DNA from: Anthoceros angustus
Taxonomy: Eukaryota > Plantae > Anthocerotophyta
Direction: 5' to 3'
DNA length: 64,000 bases
Assembly (NCBI GenBank): GCA_010909165.1
Contig: MU008177.1
Location: 682,001-746,000, forward strand
Shown: one piece after another, positions 1 to 64,000 of the stretch
Layout: every line of letters begins with the position of its first letter
Numbering within the stretch: position 1 is the first letter of the stretch
Made by a program: the position numbers and the translations under genes
The notes under the pieces: model-generated
Databases searched by the model: none
What the model was told of the DNA's origin: nothing
The model's input: the letters and a program-made list of their open reading frames with translations, nothing else

Positions 1-368
1 TTTACCGAAGCAAAACTCACGCCTTCATGCGCCACGACTTTTGGTGCATGATACAAAAGGGTTGGGGAATTTTTCATAACCAAGGTGGCTAGCAAATAAT
101 CTGACAAGACACGACCGTTGCTAAAACGGCCTGTCGCCTTTTTTGTATCAAATTCTTGACCATATGGATAGTAATTTGCTTTTGCATTTGCTTTTAAGTG
201 CAAATGATTATTGTTGCCTATATCTGCCAAAGAATCTCCAAAAGAATACAAAGATCCATTGAATCTATGGCGATGCGAAAGTGCCTGTTCCGATACAACG
301 CTCGTGAATAAGATACATAAGATAATAATTTGAATACTTGATATATTGAAGAATAGTTTCCTCCCCAT
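1..368 (-). CDS. GDSL esterase/lipase, 5' part of a tandem copy (runs off the window; apparent frameshift)
   Basis: Translates to ...FGDSLADIGNN...NYYPYGQEFDTKKATGRFSNGRVLSD (GDSL blocks I-II). Near-identical to 3310-3674, offset about 3306 bp. Confidence 0.8.
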   Translation of the reverse strand, partial: MGRKLFFNISSIQIIILCILFTSVVSEQALSHRHRFNGSLYSFGDSLADIGNNNHLHLKANAKANYYPYGQEFDTKKATGRFSNGRVLSDYLLATLVMKNSPTLLYHAPKVVAHEGVSFASV

Positions 369-1760
369 CTCTTAAACATAGCATCCAAAAAACAATTTCA
401 ATAATCAAACACAAGAGAGAAAAAACTTTTTCAAGACAAAGAAGCCTTAATTGCAAACACACTAGTACCATTGATGGTTCTCAAACTTTTGTCAATATCT
501 GGCTCTAAACAACATCAAGGACTTACCTTTGCCAAGGGTGCAAGCTACCACAATTATAAACCTCGACACCTGGGTGTCTGTGTTTCAAATCACGACAAGG
601 GAAAAATGTATAAATTATGGCTGCAAGCACCTTTATATATTTCATTTCCCTTTTAATTTTAAAAAAGCATATCTCATGCAGATCTCACACAGCTAAACTC
701 GTAATAGGGAGTGGAGAGGGATCTCCAACATTATGGGGAGTTATAAGTTATCTAGAGGTGGATACTAGTCCTACCCTTTTGCGACTTATTTAGTTACCAT
801 TTGGGTGTGTAATCCAAACCTCTCTTGTAGATTAGTAATGGTCTATAAACCAATAATCAGTTGAATCACTAATTGTACAGGCCTATCTTCTAGAAAGCTC
901 TAGCCATATTGTTTTATAGCAATTTAATGATTTTTTTAGAATAAGAAAGTACACAGTAGAATTTTCTAGTGCCAACAATTAAAGGGCTCCAATCTTTACC
1001 TGTGGAAAGCATTATCTAGGCCTTACGATAGGTTGGCTAACTCTTCTTGCCACTGTAGGATGGGGGAGTGGAGCACAAAGGTATTGATTCACTACCTAAT
1101 TCTTTGGTGCTCTTCTTCACAAAGATAAAATGGCTGGGACTTCTCTGTAGGTCCAGCTAGCACGGCAAAGCTTGCACAGCTAGCAAATAATGGAGCCCCA
1201 ACCCTAGCTATGGTAAATAAAATGAGGCAAATAACTGTGAATTGAGATACAAGATAACCTACTCGTACACTCACTTGCCTATTTATCCAGATATCATCCC
1301 ACCATTGGTTCAGGTTGAGAAACACAAAAGGTAGGTTTGCGGTTGGAATGATCGAACTATCTAAATTGGATATATATACTTGCAACAAGTTAGTTCAATA
1401 GGTCTTTTGTTCTAACAACTATATGCTCGTTTCTAATTGTAAAGGAGGTTCAAACTCTAACTTGGAATCATATTGGACACTTGATATTTCTTTTCCTCCT
1501 TTCCTCCTCACACTTTCCTCCATGTCTTTGGGTTTAGCTGGGGCCCAAGCCCAAAACACTTTAACCTGTATAGGTACCTATCACACAATTTTAATTTTGG
1601 AATCAAAATAATGTGTTTTAGACAAAAGTATTCAAAAACTGAATTCAAACCCAAGTCAATTTATATCAATACTGCTAATTTATATATATCAATTTAAAAT
1701 ATTATAGACAAAGCAACAATTTGAGCAGTTTTCTACTCTCATCCATCCTCTGTAAATGTC

Positions 1761-1931
1761 TGTCCAAATGGCTTAGGCCAAATGGACACACACTTACAAC
1801 AACGTGGCTATTAAGCATTCTACACTTCAATCGGTACTTAGACGGGGTCCCTAGAAGGAGTGTACATGTCCTTGGAGCTATTATCTTAGGCACCCCATGG
1901 TCCAAGTTGTCTAATACCTGCAAGTCCCATG
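1761..1931. repeat. Dispersed ~170-bp repeat, second copy at 22145-22310
   Basis: Both begin tgtccaaatggcttaggccaaatggacacaca and end ...ccatgg(t/c)...aagtcccatg. Confidence 0.8.
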
Positions 1932-2286
1932 ATAGTCTCAAAGTCGTTCGAATGCCAACCTAGCATGGCCCCGATCAATATGCCCATTGAGTGGTTGATT
2001 GGACGCTAGGCTTGACCCAACGATGCTATCTAGATCTTCAGCTGCAACTCCGCACAAACGACGTCAAGCTAAAATACTTTCGACAACCAAAAATTGGGAA
2101 CAAAAAAACTCTCAGTGTAGCATATAATAATGCATTGTAAACTATATTTCTAAAAGTTTACAAAAAATATCTAATTTCAAAACTTAGATGCATTTTCTAC
2201 TGCAAGATGTCTCTATCTTCTAATCGTTCTGTTCTAAATTCAGCTCTATAAGAGACACTCATCTCTTGTGGATGAGTGTTTCTCTT

Positions 2287-3674
2287 TCACGTGAATTTAG
2301 CGGTAAGTCCTTTGTCTCCATTCACAATAAATTCATTGGTGCAACCACTTGAAGGGGAAGGTGACCCACTAGGATATGAGTATTCATCATCATAGCCATC
2401 GGACGAAGGGCTGTCACATTGATATGGCTCAGGTGCAGAAGGATAATCATCACTTGGCGGGGCATCATCATATGGGGTGCTAGGCTCAGACACTGTCGCT
2501 GGACTACTTGAACTGCTACTTGAACTGCTACTTGAACTGCTTCCGCCTTTAATTGAAATATCCCAATTATATGTTACATTGGCGTTGCATAGGCCTTCTA
2601 TACTCCCACTACCTTCAAGAGTAACAGTCCAGATCCTTTGAAATACCACCGGAAGATCAAAAATATCCACAAAATGATAGGGATCCCACCATATGAAATT
2701 CTTGGAATCATGACAATGTTTTGTGTGCTTTTCACATGGAGTTTTTCCGTCACCGCAACATGCTCTTGTAGAATGTTGAAATCCATACTTAGAAGGGTGG
2801 TGAATAATCTCATTAGTCGCATGAAAAGTTGGAAGAAAAATATATCGAGCTTCATGAAGTTTGTCATGAAAATGTGCATGAAGATGATTATTCATCTTCG
2901 TATTGTAGGCATGAATATGCTCATTGACATCTTTATTGCATCCAGATGATTTAGTAGCATGAATAACCAAAGGCGAACACCCCAAAGATCCAACATCAGC
3001 TATGATGAACTTTCGTGCTCCTTGTTTATACAATTTGTTGATATTAACCTCCATCCTCTTTATGAGGGTTTTACGAAATGCTTTCGTAGAAATATTCCGC
3101 CTAGCAACAATTCTTTGTATAAAGTCATCGGTACCTACATCAATATAATATAATGAGTGTGCTAGATGTCTTGCAACATGATGTCTTACATTACTGGTAC
3201 CCTTTCGCTTAAGTTGTTTAGCGAGACGTGGTACCAATTTTTCTTGAAACAATTCCACTTGACGATTAAATGGTAAAACACGTCCATATTGCCTTCCGGT
3301 CGTGCAACAATCCCGCTTTACGGAAGCAAAACTCACGCCTTCATGCGCCACTTTTGGTGCATGATACAAAAAGGGTTGGGGAATTTTTCATAACCAAGGT
3401 GGCTAGCAAAATAATCGACAAGACACGGCTGCTAAACGGCACGCCTTTTTGTATCAAATTCTTGACCATATGGATAGTAATTTGCTTTTGCATTTGCTTT
3501 TAAGTGCAAATGATTATTGTTACCTATATCTGCCAAAGAATCTCCAAAAGAATACAAAGATCCATTGAATCTATGGCGATGCGAAAGTGCCTGTTCCGAT
3601 ACAACGCTCGTGAATAAGATACATAAGATAATAATTTGAATCCTTGATATATTGAAGAATAGTTTCCTCCCCAT
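2287..3674 (-). CDS. GDSL esterase/lipase, intronless, with Ser/Pro/Asp/Tyr-rich C-terminal tail; frameshifted around 3370-3450
   Basis: Signal-peptide-like N-terminus, FGDSLADIGNN, GVSFAS, YIDVGTDDF, GARKFIIADVGSLGCSP, CCG, WDPYH (DxxH). Split across ORFs 3432-3674 and 2287-3369. Confidence 0.8.
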
Positions 3675-5513
3675 CTCTTAAACATAGCATCCAAAAAACA
3701 ATTTCAATAATCAAACACAAGAGAGAAAAAACTTTTTCAAGACAAAGAAGTCTTAATTGCAAACACACTAGTACCATTGATGGTTCTCAAAGTTTTGTCA
3801 ATATCTGGCTCTAAACAACATCAAGGACTTACCTTTGCCAAGGGTGCAAGCCACCACAATTATAAACCTCGACACCCAGGTGTCTGTGTTTCAAATCACG
3901 ACAAGGGAAAAATGTATAAATTATGGCTGCAAGCACCTTTATATATTCCATTTCCATTGTTAGTTTAAAAAAGCATATCTCATGCAGATCTCACACAGCT
4001 AAACTCATAATAGAGAGTGGAGAGGGATCTCCAACTTTATTAAGAATTGCAACTTATCTAGAGGTAGATACTAGTCCTATCCTTTTGCGACATATTTATT
4101 TACCATTTGGGGGTGTAATCCAAACCTCTCTTGTGGATTAGTAATGGTCTATAAACCAATAATCAATTGAATCACTAATTGTATGGGCCTATGTTCGAGA
4201 AAGCTCTAACCATATTCTTTTATACCTATTTAATGATTGTTTTTTTGAGAATAAGAAATTATACTATTGCAGAATTTTCAAGTACCAACAACTAGGGGAT
4301 GCAAGTGCGTAAACAAGTTGTAAATGCACAAGATGCAAGTTAATAAAGAAGCAATCGTGTAGAAGAAGATGAGGATAATTTCAATATTATAAACTTGAGG
4401 TCTTTCGTGGAGGAACTCACATATGAGAGTTGTCATCACTTGACAATGATTTACAAGCCACGTCTAAGTAACCTAAAACAACTAAACTAATGATAAGACT
4501 ATCTGAAAAGAGGTCCCAAAGTTGTAATCTTGTTCAATGGACAATAAAACACAAAGTTAGTATTTAGGGTGAAAGGAAGGCGTGTAAGATGCAATTCAAC
4601 ACATCAAAACCAGACAGTTGGTGTTGGAACTAGAAGTTTTGGAAATAGTCCTTCGGTGAGCGGTTACATATAACTTAAATATTAGTGTAAATTCACAGAG
4701 AGCCTAAGAGCTAACATGAACGTTTAGCAGGGTGCTATTGAGGCGTTGGACATGCCTAGACAAACATTCTTTTGCTAATTCTCGCGGGAAGGCTACTTTG
4801 CAAATCCTAGGCACACAAGCTTTCATGTTTTTCAGCCTTTCGATATGAGATTTTAACAATGGGCTAAGAAATGGAATCATGTTTCTTGAATTGTGAATTT
4901 GAGGCTTGCATGCTTTAGAGTCGAAAGATAAGTCACAAAAACACAATATGAGATGTAGCTAGAGCAGCTTTAGAATTTTTAATATTGAGACCCTTAATAG
5001 TGATACCCAGATAACAAGTGTAATAGAATACTTTCATGCATACAAAGTTGAGGGCCAAGTAAGTTTGGTTCCCTTGTTGATGTGGCATGTCATGATCCAC
5101 AGTTAAGAGTGGATGATGACGTCGAATAGCCTTGCTGCATACGACAAAGAGAAAATGCACAAGGGAAAGCATCAGAAACTGTCCACCAAGAATATACGCA
5201 TATATCACTTATGTGACTCGCCTTCCCACTATACATACATATATGTATATACATATGTAAGATAAGATAATTAAGATAAGCTTTATTGAACCAAGATATA
5301 AGAAGCAAGACTCGGCACTAACCTCTCGTTTTATTTGCGAAGTGGTATGTGCCTGTGTATGGTATATACGGGCGCATCAGATATTATTTTGTCCCATAAT
5401 ATATTGCTGTGTATGCATACATATTATGTAAACCACAGAACTTAAGAAAAAAATGTGCCTGCACTTTCTCTCCCCTTTGATATGCCATGGTGGGACAGCA
5501 TGCAACATAGGAC

Positions 5514-5638
5514 GATCGTCCATTCACTTGATTTTTGGTGAGGTTCAAACTATGACCAAACAACATGATCAAGTTGCGATCGTCCATTTGTCTGATTTTC
5601 GGCGAGGTCCAAACGGTGGCCAAACAACATGCTCAAGG
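5514..5638. repeat. Two ~61-bp direct repeats, 64-bp period
   Basis: cgatcgtccatt...tgattt...gaggt.caaac...ccaaacaacatg.tcaag occurs twice. Confidence 0.75.
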
Positions 5639-6049
5639 CAGCCGGAGTTGGTGAGTAGCTCGTTTCTCTCTTGGAGTGCTGGAATCGCAGGCGTGGACAT
5701 ACCCTATTTCTCTGTCTCTGCTATGCATTGTGTCAAAATTAATAAACAAAGCAAAAAATCATGCTGTATTAAACAAGAGAATAAACAAGTGACAAGGACA
5801 AAACCCTTCTAGCTCATATATACCAGAGCAACTAGAATTATAAATAGTAAATTTTACTTTTTTGAAATGGTAATATCTATTTCTTCTAAGTACAGCTATT
5901 AAGAAGAAGAAGAAGAAGAAAAGAAGAATTTTATTTAAGAATTTTAAGGAGTTGGTTGTGGGGCAACGAGTCCTTATACTGACTTCCAAACTTGGACTTA
6001 GACATGAGTTGAGTGCATACTTGGGGAAACATAATCTTTCGCCGACGCC

Positions 6050-6750
6050 TTGGAATCTGGCAGACGTGCACTGTGATGTGATGCCGAGTGGCGTTCCTGA
6101 TAACTTGTTTGTTGGCACCTGTCTGGTGGTCATGTATGCAAAAGGTGGCGGATAGTTGGACAGCGTGGCCAACATCGGATGCCCTGAACATCTGGGGTAT
6201 GGAAATTACGGTGAGCTTAAAAGATGCATGCCCGGTCCGCGACAGCAAGGGCACAAAGGATGCGGGGGCATAGAATGCCCTGATTGCTGCGATGGAGCAT
6301 GAGCGCTTGTTGTGTATGGAAAAGTGGAGTAGGAAGGCCTCATTTTGGCTGGCCGTGTTATCTCTGCTTGCCTTGGCTTGCGTAGGCCTTCAGAAAGGGC
6401 AGGAAACTGCCTGATGACTGCACGGCCATGGATGAAAAAGCCACTTTGGCTGACCCTGCTACTTTTGCTTGCCTTCTAACGGCCTGCGGAAACACTTGTG
6501 CCTTGCAGAAGGCCCAGGAGGTAGCTGCATTCACTGATTTATGGAAGAAGACTGCTGGGTAACTTAGTCATGGGCAACTGCCAAAATGTGTCGAAACAGA
6601 AGATTGCCTTGTTTTCAGCAGCTCGATCCACGTAGAGTGCGGTGACATGAAATGCTTCACTTGGCTGGCCCTGTTATTTGTGCTTGCCTTTTACAGGCCT
6701 GATGAAACACTTGTGCCTTCCGGAAGGGCAGCCAGGGTGCTCAGGTTTGT
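6050..6750 (+). pseudogene. Decayed PLS-class PPR relic
   Basis: VHCDVMPSGVPDNLFVGTCLVVMYAKGG resembles an L-S PPR junction. Further fragments LAVLS..AC..GLQKG and LHSLIYGRRLLGNLVMGN, with many stops and frameshifts. Confidence 0.6.
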
Positions 6751-7321
6751 TCTGTCCTTGCGGCGGACGAGGTCACAAGAGTGTGCCTGTCGAGGCGAGC
6801 GCAAGGCTCCCCTCCCCTCACCCTGGTTGTATGATGTTGCAGAGTAGTCTCCATGAGATACTTTCCACATAAATGAAGTGTCAATTGTTCTCAAACACAC
6901 AATCAACCTTATCGGATTGGCAGAGGCTGATTCAAGGGTACGAAAGACACAGGATTTCCTCACAGAAGCGAGGGTGAGATTGGTGCAATTTTTTGGTTAC
7001 GGATAAACGACCTAGAGACGAGTTGAGAGTGAAAAAGACGAATGCGGAAGTGCGTGGGGCGTAAAGAACAGATAATAGGCAAATTCATGCACGTAGTTAT
7101 CGACCCCGACGGGAGGCAGTAGAGAGAGGGGGGATAGAGAGATCGAAGGTAGCGGCTCTTATTGGCGCTGGCGAGATAAGGTCTCTGTTTCTCTCTCCAT
7201 CCCGATCCTTCTCCTCCTCAAGCCTCAAGCCTGGGGCCGTTACCCTCGTGGTGAGAGTGCGAGCGAGAGCATCCTCCAGAATTCGCTTGCTGCAGCCTGC
7301 ATTCCTGCTTCTGCCTGCGCA

Positions 7322-8340
7322 ATGGCTGCCACCGCCGCTACCGCGTCCGGCCTCGCCGTGCAGCAGGCGAGCAGCCTGAGCTCCGCTTCCCGGAGCTTCG
7401 TGGCCGGCAGCGCCTCTGTGTCGGTCAAGGTGGCCCCCGTCTCCCTGGCCAGGGCGGCCGTGGTGACCTGCAGAGCGGAGAAGGTCGAGGAGGAGCAGCA
7501 GCAGGTGACCAGGCGGCTGGCTTTGGCTCTGTTCGCTGGAGCCGCCGTGGTCGGCAGCCGGGCCCAGCCTGCCAATGCCGCCTACGGCGAGCAGGCCAAT
7601 GTCTTCGGCGCCCCCAAGGTGCAATCGGGATTCACCACGCTTGTCAAGGACAAGTTCAAGATTGACATCCCGTCCAAGTGGAACCCCAGCAAGGAGGTGG
7701 AGTTCCCCGGACAGGTGCTGAGATACGAGGACAACTTCGACGCCACCTCGAATGTCAGCGTTAGCGTCGTGGATACTGACAAGTCCGACATTTCTGATTA
7801 CGGCACCCCCGAGGACTTCGTCGGCCAAGTAATGCGTCTTGTCCTTGCCCTTGCCCGTTTTAGTCCCGCTCTGGCTCCCCTGAGCTGTCGAAGGTTTTTC
7901 TGACTGACGGCTTGTTTCAATTGCAGGTATCTTATTTGTTTGGAAAGTCTAGCTACAGCGGCAAGACTGGATCCGAGGTGAGCCGCTTTGGCGATCTGCT
8001 TTGTTGGCCTCTCAATTTCGTGAATTTGTTCTGCCTCATTTTGCGGCGGGAGCTTACATTTTCGTCATCGCAGGGAGGGTTTGATCGTGATGCCGTCTCC
8101 ACCGCTAACATCCTAGAGGCCTCAGAGAAGGAGGTCAACGGGAAGAAGTACTACTATGTGTCCGTGCTTACCCGCACAGCCGACGGTGATGAGGGCGGCA
8201 GACACCAACTTGTTGTCGGAGCTGTGTCTGACGGCAAGCTGTACCTCGTGAAGGCCCAGGCTGGTGACAAGAGGTGGTTCAAGGGTGCCAAGAAATTCGT
8301 CGAGGGCTCCGCTAACTCATTCAACGTCAACGTAGCTTAG
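7322..8340 (+). CDS. PSBP: Oxygen-evolving enhancer protein 2 (PsbP); exons 7322-7828, 7927-7977, 8074-8340
   Basis: Bipartite transit peptide with RR and ANA-AYGE cleavage site; [24 protein letters not shown]; [15 protein letters not shown] introns restore the frame. Confidence 0.97.
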
Positions 8341-8901
8341 ACATTTCAGGACCAACTCGAGACTATCAGTCGATTTTCCCGTTGCAAGATCAGTTTGTGA
8401 TTGTATATGTTCCAAGATGTATGTACCTGTCAGAACAAATCCTCGTCTCCAAAGAGTTGTGAATGAACAATCGGACTTGTAATACAAAATTCTTGATTGC
8501 ACGCACTCTTACGTTTACACCCATGGATGTTAAGTGCCCTAATTCTTGCCAGAAATCCGAACTGCCAAAAATTTCAAGAGTTTAGAGGTCACTCCCTCAT
8601 TAGCATACACTATGCCCAGAAAAGCTCTGTCTCTGAGCTGAATGAGGGCAGTGTGAAAACACTATCTACACATCACCTCCATCACCCGAGGCTGCTAGCC
8701 AGAATTTACCGGACTGCCTTCGCTATAAGATTGCACACATAATCACCATAGCTCTGCAGTCAAGCCCCAAGGCCCCAAGGCAAGATTAAGCATTTTGCCG
8801 ACCGTGGGAAGCATACCAAGCACACAACTTAAAGAGGAAATGCAGGCAGAGTACCAGCTGGGTGTCTACACTGGCCAATCCCACGTTGCTCTAAGTGGAG
8901 A

Positions 8902-9468
8902 TCAAAGCTGGGCAGAAATATGAGATGTAGAAGTGCGGTCCCTTCTCCTACTGGCCTGCAGCAGAGCCCAAGCCTTGGTCCGCTCTGCACCGTCCTTCCA
9001 ACGCTTCACTCGGGCAGAGTCTCGTCTCGCCGTAGCAAGCCTCATAGCTTTTATCTTTTCCTGCGCTTGCTTCTTAGCAAACTCCGATCTCTGCAGCATC
9101 CGCTTCTTATGCTTCCGATTCCTGAGGCTGCCGTCGTTAGGGCGAGAGGGAGGAACTTCCTCGTCCTTGCCGACTTTAATCCAAGCATACGGTCCATACC
9201 CCTTCCTCAGCAAGGCTCGCTTGGCGTAACTCCGCTCCTTGAACCACATACATGCCAGGCCCGAGACCCTGTTGCTTTGAAACAGCCGCTCCCTGCATGG
9301 TTGCAGTCTTGGCACAAGAGCGGCTCCGAGCTCCGCACAGCCACCCGACCAAAAGTCCCGACGAAGAATCCCGGCAGCGTGGTGCGCTTGGATCAGGTCA
9401 GGGCTGTGCACGCTCAAGAAGAAGCGGTGCGCTTGCCTCAGGGCTTGCATCGTTCGGACGGTAGCCAT
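8902..9468 (-). CDS. Small K/R-rich protein with mitochondrial-type presequence (resembles Arabidopsis At5g49210 family, from memory)
   Basis: Open frame from MATVRTMQALRQ; motif PYAWIKVG..PPSRPNDGSLRNRKHKKRMLQR followed by a basic coiled region. A diverged duplicate at 23096-23640 supports it. Confidence 0.65.
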   Translation of the reverse strand: MATVRTMQALRQAHRFFLSVHSPDLIQAHHAAGILRRDFWSGGCAELGAALVPRLQPCRERLFQSNRVSGLACMWFKERSYAKRALLRKGYGPYAWIKVGKDEEVPPSRPNDGSLRNRKHKKRMLQRSEFAKKQAQEKIKAMRLATARRDSARVKRWKDGAERTKAWALLQASRRRDRTSTSHISAQL

Positions 9469-9569
9469 GGCCTGCTTGCGTATGCATAACAAATCATGGC
9501 AGGTCTAGGGACACATAGGTTTGTACTTTTGGCTTCAGTGAGGCTCTCCCGCTCCGCGACTAAACTCCC

Positions 9570-9770
9570 ATGGGGTACCCAACGGAGTGGCTGATGCGGC
9601 AGAAGGTGGTTGCCATGGAGACGGGTAAGATCCTGAGGGAGCGCGTGAACCCATGCTACAGGCACGAAGGGGTCAGCCACTTCTCCAAGTGTCAGGATGC
9701 TGTGCAGCTCGACCTGGAATCAATCAAGACCTTCGGCTGGGCAGGGACGCCCGCTCGACCTACATGGAGA
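9570..9770 (+). pseudogene. NDUFB10: Fragment of complex I subunit NDUFB10/PDSW
   Basis: LMRQKVVAMETGKILRERVNPCYRHEGVSHFSKC..V...LESIK..GW resembles plant PDSW (KILREKVKWCYRVEGVNHYQKC). N-terminus missing and conserved residues substituted. Confidence 0.65.
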
Positions 9771-10037
9771 AGGATGTCTATCCATGCTGGCCTGCAATCA
9801 GGTGTGGGATTTTAAGGCCTTGCCTGGCCAAGTGTGTATCATCGTCACCATTCTGCTTCTCACAAATTTTTTCCTCTTGCGCGCGTAGCACTCATCCGAT
9901 GGTTCCTTCTACCTCCAGAAGTTGGTTCCAACCTCTTCGACCTGGTGGATTGCAGTGTTCAGATCTCTGTTTGGTGTCATTTGAACAGATGAAAGTTACA
10001 CTAAGTAGTCCAGCTTTGAAAAATTCTTGTTTATCAG

Positions 10038-12078
10038 TCACTTTTCGAGCACAAACTCCTGAACTTGAATCCCGGTGTGGCGAGCTCCCCCCTGAATGCT
10101 CAACAACACGGTGTCCTGCGCTTTCAGGCTTGTTACTGGGATGGCCAGGCCTCCTCCATTCTCCTCCAGCGCTGCACGAACGATGCTGACAATCACGCAC
10201 AGTAGTCTGGCAGAGGGGGGAGGATGGCAAGGAGGATCATGTCTTTACCTGTGGAGGGTTGGACCAGACAGACTGTTTCTGCGTTCTGAAGGAGTAGGCT
10301 GTGCTTTGAACCATCAGCCTGCATCCGGTAGGCAAGGGGGTTGAGTCAGTGGCAACGTACCCTTCGTTGTGCTTGAAGCTCTACTGGAAGGACTTCTTGA
10401 CACATAAGTATAACACACCTCGCCTTCGACGAGCATGAGCGGCCTCGATTCGATCTTCGAGCGACCAACCAGAACGGCCCGTGTCTGTCCACTCTCGTCA
10501 GCCACGAGTACCTCAACCCCAGTTCGCAGCTCGGAGAGATACGACGTCCTCCCACCTGGCATGGCCACATAGGCATGTACAGGGCCCTGCCAAAGGAACC
10601 TGATCATGGGCGTTAATGGCACCAACCATCCAGTCATCAAGCACAGTAATAGCTTCTGAGCGCTCCAACTGCTTACCGCATTCACACGGAAAGGTCGGCT
10701 AGCAATGTACGACGACTCCAGACACTCCGAATGCACCAGAAACAAAGCCCTTGCAAAAGAGCCAACCTGAAGAAGGAAGGCAAGTCAGCAGAGCCCCAGC
10801 AAATTGCACCCTTCCGCCTGATAGCAGACCCAGCACTTACCAAGAGCCCTTCACCAGGTCGCAACAGGCTGCAGAGATCTACGCAGACTCGATCCCCCAT
10901 ACCAACAGGTTGAACTCTTGTAATAGTAGCCGAAGTCAATTTCACCCTGTTCTCAAGGGCAAGCCTGGATTCCAAGTATGCCTGGTTAAAATCAGACATT
11001 AGAGCTCCCTCGGAAGGTTTTACTAAACCACAGCCGTGCAAACCCACACCACACCCTGAGAACCTCGGGGAACAAAGACAAACAACCTTAAGGTCGAAAA
11101 CCTCTGCAGGATCCTCTGTCTTGAGAAGGACACCATCAGTCCCTGTCTCCAGAGCCTGAAAGCCAACCGAACTCATCAAGATGTTTGTGACTCCAACACA
11201 GCCCAGCCACCACAACATTTTCTCAAATCACCTCGAAACACAGCTTCGCATCCATCGCAGAAGTCGCTGTAGCAAAGATTGACGATGGGCTGTTTTGAAA
11301 CGCCGCCACCATGTTCTCAGCTGGAATAATCTGTCCACAGGCCCCCAGCATGAATAACCTTCCAACGCAACCAACAATATCGCAACCAGAAGCAAGCAGG
11401 ACCGCAGTACCTGCCAGTCCAAAGCATCCATAACCACAATGTCCGCCTTCCCAACAAGCGACCTCACCACATCCTGTTCATTCCCAGAAGCCACCCCTCC
11501 CAGAACCGCAACCTGATTGCCCTCGTAGTCATAGAATTGCCCGTCCCTGAGCACCAGAGGCTCTATCCGGGCCACCGCTGCCAGTCCATCACAAACGCTG
11601 CTTCAGCAAGACAGGCAACGTGCATGCCAAATCGCAAAAAGCCGAAACGAGCTGACTCCGAGCTCCTACAGTTCCAAGACTCCGCCAGCTCCTGGGTCTG
11701 CGGTGTGAAGACGAAGGTACTCCATCCTCGCTCCACAGCCGCTGTCATCACATCCTTGTTCCGAGTCCACACCCACACTTTCTTCTCCCCCGCGTGCATT
11801 CTCACACCGGACGCCTTCCTCCCAGCTCGAATCCCGCAGGCCGCGGCCGCCGCTGCTCCCATGGGCCCCGACCCGCGCTGCAGCTGCAGTGCAGCTGCTG
11901 CACCTGCAGGGCCGCCATCGTGTAGCCCTGTTTCGCCCGGAGAAGCCGCACAGTAGAACGGGAGTTTTGGAAGCGGGAGCTGCGATGGCGGAGGCGATCT
12001 TGTGTGGGTCTCAGAGGGGGCTGCCGCCGGGGTCGCGCTCAGGCCGGAAGCGCAGAGGCTGCAGGCAAGAGCGGCCAT
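10038..12078 (-). CDS. 3-dehydroquinate synthase II-like protein, plastid-type (At3g28760-like), about 9 exons; alternative start at 11862
   Basis: [25 protein letters not shown]; DWQ|[12 protein letters not shown]; [11 protein letters not shown]; [25 protein letters not shown]; [27 protein letters not shown]; LLQNAETV; GARHTG...FVLEK*. Canonical GT-AG junctions. Confidence 0.92.
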
Positions 12079-12110
12079 GGGGGCTGGGTGTCCTGCGCGC
12101 GGGGGAGCAG

Positions 12111-13330
12111 AGTGTGTTTGACGGACTTGGTCAGAAAGATCTGGTGACAGGGAATGGCTTGATTGCAGGGTATTCCCAACAGGGCATTGGGCAGAAAGCC
12201 CTTCGGCCCTACTGTGAGATGCAACAAAAAGGCATCTCTGTACCCAATTCTGCGACGTTTTTTTGTGCCTCCTGCAGGCATGTGCCAGTCTGGGCACGTC
12301 AGCTTTGGGGAATGGAGAGCAGCTTCATGGGGAAAGAAGGAGGATATCAAACTTGTCGGCCGCGTTTTGGTTAATATGTAGGCAACGTGTGGCAGCTTGG
12401 AAGATGCTCAGAGAGTGTTCGATGGACTTGCTCAAACAGATGTGGTGACTTGGGCTGCTATGATAGCAGGGTATTCCCAGCAGCGAATGGGCCTGGAAGC
12501 CCTTGGTCTCTACAGTGCAATGCAAATTCTGTCACAAGTGTGTGCTTCCTGCAGGCAGTGGGCACTCTGGCTCTGGAGAGAGGGAAGCAGATTCATGCAC
12601 AGATTGCAGAGGTGAGACATCAAGCTGATGTGTTTGTAGGCAGTAGTTGGTGAACATGTTTGTGAAGTGCGACAGGATGGAAGACGCTCAAAGAGTGTTT
12701 GACGGACTCGGTCAAAGAGGCTTCTTGACATGGAACAGCATGTTTGCAGGGTATGGGCCAGAAAGGCCCCAATGCCATCCAAGAAGGCAGCAATGTTTGT
12801 GAAGTGCGACAGCTTGGAAGACGCTCAAAGAGTGTTTGACGGACTCGGTCAAAGAGGCTTCTTGACATGGAACAGCATGTTTGCAGGGTATGGGCTAGAA
12901 AGGCCCCAATGCCATGCAAGAAGGAGGCAATGCTGTCCCCGACTCCATCACGTTTGTGTGCCTCCTGCAGGCATGTGCAAGTCTGGGAAGTCCAGCTGTG
13001 GGGAAGGGGAATCCAAGGAGCTTCATGCTGAAATTAGAGAATGAGGACATGAAGCTGATGCCTTTGTAGCTAACAGTTCGGTAAACATGTATGCAAATTG
13101 GAAGATGCTCAGAGATTGTTTGACGGGCTTGGTGAGGAAGATGTGTTGACGTGGAATGCCATGATAGCAGGGTATTCGCAGCAGGGCATGGACCAGAAAG
13201 CGCTGGTTTTGTACAGCTTTATGCTAGACAAAGGGATTACTGGGGAACTTTGTTGTGTCTCCTGCAGGCATGTGCAAGTGTGGGCTCCCCAGCTTTGGAC
13301 ATGGGGAAGCAGGCTCATGCGCAAATCAGA
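12111..13330 (+). pseudogene. Frameshifted PLS-class PPR relic containing a ~123-bp internal duplication (12656-12778 / 12793-12915)
   Basis: EDAQRVFDGLAQTDVVTWAAMIAGYSQQ; FVKCDSLEDAQRVFDGLG; EDAQRLFDGLGEEDVLTWNAMIAGYSQQG; CLLQACASVGSPALDMGKQAHAQI. Many stops and frameshifts. Confidence 0.9.
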
Positions 13331-13609
13331 GGAGGTGGTCATCACAGTGATGGGTTGCTATCCCGGTTTGGTCGCGCTGTAGCAAGCTCACGGCAGTAAC
13401 CGAAAAATTATGATGCGCAGCAGCTCCTCCGGGAGGTGCTCCAACGCTTATCCCTCCATCCTTGCAAGTTGCCATCACTGTCGGAACAGTGAGCTCGGAG
13501 TTACATAGAATGGAACCCCTAATAAGCTTGGCAACTGCCCTAGGTTCGCTTCCGTGTTGCGTCCGGGGCCCAAGCTTGTGCACCGGCAGGAAGATGCGGT
13601 GTTGCCAAA

Positions 13610-14890
13610 ATGGGGAAGGCTGCTAGAGCACCAAGAAATCCATCAAGAGGCAGCTGGGAGCAGCTCTGGCTATTCGGCGCAAGCTGAAGCCTTTGGAAAA
13701 TGCCCTGCCCTGCTGCAGGTAAGAATTGGTTTGGTAGGAGGATGTTGACGATATGGACCTCATTCCGAAAAAAGGTACGGTGGTTGGGATGAAGCACCAG
13801 TTCCTGATTGGCGAGGAAACTCCTGCGATTACATGTGGTTTTGATCCTTTTTCCAAATGGCAGGGCGATAATGTCGATGTCACACCTCAAGTTGCTGAGG
13901 ATGAGAGCTCTGAAGGTTGGCTTTGTGCTATTTCCCGTCATCCAAGTCCGTCACATGGGTTGCATGTGCACCTGTCTGTGCATTGGCTTCTGTTTCTCCT
14001 TGCCCAAACCATGAACTAGTGCTATGTGCATGATCTTCACAGATGAGGAGGAGGGGTTTCTGGGTGCACACAACAGAAAGCTGAGGTCAAAAGTCGACAA
14101 ACATAACATGGATTTGGCGATACTGAAGCAGAGGTGACATTTCAGAAGGTTGCCTCTTTATCGCTCTAATCAGTCACGAAGTTGTAAATGGTGGGGCAGG
14201 AAAAGCGTCCAAGTGATTGCCTCATTGCTCTGAAGGTGTGTTCTCCTGTCATATTTATTGGATCTTCTATGCCAACCAACTTGGTTTTGCCTGCTGATGA
14301 TTCTGCTTGCATTGGATAGTCATTCAAGGAGGGCTGTAGTGTTAAAGCCTCGTGCACTGTCTTTGTTACAACGTTTCTTGCAGGTACCGAAGCCTATTTT
14401 GAAACCTCGTGCTTTCCATGAGGAATGAGTATTTCGTGTTGTCGACCAGCTTGTGGAGCATCTTGCCACTGCAGTGGAGCTTTGCAATTGTATTCCCTGA
14501 ACTTGCTGTGGGTCCCTTGATTCACCTGAAAATGTTTTTGGAAGGGACAAGTGTAGATCGTTTTCGTCGTCTTGTCAGGCAGCTGATTGGACGGGTAACC
14601 TGTGGCTCAGAGGGTGGACAACTGGCAGTTGGTGACCGTGTCCAAGTCTGACCGCTTGGTTGGCATGTTCCAGATAGACGGCGATGTTGATTTTTTCACG
14701 AGACACCGAGAGAAAGTCACATTCTCCCCTAAGGATATCTCGGCTGACTGCATTTCCTCAGGTTTGTGGGCCCTGTTTAGGCTTCTCGTAGGCTACTCTC
14801 GTGCGTCTCACTGTGATGAGAAGAAATTATGTGCAAGTCCTTTATTACGGCATGCTGCCCAGCTGAGGCAACGAGTAGCAGATTGAGAAA
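13610..14890 (+). pseudogene. NOC2: NOC2/REBELOTE-like relic with introns retained and the central region deleted
   Basis: MGK..STKKSIKRQL...RRKLKP; ESSE|DEEEG..KLRSKVDKHNMDLAILKQ; LK|VPKPILKPRAFHEE*VFRVVDQLVEHLA; FPELAVGPLIHLKMFLEGTSVDRFRRLVRQLI; IDGDVDFFTRHREKVTFSPKD; DEKKLCASPLLRHAAQLRQR. These fragments are collinear with NOC2 as recalled. Confidence 0.75.
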
Positions 14891-14936
14891 AGAACCATCA
14901 GACATCCAGGTGTTTTGCCGGTCGGTCTAGAGACTG

Positions 14937-15026
14937 CAGACCCACCACACCGTCCCCTGTCTTCCTCAACGCAAGAGCGACATGCATCCCCACAAATCCT
15001 GATGCACCCGTCACCAGCACGGTCAT
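14937..15026 (-). pseudogene. GAE: Isolated Rossmann-motif fragment of a UDP-glucuronate 4-epimerase-like gene
   Basis: MTVLVTGASGFVGMHVALALRKTGDGVVGL (GxxGxxG) resembles the GAE N-terminal motif; no continuation found. Confidence 0.7.
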
Positions 15027-15199
15027 GGAATGCACAGAGGGCAGCACCTTCTCCAACGATGACCCCTCCCCCACGTAGCAGAGCTAGTGCCTAAAATTTT
15101 AGGAATACAGGGGGTTAAGACTCTGTGCGAGAGGGAGGGAGTGTCTAGACTGACGAGAGCGTGCTGTACAAAATCGTTTGCACATTCACTTACATGTAT

Positions 15200-15430
15200 T
15201 ACGTCCAGTGAAACATCTACTTACATCAATTGCTAACGAGGAGAATGCAGCAAACAAGCTGCACTGCCTGTGGTTAGATCTGTAGTCCTCAGGAGCCTGA
15301 TGGATGGCCCTTATGATGAGAATGTAGTACACCACGCTGTTAACCATTGTCAAGAATGAGAAACTCCGCAGCGCATTGAAAACTCCTTTCCTCGACTCCT
15401 TACACAAATATCTCTGATCGCTTTTATAGA
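15200..15430 (-). pseudogene. Degenerate duplicate of the DUF1218 3' end
   Basis: CKESRKGVFNALRSFSFLTMVNSVVYYILI vs CKELSKGFFSAGAASSFLTMVISVLYYILI; downstream UTR is also similar. Confidence 0.8.
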
Positions 15431-15630
15431 GAATATGGGATGGCGATTCTACGGTGAAGACTCTGTGCAAGTCGACATCATTTAAACTTAACAAAAGCGT
15501 GCTGTTCAAAACCAACTATGTACCCAGTTGTCTGTGCACATTCCGCATGAACATCTAGTACGTCCAGTGATATCAATTGCTGAGGAGGCGAATCCAGCAA
15601 GCAATCTGCACTTCTTGTGGTTCGAATCAC

Positions 15631-16257
15631 TCAAAGCCCGTCGCTAGGGTCTGAGGTCTCAAGTCGGTGGGGTTGGTTGGCCGCTATGTCATTGATGAGA
15701 ATGTAGTACAGGACACTGATTACCATAGTCAAGAATGAGGAAGCAGCTCCGGCACTGAAAAATCCTTTGCTCAACTCCTTGCAATGTATCAGATCGCTTC
15801 CATCGGAGAATGTCCCCTCAGTATGCGCAGTGTTCCTTATGGAGGCGACAAGCAACAATATCTCGGCGGAAAGAAAGGAAACCCAAACAAGGATGAAGGT
15901 TAAAAGTGCGGCTATAGGACGAATCCTGGGAAATATATCGCAATGGTAGGGAACGGCCCAGTAAAAGCATTTGGTCACAGCCAGGACGCCAAGATGGCCG
16001 AAGAGAAGGAACATCATGGCTCCAGCTCCGAATCCCGACGCCACATCGCTCTCGTATTTGCAATATACATGATGTCCATCCAGCTGAGAAGTATCTTCGA
16101 CGAAGGACAGTGAACCCTTGGTTCTGTTGGCTTCACCACCGATCGCAAATCCAATTGCAATCAAGTCCACCACGACCACAAACAGGATAACTCTGCATGA
16201 TACTGGCTCAAGGCTGCTCAAGCTGAATCTCTCTGCCATTCGTCCAAGCCTGCCCAT
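15631..16257 (-). CDS. DUF1218 family membrane protein
   Basis: VVVVDLIAIGFAIGGEANR; YCKYESDVASGFGAGAMMFLL; WVSFLSAEILLLVASIRNTAH; C..LSKGFFSAGAA. Four hydrophobic segments. Confidence 0.88.
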   Translation of the reverse strand: MGRLGRMAERFSLSSLEPVSCRVILFVVVVDLIAIGFAIGGEANRTKGSLSFVEDTSQLDGHHVYCKYESDVASGFGAGAMMFLLFGHLGVLAVTKCFYWAVPYHCDIFPRIRPIAALLTFILVWVSFLSAEILLLVASIRNTAHTEGTFSDGSDLIHCKELSKGFFSAGAASSFLTMVISVLYYILINDIAANQPHRLETSDPSDGL

Positions 16258-16930
16258 GCTGAATCCCTCCGAAACTCAGATTCAAATACCGTCCAAAGAA
16301 GGCGGCTCAGATGCCAGCCGCGGCTTCCTTCTCACTCAAACCGTTACAGAGTAGAGTAGAGTGCTGCCAGGACTACCGCTCCTCACATCTGCTCTCAACC
16401 TTTGATCCTTTCAACACGAAGCTACATTACAGAGAGGCACACGCACAAACTCAAATTCAATCTAGTCACAGGCAAAGCAACCAGGTGCGAGCTCAGTTGC
16501 CCCTGCGAAAATGGAGGGAAATCCGATGCGAGACAGCAGATCTGAGCAATTGCTCTCACCGATACCAGCGGAGAGTCCAGACGGAGGGGTGTTTCTTGCA
16601 TGCGAGATGATGGAGGGATGACAATTTCAAACCGATGTATGGCATACGGTAGTGTAATTGAAGTTATCTTCATTTCATAAATATATAATGAGGGTCTACC
16701 ATTTTTAAATTATCGGCAGCAAATGTTTTTTTATGAATTTAGAGACTTTATATAGATATTTCAAAGTACACATTGAAGTCCCTTGCTCAAATAACCCGAT
16801 AGAGTACTAACAACTGGCGTAACCCTATAGGGCACTAACAACTGGCGGCCTCGCACACTACAGAGAGAAGAGGGCATAATGGTTATAGGTGGGGATAGGC
16901 AGGACCCTATCCAAGTACCGATCCATCCGA

Positions 16931-17022
16931 GGGACGCTTAGCTGTGAACTTCCAATGAACTCATGTCTCGATATCAAGGGACGCTTATCTGTGGAGTTCC
17001 AATGAACTCATATCTAGATATC
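16931..17022. repeat. Two 47-bp tandem units
   Basis: gggacgctta.ctgtg.a.ttccaatgaactcat.tct.gatatc twice; similar words occur near 36700-36790. Confidence 0.75.
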
Positions 17023-17699
17023 GGTCCTTGAAGGGAGGGCATAGCCAACAAATGTGGCCCTAGCAGAAAATCTAACTACATGAACGCTGCCACTTGGAAT
17101 CTAGCTCCTCTTCACTTTTGGAGTCGCTTGAGGCAGTCTAGGGCACCCTAATCAAAGGGGCGACATACAAGCAATGGCAAACAGCAAGAATACAAACAAA
17201 GCAAGCACATAACAACATGCGGGTGCTAATTCGTTGGTGTAGCGTCGGTCCCGGTCTTTTGGCTTTCTTGCTTTTAATTTTCCGCAAAGGTTGACTAATT
17301 GTGTCGGGGCTTTTCTTGGGGATGATCTCCCAGATCGCTAAGGACCGAGATACATGTTGCTCTTCTTGCTCATATGATGGGACTGGCTTTCAAGTCTCTT
17401 CAAAGACATTTTGCCTCATCCCCTTTGTTTATTGTAGATCTTTGTGGACAAGGGAAGGACGTTTGACTCCCCCCTTAGGAACGGTTAACAGGAGTTTTTT
17501 TCGTTTTCTTTGAGTTCTGGTGTGAGGAATAAGGCGATATGCGTGGATAATAAGGCTGATCCGGCCATATCGCGGTAACCCGAGATAAGCGAGGTTTGCG
17601 GAAGGGTTCCGCAAGGTGATACCAAGGGGGCGATAGGACTCCGGAGTAGCTCCGGAGCGACCCCGGTGGAGCTTCGACGTAAAGCTAGCGATTTGCCAA

Positions 17700-18457
17700 T
17701 TTTTTAGGTTGTAAATGAGGGTGGAAACGAGGGTGGAAATGCTGCGACGCCGCGAGCGACGCAGCCTAAACGACGCGGCGAGCGACGCAGCCTTGCTGAC
17801 GATGCGGGCCAAAATGACGCGGCGGCGTTGGTGGGAAACGACGCGGCGGCGGAAAGCAGCAAGCTGAAACGACGCGGCGGCGTTGGTGGGAAACGACGTT
17901 GCGAGCGACGCTGGCAGGAAACGTTGGAAAGGACGCTGGAAACGACGTTGTAATTAAAGTTGTACTCTAGGTTGTAAAGTAAGGGTGTATGAAGGTTGTA
18001 ACGTATATTGTAAAATACATTGTAAATAGGCCCACTTTACAACCTAGTTAAGCTGTTGTTACAACCTCCTATTAACAACTCAAGTTTACAACCTAGATTA
18101 CAAGGCAACCACGTTGTAAATGGCATTGTCATTTAGGTTGTAAACGAGCCCAACATTGTAAATGACGCTGTAAATCGGCTACTCGGACACCTTACCCGTC
18201 CAGTTAGCTGACATGGCCGCCATGCCAGCAACTTGATGATGTGGCAATCTTCCCTGCCACATCAGCAACTTGATGACGTGGTAATCTTCCCTGCCACATC
18301 AACAACTTGATGACGTGGTAATCTTCCCTACCACGTCAGCATTTTTACAAGCTAGTTAAGCTGTCAATCTACAAACTTGTAAATGTTCGTTTTTACAACG
18401 TGAGGTTGTAAATTACGTTGTAAAATGCGTTGTAAAACACCTGCGATTCTTGTAGTG
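17700..18457. mobile_element. End of a CACTA (En/Spm) DNA transposon with subterminal repeats
   Basis: Terminal ttcttgtagtg at 18447-18457 is the reverse complement of CACTACAAGAA, the canonical En/Spm TIR. About 20 short TTGTAA/TTACAA words lie in both orientations. Three 37-bp hairpin repeats at 18226-18341. Confidence 0.7.
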
Positions 18458-19229
18458 GTTGTCTCGCACCCACGGTGGGAGTTTCAGCTCATACCAATGG
18501 TCGACGTCGGCTTCGGGGTCGTAGACGCAAGAGCCCATGCTCGGCCACTCATCGGATCCCACTACAAAGAGCAGACAGCCCCGCGCTCCCGCTCGAGATT
18601 CCAACCGATCCTGCAACAACGAGGGCGACAGGGACGTTGCCACCACATTCCACTCTCTACACAACGCACTTGACCGTAGCGGGCTCACCACCGACAAACA
18701 AGCCTGGATCTTGGTTAGCACGTCCGCAGGCAGCTCGCTCCAAACAACTTCATCCTCTATAGCCTGGAACCTTGCCTCCACGACTTCAAGCACAGGCAGC
18801 TCGCTGCAAACAACTTCGTCCTCTACAGCCCGGATCTTGACCTTCACGTCTTCAGGCACTTGGCTGCATACAACTTCGTCCCCTGCAGCTAGCTTGAACC
18901 TAGATCTTGGCCTCCACATTTTCAAGGACCTAGCTGCATACAACTTCGTCCTCTGCAGCCTGAACTTGGATCTTGGCCTCCACATCTTCAGGCGCCTGGC
19001 TGCATACAACTTCGTCCTCTGCAGTCTGAACCTGGATCTTGGCTTCCACATCTTCAGGCGCTTGGCTGCATACAACTTTGTCCTCTGCAGCCTGAACCTG
19101 GATGTTGGCCTCCACATCATCAGGCACCTCGCTGCACACAACTTTGTCCTCGGCCTCGATCTGGGACCCTCGCTCCGCCTGAATGGAAGACATGTCCAAC
19201 CTGCACCTACTGTCACCGGGTTGCATCAC
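18458..19229 (-). pseudogene. Truncated F-box gene with tandem 66-bp (22-aa) repeats; paralogue of 37692-38927
   Basis: EDEVVWSELPADVLTKIQACLSVVSPLRSSALCREWN...LLFVVG...CVYDP...WYELKLPP. Two in-frame stops and a frameshift within the repeats; 3' end abuts the CACTA TIR. Confidence 0.85.
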
Positions 19230-19614
19230 ATCAATTCAGTACCAGTAGTTCTAGTATAAAAACTACATCTACATGTATGAGCATAAAAGTGTTGTGTGGA
19301 CCTCATGCATATATCGATCTAATTGTGATCATTATTTGCATCAATGGAACTGCTTCCAACATAACTTTTTCATTAATTAATTGCTCCAGTAACTCCACGG
19401 TTTGGTTACGTTGAAGTTGCGTCTACCTGGTTCTGGTAGAAATCCTATGATGATATGCATACAGACACATGGGTATGGGGTGGATCTACGGATAGGGTGG
19501 ACCTACACATCCGTAGGTCCACCCATTGATGTACATCCTCCGAACGCAGAGTGAGCCCCACACCCACGAACTTAGACATAGGCAAATAATATTATGTTTA
19601 GGTTACAAGTATAT

Positions 19615-19730
19615 ACAAGTATAAATACATATATATACATACATAAATACGTGTTTCAGTCATATATACATATATATATATATACACACACAACAAGTCG
19701 GCCTGCAAACCGTATATATAGATAAACATA
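19615..19730. repeat. (TA)n/(CA)n microsatellite tract
   Basis: catatatatacatacata...tatatatacacacacaa. Confidence 0.8.
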
Positions 19731-20327
19731 TAAATAATCCAGAATCCTACTATACATAATCAGGTAAAAACAAGAGTTTTTAATTGTGTATGTGGAGCTT
19801 AAAAACAAAACAAGGGTGCATTGAAGAGGGAAGATAGATTATAAACGCATAGCTATGCAAAGGAGGCAAAATGGAAAGAGAATGACACCCACAGGGAGAG
19901 AGATAGAGTTCCTGGTTACCGTCATATAGGAAAAGCAAGAGGGGAAGAATAAAATAGTAGTGTGAGAGGGGAGCTCATTGTCACAATCATGTTGCAACAC
20001 AAAGAGGGAAAAATTATAAAATGAGTGTCATACTGGAGCATTAACTAGGAGTGTGAGGTGAAAGGAGAGACCAGAAGCAGGTTGTCATCATATGCTTGCA
20101 GTTGTAAGTGTTGGCATTAAAAAGCCTTAATAGATCTCGTGTTATAGACCTAGATCGAGGAGGCCGACGAGGCCACATGTCGGCTAGACCAGTCCACAGG
20201 TGGCCCGGCCGACATGTGGCCTCACCAACATGTGGCCATGAAGCTAGAATGGATGCAACTCGTCCAAATACTGATCCGTTCGAAGGTAGCGCTTTACTAT
20301 GGACTCGGAGTTCCGATAAACTCATGT

Positions 20328-20884
20328 CTAGATGTCACTCCTCGAAGGCAGCACATGATGCTCAAATATCACTCCTCCACAATTGGGACATGTATGATCA
20401 TAATTATTTACCCATGGCGTAATACACTTTTTATGAAAAAATGAAGGCACACATTTATTTGAGCGATCTCTTGATCCTTCACAATCTCATCAAAACAAAT
20501 GCTACATTTTATAGAATTGTTATCATCATGGCCATCATACATGATTGTTATCATATTTGGTTGTCTAGTAAAATTGTTACTATCCATGCTATCACCATGA
20601 CCTAGGTAGCTTGGACATTCCCGCCATTTGAGGGGCGTTGTTTTCGGACTATGAGATGGCATGGCGCGAGCAAGAGACATTTGAGTAATATAAACCTATT
20701 CATCAAATAAGTTATATATATATATATATGTTATATTACCCATATTATCACCATGAGTAGCGTTGGTCGCCGCTGTATCAGAACGGTCAATTGCCATTAC
20801 TAGATTAACTACTCGCCTGATAATTCGATTATTGTGTGGTAAACGCATTGGCACAACACCTTGAGCCACTTTGGAGTTCTCCAT
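20328..20884 (-). pseudogene. RING-H2 E3 ligase-like gene with an in-frame TAG and a 1-bp homopolymer frameshift
   Basis: CSICFDEIVKDQEIAQINVCLHFF, then one frame over HKKCITPWVNNYDHTCPNC. Adding one T gives a full C-x2-C...C-x-H-x2-H-x2-C...W...C-x2-C pattern. Confidence 0.75.
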
Positions 20885-21012
20885 CCTCTACACGCTACTC
20901 TGTTGAAGGAGGTTTGAGATTTAATTATTTTGTTCATGTCTTACCTCAAACTCCTCTGACCTATAATACATAAACTAATTGTATCAAAATTGTTTTGCAA
21001 TGATATCTCTTC

Positions 21013-21180
21013 AGCTTGGACTAATGAGCTTGACAATCTCTGAATACCCTCTTTAGCTTGGACAAATGAGCTTGACAATCTCTGAATACCCTCTTTAGCT
21101 TGGACTAATGAGCTTGACAATCTCTGAATACCCTCTTTAGCTTGGACTAATGAGCTTGACAATCTCTGAATACCCTTCTA
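21013..21180. repeat. 42-bp tandem repeat, 4 copies
   Basis: agcttggactaatgagcttgacaatctctgaataccctcttt. Confidence 0.95.
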
Positions 21181-22370
21181 AGCTTGCACTTATCTTTGCT
21201 ACCTCGACAAGTATCAAACATGTATACAAAGAAAAAATAAGCATGTTTTGAAAGACATGTGGTTTTCAAGGCCAAAATGACACACCCTCTTATGCAACCA
21301 ATCACAGCCTGTTGAGTGCTAAAGAAAAAAAGGATCGTCTGGAATCTCAGCGATGAGCAACCTTCCATAAGGCACAACTTTAATACTAGGCCTCCAATTA
21401 AATAGCCCCGGCTGTCCAATGAATCAACTCACAATGCACCTCTTGGTTGATTGTCTAGTTATATAAAACCACAGAAAGGCAATTCACAACCTTCTAGTTA
21501 TAACTCCTAGATGCAATAAAACTAAAACTCTTATACAGATGCCATCAACTCTAGTACACTCGGCTGATTCATATCCCACGGGCTCTCTCCTAATGGAGTA
21601 GTTGCTAACCCCGGATCCCGGCATTGTGCAACTTCCGCGCCTCCCCTAATGGAGCAGTTGCTAACCTCATATCACGGCCTTGTGTGACTTCCGCACTTGT
21701 CTCTATGTCCAAAGTCATAAATGCTTCGGGCCTGCAAAATCTTCCGTGGAATCCATGTCCCTTGCCTTTCCATAGCCTCGCCATGTACGCTCTACTAGTA
21801 GACATTTTATCGTATCTTTTAGGGTTGCCATTGCATCTCCCCGCGAATATCCTACCGTGCACAGGGGCTTATAACCGTGCACGGGTCTTACAACCGGGCT
21901 TGCGCCATATGTACTATGTACACATATTGGTTTCAAACCGGCTGGGGGAAGCTTTTAGGGGTGTGTGGGCCTTGGGGAGCGGGCAGCGGGCCAGTCGGGT
22001 TTGAGCTTCCTAAACTCTTTCCTGCCTTGTTTGCACTTGTTTAAATTTCCTTGAATTCGCAAATGTACCATGTGCCCTTACCGATTCTTGCTGGGCAGAG
22101 TGCGCTGGTGCTGCATGAAGCTGCATTGCTTGTGCCACTGCTTGTGTCCAAATGGCTTAGGCCAAATGGACACACATTTATAACAACGCCGTGATTAAGC
22201 ATCCTGAGCTTGGATCAGTACTTAGATGGGGTGCCTAAAGGGAGTGGATGCCCTTTGTGCAAGTAGCTTAGGCACACCATGGTACAAGTTGTTAAGTACC
22301 AAGTCCCATGGAGGAAATCCGTCCTTAGTGAACTAAAATAAAATTCTTCTTCTCTTCTTATCCTCATCGA

Positions 22371-22386
22371 ACCCTAAACCCTAAAT
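22371..22386 (+). promoter_or_regulatory. Double telobox (AAACCCTA-type)
   Basis: aaccctaaaccctaaa, preceded by a pyrimidine-rich tract. Confidence 0.5.
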
Positions 22387-23095
22387 CCTTATAGAAAGCT
22401 TATTCGCAGCTCGTAGCTGGAATCCTTATCGAAAGCTTTCTCTTGTAGCTTGAAGGGCGTGGATGACCAGATTCCCTTGCTCTCTTTGTCAATTTGACAA
22501 GTGAAGAGACTGGCCAAATTCTCTGTTGATATTCTCTGTTGGTCTCCACTTCGTCCCAACACCACTTCCGAACATGCAAGAGCTTGATGAATGCTGGAGC
22601 ATCTGATCAGTGGCGAGCTGCAGGCTAGCCTGTACTCGCGCCTCGCTCAGCGCCCTAGCTGGCTACGAGGCGCGAGTAGTTTTAACCTCAGTTAGGCTAG
22701 CTTAGCTAACTTATTAGGCCAGCTAACTGGCATTGGTAAACAGACTCAGGTCAGGACTCGGGTCAGGGTTCAAGAGTTTAAACGAGACTTGTCGTTCAAT
22801 TGTTGGCAATGACAGTTCAAGAGAGGTTCTGAGCTAGACGAGGTCAGTGTCCATGTTTCAGCTGTGAAAACTTGATCCAGACATCACTTCCATCACCAGA
22901 GCCGCTAGCAACCGGAATGACTTTGCTACTATGTTTCACACATAATCTCCATAGCTCGGCAGTCGAATCCCAAGGACAGATGAGCATTTTGCTGACCGTG
23001 AGAAGCATACCAAGCACGCAACTTGAAGAGGAAATGCCAGGAAGAGGACCGGCTGGGTGTTACACTGGCCAATCCCATGTCGCTCGGAGTGTAGA

Positions 23096-23640
23096 TCAAA
23101 GCTGGGCAGAAACATGAGATGCTGAGGTGCGGTCCCTTCTCCTACTGGCCTGCAGCAGAGCCCAGGCCTTGGTCCGCTCTGCACCGTACTTCCAAGGCTT
23201 CACTCGGCAGAGTCTCGTCATCGCTGTAGCAAGCCTCATAGCTTTTATCTTGTCCTGTGCTTGCTTCTTGGCAAACTCCGATCTCTGCAGCATCCGCTTC
23301 TTGTGCTTCCGGTCTCTGAGGCTGCCGTCGTTAGGGCGAGAGGGAGGACCTTCCTCGTCCTTGCCGACTTTAATCCAAGCATACGGTCCATTCCTCGTCC
23401 TCAGCAAGGCTCTCTAGGCGTAACTCCGCTGCTTGAACCACAGACATGCCAGCCCTGAGACCCAGTTGCTTTGAAAGCATGGTTGCAGTCTTGGCACAAG
23501 AGCGGGGTCCGCACAGCCACCTGACCAAAAGTCCCGACTGAGAATCCCGGCAGCGTGGTGCGGTCGGATCAGGTCAGGGTTGCGCACGCTCAAGAGGAAG
23601 CGGTGCGCCTGCCTCAGGGCTTGCAGCGTTCGGACGCCGC
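23096..23640 (-). pseudogene. Duplicate of the 8902-9468 gene lacking the ATG and carrying a premature TAG
   Basis: High by-eye identity to ~8630-9460 including the 3' flank (22825 onward). Codon AAG (K) became TAG at about 23414; the 5' end is replaced by the riboflavin synthase leader. Confidence 0.85.
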
Positions 23641-23680
23641 TCACTTCAAGCGGGAGCCTCCGGAATCTGGATCAGCTGCC

Positions 23681-24454
23681 ATGGCGGAGGCGGTCTTGTG
23701 TAGGTTTCACGGGGGGCCTGCCGCTGGGATCGCGCTCAGGCCGGGGCGGGCGCAGGGGCTGCGGGCGAAGAGGGGCCATGCAGGGCGGGTGTCCTGCGCG
23801 CGGGGGAGCAGGAGGCCGCCCAGTGCGCTCTTCACGGGGATCGTGGAGGAAATGGGGCGGGTGAAGGAGGTGCGGGAGGTGGACACCGGGGGCTTCCAGA
23901 TGACGGTGGAGGCGGCCCTGGTGCTGGAGGACGTGAAGCTCGGAGACAGCATCAGCGTGAACGGCACCTGCTTGACGGTCACCGCCTTCACTCCGGATTC
24001 CTTCTGCGTGGGCCTGGCGCCCGAGACGCTCCGGCGGACCTCGCTCGGGGAGGCTCCGCCCGGGGCGACAGTGAATCTGGAGCGCTCGCTGCAGCCGAGT
24101 TCCAGGATGGGAGGTCACTTCGTGCAGGGCCATGTGGACGGCACCGGCACCATCGTGTCCTTCGATCCCGAGGGGGACTCGCTGTGGGTCAAGGTGAAGG
24201 CTGCTCCGGAGCTGCTGCGTTACATCGTGCCCAAAGGGTACATTGCTGTGGACGGCACCAGCCTCACCGTGGTGAGTGTGCTGGATGACGAGAGCGCCTT
24301 CACCTTCATGCTCGTGGCCTACACGCAGCAGAAGATTGTTATTCCCAGCAAGAAGGTTGGTGATAAGGTGAACCTGGAGGTGGACATTGTCGGCAAGTAC
24401 GTGGAGCGGATGATGCAGGGATACAAGGCTGCTCCGTTTCCTGTTCCAGCGTGA
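23681..24454 (+). CDS. Riboflavin synthase (alpha chain), plastid-targeted, intronless
   Basis: LFTGIVEEMG; GDSISVNGTCLTV; ETLRRTSLG; VNLERSL...RMGGHFVQGHVDG; YIVPKGYIAVDGTSLTV; VNLEVDIVGKYVER. Confidence 0.97.
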   Translation: MAEAVLCRFHGGPAAGIALRPGRAQGLRAKRGHAGRVSCARGSRRPPSALFTGIVEEMGRVKEVREVDTGGFQMTVEAALVLEDVKLGDSISVNGTCLTVTAFTPDSFCVGLAPETLRRTSLGEAPPGATVNLERSLQPSSRMGGHFVQGHVDGTGTIVSFDPEGDSLWVKVKAAPELLRYIVPKGYIAVDGTSLTVVSVLDDESAFTFMLVAYTQQKIVIPSKKVGDKVNLEVDIVGKYVERMMQGYKAAPFPVPA

Positions 24455-25210
24455 GGACTGCCTTGAGCTTCAGTACTTGGAGCAGCGGATTCTTCTCATT
24501 TGTCTTCAGATTCTTCCCATTTGTCTTCAGAATGCTTGGACAGCAGCCAACAAGCGCCCGGTCGTCTGTGAGGGTTATGATTTCAGGAGCAGCCAAGGAC
24601 CTTCTGTGGTAGTTTGTGATGTGAGTGAAGCCACCTCCATCTGGAATGGTGAGACAGAAATAGAGCAACCTTGAGATTTCGCTTCAGATGAGGTCAAGAA
24701 GGTGATGAAATTCGGGCAGGTCCTCGAAGGAGGCGAAGTTCAACATAATCTCCAGTGTCACAATAACAGATAGTTCGCAACTCCCGGTTGCAGAGTGCTG
24801 AATAACTTAGTACAAGTACCCACATTCTGAAGATGAAAGGGGCTCACACTTGGAGTTCAAGTTGTCAGGACCTCAGTCTGTGATTGTCTTGTCGGCAAGT
24901 TGATGGAACTGTTCTACAGGCAAGGTACTGCAAGCAAGTCAGCTACATAGCACAGACCTCACCAGATTTGTGTGCTTCGCAGCTAACCTATCTCAAACTA
25001 CGTAGTAAAAGGGCAACAACAGACACAATCAGCCTGTCCTAAGAATTCTCATTCGAGTAAATAGTTTTCAAAATTTTGATTCCGCAATCCAGAAAGCCTC
25101 ATAAGTCTCCACAAGAAGTATTCTTCTCCACTCGAAAACGCTGTTCTCGTCTCCCAGTAGGAATCAGGTCAAAACCGTGTTAGCAAATTAGGGTTTCCGC
25201 ATCTGGAACG

Positions 25211-25796
25211 CTAGATGGCCAGGTACCGCTTGGATACTTGCTTGCCAGCAACAAGGCCGGCAGCAACCACGCCTCCCAACGCGCCTGCAATGGCGGCCGT
25301 GCGGGGGCCGGCAGCAGCCTTATAGAGAGCCCCGGTTCCAAGCCCCGCAGCTGCGCTGTTCAGAATGTCGTCACTGCTCCGGTAATGGCAAGCGGCGCTC
25401 TCCATGCCGGCGTAGAACAAGCCTAGAATGCCTAAAGTGTTGCCGTAGCTCCTGCCTCTGTGCCCCGAGGCATTCAACACCCGATTCACCCGCAGCTTGG
25501 CAGTGTCCCCCGCTTCTGTAGATCGTAAACCCTCGGCCAGCCCCTTTGCGCCTCCGGCAACAGCGCCCGACAGGTACCCGACTCCCGTGTAATACGTCAA
25601 GTTCTCGCTCCAACTCCGCCTCTTCACCGCGGCCTCCTCGGTGAAGAGCAGCTCCGGTGTGGTAGGCAGCCGGAAAATCGTGTCCAGTGACTTAGCATCC
25701 ACCGGCCCATACAGATCTGCGTAGGGGTTGTACAGGCGTGTGCCGCTGCCATCGCTGTCCCCTACAAATCCGCCGCCGTGCTCGGAATCCTCCATC
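25211..25796 (-). CDS. TIM23: Mitochondrial inner-membrane translocase subunit Tim23
   Basis: RLYNPY; LPTTPELLFTEEA...RRSWSENLTYYTG..YL.G; KLRVNRVLNASGHRGR..GN.LG..GL.YAGMES. Confidence 0.95.
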
Positions 25797-27018
25797 CGGC
25801 CAGTCCCCCAATTGCCTTCCTTCCCACGTCCAAAGCGCAATCAGAGCTGCAACACGTATCTCCCTGCCACGCGCAGAACACACCGACTTTCCTGGCATCC
25901 GCTTGTCTCCCTGTGCATCGCCCGCTGCCTGTGGTAACGGCGCAGATTTAACCAGGGCTACAGTGGCAGCAATCGGACCGGGGGAATTGTGCGTTATATT
26001 CCAGGATCTTCTTCCCTCGAGCTTCCAGTGACAGTCCACAAACGCTTATAGACTAGGTCCGTAAATGTGAATCAAACGCGTCACCGAGGATCGAAATCCA
26101 GACCGCCTATTCCCGAGACTTAACTGTCTACCACAGAGCTACATAACAGGGAGAGGAGCTTAAAGAGGAAGGCGACTTTCCATTTCTGAAAGACACGCTG
26201 AACCATGCCACCTCGCTCTCTCCTTCTCATCGCGCATAGACGATGCATTTTGTAAGTGCCCCACGGGAAAGCGGATATGAGGACGAGGGGGCCGCTGGGT
26301 GGGAGGCTATGGCTGCCACGGAGCAAACGGAGTCCGTGCTGCAACCCTGTGGAGGAATGGTGCAGGCGTTTATCAAGCCTTCGGGCCACGGCGGAGGACA
26401 GCAGTGGTGAAAGTGAGGGATTGGAAGTCGAGATTTATAGTTATCTGGCTGTTGGTGACTGTGTATTGGGGCAACAAATTGTGGGTGTTCTGGGGGGATG
26501 GAAATTTAAGACCTTATGCTGGATTGCAGATGAGCCAACAGGTGGGCAGTCTTTGCTGGTCGATTCTCATCGCAACTACTCCAGAACAAGGTTCCAGCAG
26601 GTAGGGTGGATGGTGATTTCCTGATGGCTCTGCTGTCAGCTTTTTGGGTTTGACAGTGTCAGGAGGTAATGACTGGCAGGCATCCTTGGTGGGCAGTTTG
26701 CAGCTGACCATGAGTAATCACCACAGACAGACCCCAAGTACGTGGATTTCGTGCACAGCACATCGAGGGAGAGGGAGGGCTGGCGGCTCGACCCTTGCTG
26801 GAACCCTGCTTGGGTCATCTCAAAAGATGCCGCCACACCCCAGCAAGGTCAACATGTGGCGGTAGGGAGAGCAGCTTACTTGGGGCTGGATCCAGTCAGG
26901 TACCTCTCTCCCGTTCAGGGGCTTCAGGGCTGTGGTCACCAGACAGGACTGGGTCTGACAAAAAAAAGTGGGAAAACCCTGCAGTGTTGAGAACAGTGAA
27001 GATTGTATTGAGTTATGG

Positions 27019-29106
27019 ATGAAATGGTGGGAGGATGGAGGGGTTGCTGGGGCCTATCAGGCGCCGGAGGCCATGAACCGGCGAGTGTTTGTTCCGAGGG
27101 AAATATTGTACCACATGTTGAAAGGGTGCATGGCAAGGCACGATCTGTTTCTTGGTAGGCGCATTCATGCTCTCGCTGTAAGAAGCGGGTACGGGATTGA
27201 CTCGTTTGTTGGAAACCAACTTATTCGGATGTACACCTCTCATGGGAGTTTGGGGGAAGCAAACCAGGTGTTCAACAAGCTCCCTGCGCCCAACCAGTTT
27301 GCGTGGGCTTCTATTATCGGAGCACATGGTGAGCAGGGTCAAGCTAAGGAAGCCGTAAGGCTCTATGAGCGCATGAAGCAAACAGGTGTGGAGCCAAATC
27401 AGTACATATTGGTAGCAGTGCTACAGGCATGTGCCTCTGCAGGGAATTTGTCGGCTGGCAAGCGGGTTCATGCTGACGTGATGGACAGTCGATTGGAATC
27501 GAACTTGTTTGTGGGAAGTACTTTGGTGGACATGTATGCCAAATGTGGGAGCTTGCAGGATGCTCGAAGGGTTTTTGATGCACTGCCTACCAGAAACGTC
27601 GTGACTTGGAGTGCAATCATAACAGCATATGCTCAGCATGGGCTTGGCCAGGGAGCCTTGGATCTTTACAAACAAATGCAGCAAGATGGCATGGCGGCAG
27701 CTAATCATGTCACTTTTCTAGGAATTTTGAAAGCTTGTAGTACAGTAGGGGCCATTCACGAGGGGAAGCAGATCCACTCAGAGATTCTAGGAAGGGGTCT
27801 TGAGGCAGATGTGTTTATAGGAAGCTGCCTGGTGGATATGTATGCAAAATGTGGGAGCCTTGAAGATGCACGGAGAGTCTTTGACAGACTATCAACCAGA
27901 AATCTGGTCACATGGAATGCCATGGTTGCTGGTTATGCTACGCAAGGGCTTGGTCAAGAGGCTCTAAAATTGTACTTCCAGATGGAGCAGAATGGGCTGT
28001 TGCTACCAAACCAAGTTACATTTGTGTGCATTCTTAAAGCGTGTAGCGGTATTGGGGCCATACAGCAGGGCAAGCGGATTCACTCGCAGATTCTGGAAAG
28101 GGGACTGGAAGCTGATGTGTTTGTGGGAAGCACCTTGGTGGATATGTATGGTAAATGTGGGGAACTGGAGGAGGCTCGCAAGGTGTTTGAAAACGTGTCA
28201 TCCAGAAACGTAGTCACATGGAATGCGCTCATCAATGCTTACGGCCAGCACAACGAGTGTGGAATGGCCATCCAGTGCTTTGAGGAGATGAAGGGTGCTG
28301 GTGTTGTCCCAGATGCGTCGACATTTGTTGGTCTGCTTATGGCCTGTAGTCATGTAGGTTGGGTAAGAGAGGGGCAACAGTACTTCGCTCTCATGACTCA
28401 AGAGCATAGGATACGGCCAGAGATCGAGCATTACACCTGCATGGTTGATCTCCTAGCTCGGGCAGGGCACCTGGCTGAAGCAGAACACATGTTGCAGACG
28501 GAGCCTCTTGCACATGACACGGTTGGGTGGATATCTCTCCTTCATGCTTGCAAGATGTTTGGCAACGTGGACCTCGGCAAGCGTTGCTTCGACCGCCTTG
28601 TGGAACTAGATCCACGACATGCCTCAGGATACACCATCATGTCAAACATCTACACAGATGCTGGAAGATGGGCAGATGCCGAATCCATCAAGAGTTTGAG
28701 AAAAAGCGCAGGTGCAGAAAAGAAGGCTGCAAGAGCCTTCATCGAAGTTAACAACAAGGTGCACGAGTTTGTAGTAGGACAGGAGCGTGGAGACACTGTT
28801 GCCAAACTGATCAGTCTGAACAGCCAAACGAAGGAGGAGGAGAAAGCAGACCATGCAGAGTCCACTGGCACAGAGCACGAAGAGGCCCTCTGCGGACATG
28901 CTGAGAAACTGGCATTGGCCTTTGGCCTCCTCAACACACCCGAGGGAACAAGCCTTCTGGTGGTCAAGAATCTGCGAATGTGCAATCACTGCCACTCCGC
29001 CACCAAGCTGTTGTCTAGGATAGAAAAGCGAGAGATTATCGTCAGAGATGCACACCGAGTTCATCACTTCACAAACGGAGTGTGCTCTTGCCGGGACCAC
29101 CGCTGA
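27019..29106 (+). CDS. PLS-class PPR protein (about 14 motifs, E1-E2) with DYW:KP-like deaminase domain ending ...CSCRDHR; true N-terminus unresolved
   Basis: L-S-P triplets (LVDMYAKCGSL.DARRVFD; VTWNA); E domains; KKAARAFIEVNNKVHEF in place of the PG box; HAEKLALAFGL; KNLRMCNHCH; HHF..GVCSC. Intronless. Confidence 0.95.
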   Translation: MKWWEDGGVAGAYQAPEAMNRRVFVPREILYHMLKGCMARHDLFLGRRIHALAVRSGYGIDSFVGNQLIRMYTSHGSLGEANQVFNKLPAPNQFAWASIIGAHGEQGQAKEAVRLYERMKQTGVEPNQYILVAVLQACASAGNLSAGKRVHADVMDSRLESNLFVGSTLVDMYAKCGSLQDARRVFDALPTRNVVTWSAIITAYAQHGLGQGALDLYKQMQQDGMAAANHVTFLGILKACSTVGAIHEGKQIHSEILGRGLEADVFIGSCLVDMYAKCGSLEDARRVFDRLSTRNLVTWNAMVAGYATQGLGQEALKLYFQMEQNGLLLPNQVTFVCILKACSGIGAIQQGKRIHSQILERGLEADVFVGSTLVDMYGKCGELEEARKVFENVSSRNVVTWNALINAYGQHNECGMAIQCFEEMKGAGVVPDASTFVGLLMACSHVGWVREGQQYFALMTQEHRIRPEIEHYTCMVDLLARAGHLAEAEHMLQTEPLAHDTVGWISLLHACKMFGNVDLGKRCFDRLVELDPRHASGYTIMSNIYTDAGRWADAESIKSLRKSAGAEKKAARAFIEVNNKVHEFVVGQERGDTVAKLISLNSQTKEEEKADHAESTGTEHEEALCGHAEKLALAFGLLNTPEGTSLLVVKNLRMCNHCHSATKLLSRIEKREIIVRDAHRVHHFTNGVCSCRDHR

Positions 29107-29331
29107 GAGTGGAGTTCATTAATGCCATGACATTTGTTCAAACTAGTTCTCACCCTTTCACCATGACCCTGTGATAAACGTTACGTAAGTAAATTCCCTC
29201 CTCATCAGCTAGCCTGGCTATCCAGAATACTTGCACGCATAAGGACCCATTCGGATTTTCCTAACAAGGATGATGATGAAGGCTCAGACGGCACCAGCCG
29301 GAGAGATTGAAGCAACGTGAGCAAGGTGGAA

Positions 29332-30162
29332 ATGGTGGGAGCCGAGGCGATTTGCAACACGGGACTCCCCGTGTGCAAGGCTGTTACCGTGCACCTGCTG
29401 TCAGGTACCTACAGACTCCGCGGCGTGCATCTGCAGCAATGCAACGCTTTCGGTGGCTGTAGGCTGAGACCTCGTCGCAGCCCTCGGCAGCTGATCGGCA
29501 AGCCTGCTTCCAGTTGCGCGGTGCCAAGAGCGGGGCCCTCTGATGAGGTTAGGGCAACGGAACAGGAAGAGCAGCAATCACCAGGAGTTGGTGCCAACGT
29601 CCAATCTGGTACGTGCTTCGTTGGTATGGTGCACAGTAGCGGCAGAGGCCAACTTCTTCTCCTGTCGCTGCGATTGTTTTTTTCTTGCATTGCAGAAGCA
29701 AGAGATCAGACAGAACAGCTGTGGCGTCTGCTTTTCTCCAATCCGTCCCAATGGTGGGATGATCGGAACAAGAAGGTGAGGTGACTTACCAGTTGGCAAT
29801 TGTGTGGATCCCCAGCTCCAGCAGTTTGGAATCAGATTTTGCTGTGAATTCATGGAGGAATGTGGTTTTACGTTCAGAGATACCCAAGTGACCCCGATTT
29901 TGTGAAGAAAGGCACGAAAGAGAGGCTGTGGATCGACGGTAATGTTCCTGCTTGGGTGCAAGCAGAGTTAGCTAAGTTGCCAGCGCCAGCTAGGCCACCG
30001 CCAAACGTGAGGCAGGCATACGCTCCTCCCTCTAACACAGAGCCGTACAGGCCAGGAGGTCGCATGGGACCCTCGCGCTACAGGCCGCCTGTCTCCGAGG
30101 CTGTGCAAGCCGATAGAGAGAGGCGGGCAAGGGAAATTCTGGAAGGGATCGGCTGGGAGTGA
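29332..30162 (+). CDS. Organelle-type protein with one OSB-like PDF motif; exons 29332-29608, 29696-29775, 29878-30162
   Basis: Spliced product contains LWRLLFSNPSQWWDDRNKK-RYPSDPDFVKKGTKERLWIDGNVPAWV, resembling the OSB PDF motif. GT-AG sites keep the frame. Confidence 0.75.
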
Positions 30163-30832
30163 CTATTCTTCGGGGGCGGACTGGAACGCCGTTCCTTGTA
30201 ATTACAGAACCGTTCCATGCAGTTACACAGACCATAGCCTCTCATTAGCCCCATAAGGTTAGGTTGAACAAAAATTCGGAATCGCAGAAATTATGTACAA
30301 CTCGACACTTTTTCCAAGGAAATTTGAAACAAGTCTGTCAAATTTGAAGTACCTAACTACGGGAAAGGATGCCAATCGGACTTGAGAAGGGAGGGTATAC
30401 AGAATTGCCTGCAATGCCACCTAAAAAATGCATCCGCCTGCAGCTCATAATTCCCCTAGTGGAAATCCAAACCGTCTGCATAGCAAAAATTCTATAAAAC
30501 TTATGCAGGTTCAATGGAAACCCAAGTACCAGTGAGCTGCTGCAATTTCAAAGCAACAGGCACCTGACCAGCGCACATCTAGAAATGTGCCCGCAGGCAA
30601 TTGTGGGATCTCTGAGCAAATTTAGCCACGAGGGGACCCCAACGAGAACTTACCAACGAGACCATAATGAACTTGTGATGACTACAGCAGCCACAGAGGG
30701 AAGTTGGGCATCCTCAAAACTTGCTGCATGATAACTTTGGACCACTGATGTGGAGGCCCTGCACCTCAGATATCTTTGCGGAACAATTGCTGTCCCTGCG
30801 TCCAATTTCTTGAACAGCTGCCTGCTCAACAT

Positions 30833-33800
30833 CTAGTCATAGGTCCGTCTTATGGGTAAACCCCTCTTTCCGGGATAATCCTCGCTGCCATCATTCCAGT
30901 CACGAGAATCATGCACTAATGCTGCTTCATGACGGCCAAAAGAAGCTGACCTGCTTGGGTCATTCGACCCAGACCCATAGCTTCCCGGCTTCAAGGTGCC
31001 AGGGCCATTGTTTGACTTATCCCCACCATACATGCCGCCAGGGGGCCCAAATACATCACGACCCTGAGATGGTTGAGATGGTTGAGGGCCCTCTGCTAAG
31101 CGGGAAAAGGGGGCATCCTTAGATGATGCACCGTATGGTCCAGGACTTCCATTTAGATAACTACTGCCCAATACATGGACAGGGCTCCTTGCAAGAGGGC
31201 TGAGAGCAGATCGTTGATTCATACTTCCACGGGCAGCTCCACCGATCGCAGATCCCAAGGAAGCTGATCTGGAAAAAGCTTGAGCAAGATCCGCAGCTGA
31301 TACAGGAGCAGTGTGGCCGAACTTACCAGGAGTTGTTGCAGGAACAGGATCCACTGATGCAGAGGCTGTTGCAGGGTTCCTGGCACCCATTGAAGGAGAA
31401 GATGGGGCTGGAGGGTCAGCAGGGCGCCGCCAGCTGTCCTGCTTATTGATGTCCCGACCTCTCTCCTGCTTTTCTATGTCTCGACGGATCTCAGCCCTGT
31501 CCTGTTCGCGACGATTATCAAACCTATCTGGATCCCGCCGAACGTTGTCTTCCTTTCGGCCATCCTTCCTATATGGACTACTATCCTTCCTGTCTGACTC
31601 CCTGCGGACCTCCTGCCTGTTGACAGCAATCCATACCATGTCTGTCAGACATCAAAACCCTGAATACCCCGTCAAGCTTTCATACTCTACAACAGGGAGA
31701 TAAAATCGCTGACCTTGCAACCGGTGTCACATTATGCTCAAGGCCAATTATTAGGGCATCATCTTCACCACGCTCCTTTAAGATCTGCAAGGGAAGCCAC
31801 CAAATGGCCCAATGAGCACCTTTTCTTGTTCACAAAATTGCCATATCTTGAAGATTCTTAGATATTCTACTCAAGACACACAGCATGAATAGCAGATGCT
31901 AAAACATCCATCATAGCAACTTACAAGCTCACGAGGGCGAGCACCACCGAAGACTGTGTTCCTGTGTACAGAAGCCATTGCCAACCTTCAGACTACTGGT
32001 GGAGATTTTTGTTTCATCCTCAAGCATACAATATGCACACATGTGGTAACTTTGCTGATAAAGATTCACCACCAACAAAAAGCTCAAATTTAACTGAACT
32101 GGCTATCCATACCTGACCTTCCCCGAACCATCCTCAATGGCAGGCTCAGTAACCTTGGATCGAGGCTTCAAATTTAGCCTGGGCCGCCCAGCCAGACGAC
32201 TTGAATCGTCACCATTCTCAGCCACCTGATTACCCGCAGTCAAACTTGAATCACTTGCCACACTATCCACAGATTCTGCAGGGATCTGCTCAACTGATCG
32301 CTTCTCTGGAATTATCAGCCGGCTTTCCTTCACAGTCTCCTACAAATGCCACCAGATTTCTTATACATCAAGGGCTAGTCCAACTGCAGCCCCTAAATCA
32401 AATAAAACTACATGCATTCCAAATCACTTGAAAAGCTCAAAGCCTCGAGGCTCACCTCGTGAATGATAGCTTCCACCGGTGGCTCCGTTGCCTTCTCTAA
32501 CGGCTTAGAACGAGGTAGAAGTTTGAGTTTCGGTCTTTCTGCCTGCTCAGGTCGAGCAGCAGCCACAGCAGTAGTAGTTTGGATGGGGTCTGCTGGTAGG
32601 GCAGGCGCAGTTATCGGGGCTTTAGAACTTTCAGTTTGAGATGAAAGCACATCTGGGGAACGAGTTCGACCATAAGAGCTTCCATTGCGCTCGCGATCAG
32701 CACTGTACGGCCCTCTGCTGCCATCGACATAGCTTCCCTTGTCTCTATCTGCTCCATAAGGAAGTCGTGCACCTTCAGAAATGTGTGCCCCTCGGCTTGC
32801 GCTAGACATAAAGTTGTCCCGGGGAGGCTCAGAAACATATGCATGCCGTCCACCTTCAGTGTTATCTGACAGATAGGAATCAGGGTAACTGCCCCGTTCC
32901 GCATAGGCACTGCGCCCATAACCACCTCTTCCGCTATCATTAAAAGGAACCCGATCAGGATACCCAACCCCCCTGCCCAGTTCACCATTATTCACAACCT
33001 CACCGTAGCCACCCCTGCTGCCGTCCACATACATAGGCCTACCCGAATCAAACCCAATTCTTCCTGCCTCAGGGTAGGCCCTGCTATCCAGGTACGCACC
33101 TCTCTCAGACTCTACAACTCTCTCAGGATCGTTGTAGCCAGCACCAGCAGCCCACCTATTATCCTCCAAATAACCACGACGGACCTCGTTGGGATAAGGT
33201 CCACGAGCTGCCTCAGCAGCAAGACCAACTCGACCTTGTTCCATGTAATGCACACGATTGTCACCACGATCCCTGGCAGGCTCGTGGTATGGTCCCCTGC
33301 CTGCATCCGGGTATCCACGAACATCTGCTTCAGGATAGTCCCCACGGTTGCCGTCACCTAAGCCCCTACCCCTACCTTCACCATACCTCATCCCCCTTCC
33401 AGAATCGCTGTAGCTTACTCTGCCACCGTCAGGGTAAGGACCACGACCTGGATCAGACAGATACCCAGGCTGCACCGCTTCTGCAGGAGGATGCCCACCC
33501 GCCTGAAACTGTGCAACATCCGGGTTGAATGCCGGGCGTCCACCATCTGATATATAGCCTGAGCCGTAAGCACTTGGCCTCACAGATGCCTCCTTGGGCT
33601 GTTCAGGCAGGGGCCGTCTATCCGCCGGCCACCGACCTGGTGCCCCCTTGTCCACCGAACCTGCGTCCACTGGTCTTTGATGCCGCCAAGGAGAAGAAGG
33701 GGCATTGTCATTTCCTGCAGTATCACCCGGCAGAACCCGACTGTATTCACCCTCTCGTCGAGCAGTCCATACATTAGGAGCTGGATCGGAGCCTGCCCTT

Positions 33801-34662
33801 GGGACCGCCACCGGTGCCAACAGCTGCTGCGCTCCAGCTCTCCAATTGCGCGGAGGTGGAGACGACGCATACTGAGCCACAAAAGGGGGTCCAGATATCT
33901 GCTGCGAGTGTTTTCCAAACGCAGCCTGCTCGGACGGAGCCGACGCCAGGGTGTCCTGGGGGCGAACCTGCAGCTTCTCGGAGGTGAGCTGGGAGGTGAG
34001 CTGCGCCTCTCGCTGGGGCAAACGTGGAGCAATGAGGCCAAACTCCTCGTGCACATAGTTATCAGTCTCAACCGGTCGGGACGGCTGGCTCCTTGAGAAT
34101 CTGTCATTGGATGGCAAGCCCCGAGCCTCCAATCCACCCTTCTCCTCATGCGAATACCGATCCACCGGCTTTTCATAAACCGGCCGCCGCTCCTCATACC
34201 GATCAAGATCCTCATACCTGTCCACGCTATGGCTGCTCCGGGGCCGACTGTCCACAGGCTTCCTCTCATCTTCATCGTAATTGCGGCCGATGTTAGCAGG
34301 ATTCGGAAAGTAGGACGCCTTCTCCTCAAAAGTCCGGACCCCATTCGGAGCACCCTGCCTGTTGTAACCACCACCACGATCCCCACCAAACCCCCTTCCC
34401 AAGGTGGGACTCATCCACGGCGCAGAGCTGGGCCTCTCGAAAGCGCTTCGGTCCACGGTCCTGCCACACCAGACAACAATCAGGCACGGGAGCACGGAAT
34501 GCAAGATTCCAACAACGGCAACCAGGAAAGCCCTTCAACGATCTAACAAGATCCTGATGCTTACATTCCAGGAGCAGACGGGAGAGGCAGATCCGAGGGA
34601 ATGGATCCTCCATGAAAATCCTTGAGAGTCATGGCAGCTCGGGGCATCTTCTTTTTCGACAT
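30833..34662 (-). CDS. Gly/Arg-rich intrinsically disordered protein, At4g17620-like (from memory); about 4 exons
   Basis: N-terminus MSKKKMPRAAMTLKDFHGGSIPSDLPLPSAPG; IGRNYDEDERKP; ERPKLKLLPRSKP; RPRLNLKPRS. ORFs 32408-34504, 32103-32333 and 30833-31639 join at plausible splice sites. Confidence 0.85.
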
Positions 34663-36969
34663 CTTTCCCCTAAATTAGAGGACCGGTGACCTAGACTACA
34701 AACTACCTAGCCTACACCCGGGAAATAACCTGATCCGGAACCAAGCGGCAAGCGATGAAGCTGTCAGAAAATGAAGTGCGGTGCAGATTACAGACGAAGG
34801 TTTGGAAAGGAAAGGGGGGGGGGAGCACGCCTCCTAACGATCTGACGAGATCAGCACCTCGGCAGCTCTGCTTCCCCAAACAGAACTCGGCCCCGAAATG
34901 GAGCAAGCACGCAGATCGGTGAAGCAAAAAAACTCGGGCACCAAGCCAACAGCAAGCACGCTGCCAACAACACCCCTGTGCCCGCGCCGACAGCAGATGC
35001 AAGAAAAAAAGGAGGACAAACCTGGAGGACAAACCTAGACGACAGACCGCAGCAAGCAAGAGAGCGCAACGGACAGAAACCGGTAAACCTCAACCAGCAG
35101 AAAGAAAGAGGGCGAGCAGGAAGGCGCCCGGCGGGAAGGGAGAGGTAGCCGGGTTGATGGCCACTCCACATAAGGTACTACAAATGCCACCGTTTTGATT
35201 TACGGCCCTGTCACCAGTTCAATATTACCTTGATAGTTTCCCCCCTTACGCTCTTTATCCCACGCTGCATAGGTCGTGTAAAAGCAGAAAAGTAATCCAT
35301 TTAGTCCACGAAAGGGTGCGTTGGATGTTGTTTCTCGTAATATTTAAAAATAAAGGTTGAATTATTTTCCATGCATGTAGGTAGTGATGGTTTGTAGCCT
35401 TATTTGCATCCTTTTAAGCCATAGGTAATAAATAATAAATAATAAAAATATATTTGAAACTCTTCCTCAATCCAAAACAAAGATTGTTTCTTCATAGGTG
35501 TTCTAACCATACCTCCTAGGCGTTTGGACACGTCACTAGATATGATATTCCCTAGTGTCTTATTTATATAGCGCATACTTCATCTCAAATGTAAATATGT
35601 GTTGTCATAAAACAAGCAAATGAAAATGAAAATATGACATACATTTTATGACGAATGAAATAAGCAAATGAAAACGAAAAGAAACATATCCGATCTCCTC
35701 GTCCGAGCATCATTCTTTTTACGATCAATAATTTTATGGAAAGCTTCTTATGATCACATGGTACCTTTTTTTTTCTATAATATTTAAGGCAAATGTGGAG
35801 AGTTTATAAGACTTGGACATACGAGAAGTCTCACCATATGAAGGCACTGGAAAGCAACCTTCTATAGGGTCCCAAGCCTTGGGGGTCTAGGCGCCATGAT
35901 AGTCTACTTGGAAGTTACCTACAAATCTTAAAATATTGTAGTCAGGTAAATGAAAGGACCTGCCCACCAATGGAGTTGATGATGCAGCGTCTCTCGCATT
36001 CGTTGTCGTCTTGAACATTCCTCCGCAAGTGATAGGCCCTAGCTCATAGGGCTGTACTTGATGACCTTGGCCAACATCCTCCCCTCTACCTCTCTCCTAA
36101 GAGGGTTAACGATGACAAGATTGTTGACGGGGTAGGAAAGGACTAGGACAAGGACAAGCACTAGTATGAGAAGGGCTTTTTAAGTAATAATATATCACTA
36201 TAGAATCATCCAAGGACTTCAATGTTTTGCAAAGCCCAAAATGGGCTAGTCCTTGAAGGGTTTATGAATATGTAGATGATAAAGCTTTATTAAAAATAAC
36301 AAAAAGAAAAAAGGCCCTGTGCGATAAGGCTCCAATGCAAGCTAAAGACACCCTCCTCAATTAACCTCATATTAGTTTAAAACGTTTTTTAGTAAATCTA
36401 GGCAATCCAAAACTTTTTTGCAATATTTTTAGTCAATAGGGATTTTGAAACTTTTTGCTAAAAAGAAATCGTATGAAGAGTGCAGAATTTTTTATTATTA
36501 TTCATAGTAAATTTGATCTCAGATTTAATTCAGAGTACAGCTTTTACAATAGGAGGCCTCAAGGGGTTTTACAACATGTGGCTCCATCAAGCTTTTACAA
36601 TAGGCAGCCCTGTAGGGCTTTTACAACAGGCAGCCTCATAGAACTTCTTTGCAAAAGAAGATGAGTAGTACCCCATCCCAGTAGTGATTCAACTCAAGAT
36701 TACTTGATTGTGGAGTTCCAATAGACCTACATGTAGATTTGCTTCAAGGGTGCTTGATTGTAGAGTTTTAATGGACCCACTTGTAGATATTACTCCTGAA
36801 GAGAGAACGAGTCTAGAACGCATCCACCATTTTAGAGATTTTTCTTATGTACTGTCAATTTTTCAATCAATAGAAAGAAGATTATAAATCTTACACTTCC
36901 GAGCAGTTGGAACAAGGATGGTCATAGGAGATGGACTGGTGTCTTTATTTTCGAAAACAACTCTATTGC

Positions 36970-37380
36970 ACATTTATGTGCCTCCTACAGGCATGTGGGA
37001 GTGTGGGTGCGCTGGCTTTGAAGACGGGAAAGCAACTTCATGAACAAAATATTAGAGGAACAAGCCTTAAGGCCTTCAAGTTGATATAGCATGTACGCAA
37101 AGTGTGGCATCTTAGAGGATGCCTGGAGTGTGGAGTTTGATGGCCTACCTTTTTGACAAGAATTCCATCATGTGGACCATTAATATTGTAATCGCAAGAC
37201 ATTCCTAGCAGGTTATGGGTCAGGAAGCAAGCTTCATCTCTTCACTGTGCTGGAACAGGAAGGTATTACAAAACCAAATGTTGTGACATTTGTGTGCCTC
37301 TTCCAGGTGTGTGCTATTGTGTGGGTATCACACCTTTAAAGAGGGGAAAGAAGCTTCATGATCAGATAGAAGAATAGGGA
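36970..37380 (+). pseudogene. Decayed PLS-class PPR relic
   Basis: TFMCLLQACGSVGAL; GKQLHEQ; SMYAKCGILEDA; VTFVCLFQVCAIV; GKKLHDQIEE, in shifting frames. Confidence 0.8.
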
Positions 37381-37691
37381 GGCATAATATAAACCTGTCT
37401 TCTAGCTTGAGCCTGACAGTAGAACATTTGTCGGCAGTAGGTGAGATTGTTTCATCTCTGCTGTTCATTTGATTTCGAGCTATGTGTGATGTGGAATTTA
37501 TATGATGGACACTAGTTGGAAGTCATGTGAAGCTCTCTCAGCTTGAAAAGACGAGGTCATGAAAGTCCCATTAATTATGTAAAACTCTCTCGGTATACCA
37601 AACTCAAAGACTATATATGTTGGTGTTATACCTTAAAAAATTTATTGTTCATTAAAGCGTTGTACTATTGTGCTTCTTGTGTAATAGGTAG

Positions 37692-38927
37692 ATGGCACAT
37701 TGTGATCATAGCTCAGGGTCCTGCATGGATGGGGATTTGGATCCAGAGGAGGAGGTTGTGGAGTTGCCGCATGACATGGTGGCCAAGATCCAGGCTCAAC
37801 TGCCATTGGTAAGCCTTTTGCGATCGGGCACAGTGTGCCGCGCGTGGGATAAGGCAGTGATGTCGCCCTTGTTGCTGCGGGAGCGGCTGGCATCTCGAGT
37901 TGGATCAGTAGAGCCATGGATATTGTTTGTGGTAGGCTTATGCGACTCCAACAATGCATGTTCCTGTGCATATAACCCTGCCTCCAATCGCTGGCACCGA
38001 CTCCCGCTCCCTCCACATCTCCAGGAGCTATCCGTGGAGCTAGGCTTAGGGCCGGCAGGTGGCGGCCTCCTGCTGCCCGGCGAGTACAGGAAGGGGCCCG
38101 GGCCCGAGGAGGGACCTTCCATCTTTGTTCCACACATCGGCAACCCAGTGTTGGGCTCCTGGGCCTGCCTACCAGACATCCCAGGAAATCCGGGCTTGTG
38201 GGATGTGCAAGGCATGTTTGTGGATGCTATGGCACGATGCTTCAAGCTAGTGGCAGTGAGGGAAACGCGTCTAGATCCTTGGGATGACGAGGTCATCTCA
38301 ACGTTCGTGTTTGATTCCACGGTGGGAAGGTGGAGTGAGACGAGCCGCGCCCTGCCCGTAGAAGGGATGCTTGACTACCACTCTCGTCAGCAGGGAGTGT
38401 TTTTGGGCACTGTGCTCTATTGCCTTGATCGAGAGTGGAATTTGCTATGCTACAACCTAGAGCAAGCCAGCTGGAGTTGGGTGGCCGTGAGTAAGCCTGC
38501 CAACTTCAAGACCTATTATTGCAAGCTGATCAACGTGCAGGGCCGGTTGTTGTGCATGGCCTTGGGCATGGACTTCAAGGTGCAAGACAGTTGTCTGCAG
38601 ATCTGGGAGATGGATTTCGGGTGCATGACCTGGACGGCAATGGGCAGTGCCATGCCCGCTCCAATGTTTGATGCCTTCCAGCCGAAATACAGGCGGGTTG
38701 GAGTCACGTACTGGGTTGAAGTCTCCCAGCTCATCAAGGTCGTGGCGGGACAGGACCAAGTATACATCATGCATGCGGAGGAGACCTACACGGACAAGAT
38801 CGCAGCTCTTGATTTTAGTCAAACACCTGTGGCTTGGAGGTGGCTTCCCCCTTACCCCTACGCGCGTTTTCTAGCCAAGACCATTCAGTGCGTGGATCCT
38901 TGGTTGCAGTTCGGCAGCTCGAATTAA
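37692..38927 (+). CDS. F-box protein with F-box-associated/kelch-like C-terminus, intronless
   Basis: ELPHDMVAKIQAQLPLVSLLRSGTVCRAW; AYNPASNRWHRLPLPP; HIGNPVLGSWACLP; FDSTVGRW. Open 411-aa frame. Confidence 0.88.
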   Translation: MAHCDHSSGSCMDGDLDPEEEVVELPHDMVAKIQAQLPLVSLLRSGTVCRAWDKAVMSPLLLRERLASRVGSVEPWILFVVGLCDSNNACSCAYNPASNRWHRLPLPPHLQELSVELGLGPAGGGLLLPGEYRKGPGPEEGPSIFVPHIGNPVLGSWACLPDIPGNPGLWDVQGMFVDAMARCFKLVAVRETRLDPWDDEVISTFVFDSTVGRWSETSRALPVEGMLDYHSRQQGVFLGTVLYCLDREWNLLCYNLEQASWSWVAVSKPANFKTYYCKLINVQGRLLCMALGMDFKVQDSCLQIWEMDFGCMTWTAMGSAMPAPMFDAFQPKYRRVGVTYWVEVSQLIKVVAGQDQVYIMHAEETYTDKIAALDFSQTPVAWRWLPPYPYARFLAKTIQCVDPWLQFGSSN

Positions 38928-39529
38928 AGATTAGAATTAGCATATATACTAGCTTGGATACGTATTGTATCTGTGGGCTGCAATAATCTTGTATAAGCTG
39001 TGGCTAGACTAAGTGCATACTAGAGCTAATGAGTTTTAACACTCATCCACCATAGGAGCCTGAACCTCTTCCGACAAATACGAGAACAAAAAAAATGTCT
39101 TGCGTTGACCTTGATGGAGAATTGTGGGACATTTGAGGCCTGATCTCTGGTGCTGCCCGAGTGCAGATGCACCACTTGATAAATGAAGACTTGGTTGGGA
39201 GTCCTCTATCTCAAATCCTGTATAAATTGGAGCGGTGGAGCTTGTGGAGATGTACACCAAAGCCATGGATTCCTTGTCGCTCATGGACACAATCCTTAGA
39301 CTACTAGGTCTAGTTTAGAGTTTATTATTATTATTATTATTGTCGTTATTATTTATTCATGATGAATTGAATTGGGTTTTAAACTATCAATTATGCAAAT
39401 CAAACTACATGCCTTTGTACAGGCATCCGTGAATTGTATGACATGAACTATACAGCAGCAAGAGGGACGAAAGAAATAGCACAAAGTAACACAAAATATT
39501 CTTTAACCCCAATTCACGAAAAATACAAT

Positions 39530-39704
39530 GGCTAGTGTTCATGTCATGGTTGGTACAATTCAGTTCGCCGCGGCATGTGGCAAACTGGAGGCTACATTTG
39601 CATTGAGTACCCTACCAAAGCTGTGGCTAGTGTTCGTGTCATGGTTGATAAAATTTGAGTTCGCCACGCCATGAGGCAAATTGGAGGCTACATCTGCATT
39701 GAGT
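39530..39704. repeat. Two ~79-bp direct repeats, 95-bp period
   Basis: ggctagtgttc.tgtcatggttg...agttcgcc...ggaggctacat.tgcattgagt twice. Confidence 0.85.
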
Positions 39705-41000
39705 TTGAACTGGAGCCGCAAGCAACCTCCTCCAAAAAGAAGGATTTCACATGGGCTAGGACGTCTTCGGCTAGGGCTTCTTCAAGTGGTACCGTGGAAA
39801 GGCTTGTGTGCGAAATTGAGCCTTGTGTGTTGTTAGAAAGGCTTGGCTCATCGAAACGCTGGGTATCGAGCATCGCTTTCACCTCTTCACCTCTTTCGTG
39901 CATCATGCAAGGCAACGTTGCCAAGGTGTGTCATCTTCTTTGGTGCTTTTTGGTTTCACGTCATAATTTCTCGTCACCTAAGTTCTTGCTACCTAGCAAC
40001 CGGCTTGGTTTAGTAACTACCTTGCTTGTTTTTCGTTTTTACCATCAGTGCATTTCGAATTTGAAATCCAACGATCACTAGGTATTTAGAGGACGTTGTT
40101 TGGCTACAGTAATACTAATGCAATGTGATTCATTGTTTTTGGTTTGCATTGAGGATTTGTTGGTTTAGTAACTTAATTCTTTGTCTACTAATTGGCTAGA
40201 ATGTTTTATAACCGAGTTTTCAGTTTTGAAACCAAAGAAGTTAGTTTACATGGACGTCAATGGTTTTACAATCAGGATGCCTAGTTTGGGTTTAGGGTTG
40301 CTGGTTTCATTCTTTGTTCTTAGATACTTTTCTAATATCTTGGCTCTAAAATCAAGTTTAATGTTGTGAAATCAGAAGCTAGCTTCCTCAAATGGCGGTG
40401 GAAGGCACTCATTTCACCACAGAGGTCAACCGACAGACGAAGTGTACCTATGTTTGCTTGTCACAGGAGCCCAAACCTTCTGTCCATACAAGGAGAAACT
40501 ACAGCTTGGGGCTGAGACGTATGGACCCCAACGTTGGCGGACTCACATTGCAAGGAAACCACAGCCTGGGGCTAAGATGTTTGGACCCCAACAATGGCGG
40601 ACTCACAATGCATGGTACGGACATTTGAGGTACGAGAAGAATCTCCAGAGCAAGCGACAAGCAATGGTGCAAAGCAAGTCATGTTATTGGGATGTGTGTC
40701 ATGGACTCACATTGCATGGTACGGACATTTGAGGTACAAGAAGAAGCTCCGGAGTGCGCGAACGTGGGGGAGAACATGGACACATAGGAAGAAATGGAGG
40801 GACATGAAGAGGAGAAAGAACAAAAGGAAGAGAACAAGGAAGAAGAGGAAGCAGGCGAACACGATCAGGAGAGGGAAGAAGAGGGAAAGGAGGGGCTAGA
40901 AAAGGATGAGGAAGATGTCCAGCCCACGGAAGTCAGCAAGCAAACTCTAGTGCCTTCTGTCAACAAGAAGCGTGCATCTAGTTTTTAAACTCACTAATTA
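39700..41000. mobile_element. TE-like degraded DNA with local duplications and a Glu/Lys-rich stretch
   Basis: Repeated ggactcaca.tgcatggtacggacatttgaggtac and ~60-bp ggacccca units at 40500-40750; purine-rich tract at 40780-40920. No intact transposase motif seen. Confidence 0.4.
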
Positions 41001-41009
41001 ATAATCTCG

Positions 41010-41353
41010 TACCCCGAGGGGTGGTTCAACAGGGTAATGCCGAAATACTTATTTTTAAAAAAAATTAAGGTTCAACATAAATATTTATATTTTTAAAATT
41101 TCAATATTTATGAAAAATAAATTTTATCAAATTTAAACATTCATTAGAATACATAGGAATTTATATAGAATTAATAGATAAATATAGACCTCCCGTAAAC
41201 AAGCCCTAATTTTCAACACAAACCCTAGTTTCCTTGTTTTCGGCTTCTTCAACTTGTAAATTTTTACACATTGGACGTTTTAAGTATAGTAATTTCTGGA
41301 TTCTCAACTTTTACTAATTTTAATTAATTAACATCGAATCACCCTTCGGGGTA
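41010..41353. mobile_element. Putative MITE, 344 bp
   Basis: taccccgaggggtggttc (41010) and gaatcacccttcggggta (41336-41353) are inverted repeats matching 16/18 around a very AT-rich interior. The terminal TA could be the TSD. Confidence 0.55.
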
Positions 41354-41367
41354 TGGTATATGAAAAT

Positions 41368-41520
41368 CACTATGTGAAAAAAGGACCATGTCCATGACGG
41401 GATGTCGTTGTTATACTCACTTCTCAGTTTCTAAACTACAATATTAATTAATATCACGTAATTAATTAATTATGTGAAAAAAGAACCATGTCCATGACGG
41501 GATTTAGTTGTTAAGCTCAC
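41368..41520 (+). repeat. CACTA-like terminus followed by a duplicated 50-bp unit
   Basis: cactatgtgaaaaaaggaccatgtccatgacggg at 41368; tatgtgaaaaaagaaccatgtccatgacggg again at 41471. Confidence 0.45.
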
Positions 41521-41765
41521 GTTTTAGCTTAGACGTCACCCGGGGCCCGTAGGTGAGGGGACCCCGTGCTCGCAGTCTCCCGCCCCATAGGAGCTCCGTT
41601 TTCAGTAGCCGCTAGGTCATCCCCCGCTGTGACGAGAGTGTTGCAGCAACGGAAGAGGCTGTGGTTGGGTCTACACAGGCCGTTTGTCATTCGAGGAGGA
41701 AATGGTGTAAAATTTCTATAATACATCGGTTGGCGTCCTGCTGCTACCTATGGATTCCCTTTGTC

Positions 41766-44765
41766 TTACTGGTTGATGCGCAGCTTTCTTGCGTGCGCCA
41801 TGATGGCAGCAGCTGCAGACAATGGCTTCTTGCTGGATGTTTCCGACTCTTGGACAGGTTGCTGGTCACTAGACTCTGCTGGAGTCGTTGCATCCTTGAT
41901 CGGTTCAGGCTCGTCAACAAGTCTCTCTAGACTCATTAGCTGCTCCAAAGGAGCCACCTGTAACAGAAAGCACAACAACAACACGAGGAATTTTATTTCT
42001 GAACCTCATCACAAGCCAAGGACGATGCTCCTGCATGCAGCAACCAACCTGGTTGAACCCATCAGGCCAGGCGATGGACACAGCGTAGTTGCCCATGGGT
42101 CTAATGCTCTCTGGTTCGATATCTTCAGGAACATCAGTAAACTTCAGTCGTTGCTCACCGGTCCATTCGTCCTGTTCAAGGGAACCAGTGATGCAAATCA
42201 ATGCCACCATCCTACAACACCTGATACAGGTCATGGCACTAAGGCATCACAGAACTTACAACACTCTGGGCTGATCTGTCATTTCTTCGTACAGTAGCAG
42301 GGTGCAGAAAAAACTCCTCTTGGCTGCCAGGCACTCGAACTCTGAGTGCTCTGATGCTCTTGTCATAAGTAACCGCCGTTGCAACTGTAGAGGATGAAGT
42401 GTGGGTTCAGCAGTGCCCGAACGTGGAACCAGAATGCACGCATCCATGAAATCCAGGTCCTTTACCTTGCTGACGGAGCTTGGCACATTGTTGTACTACG
42501 CAGACCCCGATGTTGGAAAAAGATCTGGCAACCTCTCCGAGAGGATCGGCAACAACTTCCGGGTTGCCACTGTCACCTGAGGCTGATAACTGACCGAAAC
42601 AGCAGACTAGAACTTACATGAAGCCCAGGGCATACATATGAGAGTGCAAGAACTTGTCTCTAACCATAAGCGTGGAGAAATAGTACCTCTGGCCTTATGG
42701 GGAGTTCAAATAAGTTTGGAATCCCAAACTGCTGCACCACCTGCTTAAAAAGCGAGAAATCTGAAATTGTCAGAGCGTAGAGCAGGTGTATGCCAGCGAG
42801 TATCCCAGCAGTTTTCACTCACCTGTGCACCTGAACCTTTGCCAAAAGGGTAGTACCGTTTTCCATCGCCATCAAAGTAACACATGTTTTCAACCACTGC
42901 AATACATGGCACCTGCAAGCCGATACACAAATCGCTCAAGGGAAAATTCATGGCTCAACAATCATTCAGGACACAGTCAAAGGAAGGGAAGGAAGGAGAG
43001 GAAAGGAAGGACGGAAGGAAGAAGAAAACACCTTAAGTTTTGAGAACATCCTCACTCCTTTTGCTACGTCTATAAATGCCAGCTTCTGTGGGGTCGTAAC
43101 AATGACAGCAGCTGTCAGTGGTACCACCTGGTAGGCAGGAAAGCATTACACCTGTGAGACTTCAGTGTCAGTACAACAGTGCGATCAGTACCAGACTGTC
43201 ATTGAAGAAGAACCTGACATAAGGTAAGCTGTATATCTCCTGTCCCTGGGGGCATGTCAACAATCAAGTAGTCCAGTTCACCCCTGCAGTGACAGGTGAT
43301 ACCTCACTCAGAGAGCAACAATGGCATGCACCAGGCTTGCTAACGTAGCTCGATGACAGACATTACCAGTCGGACGTGGTGAGCAGTTGGTTCACTACTC
43401 CGGATACCATAGGTCCTCTCATGATGGCACTGCCTTGCCCAGCATAACCGAAGGACACCAGCTTCACCCCAAGGTACTCAGTCGGATATATAGCTCTGGT
43501 CTCAGCATCCTGCAACACCAATAGTGCTTGAAAAAATCTACACCGTGAAAAAGGATTCTGAAGAAAGAGAGAAAACCTTGACAAGGGCAAAGTATTGACA
43601 TAACCTCACCATTTGTAGCACACGAATGTCAGGTGACACCATGGTCGGAAGACTGGGACCATACACATCAGCATCGAAGATTCCCACTCTTGCTCCCATA
43701 CCAGCCAACGCGTATGCCAAGTTCACTGCGACAGTGGACTTCCCGACTCCTCCCTGTCAAGGTCATAAGGTTGTCAGTCACCTTTTGCACAATTCCTTCC
43801 ACAGCTACCAATTCCGTTAAAGCCATACACGGCAAACGGAGAAGCCAGACCTTGCAGCTTGAAACAGCCACGATGTTAGACACGCCTTGGAGACCCTTGG
43901 GGACGTCTTCTGGAACAATTGGCTTAGGTGGTTGCGCACTCATTGTCACCTTGACGTCCCTGACCCAAGAGATTGCCCTCACATTCTCTAATGCCTGTTT
44001 CTCGAACTGTCCAACCCATACCACAACAAACGCATTATGTTTCACGCCAAGGGGCCAAGTGCTTCAGCGACAAAGGTTTGCATAACTACCATATCCTTCA
44101 CAGGACAGGCAGGAGTCGTTAGCTCCAGGCGAAAGGAGACCTGAATAACCAAAAACCTGTCAGAAACTTGAGCTGGGCACCCACAACAACCACAAGACTC
44201 TCCCAACATTCATAGACCACTATACCTTGCCATTGCTCTCATCAGCAGCCAGATCCTTCACAAAGCCACATGTCACAATGTCCGTGCCAAAATCAGGATC
44301 AATGATCCTAGACAAGGCTTGAAGCACATCATCGGTAGCAGTCCTTGGTGGGTCTGCTGCCAGAGGAGCTGCAAAGATAAAAATCCATCAAGAACCCAAT
44401 TCCCGGCGCTATCCACCCATACAATGCAACCATTTTCCATCCCCTAGAGCAACCTGCACTGGCAGTCGCTTGGCAGAATATTCTGCCCCTCCTCGGACTG
44501 GAAGCGGAATTCACCGTCCTCCCCAGTTCAAAATGCAAACTCTGCCCGTGCAAGGAGGTCACATTATCCATAACCACTCTGCCAATCCGTGGCTTTCTGC
44601 AGCCCCTTGTCCTGCCTGGAAATTCGCATTCTGGTTACAGAGGTTCAAGGCTCAAGCTCAGAGCAGATTTCAACCCGAAAATGCAGGCAGCAGGTGGGAC
44701 ATACCAAAGCAGGACCAGGAAACAGCTACAGCGCTGGAAGCAGACGCCATCGAGAGCTCGGCCAT
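41766..44765 (-). CDS. HCF101: HCF101, plastid Fe-S cluster scaffold (Mrp/NBP35 P-loop NTPase), multi-exon; alternative start at 44798
   Basis: [22 protein letters not shown]; [11 protein letters not shown]; VAVSSCK|[38 protein letters not shown]; [17 protein letters not shown]; [15 protein letters not shown]; [19 protein letters not shown]. Confidence 0.96.
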
Positions 44766-45103
44766 GGCCGCCGTGGCAGAACAGGCGACGGGGCGCATGG
44801 CCAGCGAGTGCTCTGCACACTCAGTAGAGCAAGGAGTGAAAGCAGCCGGCCTAAAAGCTCCCGTACCAAGGCCTTCCTATACGTTTGGATATTGGGAAGG
44901 TTTAGAGTAGGTGGTTGTTACATTTATCTGCTCCTATTTGTTTCTGGTAAAAATCCGCTCCAATTTTCGTGAACCACAAAATCCACTTCAACCAGTCGTT
45001 GACTCGTTTCTCGTGAACCGGATTGATTCAGCTTCCGGGTGTGAACTCACCAGGAGTTTGAACCGGACCAGCGAGTTCGAACCGGAAGCGTAGTTAGGCG
45101 GCG

Positions 45104-45112
45104 TTTAGGGTT
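45104..45112 (+). promoter_or_regulatory. Telobox (TTTAGGGTT) upstream of RPL29
   Basis: tttagggtt followed by a tataaat TATA-like word at about 45129. Confidence 0.6.
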
Positions 45113-45212
45113 CCGGTCTGGGTATGACTATAAATAAAGGGGGAGCTGTCGATTTTACTTCTCCCGATCATTGTCCGTCTCGTACGCGGAGGAGCTCCGA
45201 GCGGCGGCAGGG

Positions 45213-45407
45213 ATGGCCAAATCGAAGAATCACACGGCGCACAACCAGTCGTACAAGGCGCATAGGAACGGCATCAAGAAGCCGAAGAAGCAGAAATACA
45301 TCTCGCGCAAGGGGATGGACCCCAAGTTTTTGAGGAATCAGAGATACGCCAAGAAGCACAACCGGACAGCTGATGCCGGTTCCACTGGCGAGGCCGAGGA
45401 GGAGTGA
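45213..45407 (+). CDS. RPL29: 60S ribosomal protein L29 (eL29)
   Basis: [25 protein letters not shown]...[20 protein letters not shown]. Confidence 0.97.
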
Positions 45408-45595
45408 ATCTGATGCAGGTGTGCGAGGGCTCTCCCTCAGTGGGGTAGCTCCCACGTCTGTTCTCTTGCTGTTCTGGCGTCTTTTTCAAAGGTTTGGCCT
45501 TGATGGTAGAGGTTTAGGTTTATGGTCTGCTGTTCGCTCCCTGGAGGCTAGTGCCGTTGATGCCCCTGTGTCTTGTTTGTTATGGTTGGTAGCTC

Positions 45596-45678
45596 TGCAC
45601 TATGAGGATATCATAACTGTGTGGTTGAGAGCTTTCAGCTCGCTGATGCTACCATACCTCCTACTCATTCTGAGTGCA
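45596..45678 (+). ncRNA. C/D-box snoRNA; predicted guide for an Am in 25S rRNA
   Basis: Terminal stem tgcac/gtgca; C box ATGAGGA at 45602; D box CTGA at 45670. The 12 nt cctcctactcat upstream of D are complementary to ATGAGTAGGAGG, recalled as conserved plant LSU rRNA. Confidence 0.75.
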
Positions 45679-45727
45679 TTATTTAGGTCAACGTCTTTTG
45701 TATCTTTCGTAAGGTCGCTGTGTAGCG

Positions 45728-45800
45728 AGGCATATGAGGAAACTAAATTATGGGTAATTTGCGACTGATCCGTGATGTCGAATTGATAGAACTGATGCCT
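45728..45800 (+). ncRNA. C/D-box snoRNA of the U16/snR87 type (18S Am guide), copy 1
   Basis: Stem aggca/tgcct; C box ATGAGGA at 45734; guide gggtaatttgcg (complement of 18S CGCAAATTACCC) then D' CTGA at 45765; C' GTGATGT; D box CTGA at 45792. Confidence 0.85.
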
Positions 45801-45906
45801 TGCTACAGTAAAGCTCACTCTTGTTTGAAAGATGTCTACTGATGGGTCAGATAGGTTAGGGTTTAGTGTCGGCGGACACCTATCGGTCGCACCAAGGACT
45901 AGGAAA

Positions 45907-45985
45907 AGGCAGTTGATGAGAAAATCCTTAACGGGTAATTTGTGACTGATCATCTGTGATGTCCAACCTTGGAGAGCTGATGCCT
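45907..45985 (+). ncRNA. C/D-box snoRNA of the U16/snR87 type, copy 2, possibly with a second LSU guide
   Basis: Stem aggca/tgcct; C box TTGATGA at 45913; guide gggtaatttgtg then D' CTGA at 45946; C' GTGATGT; accttggaga before D box CTGA at 45977. Confidence 0.85.
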
Positions 45986-46557
45986 GCTCCGATTGTCCTT
46001 CAAGCCTAGTAGAATATTACCTAGGCCATAGATTTCGTCTTTCGCGAAAGTCTTCAGACCCACGGAGTATTGTCTTAGTATTGTCTTGAACTCACCAGTT
46101 CGTGTTTCGTTTGGTTCAGCTCCAAGTTGCGATCCTCAGACTGGCTCTGTCGGAAGTCATTTTGGGCCCTCGAAGCGCCTTGTCGGTTCTTGGGTTATGG
46201 AAGGAGCTTCTAGCGCTGGGCTGCTGCGAAGGGTCCGATGGAAGATTCCAGCTGGAGAAGTTGTAACATTGTAGGAGGGACTTGAGACGAACGCCATTAG
46301 GAGTTTTGTTGTGCCGACGAGTGTTAACACTCATTTATTGAGAATTGAGTCGCAAAATCGGTTGTCCACGCGGATAGTAACTATCCCCGGACGTCTTAGT
46401 GTAGCTACTGTTGTGGCCTTCCTTTCAATCCTGATAGGGTTTCGTATGTGAAAAGGCCGTCACAATTTCTTAGTACAGTAAATGATATCACCTTCAGCCA
46501 AGAAGGGCGTCTGCTCCACATCAGGGTCATGGAGAAGCGAAGAATGCCAAGACAAAA

Positions 46558-48333
46558 TCAGAGGATTCGTCGGATCTTCAAGTAGCTGAACATAGCTATG
46601 AAGAGAGCGAAGCCGCCAAATACGATGCCAGATGTCGTGATCCAGAAAGCCAGAACATGCTCCTCCAAATACGACCTGAGGTTCATACCAAAAATGCCTG
46701 CGACGAGAGCTCCCAAGGCAGAACAGAAGGTGCCCACCTGCAGCAGCAGCTCCAGACGGCTTACCTCGAGTCTCCTTGAGCTCAAATTAACTGAGATGGA
46801 GTCCTCCATCTCCCTTGCAGAATCAAGCAACTTCTGGGCCTGACCATGACATGAATCGCACCGCTGGAGGTAGAACTCCAGAAGCATCTCGATCTCTTCT
46901 TCCTTGTCTTCCACAGCCTGTTTGTCTAAAATGGCATCGCATTCTATCTGGCCACTGTCTCGCCGAAAGCTGCATTTCATACCCATGATAGAGATGCGGT
47001 GAATTTCCTCCTGGTGCTCCAGGAGTTCAAGTAACATCTGCTGCAAGGACCCTGCCTTCGAGCTGAGCTCCACCAGTGCTTGCTTGCTCAGCCGCAGTTC
47101 CTCTAGCACATCAGCTGTGTATCGTGTTGGTAGCACGGCCAGAAGAGACTTCACTCGGGGTTCAACCTCCTGGAGCATGTTCTCGAGTCGTTGGGTCCTG
47201 GAAACCAGGGCAGCCTCCACCACTTCCAGCTCGAAGGGCATGCTAGCACCACTTCCATCTGCTAACACTCTAGGATATAAAGCTTCCAGAAATGTTCGAG
47301 CTCCGACACTATGCTGATCAAACACCAAAACGTTTTCAGGGGTTGCAATTGCCCTCAAAGACCCCAAGTTTAGCAATATTGCTCTATCACGAACTAGGAT
47401 GCCCGGCAAGGAGGTGGTCGACCACAAGGAGGGGTCAATGCGCCTCATGTCTCTCAGCCTCAGACCGCTGCTTCTCAGAAGCTGTCGCCTGCTCACAGTT
47501 CGTTGCTCAACCCTCCGCCCTGCAGTCACCTCAAGCACCTCGTACACCGGCTCCTTGGCTGCTATGGCTATAGATTCAGCACAAAAAGTGGAGGCAGAAC
47601 CAAAGATGGACCCCTCGCTTCTCGAGCTTTCAGCGTCCCATCCATCCTCTGACAGGCCATCTCCGTCATCACTCTTCTGCTCACCTTCGCTAGTGCCCAA
47701 GAACTCCCCATCCACAACCCATTGCTCAAAGGGCTGCTCCAGTGCCTTGTCTGGATATGTTCCCAGATTCTCAACTCGTTGTCTGAGTGCTCCGTTCAAT
47801 TCTCCCTCACGCGCTCCCCTAGAATAGACTTGCACATGGGAATCAGACTTACTGGGACCTGATATCCTATCGCCCGGTTGCTGCTGCTGCACCACTGTTG
47901 ACCCACTCAAGAGAGGCTCTGCCTCACCACCATCTCCAGACTCTCCACCTCTTCTGCTACCAGCAGCCACCACACGGGGCTTTCTGTAACCGGTGCCATA
48001 GGACTGATCCTCCCCAGCAAGGAAAGCGGACCAAGCTCCTGACAAGGTCAAGCACTTCCCCAGCACCTTCACCCTCTCCCTGCACAGAAGCAAGGCACAC
48101 ACTGCAGAAATCTCACACGAGCTCCACCCAGCACACCGCTTGTGAGCGTGGCACGTCTTCTGTAACATATCCCTATTCCCGCCAGCGAAACCCCTTGACA
48201 AACCATCGCAACCGGCCTGTGTAATGCCACACAGGCTTGAATCCGCTGCCTCAAAGCTGGCTGCCTGAACGCGAACTGGAGCCAAGGCAAACGACCTGGG
48301 CCTGACAGCGCACATTGCAGGACTCCAAGCCAT
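46558..48333 (-). CDS. MRS2-11: Plastid magnesium transporter MRS2-11/MGT10 (CorA family), intronless
   Basis: EPVYEVLEV; SRRQLLRSSGLRLRDMRRIDPSLW; MPFELEVVEAAL; NLSSRRLEVSRLELLLQVGTFC...GIFGMNLRSYLEEH (GMN motif). Confidence 0.95.
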   Translation of the reverse strand: MAWSPAMCAVRPRSFALAPVRVQAASFEAADSSLCGITQAGCDGLSRGFAGGNRDMLQKTCHAHKRCAGWSSCEISAVCALLLCRERVKVLGKCLTLSGAWSAFLAGEDQSYGTGYRKPRVVAAGSRRGGESGDGGEAEPLLSGSTVVQQQQPGDRISGPSKSDSHVQVYSRGAREGELNGALRQRVENLGTYPDKALEQPFEQWVVDGEFLGTSEGEQKSDDGDGLSEDGWDAESSRSEGSIFGSASTFCAESIAIAAKEPVYEVLEVTAGRRVEQRTVSRRQLLRSSGLRLRDMRRIDPSLWSTTSLPGILVRDRAILLNLGSLRAIATPENVLVFDQHSVGARTFLEALYPRVLADGSGASMPFELEVVEAALVSRTQRLENMLQEVEPRVKSLLAVLPTRYTADVLEELRLSKQALVELSSKAGSLQQMLLELLEHQEEIHRISIMGMKCSFRRDSGQIECDAILDKQAVEDKEEEIEMLLEFYLQRCDSCHGQAQKLLDSAREMEDSISVNLSSRRLEVSRLELLLQVGTFCSALGALVAGIFGMNLRSYLEEHVLAFWITTSGIVFGGFALFIAMFSYLKIRRIL

Positions 48334-48587
48334 CTTCGCTGCCCTGGCAAGGTGGCAGGTGCATCTCTGTGCTCACCTGATGGATTGCTGCTTTGCTGCT
48401 TAAGTGACACCACGCACACCAATGCTCCGTCAAGCCAGCCCGACACCCGGAGCGCAGAGAACCACATAAGCTTTTACCCTGCTCCCGCTTTTGCTTTCCC
48501 TACTCAATTTTAGCACGTCTCTCTCCAAATGCGGCAAGCCAGGCAGTCTACTGCACGTTTCGACGGTGCAATCCCAAGCCAAGCAGC

Positions 48588-49832
48588 TCAATCGAAGGCC
48601 AAGGATGGCTGCTTCGAGCGGATGAAGTTGAGCAAGGATTCCGAGTCACGTGCTCCCATGTACTTGTGCATTGGCCTCCCTCTGTTGAAGATGATGAGAG
48701 TTGGGAAACCCTTGACGGAGAACTTGTCCGCGAGTTTGGGGAAGATGTGACAATTCACTTGCGCAAGCTGCAATCGAAATCAAGGAAGATACCAGCACGT
48801 TCTTCATGATCAAGCCAGCCAATCCCCTTCACACTGCTCCAAAACCACAATCAAAACAAAAGCGCACAGCACAGAAGAAGACTCACCTGAACTTTGGGGC
48901 CATGCTTGCTCAAGACCAAGGCAAGCTCATCCCACACTGGCTGCAATTCTTTGCAGTGCGGACACCAGGGCGCGTAGAAGAGAACACAAGTCGGTCTGCA
49001 GTGCATGCAAGCGCATTGGTTGCTCACCTTATCAGTATCCTTGCATCCATGAGTCCTGACCTCATCTCAAGCTTCCACATCATCGCACACAAATTCGAGA
49101 GCTCTGACACCCTACCTCCGGGACACCATGTCAGCAAAGAGCTTGGGAGAGAGCTCCATCACAGCCGGCAAAGCCTCTCTCCTACACGAGAAAGATTAGT
49201 GTCATGGCCAGGGGACCGAGATGTCTGCCATATCACAGATCCGAATTCGGCATTTTAACAGGAAGCAGGATCCATTTTACGCACAGGAGGGGAGGCACGT
49301 AGTCCGGGTCCAGATCGGAGGTGGTCTGCACTGCAACATCGGCCGCGGCAATGTGGATGCCAGTTCTGTCAATTGTGTAGGACGGTAGAATGCGCAGAAG
49401 CCTGGCCACAGCAAGAACGCCGGCTACGGCCCAAGCGGCCAAGCCGAACGCGGCCACCGAGTCCTGAGAAGTCCGGCTCTCCCGTCGAGAGCGGTCGAGC
49501 AGGAACCTCAAGGCAGCGCGATCTGCCAAGCTTTTGCGCAGCGCCTCGCCCTTGTGCCAGATGAAATTCAGTGCCTGGTCGGAAGGACAGAACCAGGATT
49601 GCAGCGGGTTGGGAGGCTTGGGACCTGGCTGCTCGCCGGGATGGGGGCCCTTGTCTGGATTGGATTCTGATCTCGTTCTCAGGGTCGCGCTCCGCACAGC
49701 TGCGGACCGACGCGCATTCGGGAGCAAGCTCGCAATCTGGTGGTGTGAACGCGAGGCAAGACGTCGTTCTCTTTGGCTGGATTTCGCAGTCCATTGCTGC
49801 TGTGACGGAAACAGAACCAGAGAAATGCCCAT
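48588..49832 (-). CDS. Thioredoxin/PDI-like protein (WCPHC) with a long targeting-like N-terminus and a TM segment; about 4 exons, first junction uncertain
   Basis: [22 protein letters not shown]; [43 protein letters not shown]. Upstream hydrophobic stretch [22 protein letters not shown]. Confidence 0.8.
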
Positions 49833-49981
49833 ACTCCTAGCACTTGTAAGGAATGCATTCATAACTTGAACTTGCAAATATTTCACTGGTTTCAAGACTA
49901 ACTTCTAACCTACTCGGGACAGGGGTATGTTCATAACATTGCTTCCGGGAGGGCATTCTAAACGTTCTCTAAAAGAACATT

Positions 49982-50119
49982 CAAGAGTCTTCCAACAGCA
50001 AAATGCAAGAGTCTTCCAAAAGCAAAATGCAAGAGGCTTCCAAAAGCAAAATGCAAGAGTCTTCCAAAAGCAAAATGCAAGAGTCTTCCAAAAGCAAAAT
50101 GCAAAGTCTTCTAAAAGCA
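49982..50119. repeat. 24-bp tandem repeat, about 5.7 copies
   Basis: caagagtcttccaaaagcaaaatg. Confidence 0.95.
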
Positions 50120-50226
50120 CATTCCAGGACATTCAAGTTATAGCAATCTTTTTATGAAGAATTATCTCTAAAAGTATGCAATGAAATATGAGTTGACGGT
50201 GATAAATTACACCAATCTTGGTCATT

Positions 50227-51334
50227 ATGGCATGGGCATTCAATAAGCTTGGAGCCTTGTTCACCAAGAACATTAATATTCCAACAACACGATTATTATC
50301 AGAGAAACATTTTATTTCTACTCTTGCAACATCTACACCAACTACCCCAACTAAAGCTGCACGTGAGCAAAAACCTGAACTTGTTGCATCAACTGCTTCA
50401 ACAGCAAAAGTTGCTCAAGCACCCTCAAAAACAGCAGACAACACTAGAGAATCGTCGAAAGATGTGGAGAGAGCTGGGGCCAAACCAAAACCTTCGTCAG
50501 ATGGGTCCAAGAAAACAAAGAAGGAAAAACCCCCAAATTTGAAAAAAATTGATATCTACAGATGGAATCCTGATGTAAAGAAAAAGCCAAGTATGCAACA
50601 ATATATAATCAATACAAATGAGTGTGGTCCTATGATATTGGATGCTTTATTGAAAATTAAGAATGAGATGGATCCCGGACTAACTTTTCGGAGATCTTGT
50701 CGAGAAGGTATTTGTGGATCTTGTGCCATGAATATAAATGGTTGTAATGGGCTAGCTTGTTTGACTGGCATTGACGTCGATCCTTCATCACCTATAACTA
50801 TCACTCCTCTGCCACATATGTATGTCATCAAAGACCTAGTGGTGGACATGACTAATTTTTTCAATCAATATAAACAAGTAGAACCTTGGTTGAAAACAAA
50901 AGGGCCTAGTCCAGGTGGGCGTGAATATCTTCAGTCCAAGCATGATCGTGAGAAGTTGGATGGCATGTATGAGTGTATTCTTTGCGCATGTTGTTCCACA
51001 TCTTGTCCATCATATTGGTGGAATCCAGAGAAATACTTAGGCCCTGCATCTCTTCTCCACGCCCACAGGTACCAACAATTTCGTTACCTGTGATATGTTG
51101 ACACTTTCTTGACAAGAACTTTGTTCAAACTTTGTTCTTATAACAGAATGTCATTGCAGGTGGATAGCTGATAGTCGTGATGCCTATACTAAAGAAAGGT
51201 TAGAAATGTTAGCAGACGAATACAAGCTTTATCGATGTCACACTATTATGAATTGTGCTATTGCCTGCCCCAAGGGTTTAAATCCGGGTTTACAAATATC
51301 TAAAATTAAATACCTACAAGCTACCAAAAAATAG
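50227..51334 (+). CDS. SDH2: Succinate dehydrogenase iron-sulfur subunit; exons 50227-51068, 51160-51334
   Basis: IYRWNPD; [38 protein letters not shown]; [18 protein letters not shown]; [21 protein letters not shown]. Confidence 0.96.
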
Positions 51335-51349
51335 GCGGGTTTCAACTAT

Positions 51350-52040
51350 TTGTAGGAATTCCCAGTTTGTTGTTCTTTAAAAAAAATTCTATTTGTAGGT
51401 ATTCCCAGTTTGTTGTTCTTTTAAAAATTCGGCTAGTATTATGCTGTGTTGCAAGCCTTAAGAATAATAAGCATCTCAAACTACACGAGTCAACTTACTC
51501 CACATAATCATTGAAATTTACAAACCTAATTTCCTATTTCAATATTCCTTCCCCATGGTAAAGTAGATGAGGCCATCCCATATGGGTGGCTTCAATTCAT
51601 ATTTCAATACAATTGCTATGAAACCTTTCTGAAGAAAGTGCTATATGGAAGATAGAGTTTATGGTCTCTCTTTCTATCCATATTGTCAAGTACATGAGTT
51701 TATCTCATCTGTCATTCACTAGATTACATGGTATGTATCTTCTATTGTTATCCTGATGCATTATATATTTCTAAAAATATTATAAATCATAATTTAACAG
51801 ATAGTTTTAATATAAATATTTAAATCAATATTTATAAAATCTAAATATTAATATATAATATAAATATATTTAAAACTTATATATCTGATTACATAGGTTG
51901 AGATACACAGGGTGAAAAAGGGTCAAACTCTCGACCTCAAGATTCCTCAATCACTATAAGACCTATGCATCAGGGATATATGCACCACCTTTGGTTCTTA
52001 GACCTATGCATCATGGATATATGCACCACCTTTGGTTCTT
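51350..52040. repeat. AT-rich TE-like flank with two short duplications (~39 bp at 51350-51430; 41 bp at 51959-52040)
   Basis: tttgtagg.attcccagtttgttgttcttt twice; agacctatgcatca.ggatatatgcaccacctttggttctt twice, preceded by cactataaga. Confidence 0.7.
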
Positions 52041-52889
52041 AGAGATATAAAATCTGAAAAAAAAAATTATGAACAATGTGAAAAATTCTATCTATTAATT
52101 TTATAATTAAAAAATTATCAAAGCATATCATGGGGGAAAAAATGTTGAAATAAAAGATGGATAAGCCTCTACGACACAATGCAAATGGAGGAAGCTTAAA
52201 AGGGTAGATCGAGAACCATCGTGGTTGATTTTGGAGCTGTTTTCGTTGCTTCCCCAAACAGCCGCATGCCGACATATGTCAGATGACAGTGTTTGGCAAC
52301 TGGAATTCGGAATTGGGCGAGAAAAAGGGTCAGGAGCCGGAGGAAATGGATGTAGCAGGACGTCATGGTCACAAGGACAGGTGACAGTGCGACACGCACC
52401 TTTCATCGTTCCAACGTGGTTATACCAACTTTACCATAGAAACGACCGTCCCCATCCAACACCGTCCCGCAGCAGCACCCGCTCAATACCGCCATACAAG
52501 AAGCGGGTTACCAATCGTGGGACAGGGGCACTGCTAGCCCTGCCGCCCAACTGTCCTGGAAGCCGCTTCGCCGTCCCCTTCCCCTCCCACCTCCTCCCGG
52601 CCGCGGTGGCAGGCGGCCGAATTGGCGGCCTCTGCTGGGGCAAGCTGGCGTAGACCATCGCCCGCTGCTGCCGTCTGCCTCTCTTCAGGCAGCCCGCTGC
52701 CCGGGGGGCTGTGCACAGCTACCGCTGGACGGCGCCCGGGATTTTTCCTGCGCCCGCTCTCGCCATGGCTCGGGGAGGCAGCTTGGCAGGGTTGATCCTG
52801 ATCCGCTTGAATTCGCGATTCGTTTTTCGGAGCCCCGCGGTGTGAATTCGTGCGGGAGAGGAGTTGGGTCGTGCACGAAGGCTCCTTGT

Positions 52890-52965
52890 TGGGCGATTGT
52901 AGGTGGTGGGCGATTGTAGGTGGTGGGCGATTGGAGGTGGTGGGCGATTGGAGGTGGGCGATTGG
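52890..52965. repeat. 17-bp tandem repeat, about 4.5 copies
   Basis: tgggcgattg(t/g)aggtgg. Confidence 0.85.
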
Positions 52966-53495
52966 TGCTCAATCGGCTGGCTTGAGGTGGAGGATTTGTG
53001 GGGCGATCGTGGGTGATGGCAATGAGGGCAAGATCCGTGGACTGGTCGTGATTTGTTGGGTTTGCATAATTTGCGGAGGCGACCATGAGGAGGATGGGGG
53101 GAGGTAGATCGGATGTCGGGTTCTGCCTGCGAGGCTTGGATTTGAAGCGGACGGAGCGGTTGAGGGTGGAGTTGGTGGTGGTGGGGGTGTCGGGATGGAG
53201 GATTTGTCCGTACGTCGCTGTAGCATGTCCGTGAAGGCTCAAGGGGGGATGAGTCTGCTTAGGTTGGGGGGAGTAGGCTTCGGGCGGGGTTCTGGGATGG
53301 AGGGGAGGATGGGCATCAGGTGGGCGCCAGCGGCAGCGCGTGAGCTTGTACTGAGCAGGTGTGCGAGGACGACGGCAGCTGAAGTGAGAAGCTGACGGGG
53401 ACATTGAGTGAGAGTTTGTGAAGGATTGGGAGCTGCTTGCCTCGCCTTTCCCTGCCCCTCTCATCTTTCCCTCGCTTCTGTTAGTTGAGAACAAA

Positions 53496-55240
53496 ATGGT
53501 GCCCTTGCGGAAGAATCGCAGGGTGGCCTGCGCAATGGTGTTTCTTATTGTGGCAGTGCTGTATTTTGTGCTCCCTCTGCTGTTTCCCGGGAGTTTTTTG
53601 AACCTTCAGTTCAACAAAATTCAGGAGGGTGTTATGCGTGTGTCGCTTTCACCTAAGCATAGATCCTGGAATAGCGAGTACATTGACTCTGGCATCGGGT
53701 GTGAGGAGACGTTGAATGTGTATATGTATGACCTCCCTCGGAGATTCAATTTTGGGATCATGAGGCGAAATGATCTGGAGCAGGACGTTCCTTGGCCTCA
53801 TGACAAGACGGCTCCCCCTTGGCCCACTAAATCAGGGCTGCGGAAGCAGCATAATGTAGAGTACTGGTTGACTGTGGATCTCTTAGGGCAGCGACAGGGA
53901 ACAGGGGCTGAAAGAAGCAGAGCCATCAGAGTGAACAATCCAGAGGACGCAGATGTGTTTTTCGTTCCTTTTTTCTCTTCCTTGAGTTTCAATACATATG
54001 GGAAGGCTATGCGAGACCCAGATACAGAATATGACAAGGCTCTTCAGGTTCTTGTTCTTTGTCTCTTGCTCATTCTTGCTGCCGGCTGTTACCGTATCCT
54101 ACTATTGCTGTGAGTCTGGCTTCCTTATTGTGGTTTCTAGTGGGCTGCTCACCTTTGTGATGGTGTACTCTGCAGGCTGAGTTGATGGATATCCTCCGGC
54201 ATTCAAAGTGGTGGCAACGGTCTCAAGGCCGGGATCATGTCGTTCCTTTGCACCATCCAAATTCTTTCAGGTTCTTGCGGGACCAGCTGAATGCCTCTAT
54301 CCTCATCGTTTCCGACTTTGGGAGAGTCTCTGCAAATATCTCAAGGTTGACGAAGGACGTTGTTGCACCTTACACACACGTTGTGGGTGCTGCTGCTGAT
54401 GATGAGCTGGACCCGTTTGAGTCCCGACATGTCCTGCTGTATTTTCAAGGGCAGATAGTGAGAAAAGATGCAAGTATCCATATCCTCTCCCTCTGTGGCA
54501 CTCGTTAGATCTGTCAGTATTTGTGCCTTGTGATCTGTTGCCCTGACAGTCGGTTGAACTTGGATGAGCAGGAGGGCATAGTCCGAACGCTGTTGAAGGA
54601 AGTCCTGAATAACCACCCGCGGGTACACTTTGTTGAGGGTACCGCAACCAGGGAAGGAGTGAAGCAGGTACAAGACAGGGTGGAGGGGATTGTGGGGGCA
54701 TGCATGCTGGGAGGGCACGGTAGTCGTGCAAGTTGTTTGTGTGCTGCGTGTGGACAACGGTGTCGGGTTTGTAATCAGCGTTTGTTGTACCTTGTGCAGG
54801 CAACCGAAGGAATGCAAGACTCATTGTTTTGTCTTAATCCAGCTGGAGATACGCCATCCTCTTGCCGTCTGTTTGATGCCATTGCCAGCCATTGCATTCC
54901 GGTGATTGTCAGTGATAAGATTGAGCTTCCCTTTGAGGATGAGCTGGACTACAGGGAGTTCAGCCTATTCTTCTCAGTGGAGGAAGCAGTGCAACCGGGT
55001 TACCTGCTGACCTACCTTGAAAACTTTGGGAGAGAGCGGTGGTTGAAAATGTGGTCTCGGCTCAAGGAGGTTGCTCACCATTTTAGTTACGACGGACCAG
55101 CTCGGAGGGATGACGCTGTGAACATGATTTGGAAACAAGTTCAGAACAAGCTACCGTCCGTCAGACTGGCCATTAACAGGTCCAATAGGCTGAAGATCAA
55201 GGATTGGACTTCCTGGTGGACAGCAGAAGGAAGTAGATAG
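53496..55240 (+). CDS. Exostosin/GT47 glycosyltransferase (ARAD-like); exons 53496-54047, 54176-54469, 54572-54667, 54800-55240
   Basis: Type II TM anchor; [15 protein letters not shown]; QHNVEYWL; [15 protein letters not shown]; [10 protein letters not shown]; DVVAPY; [38 protein letters not shown]. Confidence 0.95.
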
Positions 55241-55581
55241 CAGAATATTGATAGATCAAAATTGGGACGCAGGAAACGCGATTCAGATCTCACTGCGGGA
55301 ATAATATGCAGGGAGAAATCAGAAGGCTTGGTATGGGATGACCTCTGTCATCCATCGCCTCATCATTATTTTTCGGATAAATGAGCACTTATCCTCGTGT
55401 GTGGCGACACAGCAGAACGGCCAAGAATGTGCACATAGTGTGGCGGCACCGCAGTCTGATATTTGAAAGCATGTGAGAAATGCAAGTCTGCACGGTGCCA
55501 AACATATTAGAATGAGGCCTCTGTATGTGAGATCTGGTGCCAAGTGTTGTAGCAGCTTCTTGCTCCATTTCACACTCAGTT

Positions 55582-57166
55582 CTATTTGACAGTAAGGACC
55601 GCAGAATTTGCAACATCGTATGACAAGGATCTGGCCGTCTCGAAAAAATGAGCAACGCTTTCTTCGGGAGTGCCTACCAGGACTCCATGACCGAGGTTCA
55701 AGATGTGGCCTCTGCTCCCGGCCTTGCTCACGACACTGCAACCAATCCAGATGTCAGACTCTGTGGTGGGAAAGACTAGAGAATAGATGGGGAAGCTGGG
55801 TGCCGTGTTCGTACCTTTGAATAGCTTCTGTAACAGCATCCAACGGAGCAAAGAGCACAGCTGGATCTACGTTGCCTTGCACAGCTACGGAGTCACCCAG
55901 TCGCCTCCTACCATCAGCCATATCAATGGTCCAGTCTAAGCCAATCACATCTACAGGGATTTCGCGCATGCGTTCCAGCAGGCCCCCACTCCCGTTGGCA
56001 TAGAGAACCAGGGGTACTCCCGGATAGGTTTCGCGCACCTTGCTTACCACCTAGGTACACACGGTGCTCAAGCCTCAGTTTCAGGTGCTGTCCTTTGCCA
56101 CCACAATCTGTCATCTAGCAGCATTGTTTCAGTAAAAAGCATACTTTGTCTGCTGTTACCTGCCGGATGTAAGGCTTGGACCAGATATCCCACTGCTCAG
56201 GGGTAAGCTGGCCGCCCCAGGAATCAAATATTTGAACACACTGTGCTCCAGATCTGATTTGGTAGCCTACATACTCGGCTATGTTCCCCGCCAGATGAGA
56301 AAGCAGACTGTGCAGCACAGCAGGTGCCTTGTATATCATGCTCTTGATCTTGGTGTATGTGCGCGTAGATCCACCCTCCACCACATATGTTGCCAGAGTA
56401 TATGGGGAGCCCACAAAGCCAAGCACAGCAGCCCCATCACCGACCTGCAATTGCAGTCCACGCACAAAGGTAAGGTCACTGAACTGTGTCCAGCTTCGGA
56501 GGCGGTGGAGAGATTCCAGACATCACCTCTTTCCTCAGGATGCTCAATGACTCCCCCACAAAGTGCAACTTGTCCAGCTCAATGTTGTGCAGAGCTGAGA
56601 GGCCTTCCTCTGACCTAATGGGCTTCTCCAGCACAGGCCCTTTAACTTCATCGATCTCGAAGTCGATCCCGAGTGCCGGCAGAGGTGTGAGAATATCTGA
56701 GAACAAGATCACTCCGTCCGGCTTAAACGCCCTCCAGGGCTGCAACGAGATCTCCACTATCAGGTCCGTCTGCTCCGACCTCTCCCTGAAGGAGGGATGC
56801 TTCTCGGCAAGCTTCCTGTACGCAGCCATGTACCTGCCAGCCTGCCGCATCATCCATGCTGGAGGGCGGGAGACCTTCTGTCCTCTTGCAGCCTTCACCA
56901 ACAATGGCTCTGTCACCAAAGACGAAGGGAAATGTAGTGAGTCAGATGGGCCCAACCGATTACCAAGTGCTGAACTCTCTCCTGCATTCTTCAGGTAGCT
57001 TGAAGATACCCTCAGAGGATTGACATTTTGTGACGGGCAAGGAGCTGCATTGAGAATGGGCGGCGTTTGGCCCGCAGGACTGCCGCAGATTCGATGTCTC
57101 CCCAACAAATGTGCTGCACTTGCTCCCCGCCCCCGCCACCGAGCTGCTCCACAATCCGGAAATCAT
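55582..57166 (-). CDS. HEME1: Uroporphyrinogen decarboxylase 1, plastid
   Basis: PLLVKAARG...[13 protein letters not shown]; [33 protein letters not shown]; QIFDSWGG; VIGLDWT; VQGNVDP; [15 protein letters not shown]. Confidence 0.96.
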
Positions 57167-57339
57167 CGAGCTGTCTCGAATGGTGCAATTTCTCAGGATG
57201 GCACAGGGCTCGGGATTCACATTCCAAGATGAAGCCTGAAGAGATTGGAGCGAGGATCCCAGGAAGATAGGATGATAAAAGAAACGTTTCGATTCAAGTA
57301 CTTGTCCCGGATATAGCCTATAATACGGTTTCTTTCACT

Positions 57340-59035
57340 TCACTTACGGACGTCCGGTGAATAGTATGTAGACGGAGCCACCACAACAGCCTGGATCGTG
57401 AAACCTGCCTTTTCGCAAGCCACCTGAAGTTGCTCTGCCTGGAGTTCACCATTTGGGCACATTGCAACTATAGCTCCTCCACTCCCGGTGAACTTGCATG
57501 CTGCACCCACGCTTCTTGCAGTCTCCACCATTTGAATGTTAAGCTTGCCTAGCACATTGTCTCCAAATATTTGCCTGCAGCAAATTGTGGATGAAGGATG
57601 TCACGAGTTGTCCCAAAGGCCCCAAGCAGATGACATGTGACTAGGAAAGTAAAGTACCTGCGAAGATCAAAGTTACGATCCATGAGCCTAGCAAGGCTGA
57701 CATTGTCATGCGCAAGCAGGGCTGCACGGCCTTGCACAGCCAGATCCGCAATCTCAGCCATCAGTTTTGTTACTGTTTCGTCGCCTTCTACCCACCTTTT
57801 CCTGACAGTACTGTGGACCTGCGACATCGGAGGCCTTGAGTTAGTGTGAAAAAAAATCTTAGAAGGCTTCGGTAGGGGGCTACATCATTGATGGATTCAC
57901 AAACAAGCATTCACAGTCATATCATCGTTACAACAATCAGAGGCTGTCTACGGTGGTGGGAAAATGACAACCAAACCGGGTGTTCAGGATAGCAGAGTAC
58001 AAGCCTTGCCAGAGTCGCTTGGGTTCTTGGTGTAGATAAGGTAAAGGGGCGGAAGCAACCGATGATCCATCGGTGTGTAAATCCCATGACCGAGGCTCTC
58101 CATTGCCTGTTTGTTGAAATCCTGCATGCAGCATTGCACCACCCTGTCTAAGCAGCATCTCATACCCAGCAAGTCTTGAAGCACTCAGCTGCTGCTTGCC
58201 TGCTGATGTGGAGGCAACCGAAACAAACCATGTAGACGAGCCCACCATAGACCTGCACCACACGATCTTGGAGACCTGCTGTGATACCCAGCTCTTCTTC
58301 TGCTCTTAAAATTAGGCTTGGTCGAAACTCCATCTGTACAAGGTGTCCCACACCATAAAACTGTAACAGGCAGTTCAAGGCTGCGCATACAATGGCACTG
58401 GAGCCTGATAGTCCTGCCTGAAGCACAACCAGCTCATGGTTAGCAAACAATATCTTGCAACTAAGGGTCACAAAAACCAGTCTCAAACGAACGGGACCAC
58501 GCAGGCTACCTGTCTGGGAATGTTGGTATCATATGACATAGTAAAGTTCTCCTCAGGAAGCTTAATATTGCTTTCCACACAATGTTTGAAAAACACCTCC
58601 ACAGTAGCCATCAGCAGCCTAAGCCCTCCATAGTAGCCCTCTGACTGAACGTGTTCTGCCTGCACACCTCTGGCAAGCTGGTCAACCTTGCATGAAGTAG
58701 TAGCATCCTCCAGCTATGGTCCAGTGAATTTTTGCGGGAACGAGAGATATCAGCAGAATCAGAATATCAACATACAAAAATCTCCTTAATTAACGCACCA
58801 GTTGGCCGAGCGAGGTGAATTCACACGGGTCGTGTATCGGATGGGGCCTGAGAGCAAGTCTGTGGGATGGTTGCACGGAAGCAGACGCCCAGAAATTGGC
58901 CAGTGAGAATGACAATGTGTTGCCATAGTAGGCATCACTAGGATTTCCTAGCAGGCCAACCCTCGCAAAGACCCGGTGTTCAATTGGCTTCTCACTACGG
59001 CCGCGGGCCTCGCTGTCTGATAATTCTGCATCCAT
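57340..59035 (-). CDS. GLCAK1: Glucuronokinase (GHMP kinase family), multi-exon
   Basis: [16 protein letters not shown]; [12 protein letters not shown]; YDTNIPRQ|[14 protein letters not shown]; [23 protein letters not shown]; [10 protein letters not shown]; KFTGSGGA. Confidence 0.95.
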
Positions 59036-59131
59036 GGCGGACTGTTTGAGCGTTACCAAGCCCTAAGATAGCTTGTGGACGGACCTAGTCCGTCTTTGTG
59101 ACCGTACAGTCGCTGAATTGTAACAGGAGCG

Positions 59132-59695
59132 ATGGGGAGCTTGGAGGCTGATTTCGTGTCTCTCATGCAATCGCATGCGAAGAGCAACCAGCTTACAAGG
59201 AATCGAATCGGTTTGTGCTAGCTCGGACTAAGCCTTTCTTTACTCAGGCATGATCGATTCACGCCTTTCCTGATTTCTGAATCTGCTGCTCCAGAGAAGG
59301 CGAAGAAGGAAGCGTTGGCAGGCGCATCTGTGGTAGCGGACTTGTTTGTAGACAGCGTGAATGGAGGCGTGCAAGAAGTTTTCATCAATGAAAAACGCAT
59401 TGAGCTAGAAGCCCGAACTCTGAAGGAGACAGTACAGCGGTTCTCCCAGCAGTCTAATCAGTGGCTGACTCTCTTTCAGACATTCGATTCGGCGCTCAAG
59501 GTGCAGAGCAGAGCACTTCTCCTTGTTGATGCTGTATGGCTTGTTCCTCGTCTTCCTCGAGTGATGTTCCAGTTCTATGGCGTGGTTCAGGAGATAGGGG
59601 ACTTCGAGAATTGGATCAAGGTGATGGAGTATGACTGTCAGAGCATTGGGGGTGCCCTGGCTCATGTTGCTTCAAGAGGAGGCACCTCAAGATGA
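59132..59695 (+). CDS. BLOS1: BLOC-1 subunit 1 (BLOS1/GCN5L1), 3 exons
   Basis: MGSLEADFVSLMQSH...EKAKKEALAGASVVADLFVDSVNGGVQEVFINEKRIELE...DSALK|EIGDFENWIKVMEYDC. Confidence 0.93.
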
Positions 59696-59853
59696 CCATG
59701 CTTCTGCTGATCTCAAAATCCGGAGTTGCACCAATTGTGAGCAGCTGTCAGGCCCATGAAGGTTCACTGTGTCGAGCATGATTGCGCTGTTGTTGATTGA
59801 GGAACATCTTCAAGGGAAAGGGACTCTTGTTGTAGAGAACTGTTTTGTGCTAT

Positions 59854-60748
59854 TCAGTCTATTCGTTCAACAGGAAGGTTCATCAATTCTCTAATCCCCT
59901 CCAAGACCTGTAAGAAGGAACATGTCAGCTTCGCAACTGCTGAAGTATATCACCCGGAAGTAACAAAGTCAGGCTAACTGTGGAAGAGTATACCAGCTTA
60001 ATTTGGCCCTTTATGTTCCCTATCTGCTCCGTGCGTGCTTCAATCTGACTGGGCACAAAAAAATTGCAGCTGTAACCAAGCTGGAGTACAACTCAATGGC
60101 GTTTGACATCGTACCTTGGAAATGAATTAGAAGATGGAAACCTCCTCACCTAGCAAGGACCTTTTGCGTGACAGCTATGAACTGCAAGGCCTCTCCGGGT
60201 GAATTCCACATGAAAGCCGAGGCCAACGTCTACGAAAATACGTGATGTATCTGGCCTGTACATGGTGAGCAGTCTTCACTCACACAAAACCATTTCAAGT
60301 AGGCTGCTATCTACAGCAAGGAGAAGCAGAGTCCTTCGTATGCCTGCTTCCTTACACATCAGCTTGGACATAAACCTCAGAGCCAAGATTAATCATAGTC
60401 CTGATGTTCTGTGTCTTGTTTTGTTCCAGCACTTGGATGTTGTTTGCAAGGTCAGAGCTGCAAGGCCCTGTCAAGGAGCATGCTAAAGTGATGCCCGCCG
60501 GTGCAGTTATGTAATTAGCAATCTGCTAAAAAGGATACAAGACCCGCTGCTTCTCCAGCAATTTGTCCCTGGATGCATATCCTGGGTTGTGAGAATTGTG
60601 CCACCCCTCCTCAAAGCAGCTAGACACACGACTCTAAAGTTTTTATAGCTCACCTCTGGGCCACAGCGCGGACAAGATCAGGCTTCAGCCGCTTGTCCAC
60701 AAACTGCTCATACTGCTGAACCTTGGCGGCCTTCTTCACACTCTCCAT
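59854..60748 (-). CDS. UXT: UXT prefoldin-alpha-like protein, copy 1 (apparent indels)
   Basis: VQQYEQFVDKRLKPDL; RTMINLGSEVYVQADVPDTSRIFVDVGLGFHVEF; IKGQIKL|VLEGIRELMNLP. Several indels relative to copy 2. Confidence 0.8.
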
Positions 60749-60915
60749 CGCAGCTCAAGGTAAGCTAACGATTTAACCCTGAGACTGAACCTGAGTTTGA
60801 GAAGACTAGGGTTTTGTGGACTGCCTCCTTAGGGTTTTTCGAGGTTATCAATATTCGACCTCTCCTTCCCTCTCTCCAGTCCCAGCTTACATGCGTGCAG
60901 GGAGGTTTTAGCGCC

Positions 60916-61039
60916 ATGGCCAAGTCGAAGAATCACACACATCAGTCTTACAAGGCGCACAGGAACGGGATCAAGAAGCCTAAGAAGAACAAGTATATTT
61001 CGCGCAAGGGCATGGATCCCAAGTTCCTGCGCAACCAAA
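60916..61039 (+). pseudogene. RPL29: Truncated RPL29 5' half at the duplication junction
   Basis: [41 protein letters not shown], then switches to antisense glucuronokinase sequence. Confidence 0.85.
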
Positions 61040-61839
61040 CAAACCATGTAGACGAGCCCACCATAGACCTGCACCACACGATCTTGGAGACCTGCTGTGA
61101 TACCCAGCTCTTCTTCTGCTCTTAAAATTAGGCTTGGTCGAAACTCCATCTGTACAAGGTGTCCCACCATAAAACTGTAACAGGCAGTTCAAGGCTGCGC
61201 TACAATGGCACTGGAGCCTGATAGTCCTGCCTGAAGCACAGCCTCATGGTTAGCAAACAATATCTTGCAACTAAGGGTCACAAAACCAGTCTCAAACGAA
61301 CGGGACCACGCAGGCTACCTGTCTGGGAATGTTGGTATCATATGACATAGTAAAGTTCTCCTCAGGAAGCTTAATATTGCTTTCCACACAATGTTTGAAA
61401 AACACCTCCACAGTAGCCATCAGCAGCCTAAGCCCTCCATAGTAGCCTCTGACTGAACGTGTTCTGCCTGCACACCTCTGGCAAGCTGGTCAACCTTGCA
61501 TGAAGTAGTAGCATCCTCCAGCTATGGTCCAGTGAATTTTGCGGAACGAGAGATATCAGCAGAATCAGAATATCAACATACAAAAATCTCCTTAATTAAC
61601 GCACCAGTTGGCCGAGCAGGTGAATTCACACGGGTCGTGTATCGATGGGGCCTGAGAGCAAGTCTGTGGGATGGTTGCACGGAAGCAGACGCCCAGAAAT
61701 TGGCCAGTGAGAATGACAATGTGTTGCCATAGTAGGCATCACTAGGATTTCCTAGCAGGCCAACCCTCGCAAAGACCCGGTGTTCAATTGGCTTCTCACT
61801 ACGGCCGCGGGCCTCGCTGTCTGATAATTCTGCATCCAT
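61031..61839 (-). pseudogene. GLCAK1: 3'-truncated duplicate of glucuronokinase with many 1-bp deletions
   Basis: Matches 58214-59035 except for small deletions; ends at the junction. Confidence 0.85.
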
Positions 61840-61935
61840 GGCGGACTGTTTGAGCGTTACCAAGCCCTAAGATAGCTTGTGGACGGACCTAGTCCGTCTT
61901 TGTGACCGTACAGTCGCTGAATTGTAACAGGAGCG

Positions 61936-62494
61936 ATGGGGAGCTTGGAGGCTGATTTCGTGTCTCTCATGCAATCGCATGAAGAGCAACCAGCTTACAA
62001 GGAATCGAATCGGTTTGTGCTAGCTCGGACTAAGCCTTTCTTTACTCAGGCATGATCGATTCACGCCTTTCCTGATTTCTGAATCTGCTGCTCCAGAGAA
62101 GGCGAAGAAGGAAGCGTTGGCAGGCGCATCTGTGGTAGCGGACTTGTTGTAGACAGCGTGAATGGAGGCGTGCAAGAAGTTTTCATCAATGAAAACGCAT
62201 TGAGCTAGAAGCCCGAACTCTGAAGGAGACAGTACAGCGGTTCTCCCAGCAGTCTAATCAGTGGCTGACTCTCTTCAGACATTCGATTCGGCGCTCAAGG
62301 TGCAGAGCAGAGCACTTCTCCTTGTTGATGCTGTATGGCTTGTTCCTCGTCTTCCTCGAGTGATGTTCCAGTTCTATGGCGTGGTTCAGGAGATAGGGGA
62401 CTTCGAGAATTGGATCAAGGTGATGGAGTATGACTGTCAGAGCATTGGGGGTGCCCTGGCTCATGTTGCTTCAAGAGGAGGCACCTCAAGATGA
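61936..62494 (+). pseudogene. BLOS1: BLOS1 duplicate with frameshifting deletions (possibly sequencing error)
   Basis: Matches 59132-59695 with deletions such as gcatgaag vs gcatgcgaag, ttgttgtag vs ttgtttgtag, gaaaacg vs gaaaaacg. Confidence 0.8.
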
Positions 62495-62652
62495 CCATGC
62501 TTCTGCTGATCTCAAAATCCGGAGTTGCACCAATTGTGAGCAGCTGTCAGGCCCATGAAGGTTCACTGTGTCGAGCATGATTGCGCTGTTGTTGATTGAG
62601 GAACATCTTCAAGGGAAAGGGACTCTTGTTGTAGAGAACTGTTTTGTGCTAT

Positions 62653-63546
62653 TCAGTCTATTCGTTCAACAGGAAGGTTCATCAATTCTCTAATCCCCTC
62701 CAAGACCTGTAAGAAAGGAACATGTCAGCTTCGCAACTGCTGAAGTATATCACCCGGAAGTAACAAAGTCAGGCTAACCGTGGGAAGAGCATACCAGCTT
62801 AATTTGGCCCTTTATGTTCCCTATCTGCTCCGTGCGTGCTTCAATCTGACTGGGCACAAAAAAATTGCAGCTGTAACCAAGCTGGAGTACAACTCAATGG
62901 CGTTTGACATCGTACCTTGGAAATGAATTAGAAGATGGAAACCTCCTCACCTAGCAAGGACCTTTTGCGTGACAGCTATGAACTGCAAGGCCTCTCTCCG
63001 GGTGAATTCCACATGAAAGCCGAGGCCAACGTCTACGAAAATACGTGATGTATCTGGCCTGCACATGGTGAGCAGTCTTTCACTCACACAAACCATTTCA
63101 AGTAGGCTGCTATCTACAGCAAGGAGAAGCAGAGTCCTTCGTATGCCTGCTTCCTTACACATCAGCTTGGACATAAACCTCAGAGCCAAGATTAATCATA
63201 GTCCTGATGTTCTGTGTCTTGTTTTGTTCCAGCACTTGGATGTTGTTTGCAAGGTCAGAGCTGCAAGGCCCTGTCAAGGAGCATGCTAAAGTGATGCCCG
63301 GTGCAGTTAAAATTAGCAATCTGCTAAAAAGGATACAAGACCCGCTGCTTCTCCAGCAATTTGTCCCTGGATGCATATCCTGGGTTGTGAGAATTGTGCC
63401 ACCCCTCCTCAAAGCAGCTAGACACACGACTCTAAAGTTTTTATAGCTCACCTCTGGGCCACAGCGCGGACAAGATCAGGCTTCAGCCGCTTGTCCACAA
63501 ACTGCTCATACTGCTGAACCTTGGCGGCCTTCTTCACACTCTCCAT
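62653..63546 (-). CDS. UXT: UXT prefoldin-alpha-like protein, copy 2 (apparently intact)
   Basis: Same motifs as copy 1, with the frame preserved in PDTSRIFVDVGLGFHVEFTRREALQFIAVTQKVLAR. Confidence 0.88.
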
Positions 63547-63719
63547 CGCAGCTCAAGGTAAGCTAACGATTTAACCCTGAGACTGAACCCGAGTTTGAGA
63601 AGACTAGGGTTTTGTGGACTGCCTCCTTAGGGTTTTTCGAGGTTATCAATATTCGACCCTCTCCTTCCCTCTCTCCAGTCCCAGCTTACACCCACGTTGC
63701 GCAGGGAGGTTTTAGCGCC

Positions 63720-63911
63720 ATGGCCAAGTCGAAGAATCACACGGCGCACAATCAGTCTTACAAGGCGCACAGGAACGGGATCAAGAAGCCTAAGAAGAAC
63801 AAGTATATTTCGCGCAAGGGCATGGATCCCAAGTTCCTGCGCAACCAAAGATACGCGAAGAAGCACAATCGGATTCCTGGTGCTGATGCTGGGGACAATG
63901 TTGAAGAGTAG
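63720..63911 (+). CDS. RPL29: 60S ribosomal protein L29 (eL29), second paralogue
   Basis: [63 protein letters not shown]. tagggttt teloboxes at about 63605-63635. Confidence 0.97.
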
Positions 63912-64000
63912 TTTCTGCAGTCGAATCTGGTAAGCAGCCGTGTTCCTTTCCACTGAGGCCTCCCGCCGGTGGCGTTGACTGTTGTACACGTTAAGGTGGG

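Follow-up and report, generated by a model that had tools for sequence, protein, structure and literature searches.

Neither segmental duplication followed by reciprocal loss nor the close packing of divergent gene pairs is unusual. The locus described here, in a hornwort genome, resembles the former in that two blocks lie 14 kb apart, with each essential gene kept in one of them and its other copy deleted or pseudogenised. It differs in that the block boundary cuts a presequence exon, and a leader relic now stands immediately 5′ of a neighbouring opposite-strand gene. The locus also recalls the head-to-head gene pairs of compact plant genomes. The ATGs of the DHQS-II and riboflavin synthase (RibC) frames stand 123 nt apart (11862 versus 11985) or overlap by 94 nt (12078 versus 11985), depending on the DHQS-II start, and a second pair, mL87 (ATG 9468, minus strand) and an NDUFB10-like gene (ORF from 9570, plus strand), is arranged head-to-head with ATGs ~100 nt apart. 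Here, however, DHQS-II and RibC are split between the two copies, each facing the other’s dead relic.

Two other known systems bear on the relic. As in overprinting, or de novo N-terminal extension, an in-frame, ATG-initiated ORF lies opposite a (former) coding exon; in this case translation of the antisense frame is only putative, and the two frames are never intact together in either copy. As in the acquisition of a transit peptide by exon shuffling or leader duplication, a leader fragment has been copied to a second locus and is in frame there with other sequence, a PPR array on the plus strand and DHQS-II on the minus strand. The sense-strand recipient, however, is a pseudogene, and the putative antisense use is without precedent in the literature searched: a full-text search turned up no report of one transit peptide having arisen antisense to another.

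Two copies of a multi-gene block

An earlier note on this DNA had matched 11971-12110 to 23648-23811 by eye, at about 80% identity with indels, and had called for a pairwise alignment. Self-BLAST of the 64-kb window, the whole stretch of DNA analysed here, recovered the match at 84.1% identity over 138 columns (11978-12110 = 23674-23811, E 7.6e-34). Global pairwise alignment, with which MAFFT agrees, carried it through a more diverged extension to 11946 = 23637. This right-arm match is one end of a duplicated block of ~1 kb (Table 1). The left arms, 8652-9460 and 22863-23636, share 86% identity over 811 columns, and weaker similarity extends back to ~8630/22828. The arms touch in copy B (at 23636/23637), and are 2,485 bp apart in copy A, where the corresponding junction is 9460/11946.

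Table 1 Features of the two block copies and of adjoining sequence (window coordinates)
Feature	Position	Strand	Description
mL87, copy A left arm (body and 3′ flank)	8630-9460	-	Intact; CDS 9468-8902, 188 aa
A-only segment	9461-11945		2,485 bp: mL87 start codon and promoter, NDUFB10/PDSW-like gene (+), DHQS-II (-), long-form codon 45 onwards
NDUFB10/PDSW-like complex I subunit, exon	9570-9812	+	phmmer match to plant chain 7aqw_p, E 1.3e-11
DHQS-II-like gene	10038-12078	-	~9 exons; stop 10038-10040; exon 1 ends 11670
Copy A right arm	11946-12110	both read	+: RibC 5′UTR relic and first 42 codons (ATG 11985); -: DHQS-II 5′ region, as presumed promoter/5′UTR, or, with a start at ATG 12078, codons 1-44
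Decayed PLS-type PPR array (pseudogene)	12106-13400	+	PPR/PPR_2 matches; stops, frame changes and internal tandem duplications in three-frame translation
mL87 pseudogene, copy B left arm	22828-23636	-	86% identity to copy A
Copy B right arm	23637-23811	+	RibC 5′UTR remnant, ATG 23681, first 43 presequence codons
RibC	23681-24454	+	Intronless, 257 codons; PF00677 in two stretches, E 7e-49

The blocks are collinear paralogues in which each gene is functional in one copy only. Copy A (8.6-12.1 kb) carries intact mL87, NDUFB10 and DHQS-II, with RibC reduced to a 126-nt coding stub within a 165-nt relic. Copy B (22.8-24.5 kb) carries an intact RibC and a dead mL87, with no trace of NDUFB10 or DHQS-II. 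The duplication, the complementary gene content, the state of the reading frames and the indels are all directly observed.

The product of the copy A mL87 gene matches At3g51010 (chain AN of 6xyw, also 188 aa; phmmer E 2.6e-6) and 9evs_1s, annotated mL87 (E 4.6e-5). The chain match and the equal length place it among plant mitoribosomal mL87 proteins; an exact look-up of the sequence gave no match. In copy B, mL87 homology breaks 5 nt past the start codon with no substitute ATG, a Lys codon has become a premature TAG, and there is a pair of 1-nt indels. Compared with its Arabidopsis counterpart, the NDUFB10-like ORF is short of ~30 residues at the N terminus, and the gene may have a short upstream exon. 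Insertion of the 2,485 bp into copy A is not credible, since the insert would have had to supply, each precisely in register, the opening codons of mL87 and a DHQS-II gene with its 5′ end missing.

With the two arms of copy A joined and then aligned to copy B, substitution divergence was 15.6% in the mL87 3′ flank, 6.9% in the mL87 CDS and 10.4% where the stub encodes RibC, rising to 25.6% (10/39), plus three indels, in 11946-11984. Such a pattern in the stub would fit a RibC leader under weak constraint in one of the lineages.

The window holds other repeats. An A+T-rich stretch just left of copy B contains telomere-like AACCCTAA units (22365-22390), and a dispersed 170-nt repeat (80%) has one copy in the same place (22145-22310) and another at 1761-1931. 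A 1-kb repeat (93%) lies near the window start (1-981 and 3317-4294), and a 2.8-kb tandem duplication (98%) pairs 58214-61039 with 61031-63849. Within the PPR pseudogene beside the stub, 12656-12795 is duplicated in tandem as 12793-12932 (140 nt, 95.7%). A chimeric plus-strand ORF of 129 codons (11985-12374) runs from the relic RibC start through 42 frame-shifted leader codons into a PPR motif. We also considered a larger tandem duplication that would include PPR genes, and rejected it: the array at 12.1-13.4 kb and the intact PPR sequence at 27-29 kb share only 68% identity over 175 nt.

Riboflavin synthase and its leader

The plus-strand leader that had been read at 23681 does open a riboflavin synthase gene. 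The encoded protein starts MAEAVLCRFHGG, has two PF00677 (lumazine-binding) repeats and contains the conserved FTGIVEE core. It carries 49 residues ahead of LFTGIVEE, and alignment with bryophyte, lycophyte and Logan/JGI RibC sequences places the invariant core from residue 51. Between an in-frame stop at 23522 and the core, ATG 23681 (context GCCATGG) is the sole in-frame ATG, and none occurs in any frame in 23482-23680, the ~200 nt before it. RibC must thus use the duplicated piece whichever locus is older, and the copy B piece is almost certainly the coding N-terminus of RibC.

The leader is unlike any other RibC leader found. It is short (~49 aa) and G/R-rich, with 6% S+T, 16% G and a net charge of +9, and the homology shared with copy A stops 6 codons short of the conserved core. 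Database search, tree and alignment revealed no relative closer than 82% and none with the same leader; identity to bryophyte RibC reaches that figure over the core only. An exact look-up of RibC gave no match, and hornwort DNA was not found in the metagenomes scanned. No alternative or older RibC leader was seen in the A+T-rich, repeat-like sequence that flanks the block on its left.

RibC is single-exon in the liverworts Marchantia and Calypogeia (L081, L083), as it is here, which rules out a recent RibC retrogene. Their leaders run to ~90 aa and bear no relation to the 49-aa one. Neither liverwort has a DHQS-II gene adjoining RibC, so liverworts do not share the RibC/DHQS-II pairing, and neither DHQS-II nor mL87 was found near RibC at any of the 80 RibC loci examined. 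Downstream of RibC in the hornwort window is a minus-strand gene of the Tim17/Tim22/Tim23 family (25211-25840; PF02466, E 1.5e-28).

Candidate starts of DHQS-II

DHQS-II was searched exon by exon. Its exon ORFs match PF01959 (E 1e-33, 3e-19 and 8e-3), between them covering the whole domain; plant members of this family carry the database name '3-dehydroquinate synthase homolog'. In tblastn, for which an asparagus orthologue was also queried, the rice orthologue P0011 matches over residues 42-78 and 135-390, with none for the less conserved 79-134. The first intron, 11669-11578, has donor GTAGGA at 11669 and acceptor CAG at 11578. A full-text literature search for a plant DHQS-II homologue returned nothing.

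Three in-frame ATGs are available: 12078 (CCATGG context) and 11862, both of which the earlier note had named, and 11799, which it had overlooked. The frame from 12078 is continuous with DHQS-II as had been claimed, running stop-free into exon 1. An extension ahead of the conserved core, starting at an ATG, is present in DHQS-II as in RibC. From ATG 12078 there are 98 residues before KKVWVW, and from 11862 there are 22-26; in orthologue models the KK/KL at the head of the VWVWT core is preceded by 33-60 residues. The 15-residue stretch just after ATG 11862 contains the presequence motif [SG][VI][RK]M[RHC]A ahead of KK(T)VWVWT. Angiosperm presequences end in S[VI][RK]M[RC]A...KKTVWVWT, the grass orthologues reading SVRMRAS... 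and SIKMCAS.... This match indicates that the homologous part of the presequence lies downstream of 11862. The in-frame Met at 11797-11799 falls inside this motif, just before the core, and is common to the grass homologues P0011, P0037 and P0039. This conserved feature may mark a cleavage site, or translation may alternatively start there.

The long form begins MAALACS.... Its N-terminal 44 residues are rich in S, T, P and A (20% S+T) and carry almost no charge (net +1); the short form has 4% S+T. A word search with DHQS-II exon 1 returned angiosperm homologues only, among proteins of up to 427 aa; the long form would be ~450 aa. Upstream of 11862 there is an out-of-frame ATG at 11918, in strong context, which opens a 38-codon uORF overlapping 11862. 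A 5′UTR hairpin upstream of 11862 was no different from shuffles (z = -1.1). The ATG used by DHQS-II is more likely to be 11862, or possibly 11799, than 12078.

How much weight the antisense frame can bear was assessed in several ways. When 11865-12078 was shuffled, 26% of the shuffles were also stop-free in frame over these 72 extra codons. The frame moreover stays open for 83 codons beyond ATG 12078, to 12327, in the antisense of the PPR pseudogene. The stop-free antisense ORF therefore means little.

Inside the 44 putative codons the copies differ by six indels (1, 3, 1, 3, 1 and 1 nt), in all of which A is the shorter, and some of the 1-nt indels adjoin G runs, where not every one need be genuine. 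From the RibC ATG to the boundary the stub measures 126 nt in A versus 131 nt in B, and with an A-like stub the RibC ATG falls out of frame. A B-like stub joined in translation to exon 1 of copy A gives two stops in the DHQS-II frame at the junction. In copy B itself the antisense frame ends ...RLRHGS-stop, just where the earlier note had placed its stop. In neither copy, then, are both frames intact: A has an open minus-strand frame and a shifted plus-strand frame, and B an intact plus-strand frame and stops in the minus-strand frame. Had a common ancestor possessed both frames intact, one lineage would have had to acquire three or more compensating frameshifts.

There was no sign of constraint on putative DHQS-II codons 32-44 (26% divergence plus 3 indels in 11946-11984 versus 15.6% in the 3′UTR). 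Codon-position GC and the spread of substitutions over codon positions gave no signal for either frame, the differences being evenly spread.

Origin and use of the duplicated leader piece

We favour a reading, to which we give a probability of roughly 55%, in which the copy A piece is what remains of the RibC leader, now situated in the promoter/5′UTR of its head-to-head neighbour DHQS-II, after duplication and complementary loss. The ancestral compact cluster would have had the order mL87 (-), NDUFB10 (+) and DHQS-II (-), the last head-to-head with the RibC 5′ end (+), and would have been segmentally duplicated within the hornwort genome. Copy A would have kept mL87, NDUFB10 and DHQS-II, its RibC relic now being fused to the PPR pseudogene. 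Copy B would have kept RibC, and a single 2,485-bp deletion could account for three losses, those of NDUFB10, DHQS-II and the mL87 start. DHQS-II would be translated from 11862, or possibly 11799, and the longer ORF from 12078 would have arisen incidentally, through a high G+C content and the indels gathered in the relic. That mL87 and NDUFB10, in the same block, form another head-to-head pair counts for this reading. Counting against it, a plastid transit peptide would normally be longer than 22-26 residues, the N-terminal 44 of the 12078 form seem by composition to resemble one, and ATG 11918 would interfere with initiation at 11862 unless the 5′UTR is shorter than 55 nt. As to direction, parsimony favours B as the parental locus, as no special event is then needed at RibC; A would be the copy whose right end fell inside the RibC leader.

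The earlier note had proposed that a transit peptide was recruited from the antisense strand of a duplicated leader. Part of this stands, in that the segments are true duplicates, the B copy almost certainly encodes the RibC N-terminus, and A has an in-frame antisense ATG. The segment is not, however, an isolated leader; it ends a multi-gene duplication with reciprocal loss. That an organelle-targeting peptide arose here from the antisense of the other gene’s leader, whether as an extension of DHQS-II or in a rebuilding of RibC, we place on the unlikely side. The route through DHQS-II, which is the earlier idea with its direction fixed, is itself unlikely: overprinting would have taken place in A, where indels in the freed relic fused ATG 12078 to DHQS-II and created a 72-residue extension, its first 44 residues derived from the antisense of the RibC leader. 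The CCATGG context of that ATG and the stop-free run into exon 1 argue for it, as does the seemingly transit-peptide-like composition of the long-form peptide. So does the alternative presequence, unusually short and preceded by ATG 11918, and the six indels, which all shorten A, jointly create the DHQS-II frame. Yet about a quarter of shuffles are open by chance, and the frame is open far into obvious non-coding sequence. The 11946-11984 segment has diverged at least as fast as the 3′UTR, with the part encoding codons 1-31 somewhat less diverged (10.4%), and the DHQS-II promoter would have to sit within the PPR pseudogene.

The converse route seems improbable. Here A would be parental and RibC the recruiter: the cluster would have been copied to a site before RibC and mostly deleted, and the antisense of the DHQS-II 5′ region would have become a new start and presequence for RibC. 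The intact mL87 of A and its truncation from codon 3 in B would agree with this order of events, as would the unusual RibC leader and the end of the homology so close to the RibC core; but loss of mL87 in B is expected equally under reciprocal loss. The route also needs an insertion exactly before the core of a presumably essential gene with loss of the old leader, of which there is no trace left of the block, together with a net 2-nt frame correction and a new promoter. Very improbable, finally, is an RNA-mediated (processed) origin of block B from a spliced plus-strand transcript of A. The 2,485 bp would then be an intron, and on the plus strand this segment does begin with GT (9461-9462) and end with AG (11944-11945) after a pyrimidine-rich run; we estimate that GT...AG would occur by chance at ~2% of junctions, allowing for two junction placements and two strands. 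Against this, the supposed intron holds a gene on the same strand (NDUFB10), exon 1 would be antisense to the entire mL87, and no poly(A) remnant or other mark of a retrocopy was found after RibC or the block.

Under the favoured reading of duplication and complementary loss, the locus is an annotation trap, as a longest-ORF rule yields a 72-residue DHQS-II extension that may not exist. It is also a clean, small example of a compact plant genome resolving a multi-gene duplication by complementary loss, with leader relics left beside live genes. Were the 12078 start true, the loose sequence needs of transit peptides would have let a new one arise from the antisense of an old one, a natural example of the birth of a targeting peptide by overprinting, and this would be relevant to the ways in which genes recover organelle targeting after relocation or rearrangement.

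Follow-up and report, generated by a model that had tools for sequence, protein, structure and literature searches.

A transcribed PPR gene encoding a DYW:KP-type domain with a shortened gating region

Introduction

To our knowledge, enzymatic U-to-C conversion has no known candidates other than DYW:KP domains, which are under development as base editors. Two subgroups from hornworts, DRH and GRP, are distinguished among them and reportedly go back to Gerke et al. 2020.

The family takes its name from a Lys-Pro dipeptide (PMC11332814). Its members share a KP box, a hydrophobic residue at the x of the HxE motif, the loss of the xHP tripeptide, a non-DYW ending and an essential Lys88 (PMC9478123, PMC11332814, PMC11845758), and the role of this lysine in KP domains has been described (PMC11845758, PMC11332814). 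As a criterion of domain length, we used the 132−133 residues that result from the loss of xHP, as against 136. The DRH and GRP types are called hornwort-specific, and the consensus designs KP1−KP3 were built on hornwort DYW:KP subgroups (PMC9478123). Activity has been shown only for the consensus designs KP2 and KP3, both of the GRP type, and KP6, of the fern type (PMC9478123); the DRH-based KP1 is not among the designs reported active (PMC9478123, PMC11845758). KP6 performs C-to-U editing as well (PMC9478123, PMC11845758). Editing by OTP86 is markedly reduced when the beta-finger is deleted from its gating domain (PMC7611903).

Here, we describe a gene in the window, by which we mean the whole stretch of 64,000 nucleotides that was analysed. 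The gene is an ordinary, transcribed addition to the known DYW:KP family, whose members presumably convert U to C in RNA of chloroplasts or mitochondria, and its gating region and N-terminus set it apart from the published hornwort types.

Results

The gene is carried by a frame on the forward strand that runs without interruption across 695 codons (2088 nt). The features of the encoded protein are as follows.

27019..29106, + strand: PPR-DYW:KP coding sequence, 695 codons plus stop, all inside exon 4
27019..28518, + strand: PPR tract (exact tiling; Pfam)
28519..28719, + strand: E1 and E2 motifs (Pfam; tiling)
28720..29103, + strand: DYW:KP deaminase-like domain, 128 residues (Pfam, alignment, tree, Foldseek, profiles)

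Pfam recognizes PPR, PPR_2 and PPR_1 (E 1e-61 to 1e-36), E_motif (3e-15) and DYW_deaminase (1.6e-30) in the protein. A motif parse tiles it exactly into a PLS-class layout of 15 PPR motifs, E1, E2 and a DYW-like domain of 128 residues. The PPR tract opens with a partial, degenerate P-like motif, which is followed by L-S-P-L-S-P-L-S-P-L-S-P2-L2-S2. This is the architecture of the DYW:KP family (PLS tract, E1, E2 and DYW-like domain), and Pfam and tiling agree with the first-pass annotation, which had read an intact PLS-PPR protein with such a domain. At position 5/last, the S and P motifs carry the pairs NN, AN, SN, SN, SN, NN, SN, ND and TD, a series that had been read by eye and that the independent parse returns identically. 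An A-rich target had been proposed from it; four SN motifs make this a fair suggestion, but the roughly nine informative positions are too few to predict a unique site.

Within the C-terminal domain, three short stretches carry the residues expected of a deaminase.

28897..28905, + strand: HAE, zinc-binding His and catalytic Glu, within CGHAEK (alignment, tiling)
28966..28995, + strand: KNLRMCNHCH, with K650 (equivalent to Lys88), the zinc-binding CxxC and the His after it (alignment, tiling)
29062..29103, + strand: HH...CSC second zinc site and terminal DHR (translation, alignment, tiling)

The position of the PG box is occupied by KKAARAFIEV, which aligns to KKPAKAxIEV in 39 KP-type relatives and whose PG-type counterpart is K-x-PG-C-S-x-IEV. 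The name-giving Lys-Pro dipeptide of the KP box reads K-A here, with Ala replacing Pro, at a position that is variable in the clade (A in P0019 and P0035, L in P0002 and P0005, V in P0020 and S in P0029). In CGHAEK, Ala stands between His and Glu, where PG types carry Ser, and a Gly precedes the His. According to the alignment, the xHP tripeptide that follows VHxFxxGD is absent. Owing to an additional deletion in the gating region, the domain has 128 residues and falls below the 132−133 typical of KP. The domain conforms to all 14 invariant columns of the 60-sequence alignment A1, among them H, E, K, CxxCH, H and CxC; more specifically, K650, E629, H627, C655, C658, H659, H682 and C689/C691 all lie in invariant columns. 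The second zinc motif, HRVHHF...CSC, is kept as well. The AlphaFold2 model of the domain has a mean pLDDT of 86.8, and in a Foldseek search with this model PPR-DYW and OTP86 DYW structures match with E-values of 8e-17 and 5e-11.

The first-pass annotation had pointed to the replaced PG box, to HAE instead of HSE, to intact CxxC and C-terminal zinc ligands (found as KNLRMC-NHCH and HRVHHF...CSC) and to the DHR C-terminus, all of which are borne out by the translation and the alignment. Its view of DHR as an unusual terminus did not hold up: P0003 ends in DHR too, and neighbouring members of the subgroup end in DHL, DHV, DHH or DNH.

To place the domain within the wider family, we compared it by tree and by profile scores. 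It lies inside a clade of HAE, non-DYW domains with a support of 99/99, apart from the clade of HSE/DYW domains. A hornwort-type clade (98/89) holds its own subgroup (99/85) together with the DRH and GRP types, which form a clade of their own (98/95). Profile scores decrease from 205 bits for its own subgroup to 185 for DRH/GRP, 164 for fern KP and 136 for PG, the 185-bit KP profile having been built without the domain's own subgroup. Judged from these sequence comparisons, the domain belongs firmly to DYW:KP and not to DYW:PG, and a KP-type rather than a PG-like assignment, as had been proposed, agrees with the 99/99 clade and with 185 (KP) against 136 bits (PG). None of five DYW:PG features is present (PG box, HSE, xHP, a gating region of 48−49 residues and a DYW ending). 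The protein also ends in DHR rather than in DRH or GRP, and it falls into a sister subgroup outside the 98/95 clade, a third one in KP beside the two published ones. The setting is one of dense genes and introns of 85−117 nt, combined with a domain from the clade that holds the DRH/GRP types. A full-length word search for an orthologue returned only paralogue-level matches, whose identity did not exceed 54% and whose scores were raised by the repeated PPR motifs.

The most divergent part of the domain is a single segment of the gating region.

28840..28899, + strand: decayed second half of the gating domain, equivalent to the beta-finger region of OTP86 (alignment, lengths, AlphaFold2)

The gating region, described earlier as short and divergent, indeed measures 39 residues, compared with 44−45 in the sampled DRH/GRP and fern KP domains and 48−49 in PG domains. 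Its beta-finger half is acidic and 5−6 residues shorter than the DRH/GRP counterparts. Across this half the pLDDT falls to 55−57, and to less than 50 at model residues 66−74, while a canonical DRH domain modelled as a control stays above 89 throughout. Gating-region length varies among the members of its own subgroup, and the beta-finger half is probably no longer length-constrained there. A second HAE, at domain position 45 (KADHAEST), sits in the decayed loop and was set aside as coincidental.

Transcription of the locus is documented by RNA-like contigs from the source organism (X1) and from a relative (X7), which cover it. Over the coding sequence, the X1 contigs are 100% identical and those of X7 about 95% identical with zero indels. 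The first indel in the orthologue contigs of X7 is at 29156, past the stop, and the flanking untranslated parts hold many. The coding sequence is preceded by a 5' leader of about 630 nt, interrupted by three GT..AG introns. Their splice joints occur in X1 and X7, both RNA-like runs, and are missing from the DNA-like runs X2 and X3.

26092..26412, + strand: exon 1 of the 5' leader (X1 record 2, X7 record 23; translation)
26413..26529, + strand: intron 1, 117 nt, GT..AG (joint in X1 and X7, not in X2 or X3)
26530..26600, + strand: exon 2, 71 nt, with the frame open from exon 1 (RNA-like contigs, translation)
26601..26696, + strand: intron 2, 96 nt, GT..AG (RNA-like contigs, splice dinucleotides)
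26697..26899, + strand: exon 3, with TAA 26715−26717 in the PPR frame (translation)
26900..26984, + strand: intron 3, 85 nt, GT..AG (RNA-like contigs, splice dinucleotides)

Exon 4 begins at 26985. Exon 1 holds five upstream ATGs, and the one at 26277 opens a 45-codon, Arg/Ser-rich, presequence-like frame. In the assembled isoform of both organisms, the spliced frame from this ATG ends at TAA 26715−26717. Because this in-frame stop cuts exon 1 off from the PPR frame, the ATG at 27019, the first in-frame ATG downstream of it, is the first usable start; it is preceded by ten upstream ATGs. A protein initiated there has an acidic N-terminus that lies within a degenerate PPR motif, and a transit peptide is not recognisable after ATG 27019. 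An ORF at 26256−26624 had been suggested as a presequence-like upstream part. It does cover the presequence-like exon 1, but continues through intron 1 into exon 2, and the frame left after splicing meets the TAA; as written, it was therefore rejected as the N-terminus.

Use of another acceptor, at 26726/26727, would leave out the TAA and give a single frame from ATG 26277 again. The two acceptors, 26697 (stop included) and 26727 (frame kept), lie 30 nt apart. Gene calls based on ORFs only overlook 5' exons and introns of this kind, and with them the decayed modules at the N-terminus of PPR genes. There are many such PPR genes in this genome.

Exon 3 further contains, at 26727−26831 and in the same frame as the PPR ORF, the second half of an OSB-type PDF motif in decayed form, with VDF for the PDF tripeptide. 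The PDF profile matches this stretch with an E-value of 0.009, third best among 2479 six-frame pieces, the next piece scoring 0.81, and a BLASTP comparison with the PDF motif of P0026 gives an E-value of 0.005. The start of the remnant is exactly the intron position of a neighbouring stand-alone PDF gene, with which the alternative acceptor coincides as well. BLASTN and TBLASTX comparisons of the leader with this PDF gene yielded nothing significant, so that the remnant was caught by the profile search only. Exon 2 is possibly the decayed first half of the motif, for which the profile finds no match in that exon. Another neighbouring gene encodes a Tim17-family protein.

Across the 206 fetched homologues, the PDF-PPR architecture, with an OSB-type PDF motif in front of a PPR editing factor, is present in 23, including proteins of Diphasiastrum, Calypogeia and Sphagnum. 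The PDF profile detects none upstream of the P0001, P0003 and P0004 loci, and only P0026, of the GRP type, has one; because those three loci are without the motif, the module is not general in the subgroup. The gene described here probably began at one time with a presequence exon and a PDF module, which are now separated from the PPR frame by an in-frame stop in the isoform seen.

Discussion

Taken together, we consider it probable that the locus is a transcribed nuclear gene whose PLS-PPR, E1, E2 and DYW:KP protein acts on an organellar U; the plant genome that carries it is compact and has small introns, and most likely belongs to a hornwort. The 15-motif PPR tract would bind one strand of organellar RNA, with the S2 motif placed four nucleotides upstream of the target and a predicted code of 5'-Y-(A?)-n-A-A-n-A-Y-n-A-U-n-G-n-n-n-[U]. 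The C-terminal domain would then act on the target U, presumably through a cytidine-deaminase fold with the catalytic zinc held by His627, Cys655 and Cys658, together with Glu629 and Lys650. RNA binding, editing direction and organellar location are what we infer for the protein, and U-to-C activity is suggested by family membership alone. Counted against this reading are the Ala in place of the KP-box Pro, the shortened beta-finger modelled as disordered, the missing transit peptide and the ten upstream ATGs.

Some of these features would also fit a decaying or non-functional copy, transcribed and with an open frame, which a stop codon has deprived of its targeting peptide and PDF module, whose gate is eroding and which no longer performs organellar editing. 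We regard this as unlikely. The TAA in the spliced isoform of two organisms, with no in-frame ATG between it and 27019, speaks for decay, as do the upstream ATGs, the acidic N-terminus that begins inside a degenerate motif and the shortened, poorly modelled gating loop. However, the 2088-nt frame keeps every catalytic and zinc residue, the coding sequence shows zero indels relative to an orthologue that is about 5% diverged, in contrast to the many in the untranslated flanks, and the acceptor at 26726/26727 would bypass the stop and rejoin the frame from ATG 26277.

It is quite improbable that the protein, although its sequence is of the KP type, is an active editing factor that works from C to U or in both directions. 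The zinc site and the Glu required for deamination are intact, KP6 has the additional C-to-U activity, and small substitutions flip the direction (PMC11845758); moreover, the Gly before the HAE His has a parallel in KP6 E64G, one of three changes in a C-to-U-favouring variant (PMC11845758). These points are countered by the retention of Lys88, which is needed for U-to-C, by the grouping of the domain with KP and not PG, and by the U-to-C-active KP2 and KP3, designs from the GRP subgroup, which shares the hornwort-type KP clade with this domain. An RNA-binding protein without catalysis of its own, with a role for instance in RNA stabilisation or processing, or one that supplies or receives a deaminase domain in trans as in DYW1/DYW2-type partnerships, is very improbable. 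In favour of it, the PG-type enzymes with deviant gating domains are those that work with partners (PMC7611903), and the beta-finger has decayed here; against it, every catalytic residue is conserved and the complete domain is fused to its own full PPR, E1 and E2 tract.

Beyond the organellar editor favoured here, a more far-reaching picture can be drawn, which we hold to be doubtful. In a third hornwort-type KP lineage, with the beta-finger unconstrained in length and sequence, the enzyme might edit U to C without a gate or under a different kind of regulation. In this gene, the choice between acceptors 26697 and 26727 might decide whether the presequence and the PDF remnant become part of the protein. 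If true, this would constitute a splicing switch on an editing factor. A natural, expressed member of a further subgroup with a much reduced gate would be a useful test of the need for the gate in the reverse reaction, as well as a smaller starting point for engineering.

Relation to known systems

With the PDF-PPR architecture, the gene shares a PDF-like second half in frame with the PPR tract. It differs in that only the second half is found and, in the isoform seen, an in-frame stop parts the module from the upstream starts.

The DYW:PG domains of known structure (OTP86, 7o4e/7o4f; DYW1, 7w86; synthetic PPR-DYW, 9kfx) have the same fold, with Foldseek E-values of 8e-17 to 1e-7, as well as the zinc ligands, the catalytic Glu and the active-site Lys. 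In contrast to them, the present domain lacks the PG box, xHP and the DYW end, reads HAE for HSE and has a gating region that is 9−10 residues shorter.

DYW:KP domains of ferns and lycophytes (the KP4−KP7 designs; Ceratopteris and Adiantum P0028, P0031 and P0038) are 50−54% identical to this domain over its length. They resemble it in reading HAE, in keeping the Lys88 equivalent along with the zinc ligands, and in an ending other than DYW. They form a separate clade, score lower as a profile (164 compared with 185 bits) and carry C-[DE]-HAE and NMRMC or IRV-type strands, whereas CGHAE is found here.

From the hornwort DRH and GRP types of DYW:KP, the domain is set apart by its separate subgroup, its DHR ending, a CxxC that reads C-N-H-C, the Ala at the KP-box Pro, a missing G-H-V-P-x-T-x-L-V-L stretch and a gating region of 39 instead of 44−45 residues. 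It shares with them the PLS-E1-E2-DYW layout, a K-K-x-A-x-A box in place of the PG box, the loss of xHP, the CGHAEK, LLV-x-KNLRMC and VRDAHRVHHF motifs, both zinc sites, a non-DYW ending and a common clade with a support of 98/89.

A DYW:KP-type PPR gene

The frame at 27019-29106 (+) is uninterrupted over 695 codons, and Pfam recognizes PPR families (E 1e-61 to 1e-36), an E motif (3e-15) and a DYW_deaminase domain (1.6e-30) in its product. The protein was divided into motifs by hand, and the pieces were verified to tile it exactly. A partial, degenerate P-like motif is followed by L-S-P-L-S-P-L-S-P-L-S-P2-L2-S2, E1, E2 and a C-terminal domain of 128 residues, which starts with KKAARAFIEV, contains CGHAEK, KNLRMCNHCH and HRVHHF..CSC, and ends in DHR. 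The frame, the Pfam matches and the tiling bear out the first-pass annotation of an intact PLS-PPR protein with a DYW-like domain. Its position 5/last pairs for the S and P motifs (NN, AN, SN, SN, SN, NN, SN, ND, TD) were identical in our independent parse. With S2 at -4, the code predicts the target Y-(A?)-n-A-A-n-A-Y-n-A-U-n-G-n-n-n-U, which is A-rich, as had been proposed, yet the code is too weak for unique site prediction.

Over the C-terminal domain, the nearest database proteins are assembly proteins (55-67% identity), followed by fern proteins from Ceratopteris and Adiantum (~50-54%), with canonical seed-plant DYW proteins behind them (~40-48%). Common to the best 39 matches are a K-K-P-A-x-A box, the lack of xHP, CGHAEK, LLVTKNLRMC, VRDAHRVHHF and non-DYW endings. 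A maximum-likelihood tree of 96 domains places the query within a clade of HAE, non-DYW domains (support 99/99), separate from the HSE/DYW clade. Among group profiles, with the KP profile built without the query's own subgroup, the query scored 185 bits for DRH/GRP (the hornwort KP subgroups), 164 for fern KP and 136 for the canonical C-to-U type, PG. The KP-type assignment, for which such a profile classification had been suggested as a check, is thus supported by the tree, the profile scores and the shared box, HAE and missing xHP.

The domain also matches solved PPR-DYW and OTP86 structures in sequence. Its AlphaFold2 model (mean pLDDT 86.8) retrieved the synthetic PPR-DYW structure 9kfx (E 8e-17) and the OTP86 DYW structures 7o4e/7o4f (E about 1e-10) in Foldseek. 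All 14 of the 14 invariant columns in a 60-sequence alignment are intact, including the zinc His, the catalytic Glu, the Lys88 equivalent, CxxCH, the second-site His and CxC. The name-giving Pro of the KP box is Ala in the query, at a position that is variable in other clade members. The gene is a further member of the already known DYW:KP family, in a genome holding many such genes. TBLASTN with the query PPR tract identified additional PPR-like stretches, none of which has a DYW-like part:

11814-13351, +, PPR-like stretch (E 1e-23)
37022-37333, +, PPR-like stretch (E 3e-8)
6063-6374, +, PPR-like stretch (E 2e-5)

Transcription and start codon

Contigs from four public runs were placed on 25200-30600, two RNA-like (X1, X7) and two DNA-like (X2, X3); X1 shares its sample with the DNA run that best represents the locus, and X7 comes from a related organism, about 95% identical. 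GT..AG joints in both X1 and X7 contigs define three leader introns:

26413-26529, +, intron 1
26601-26696, +, intron 2
26900-26984, +, intron 3

The X2 and X3 contigs run unspliced across all three, and the splice dinucleotides were verified. X1 contigs span the coding sequence and match it at 100% identity. Because the joints occur in the RNA-like runs while the DNA-like contigs are continuous, we conclude that the gene is transcribed with three leader introns. The leader is about 630 nt long and starts at or before 26092. Head to head with it, at a gap of about 300 nt, lies a single-exon Tim17/Tim22/Tim23-family gene (25214-25795, -; PF02466, E 1.3e-28), covered by an RNA-like contig.

Leader frames were derived exon by exon, without joining the exons. 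Traced back via a split codon into exon 3, the PPR frame meets a TAA at 26715-26717. From there to 27019 this translation has no in-frame ATG, which makes ATG 27019 the first start usable in the isoform seen. Ten upstream ATGs come before it; it lies inside the degenerate first PPR motif (W-x-K-L-C-D-x-G in relatives) and opens an acidic N-terminus. Defining the N-terminus by RNA, as had been recommended, thus revealed a spliced leader in X1 and X7 with the first usable start at 27019. The presequence-like ORF noted earlier at 26256-26624 stood in part but is not supported as the N-terminus: exon 1 encodes an Arg/Ser-rich peptide of 45 residues from ATG 26277, but this frame, open through exon 2, terminates at TAA 26715-26717 before the PPR ORF.

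All four runs show a sharp 50- to 1000-fold rise in summed contig depth at 27372-27552 and 27734-27914, and contig breaks fall at 27552 and 27830-27854. The stretches are S-motif cores (VDMYAKCGSL-DARRVF), nearly letter-for-letter common to hundreds of paralogues, so that short-read assemblies fragment this family, which explains why the protein collection has no full-length orthologue.

A putative decayed PDF module in the leader

An OSB-type PDF motif was found in 23 of 206 fetched homologues, among them the long PPR proteins P0097, P0103 (Diphasiastrum), P0111, P0154 (Calypogeia), P0156 (Sphagnum) and P0026. In those of lycophytes, a liverwort and a peat moss it is well conserved and N-terminal to the PPR tract (..LW.EFFSDPSQWWDNR..K....PDFKHK.T...LW......P.WV..). 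This agrees with a PDF-PPR pairing that appears widespread and not confined to KP-type proteins.

A profile from those 23 homologues was run against all 2479 six-frame pieces of the 64-kb window. The best two matches are the PDF halves of the gene directly downstream (E 8.5e-9 and 5.5e-7). This gene (29332-30162, +; exons about 29332-29608, 29696-29775 and 29878-30162) is spliced in the RNA-like runs. Its product, about 215 residues long, begins in a presequence-like way, matches no Pfam family and has a single OSB-type PDF motif, which is well preserved and interrupted by a phase-0 intron.

The third match is the exon 3 piece of the query leader, in the PPR frame (E 0.009, profile positions 22-54; following piece 0.81). 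It starts at 26727, the profile position of the downstream gene's intron, and a candidate acceptor, CACAG, lies immediately before, 30 nt inside exon 3. If used, this acceptor would skip the TAA, and a single frame would then extend from ATG 26277 through the whole PPR gene; among the joints listed for the four runs, whose contigs drop minor forms, none leads to it. The profile search detected no first PDF half in exon 2. Most economically, the gene would derive from an ancestor with the order presequence-PDF-PPR-DYW:KP, and its front module would since have decayed. This stop-separated presequence/PDF leader is worth specialist attention.

Selection and function

About 5% of bases differ between the query coding sequence and related-organism contigs (29/572, 11/298, 72/1393), without a single indel in the coding sequence. 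The first indel lies at 29156, 3' of the stop, and the next gene's 3' untranslated part carries about ten indels in 50 nt. This pattern speaks for a frame preserved in both organisms. Given its family, its intact residues, its expression and its conserved frame, the gene is best read as encoding a putative site-specific organellar editing factor. U-to-C would be the most likely direction; among consensus designs, U-to-C activity is reported only for KP2, KP3 and KP6, and KP6 performs C-to-U as well (PMC9478123, PMC11845758).

Comparison with known KP domains

A passage in PMC9478123, citing its ref. 13, describes two hornwort KP subgroups, DRH and GRP. In our tree these form one clade (98/95), whereas the query falls with ten others in a separate sister subgroup (99/85), a small sample picked by similarity to the query, for which a genome-wide tree is needed before it is called new. 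All three groups are represented in one pair of samples, which marks them as paralogous lineages rather than variants between species. Grouping with the DRH/GRP types, small introns and closely spaced genes together point to a hornwort as the probable source organism. The ten companions end in DHR (P0003), DHL, DHV, DDT, DSI, DDS, DNH, DDL or DKL, with a longer tail beyond the usual end in P0015. Since endings are this diverse and P0003 shares DHR, the terminus is no oddity of this gene, contrary to the first-pass annotation. On a relative's contig, P0003 and another PPR-DYW gene, encoding 822 residues, form a head-to-head pair (998-3466, -, and 4001-6016, +).

The gating stretch was measured from the Gly after VHEFxVG to the His of HxE, corresponding to the gating domain as defined on OTP86, where deletion of its beta-finger markedly lowers C-to-U editing (PMC7611903).

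Length of the gating stretch
DRH/GRP domains: 44-45 residues in 19/21
Fern KP domains: 45 residues in 7/7
PG domains: 48-49 residues
Query's subgroup: 37-55 residues
Query: 39 residues

The loose gating region of this subgroup merits specialist attention. In the query model it has a pLDDT of 55-57, with nine residues <50 and no regular structure. By comparison, modelling the canonical DRH domain P0009 with that same set of 60 sequences gave high confidence throughout (mean pLDDT 94.1, none <70).

Follow-up and report, generated by a model that had tools for sequence, protein, structure and literature searches.

The original description of intronic snoRNA gene clusters in rice is said to be that of Liang et al. 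in 2002, and Chen et al. reportedly described such clusters in Chlamydomonas in 2008. In rice, 31 intronic snoRNA loci are on record, 15 of them hosted by ribosomal protein genes that have telo boxes in their promoters (PMC3022908; PMC8351944), such boxes being typical of the promoters of plant ribosomal protein and snoRNA genes (PMC3022908). As for the guides that matter here, Arabidopsis 25S Am1377 is assigned to AtsnoR7-1 and AtsnoR7-2, with no counterpart listed for human or yeast (PMC8583080), 18S Am440 (equivalent to human Am484) to AtU16 and AtsnoR15 (PMC8053127 Table 1; PMC8583080) and 25S Cm1860 to AtsnoR15 and AtU55 (PMC8583080). Animal snoRNA hosts of the GAS5 type, with introns after the stop, are targeted by NMD, according to the account of Lykke-Andersen et al. 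2014 as cited in PMC4417159. A full-text literature search combining snoRNA with hornwort or bryophyte found no paper focused on hornwort or bryophyte snoRNAs.

Our analysis of a 64-kb stretch of hornwort DNA (the window, meaning the whole stretch analysed) confirms, as far as can be read from sequence, that positions 45596-45985 hold three box C/D snoRNAs. This identity is supported by Rfam, by pairing between guides and predicted targets beyond what shuffles achieve and by conservation in a diverged locus, paralogous or orthologous to the one described here. The reading we favour, at a rough probability of 0.85, sees these snoRNAs as a polycistronic cluster in a single 3'UTR intron of the hornwort RPL29 gene, 11 nt after its stop codon, and the interpretation offered in an initial annotation of this DNA is largely supported.

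Every stem, C box and D box claimed for the three units was found in the sequence. snoRNA 1 (45596..45678, plus strand) is closed by the terminal stem TGCAC/GTGCA and carries C box ATGAGGA at 45602-45608, D guide CCTCCTACTCAT at 45657-45668 and D box CTGA at 45670-45673. snoRNA 2 (45725..45803, plus strand) has the stem AGGCA/TGCCT, extendable to 12 bp, with C box ATGAGGA (45734-45740), D' guide GGGTAATTTGCG (45752-45763), D' box (45765-45768), C' box TGATGT (45773-45778) and D box (45792-45795). The same stem, AGGCA/TGCCT, encloses snoRNA 3 (45904..45988, plus strand), in which C box TTGATGA (45913-45919), D' guide GGGTAATTTGTG (45933-45944), D' box (45946-45949), C' box (45957-45962) and D box (45977-45980) are joined by a second (D) guide, ACCTTGGAGA at 45966-45975, that the initial annotation had missed. 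All three units combine a terminal stem of 5-6 bp with a CUGA D box; unit 3 has UGAUGA, and units 1 and 2 share the variant C box AUGAGGA (G instead of U at position 5).

At gathering thresholds, Rfam reports two RNA genes and no others across the 64 kb of the window, and both are snoZ101 (RF00358): unit 3 (45904-45988) with 55.0 bits and unit 2 (45725-45803) with 45.9 bits, the gathering score being 44 and the E-values for the whole window 8e-08 and 1.7e-05. The Rfam check suggested earlier thus bears out units 2 and 3 and not unit 1 (45593-45680), which under relaxed settings scores 32.4 bits as snoZ162 and 27.0 bits as snoZ105, both under gathering (45). The D guide and D box of unit 1, ACCUCCUACUCAUUCUGA, are letter for letter those of the snoZ105 (RF00145) consensus. 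Unit 1 would thus act like snoR7/Z105 at the 25S site; with scores below gathering, its membership of that family is not established. The 17-nt patterns of guide plus box occur twice and once in the window and not at all in 100 shuffles. Minimum free energy folding of the units gave no strong signal (z from -2.9 to +0.1), as is expected for C/D snoRNAs.

Complementarity to rRNA was tested on metagenome rDNA contigs, mostly from green algae and some from protists (34 loci found by a green-type LSU pattern scan, about 10 of them also with the 18S site), the tie to land plants being made via the Arabidopsis maps only. On these green-lineage rDNAs, the D guide of unit 1 forms 12 Watson-Crick pairs from position 2 with LSU AUGAGUAGGAGG and the D' guide of unit 2 forms 13 with 18S GCGCAAAUUACCC(A), lengths that none of 500 shuffles reached in either case. 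The D' guide of unit 3 makes 12 pairs, one of them G-U, with the identical 18S site, and its D guide 10 pairs with LSU UCUCCAAGGU (5 of 500 shuffled guides were as long). For the D guide of unit 2, the same rDNAs gave no target above chance (8 bp; 81 of 500 shuffles as long). The Watson-Crick runs begin at position 2 upstream of D or D'. None of the rDNA loci scanned matched a 13-nt pattern lengthened by one A at its 5' end (AATGAGTAGGAGG), hence position 1 next to the D box is taken as unpaired and the 12-nt duplex of the initial annotation as the correct one.

In the 18S, guide position 5 faces the first A of AAAUUACCC, in line with the initial annotation, which had two guides complementary to 18S and the first A of GCAAA selected by the D+5 rule. 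Because this A lies 28 and 33 nt upstream of the equivalents of A468 and C473, we equate it with Arabidopsis Am440; yeast snR87 presumably serves the same site. Naming it the U16 target was right insofar as Am440 is the site of AtU16 and AtsnoR15, units 2 and 3 being of the snoR15/Z101 type rather than plain U16. The LSU target sequence named in the initial annotation does exist in green-lineage LSU rRNA, and its target A, located 82 nt upstream of the A1459 (U24) equivalent, corresponds to 25S Am1377, the AtsnoR7 site (PMC8583080). On this account we dropped an assignment of unit 1 to the snR72/snoR72Y site (25S A885), which would put the target some 975 nt upstream of the C1860 site, against roughly 490 nt observed. 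The LSU target of unit 3 is the first C of CCAAGG, followed 32 nt downstream by a U where Um1892 is expected, and in this sequence context matches 25S Cm1860. So guides with at least 10 paired nucleotides place the fifth of these on three positions methylated in Arabidopsis (25S A1377, 18S A440 and 25S C1860). From the site assignments, AtsnoR15 is a known double guide for exactly the two sites of unit 3 (PMC8583080), which fits the snoZ101 consensus with both elements; unit 3 has both guides of that family (18S A440 and 25S C1860), whereas unit 2 is left with the 18S guide.

In the architecture of unit 1, the D and D' CTGA boxes of the initial annotation, which hold for units 2 and 3 and for the D box of unit 1, fail at one position: the CTGA at 45643 reads TTGA in a related locus (L001, see below), overlaps a conserved TGATGC and probably is not the D' box. 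This conserved UGAUGC is best read as the C' box, and a conserved UGGUUGA upstream of it probably contains a degenerate D' box. UGGU pairs with ACCA directly after the C' box, and one position of this internal helix is altered on both sides between the window and L001 (G-U vs U-A). Sequence upstream of UGGUUGA is not conserved among copies and showed no rRNA complement in the pairing scan of green-lineage rDNA, which argues for unit 1 being a single-guide snoRNA. Upstream of either D' candidate there was no complement to the C473 region, as would be needed for an 18S Cm473 guide.

The host gene encodes eL29 (RPL29; 64 aa; Pfam Ribosomal_L29e, E 1.1e-24) in a CDS without intron at 45213..45407 on the plus strand, with TGA (45405-45407) as its stop codon. 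The protein shares 77-86% identity with named plant eL29s, for example those of Marchantia, Picea and Physcomitrium, and an exact-sequence look-up of it gave no match. A related species' mRNA contig spans 45199-45415 uninterrupted, so the CDS is unbroken. In the promoter region (45104..45136, plus strand) we read by eye two telo-box-like elements of putative function, TTTAGGGTT (45104-45112) and TATAAATA (45129-45136). Sequence and transcript contigs place an 11-nt stub of 3'UTR, ending in CAG, at the end of exon 1 (45408..45418, plus strand), and the donor CAG/GTGTGC is present at 45418/45419, 11 nt after the RPL29 stop, just as had been annotated. It opens a spliceosomal GT..AG intron of 701 nt (45419..46119, plus strand) with acceptor TTGGTTCAG/CT, beyond which exon 2 (46120..46560, plus strand, with a provisional 3' end) continues the 3'UTR.

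Evidence for this intron comes from contigs of four public runs aligned to 44300-47300 of the window. These are Logan contigs whose RNA status is only guessed, spliced joints arguing for RNA. Run X1 is from the same species and matches the window exactly; one of its contigs joins 45415 to 46117, which as GT..AG (cut +3, skip 701) gives a splice from 45418 to 46120, and two related organisms (B and D; runs X2 and X7) have the identical junction followed by a slightly diverged exon 2. The prediction that an intron starting at 45419 hosts the cluster is thereby borne out. X1 has spliced joints in the adjoining minus-strand gene and no depth at all over the promoter region of RPL29, which argues that the run behaves as a transcriptome and not as DNA carry-over. 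An unspliced X1 contig (45389-46006, depth 16) runs from exon 1 through all three snoRNAs, which indicates that RPL29 transcription reads into the cluster. It stops 18 nt past the last snoRNA, and the rest of the 3' part of the intron has about zero depth; this hints at snoRNP-protected intermediates, contigs as such giving no proof of RNA ends or levels. With all three units inside 45419-46119, the locus is an intronic cluster in the sense of a transcribed host with at least two snoRNAs in a single spliceosomal intron. At 45889, in the spacer that precedes snoRNA 3, X2 and X7 carry a 9-nt insertion, CACCAAGGA, that is a tandem duplication of the preceding letters.

On either side of RPL29 lie genes on the minus strand. 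Convergent with it is an intronless ORF of 591 aa for an MRS2-like/CorA Mg2+ transporter (46558-48333). One transcript contig, X1 contig 6, continues from the RPL29 splice junction through 46117-47300 and thus into the MRS2-like ORF, so the 3' ends of the two genes probably overlap. Upstream, the gene at 44300-44845 has ORF pieces resembling Mrp/HCF101-type Fe-S ATPases and short introns at 44369-44453 and 44615-44703, which read CT..AC on the plus strand and are spliced in transcript contigs of three species. An FeS_assembly_P gene is also found near the RPL29 gene of L001, on the opposite side compared with the window.

Among the eL29 sequences of the protein collection, the nearest (P0001, 84% identity) is encoded on L001, a 33-kb Logan contig with a diverged, hornwort-like RPL29 locus in which a GTAAGT donor follows 37 nt after the stop. 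Downstream of that stop, in the same order as in the window, come a Z105-like unit with 40.5 bits (under gathering, 45) and two snoZ101 units with 58.4 and 52.2 bits. The CDS of the window is 83% identical to that of L001, and units 1, 2 and 3 reach 81, 74 and 75% (shuffles give 60% for unit 1), while spacers and intron flanks do no better than shuffles. The 25S guide is retained at both loci by the second Z101 copy, and the first has lost it or carries a degraded one; compared for orthology, the Z101 copies of the two loci show 67-75% identity in all pairings. A short CTGATG-containing similarity between spacer 2 of the window and spacer 1 of L001 (MAFFT) does not exceed shuffles and was rejected as a fourth unit.

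Hornworts have at least three RPL29 gene types (paralogues aligning to 45213-45366 and 45637-45679 of the window; runs X1, X2, X6 and X7). On one contig of organism C, the second type is followed some 585 nt further downstream by a unit-1-like snoRNA, which differs in its 5' half and keeps the UGGUUGAGAG element. By comparison, the RPL29 loci of Marchantia (liverwort), Ceratodon (moss) and Diphasiastrum (lycophyte), taken with 3 kb of flank on each side, contained no snoRNA match and no guide motifs. From L001 and the paralogue on the one hand and the liverwort, moss and lycophyte loci on the other, the linkage of RPL29 and cluster seems long-standing among hornworts and lacking in the other lineages that were sampled. 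JGI contigs L002-L005 and L047-L049, with eL29 86-94% identical, belong to other organisms and have no downstream snoRNA. We also observed a U1 snRNA gene (L044:4701-4859, 119 bits) some 0.9 kb downstream of RPL29 in Ceratodon purpureus, and a JGI contig that joins a fragment of eukaryotic LSU rRNA to an RPL29 gene (L047:1-368) and is probably a chimeric assembly.

Could the snoRNAs be made without their host? A polycistronic snoRNA gene that has a promoter to itself, is transcribed independently and merely overlaps the RPL29 3'UTR intron would render read-through from RPL29 irrelevant to snoRNA production. Such independent clusters are a common organisation in plants and the majority in Arabidopsis (PMC8351944). 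Moreover, the intron contains a canonical telo box at 45857-45864 (TAGGGTTT, reading AAACCCTA on the opposite strand), 45 nt upstream of unit 3, where it could mark an internal promoter, given that telo boxes precede many plant snoRNA clusters (PMC3022908). This element, however, is missing at the corresponding place in L001, and we rejected it as a conserved internal promoter. Further, unit 1 begins just 177 nt after the donor, with no TATA-like element noticed by eye before it, the RNA contig is unbroken from exon 1 into the cluster, tying the two together, and at least two diverged loci retain the linkage to RPL29, as does a third paralogue in part. To our minds, an autonomous promoter therefore seems improbable, and we continue to favour origin from the host transcript.

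Slightly less probable still is a scenario in which one or more units are decaying snoRNA pseudogenes carried along passively, with unit 2 as the main candidate and unit 1 as the next. It would account for the D guide of unit 2 pairing no better than chance, for the sub-threshold Rfam scores of unit 1, for the variant C boxes of both and for the redundancy of units 2 and 3 at 18S A440. Decay sits poorly, though, with the comparison to L001, in which unit 2 has kept its boxes, terminal stem and 18S guide, and unit 1 its entire 3' half, while the spacers have been randomised; even the AUGAGGA C box of unit 1 is kept there, and the snoZ162 consensus has the identical G. That there is no RNA gene at all and short box motifs happen to coincide in a UTR is already contradicted at the sequence level and, to us, negligible: C and D boxes are indeed short and frequent, but the Rfam E-values for the whole window, a zero expectation for the guide-plus-box patterns in shuffles and the conservation of the units in L001 all speak against chance.

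For the intron-hosted cluster, the evidence best supports a route in which the snoRNAs are transcribed along with RPL29 and then released from its intron. Starting at the RPL29 promoter, RNA polymerase II would make a single pre-mRNA of gene and cluster, from which splicing would yield the RPL29 mRNA; nucleases would cut back the intron, or the precursor before splicing, until three snoRNPs are left, shielded by the C/D core proteins and fibrillarin. Plant intronic snoRNAs can reportedly be processed independently of splicing, a finding attributed to Leader et al. in 1999, and such processing may conceivably apply here too. snoRNA 1 is predicted to direct 2'-O-methylation of 25S A1377 (Arabidopsis numbering), snoRNAs 2 and 3 that of 18S A440, and snoRNA 3 in addition that of 25S C1860. 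We infer snoRNP assembly, the processing route and methylation in the hornwort, as well as escape from NMD; coupled production of RPL29 and guides would follow from co-transcription.

As regards that escape, EJC-dependent NMD needs roughly 50 nt between stop and junction, and the distance here is 11 nt (37 nt in L001). With an exon junction so close to the stop, the RPL29 mRNA should evade the pathway. An Arabidopsis reporter was not made NMD-sensitive by a 3'UTR intron located 19 nt past the stop (PMC4417159), and by analogy with this case the hornwort mRNA may likewise be spared. The stop-proximal junction hence offers a natural test case for the distance rule of plant EJC-dependent NMD. Going further, we consider it possible, if rather doubtful, that hornworts kept a dedicated partnership through duplication and speciation, in which RPL29 genes would hold a snoR7 and snoR15 cluster in an intron within about 40 nt of the stop, guides would be delivered by a highly expressed mRNA without NMD, a splice-or-retain switch would set the ratio of eL29 to guides, and snoRNA genes in this early-diverging lineage of land plants would be organised mainly as intron-hosted clusters, not as independent polycistrons.

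What the locus contributes is three snoRNA genes and one 3'UTR intron that ORF-based gene models miss, together with three conserved rRNA methylation sites predicted for a hornwort, one of which, 25S Am1377, is without listed human or yeast equivalent (PMC8583080). Current understanding of snoRNA biology is unchanged by it. Intronic snoRNA clusters in plant ribosomal protein genes are already known, and what is distinctive here is only the stop-proximal position in the 3'UTR and the conserved linkage to RPL29. Ribosomal-protein-hosted intronic clusters as known in rice also occur in hornworts, where their linkage to RPL29 appears old and lineage-specific.

Among the known systems, AtsnoR15 and rice Z101 (RF00358) come closest to units 2 and 3, which share with them the D' guide GGGUAAUUUGYG to 18S Am440 (human Am484), in unit 3 also the D guide CCUUGGAGA to 25S Cm1860 (human Cm2804), and which match in box order and length with scores above Rfam gathering. 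The two units overlap in predicted function with AtU16 or human SNORD16 and with AtU55. Different from AtsnoR15 and Z101, the hornwort has two tandem copies in a 3'UTR intron cluster, the first of them with an AUGAGGA C box and, owing to its lost 25S guide, probably acting like a U16-type single guide. Unit 1 resembles AtsnoR7 and rice Z105 (RF00145) in a D guide and D box identical to the consensus and in its predicted target, 25S Am1377. It departs from AtsnoR7 in having no 18S Cm473 guide, in scoring 27 bits, below Rfam gathering (40.5 in L001), and in a 5' half made up of the internal helix (UGGU/ACCA) and a small hairpin between the degenerate D' box and the C' box UGAUGC. With the rice intronic clusters, the locus shares the grouping of several snoRNAs in one spliceosomal intron of a protein-coding host; unlike these, the hornwort intron is confined to the 3'UTR and starts 11 nt past the stop codon (37 nt in L001). 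Animal hosts of the GAS5 type are alike in that a snoRNA is released from an intron after the reading frame. In what the citing source conveys of them, their junction is far enough from the stop to trigger NMD and each intron holds one snoRNA, whereas the hornwort junction is 11-37 nt from the stop and the host is a functional ribosomal protein mRNA.
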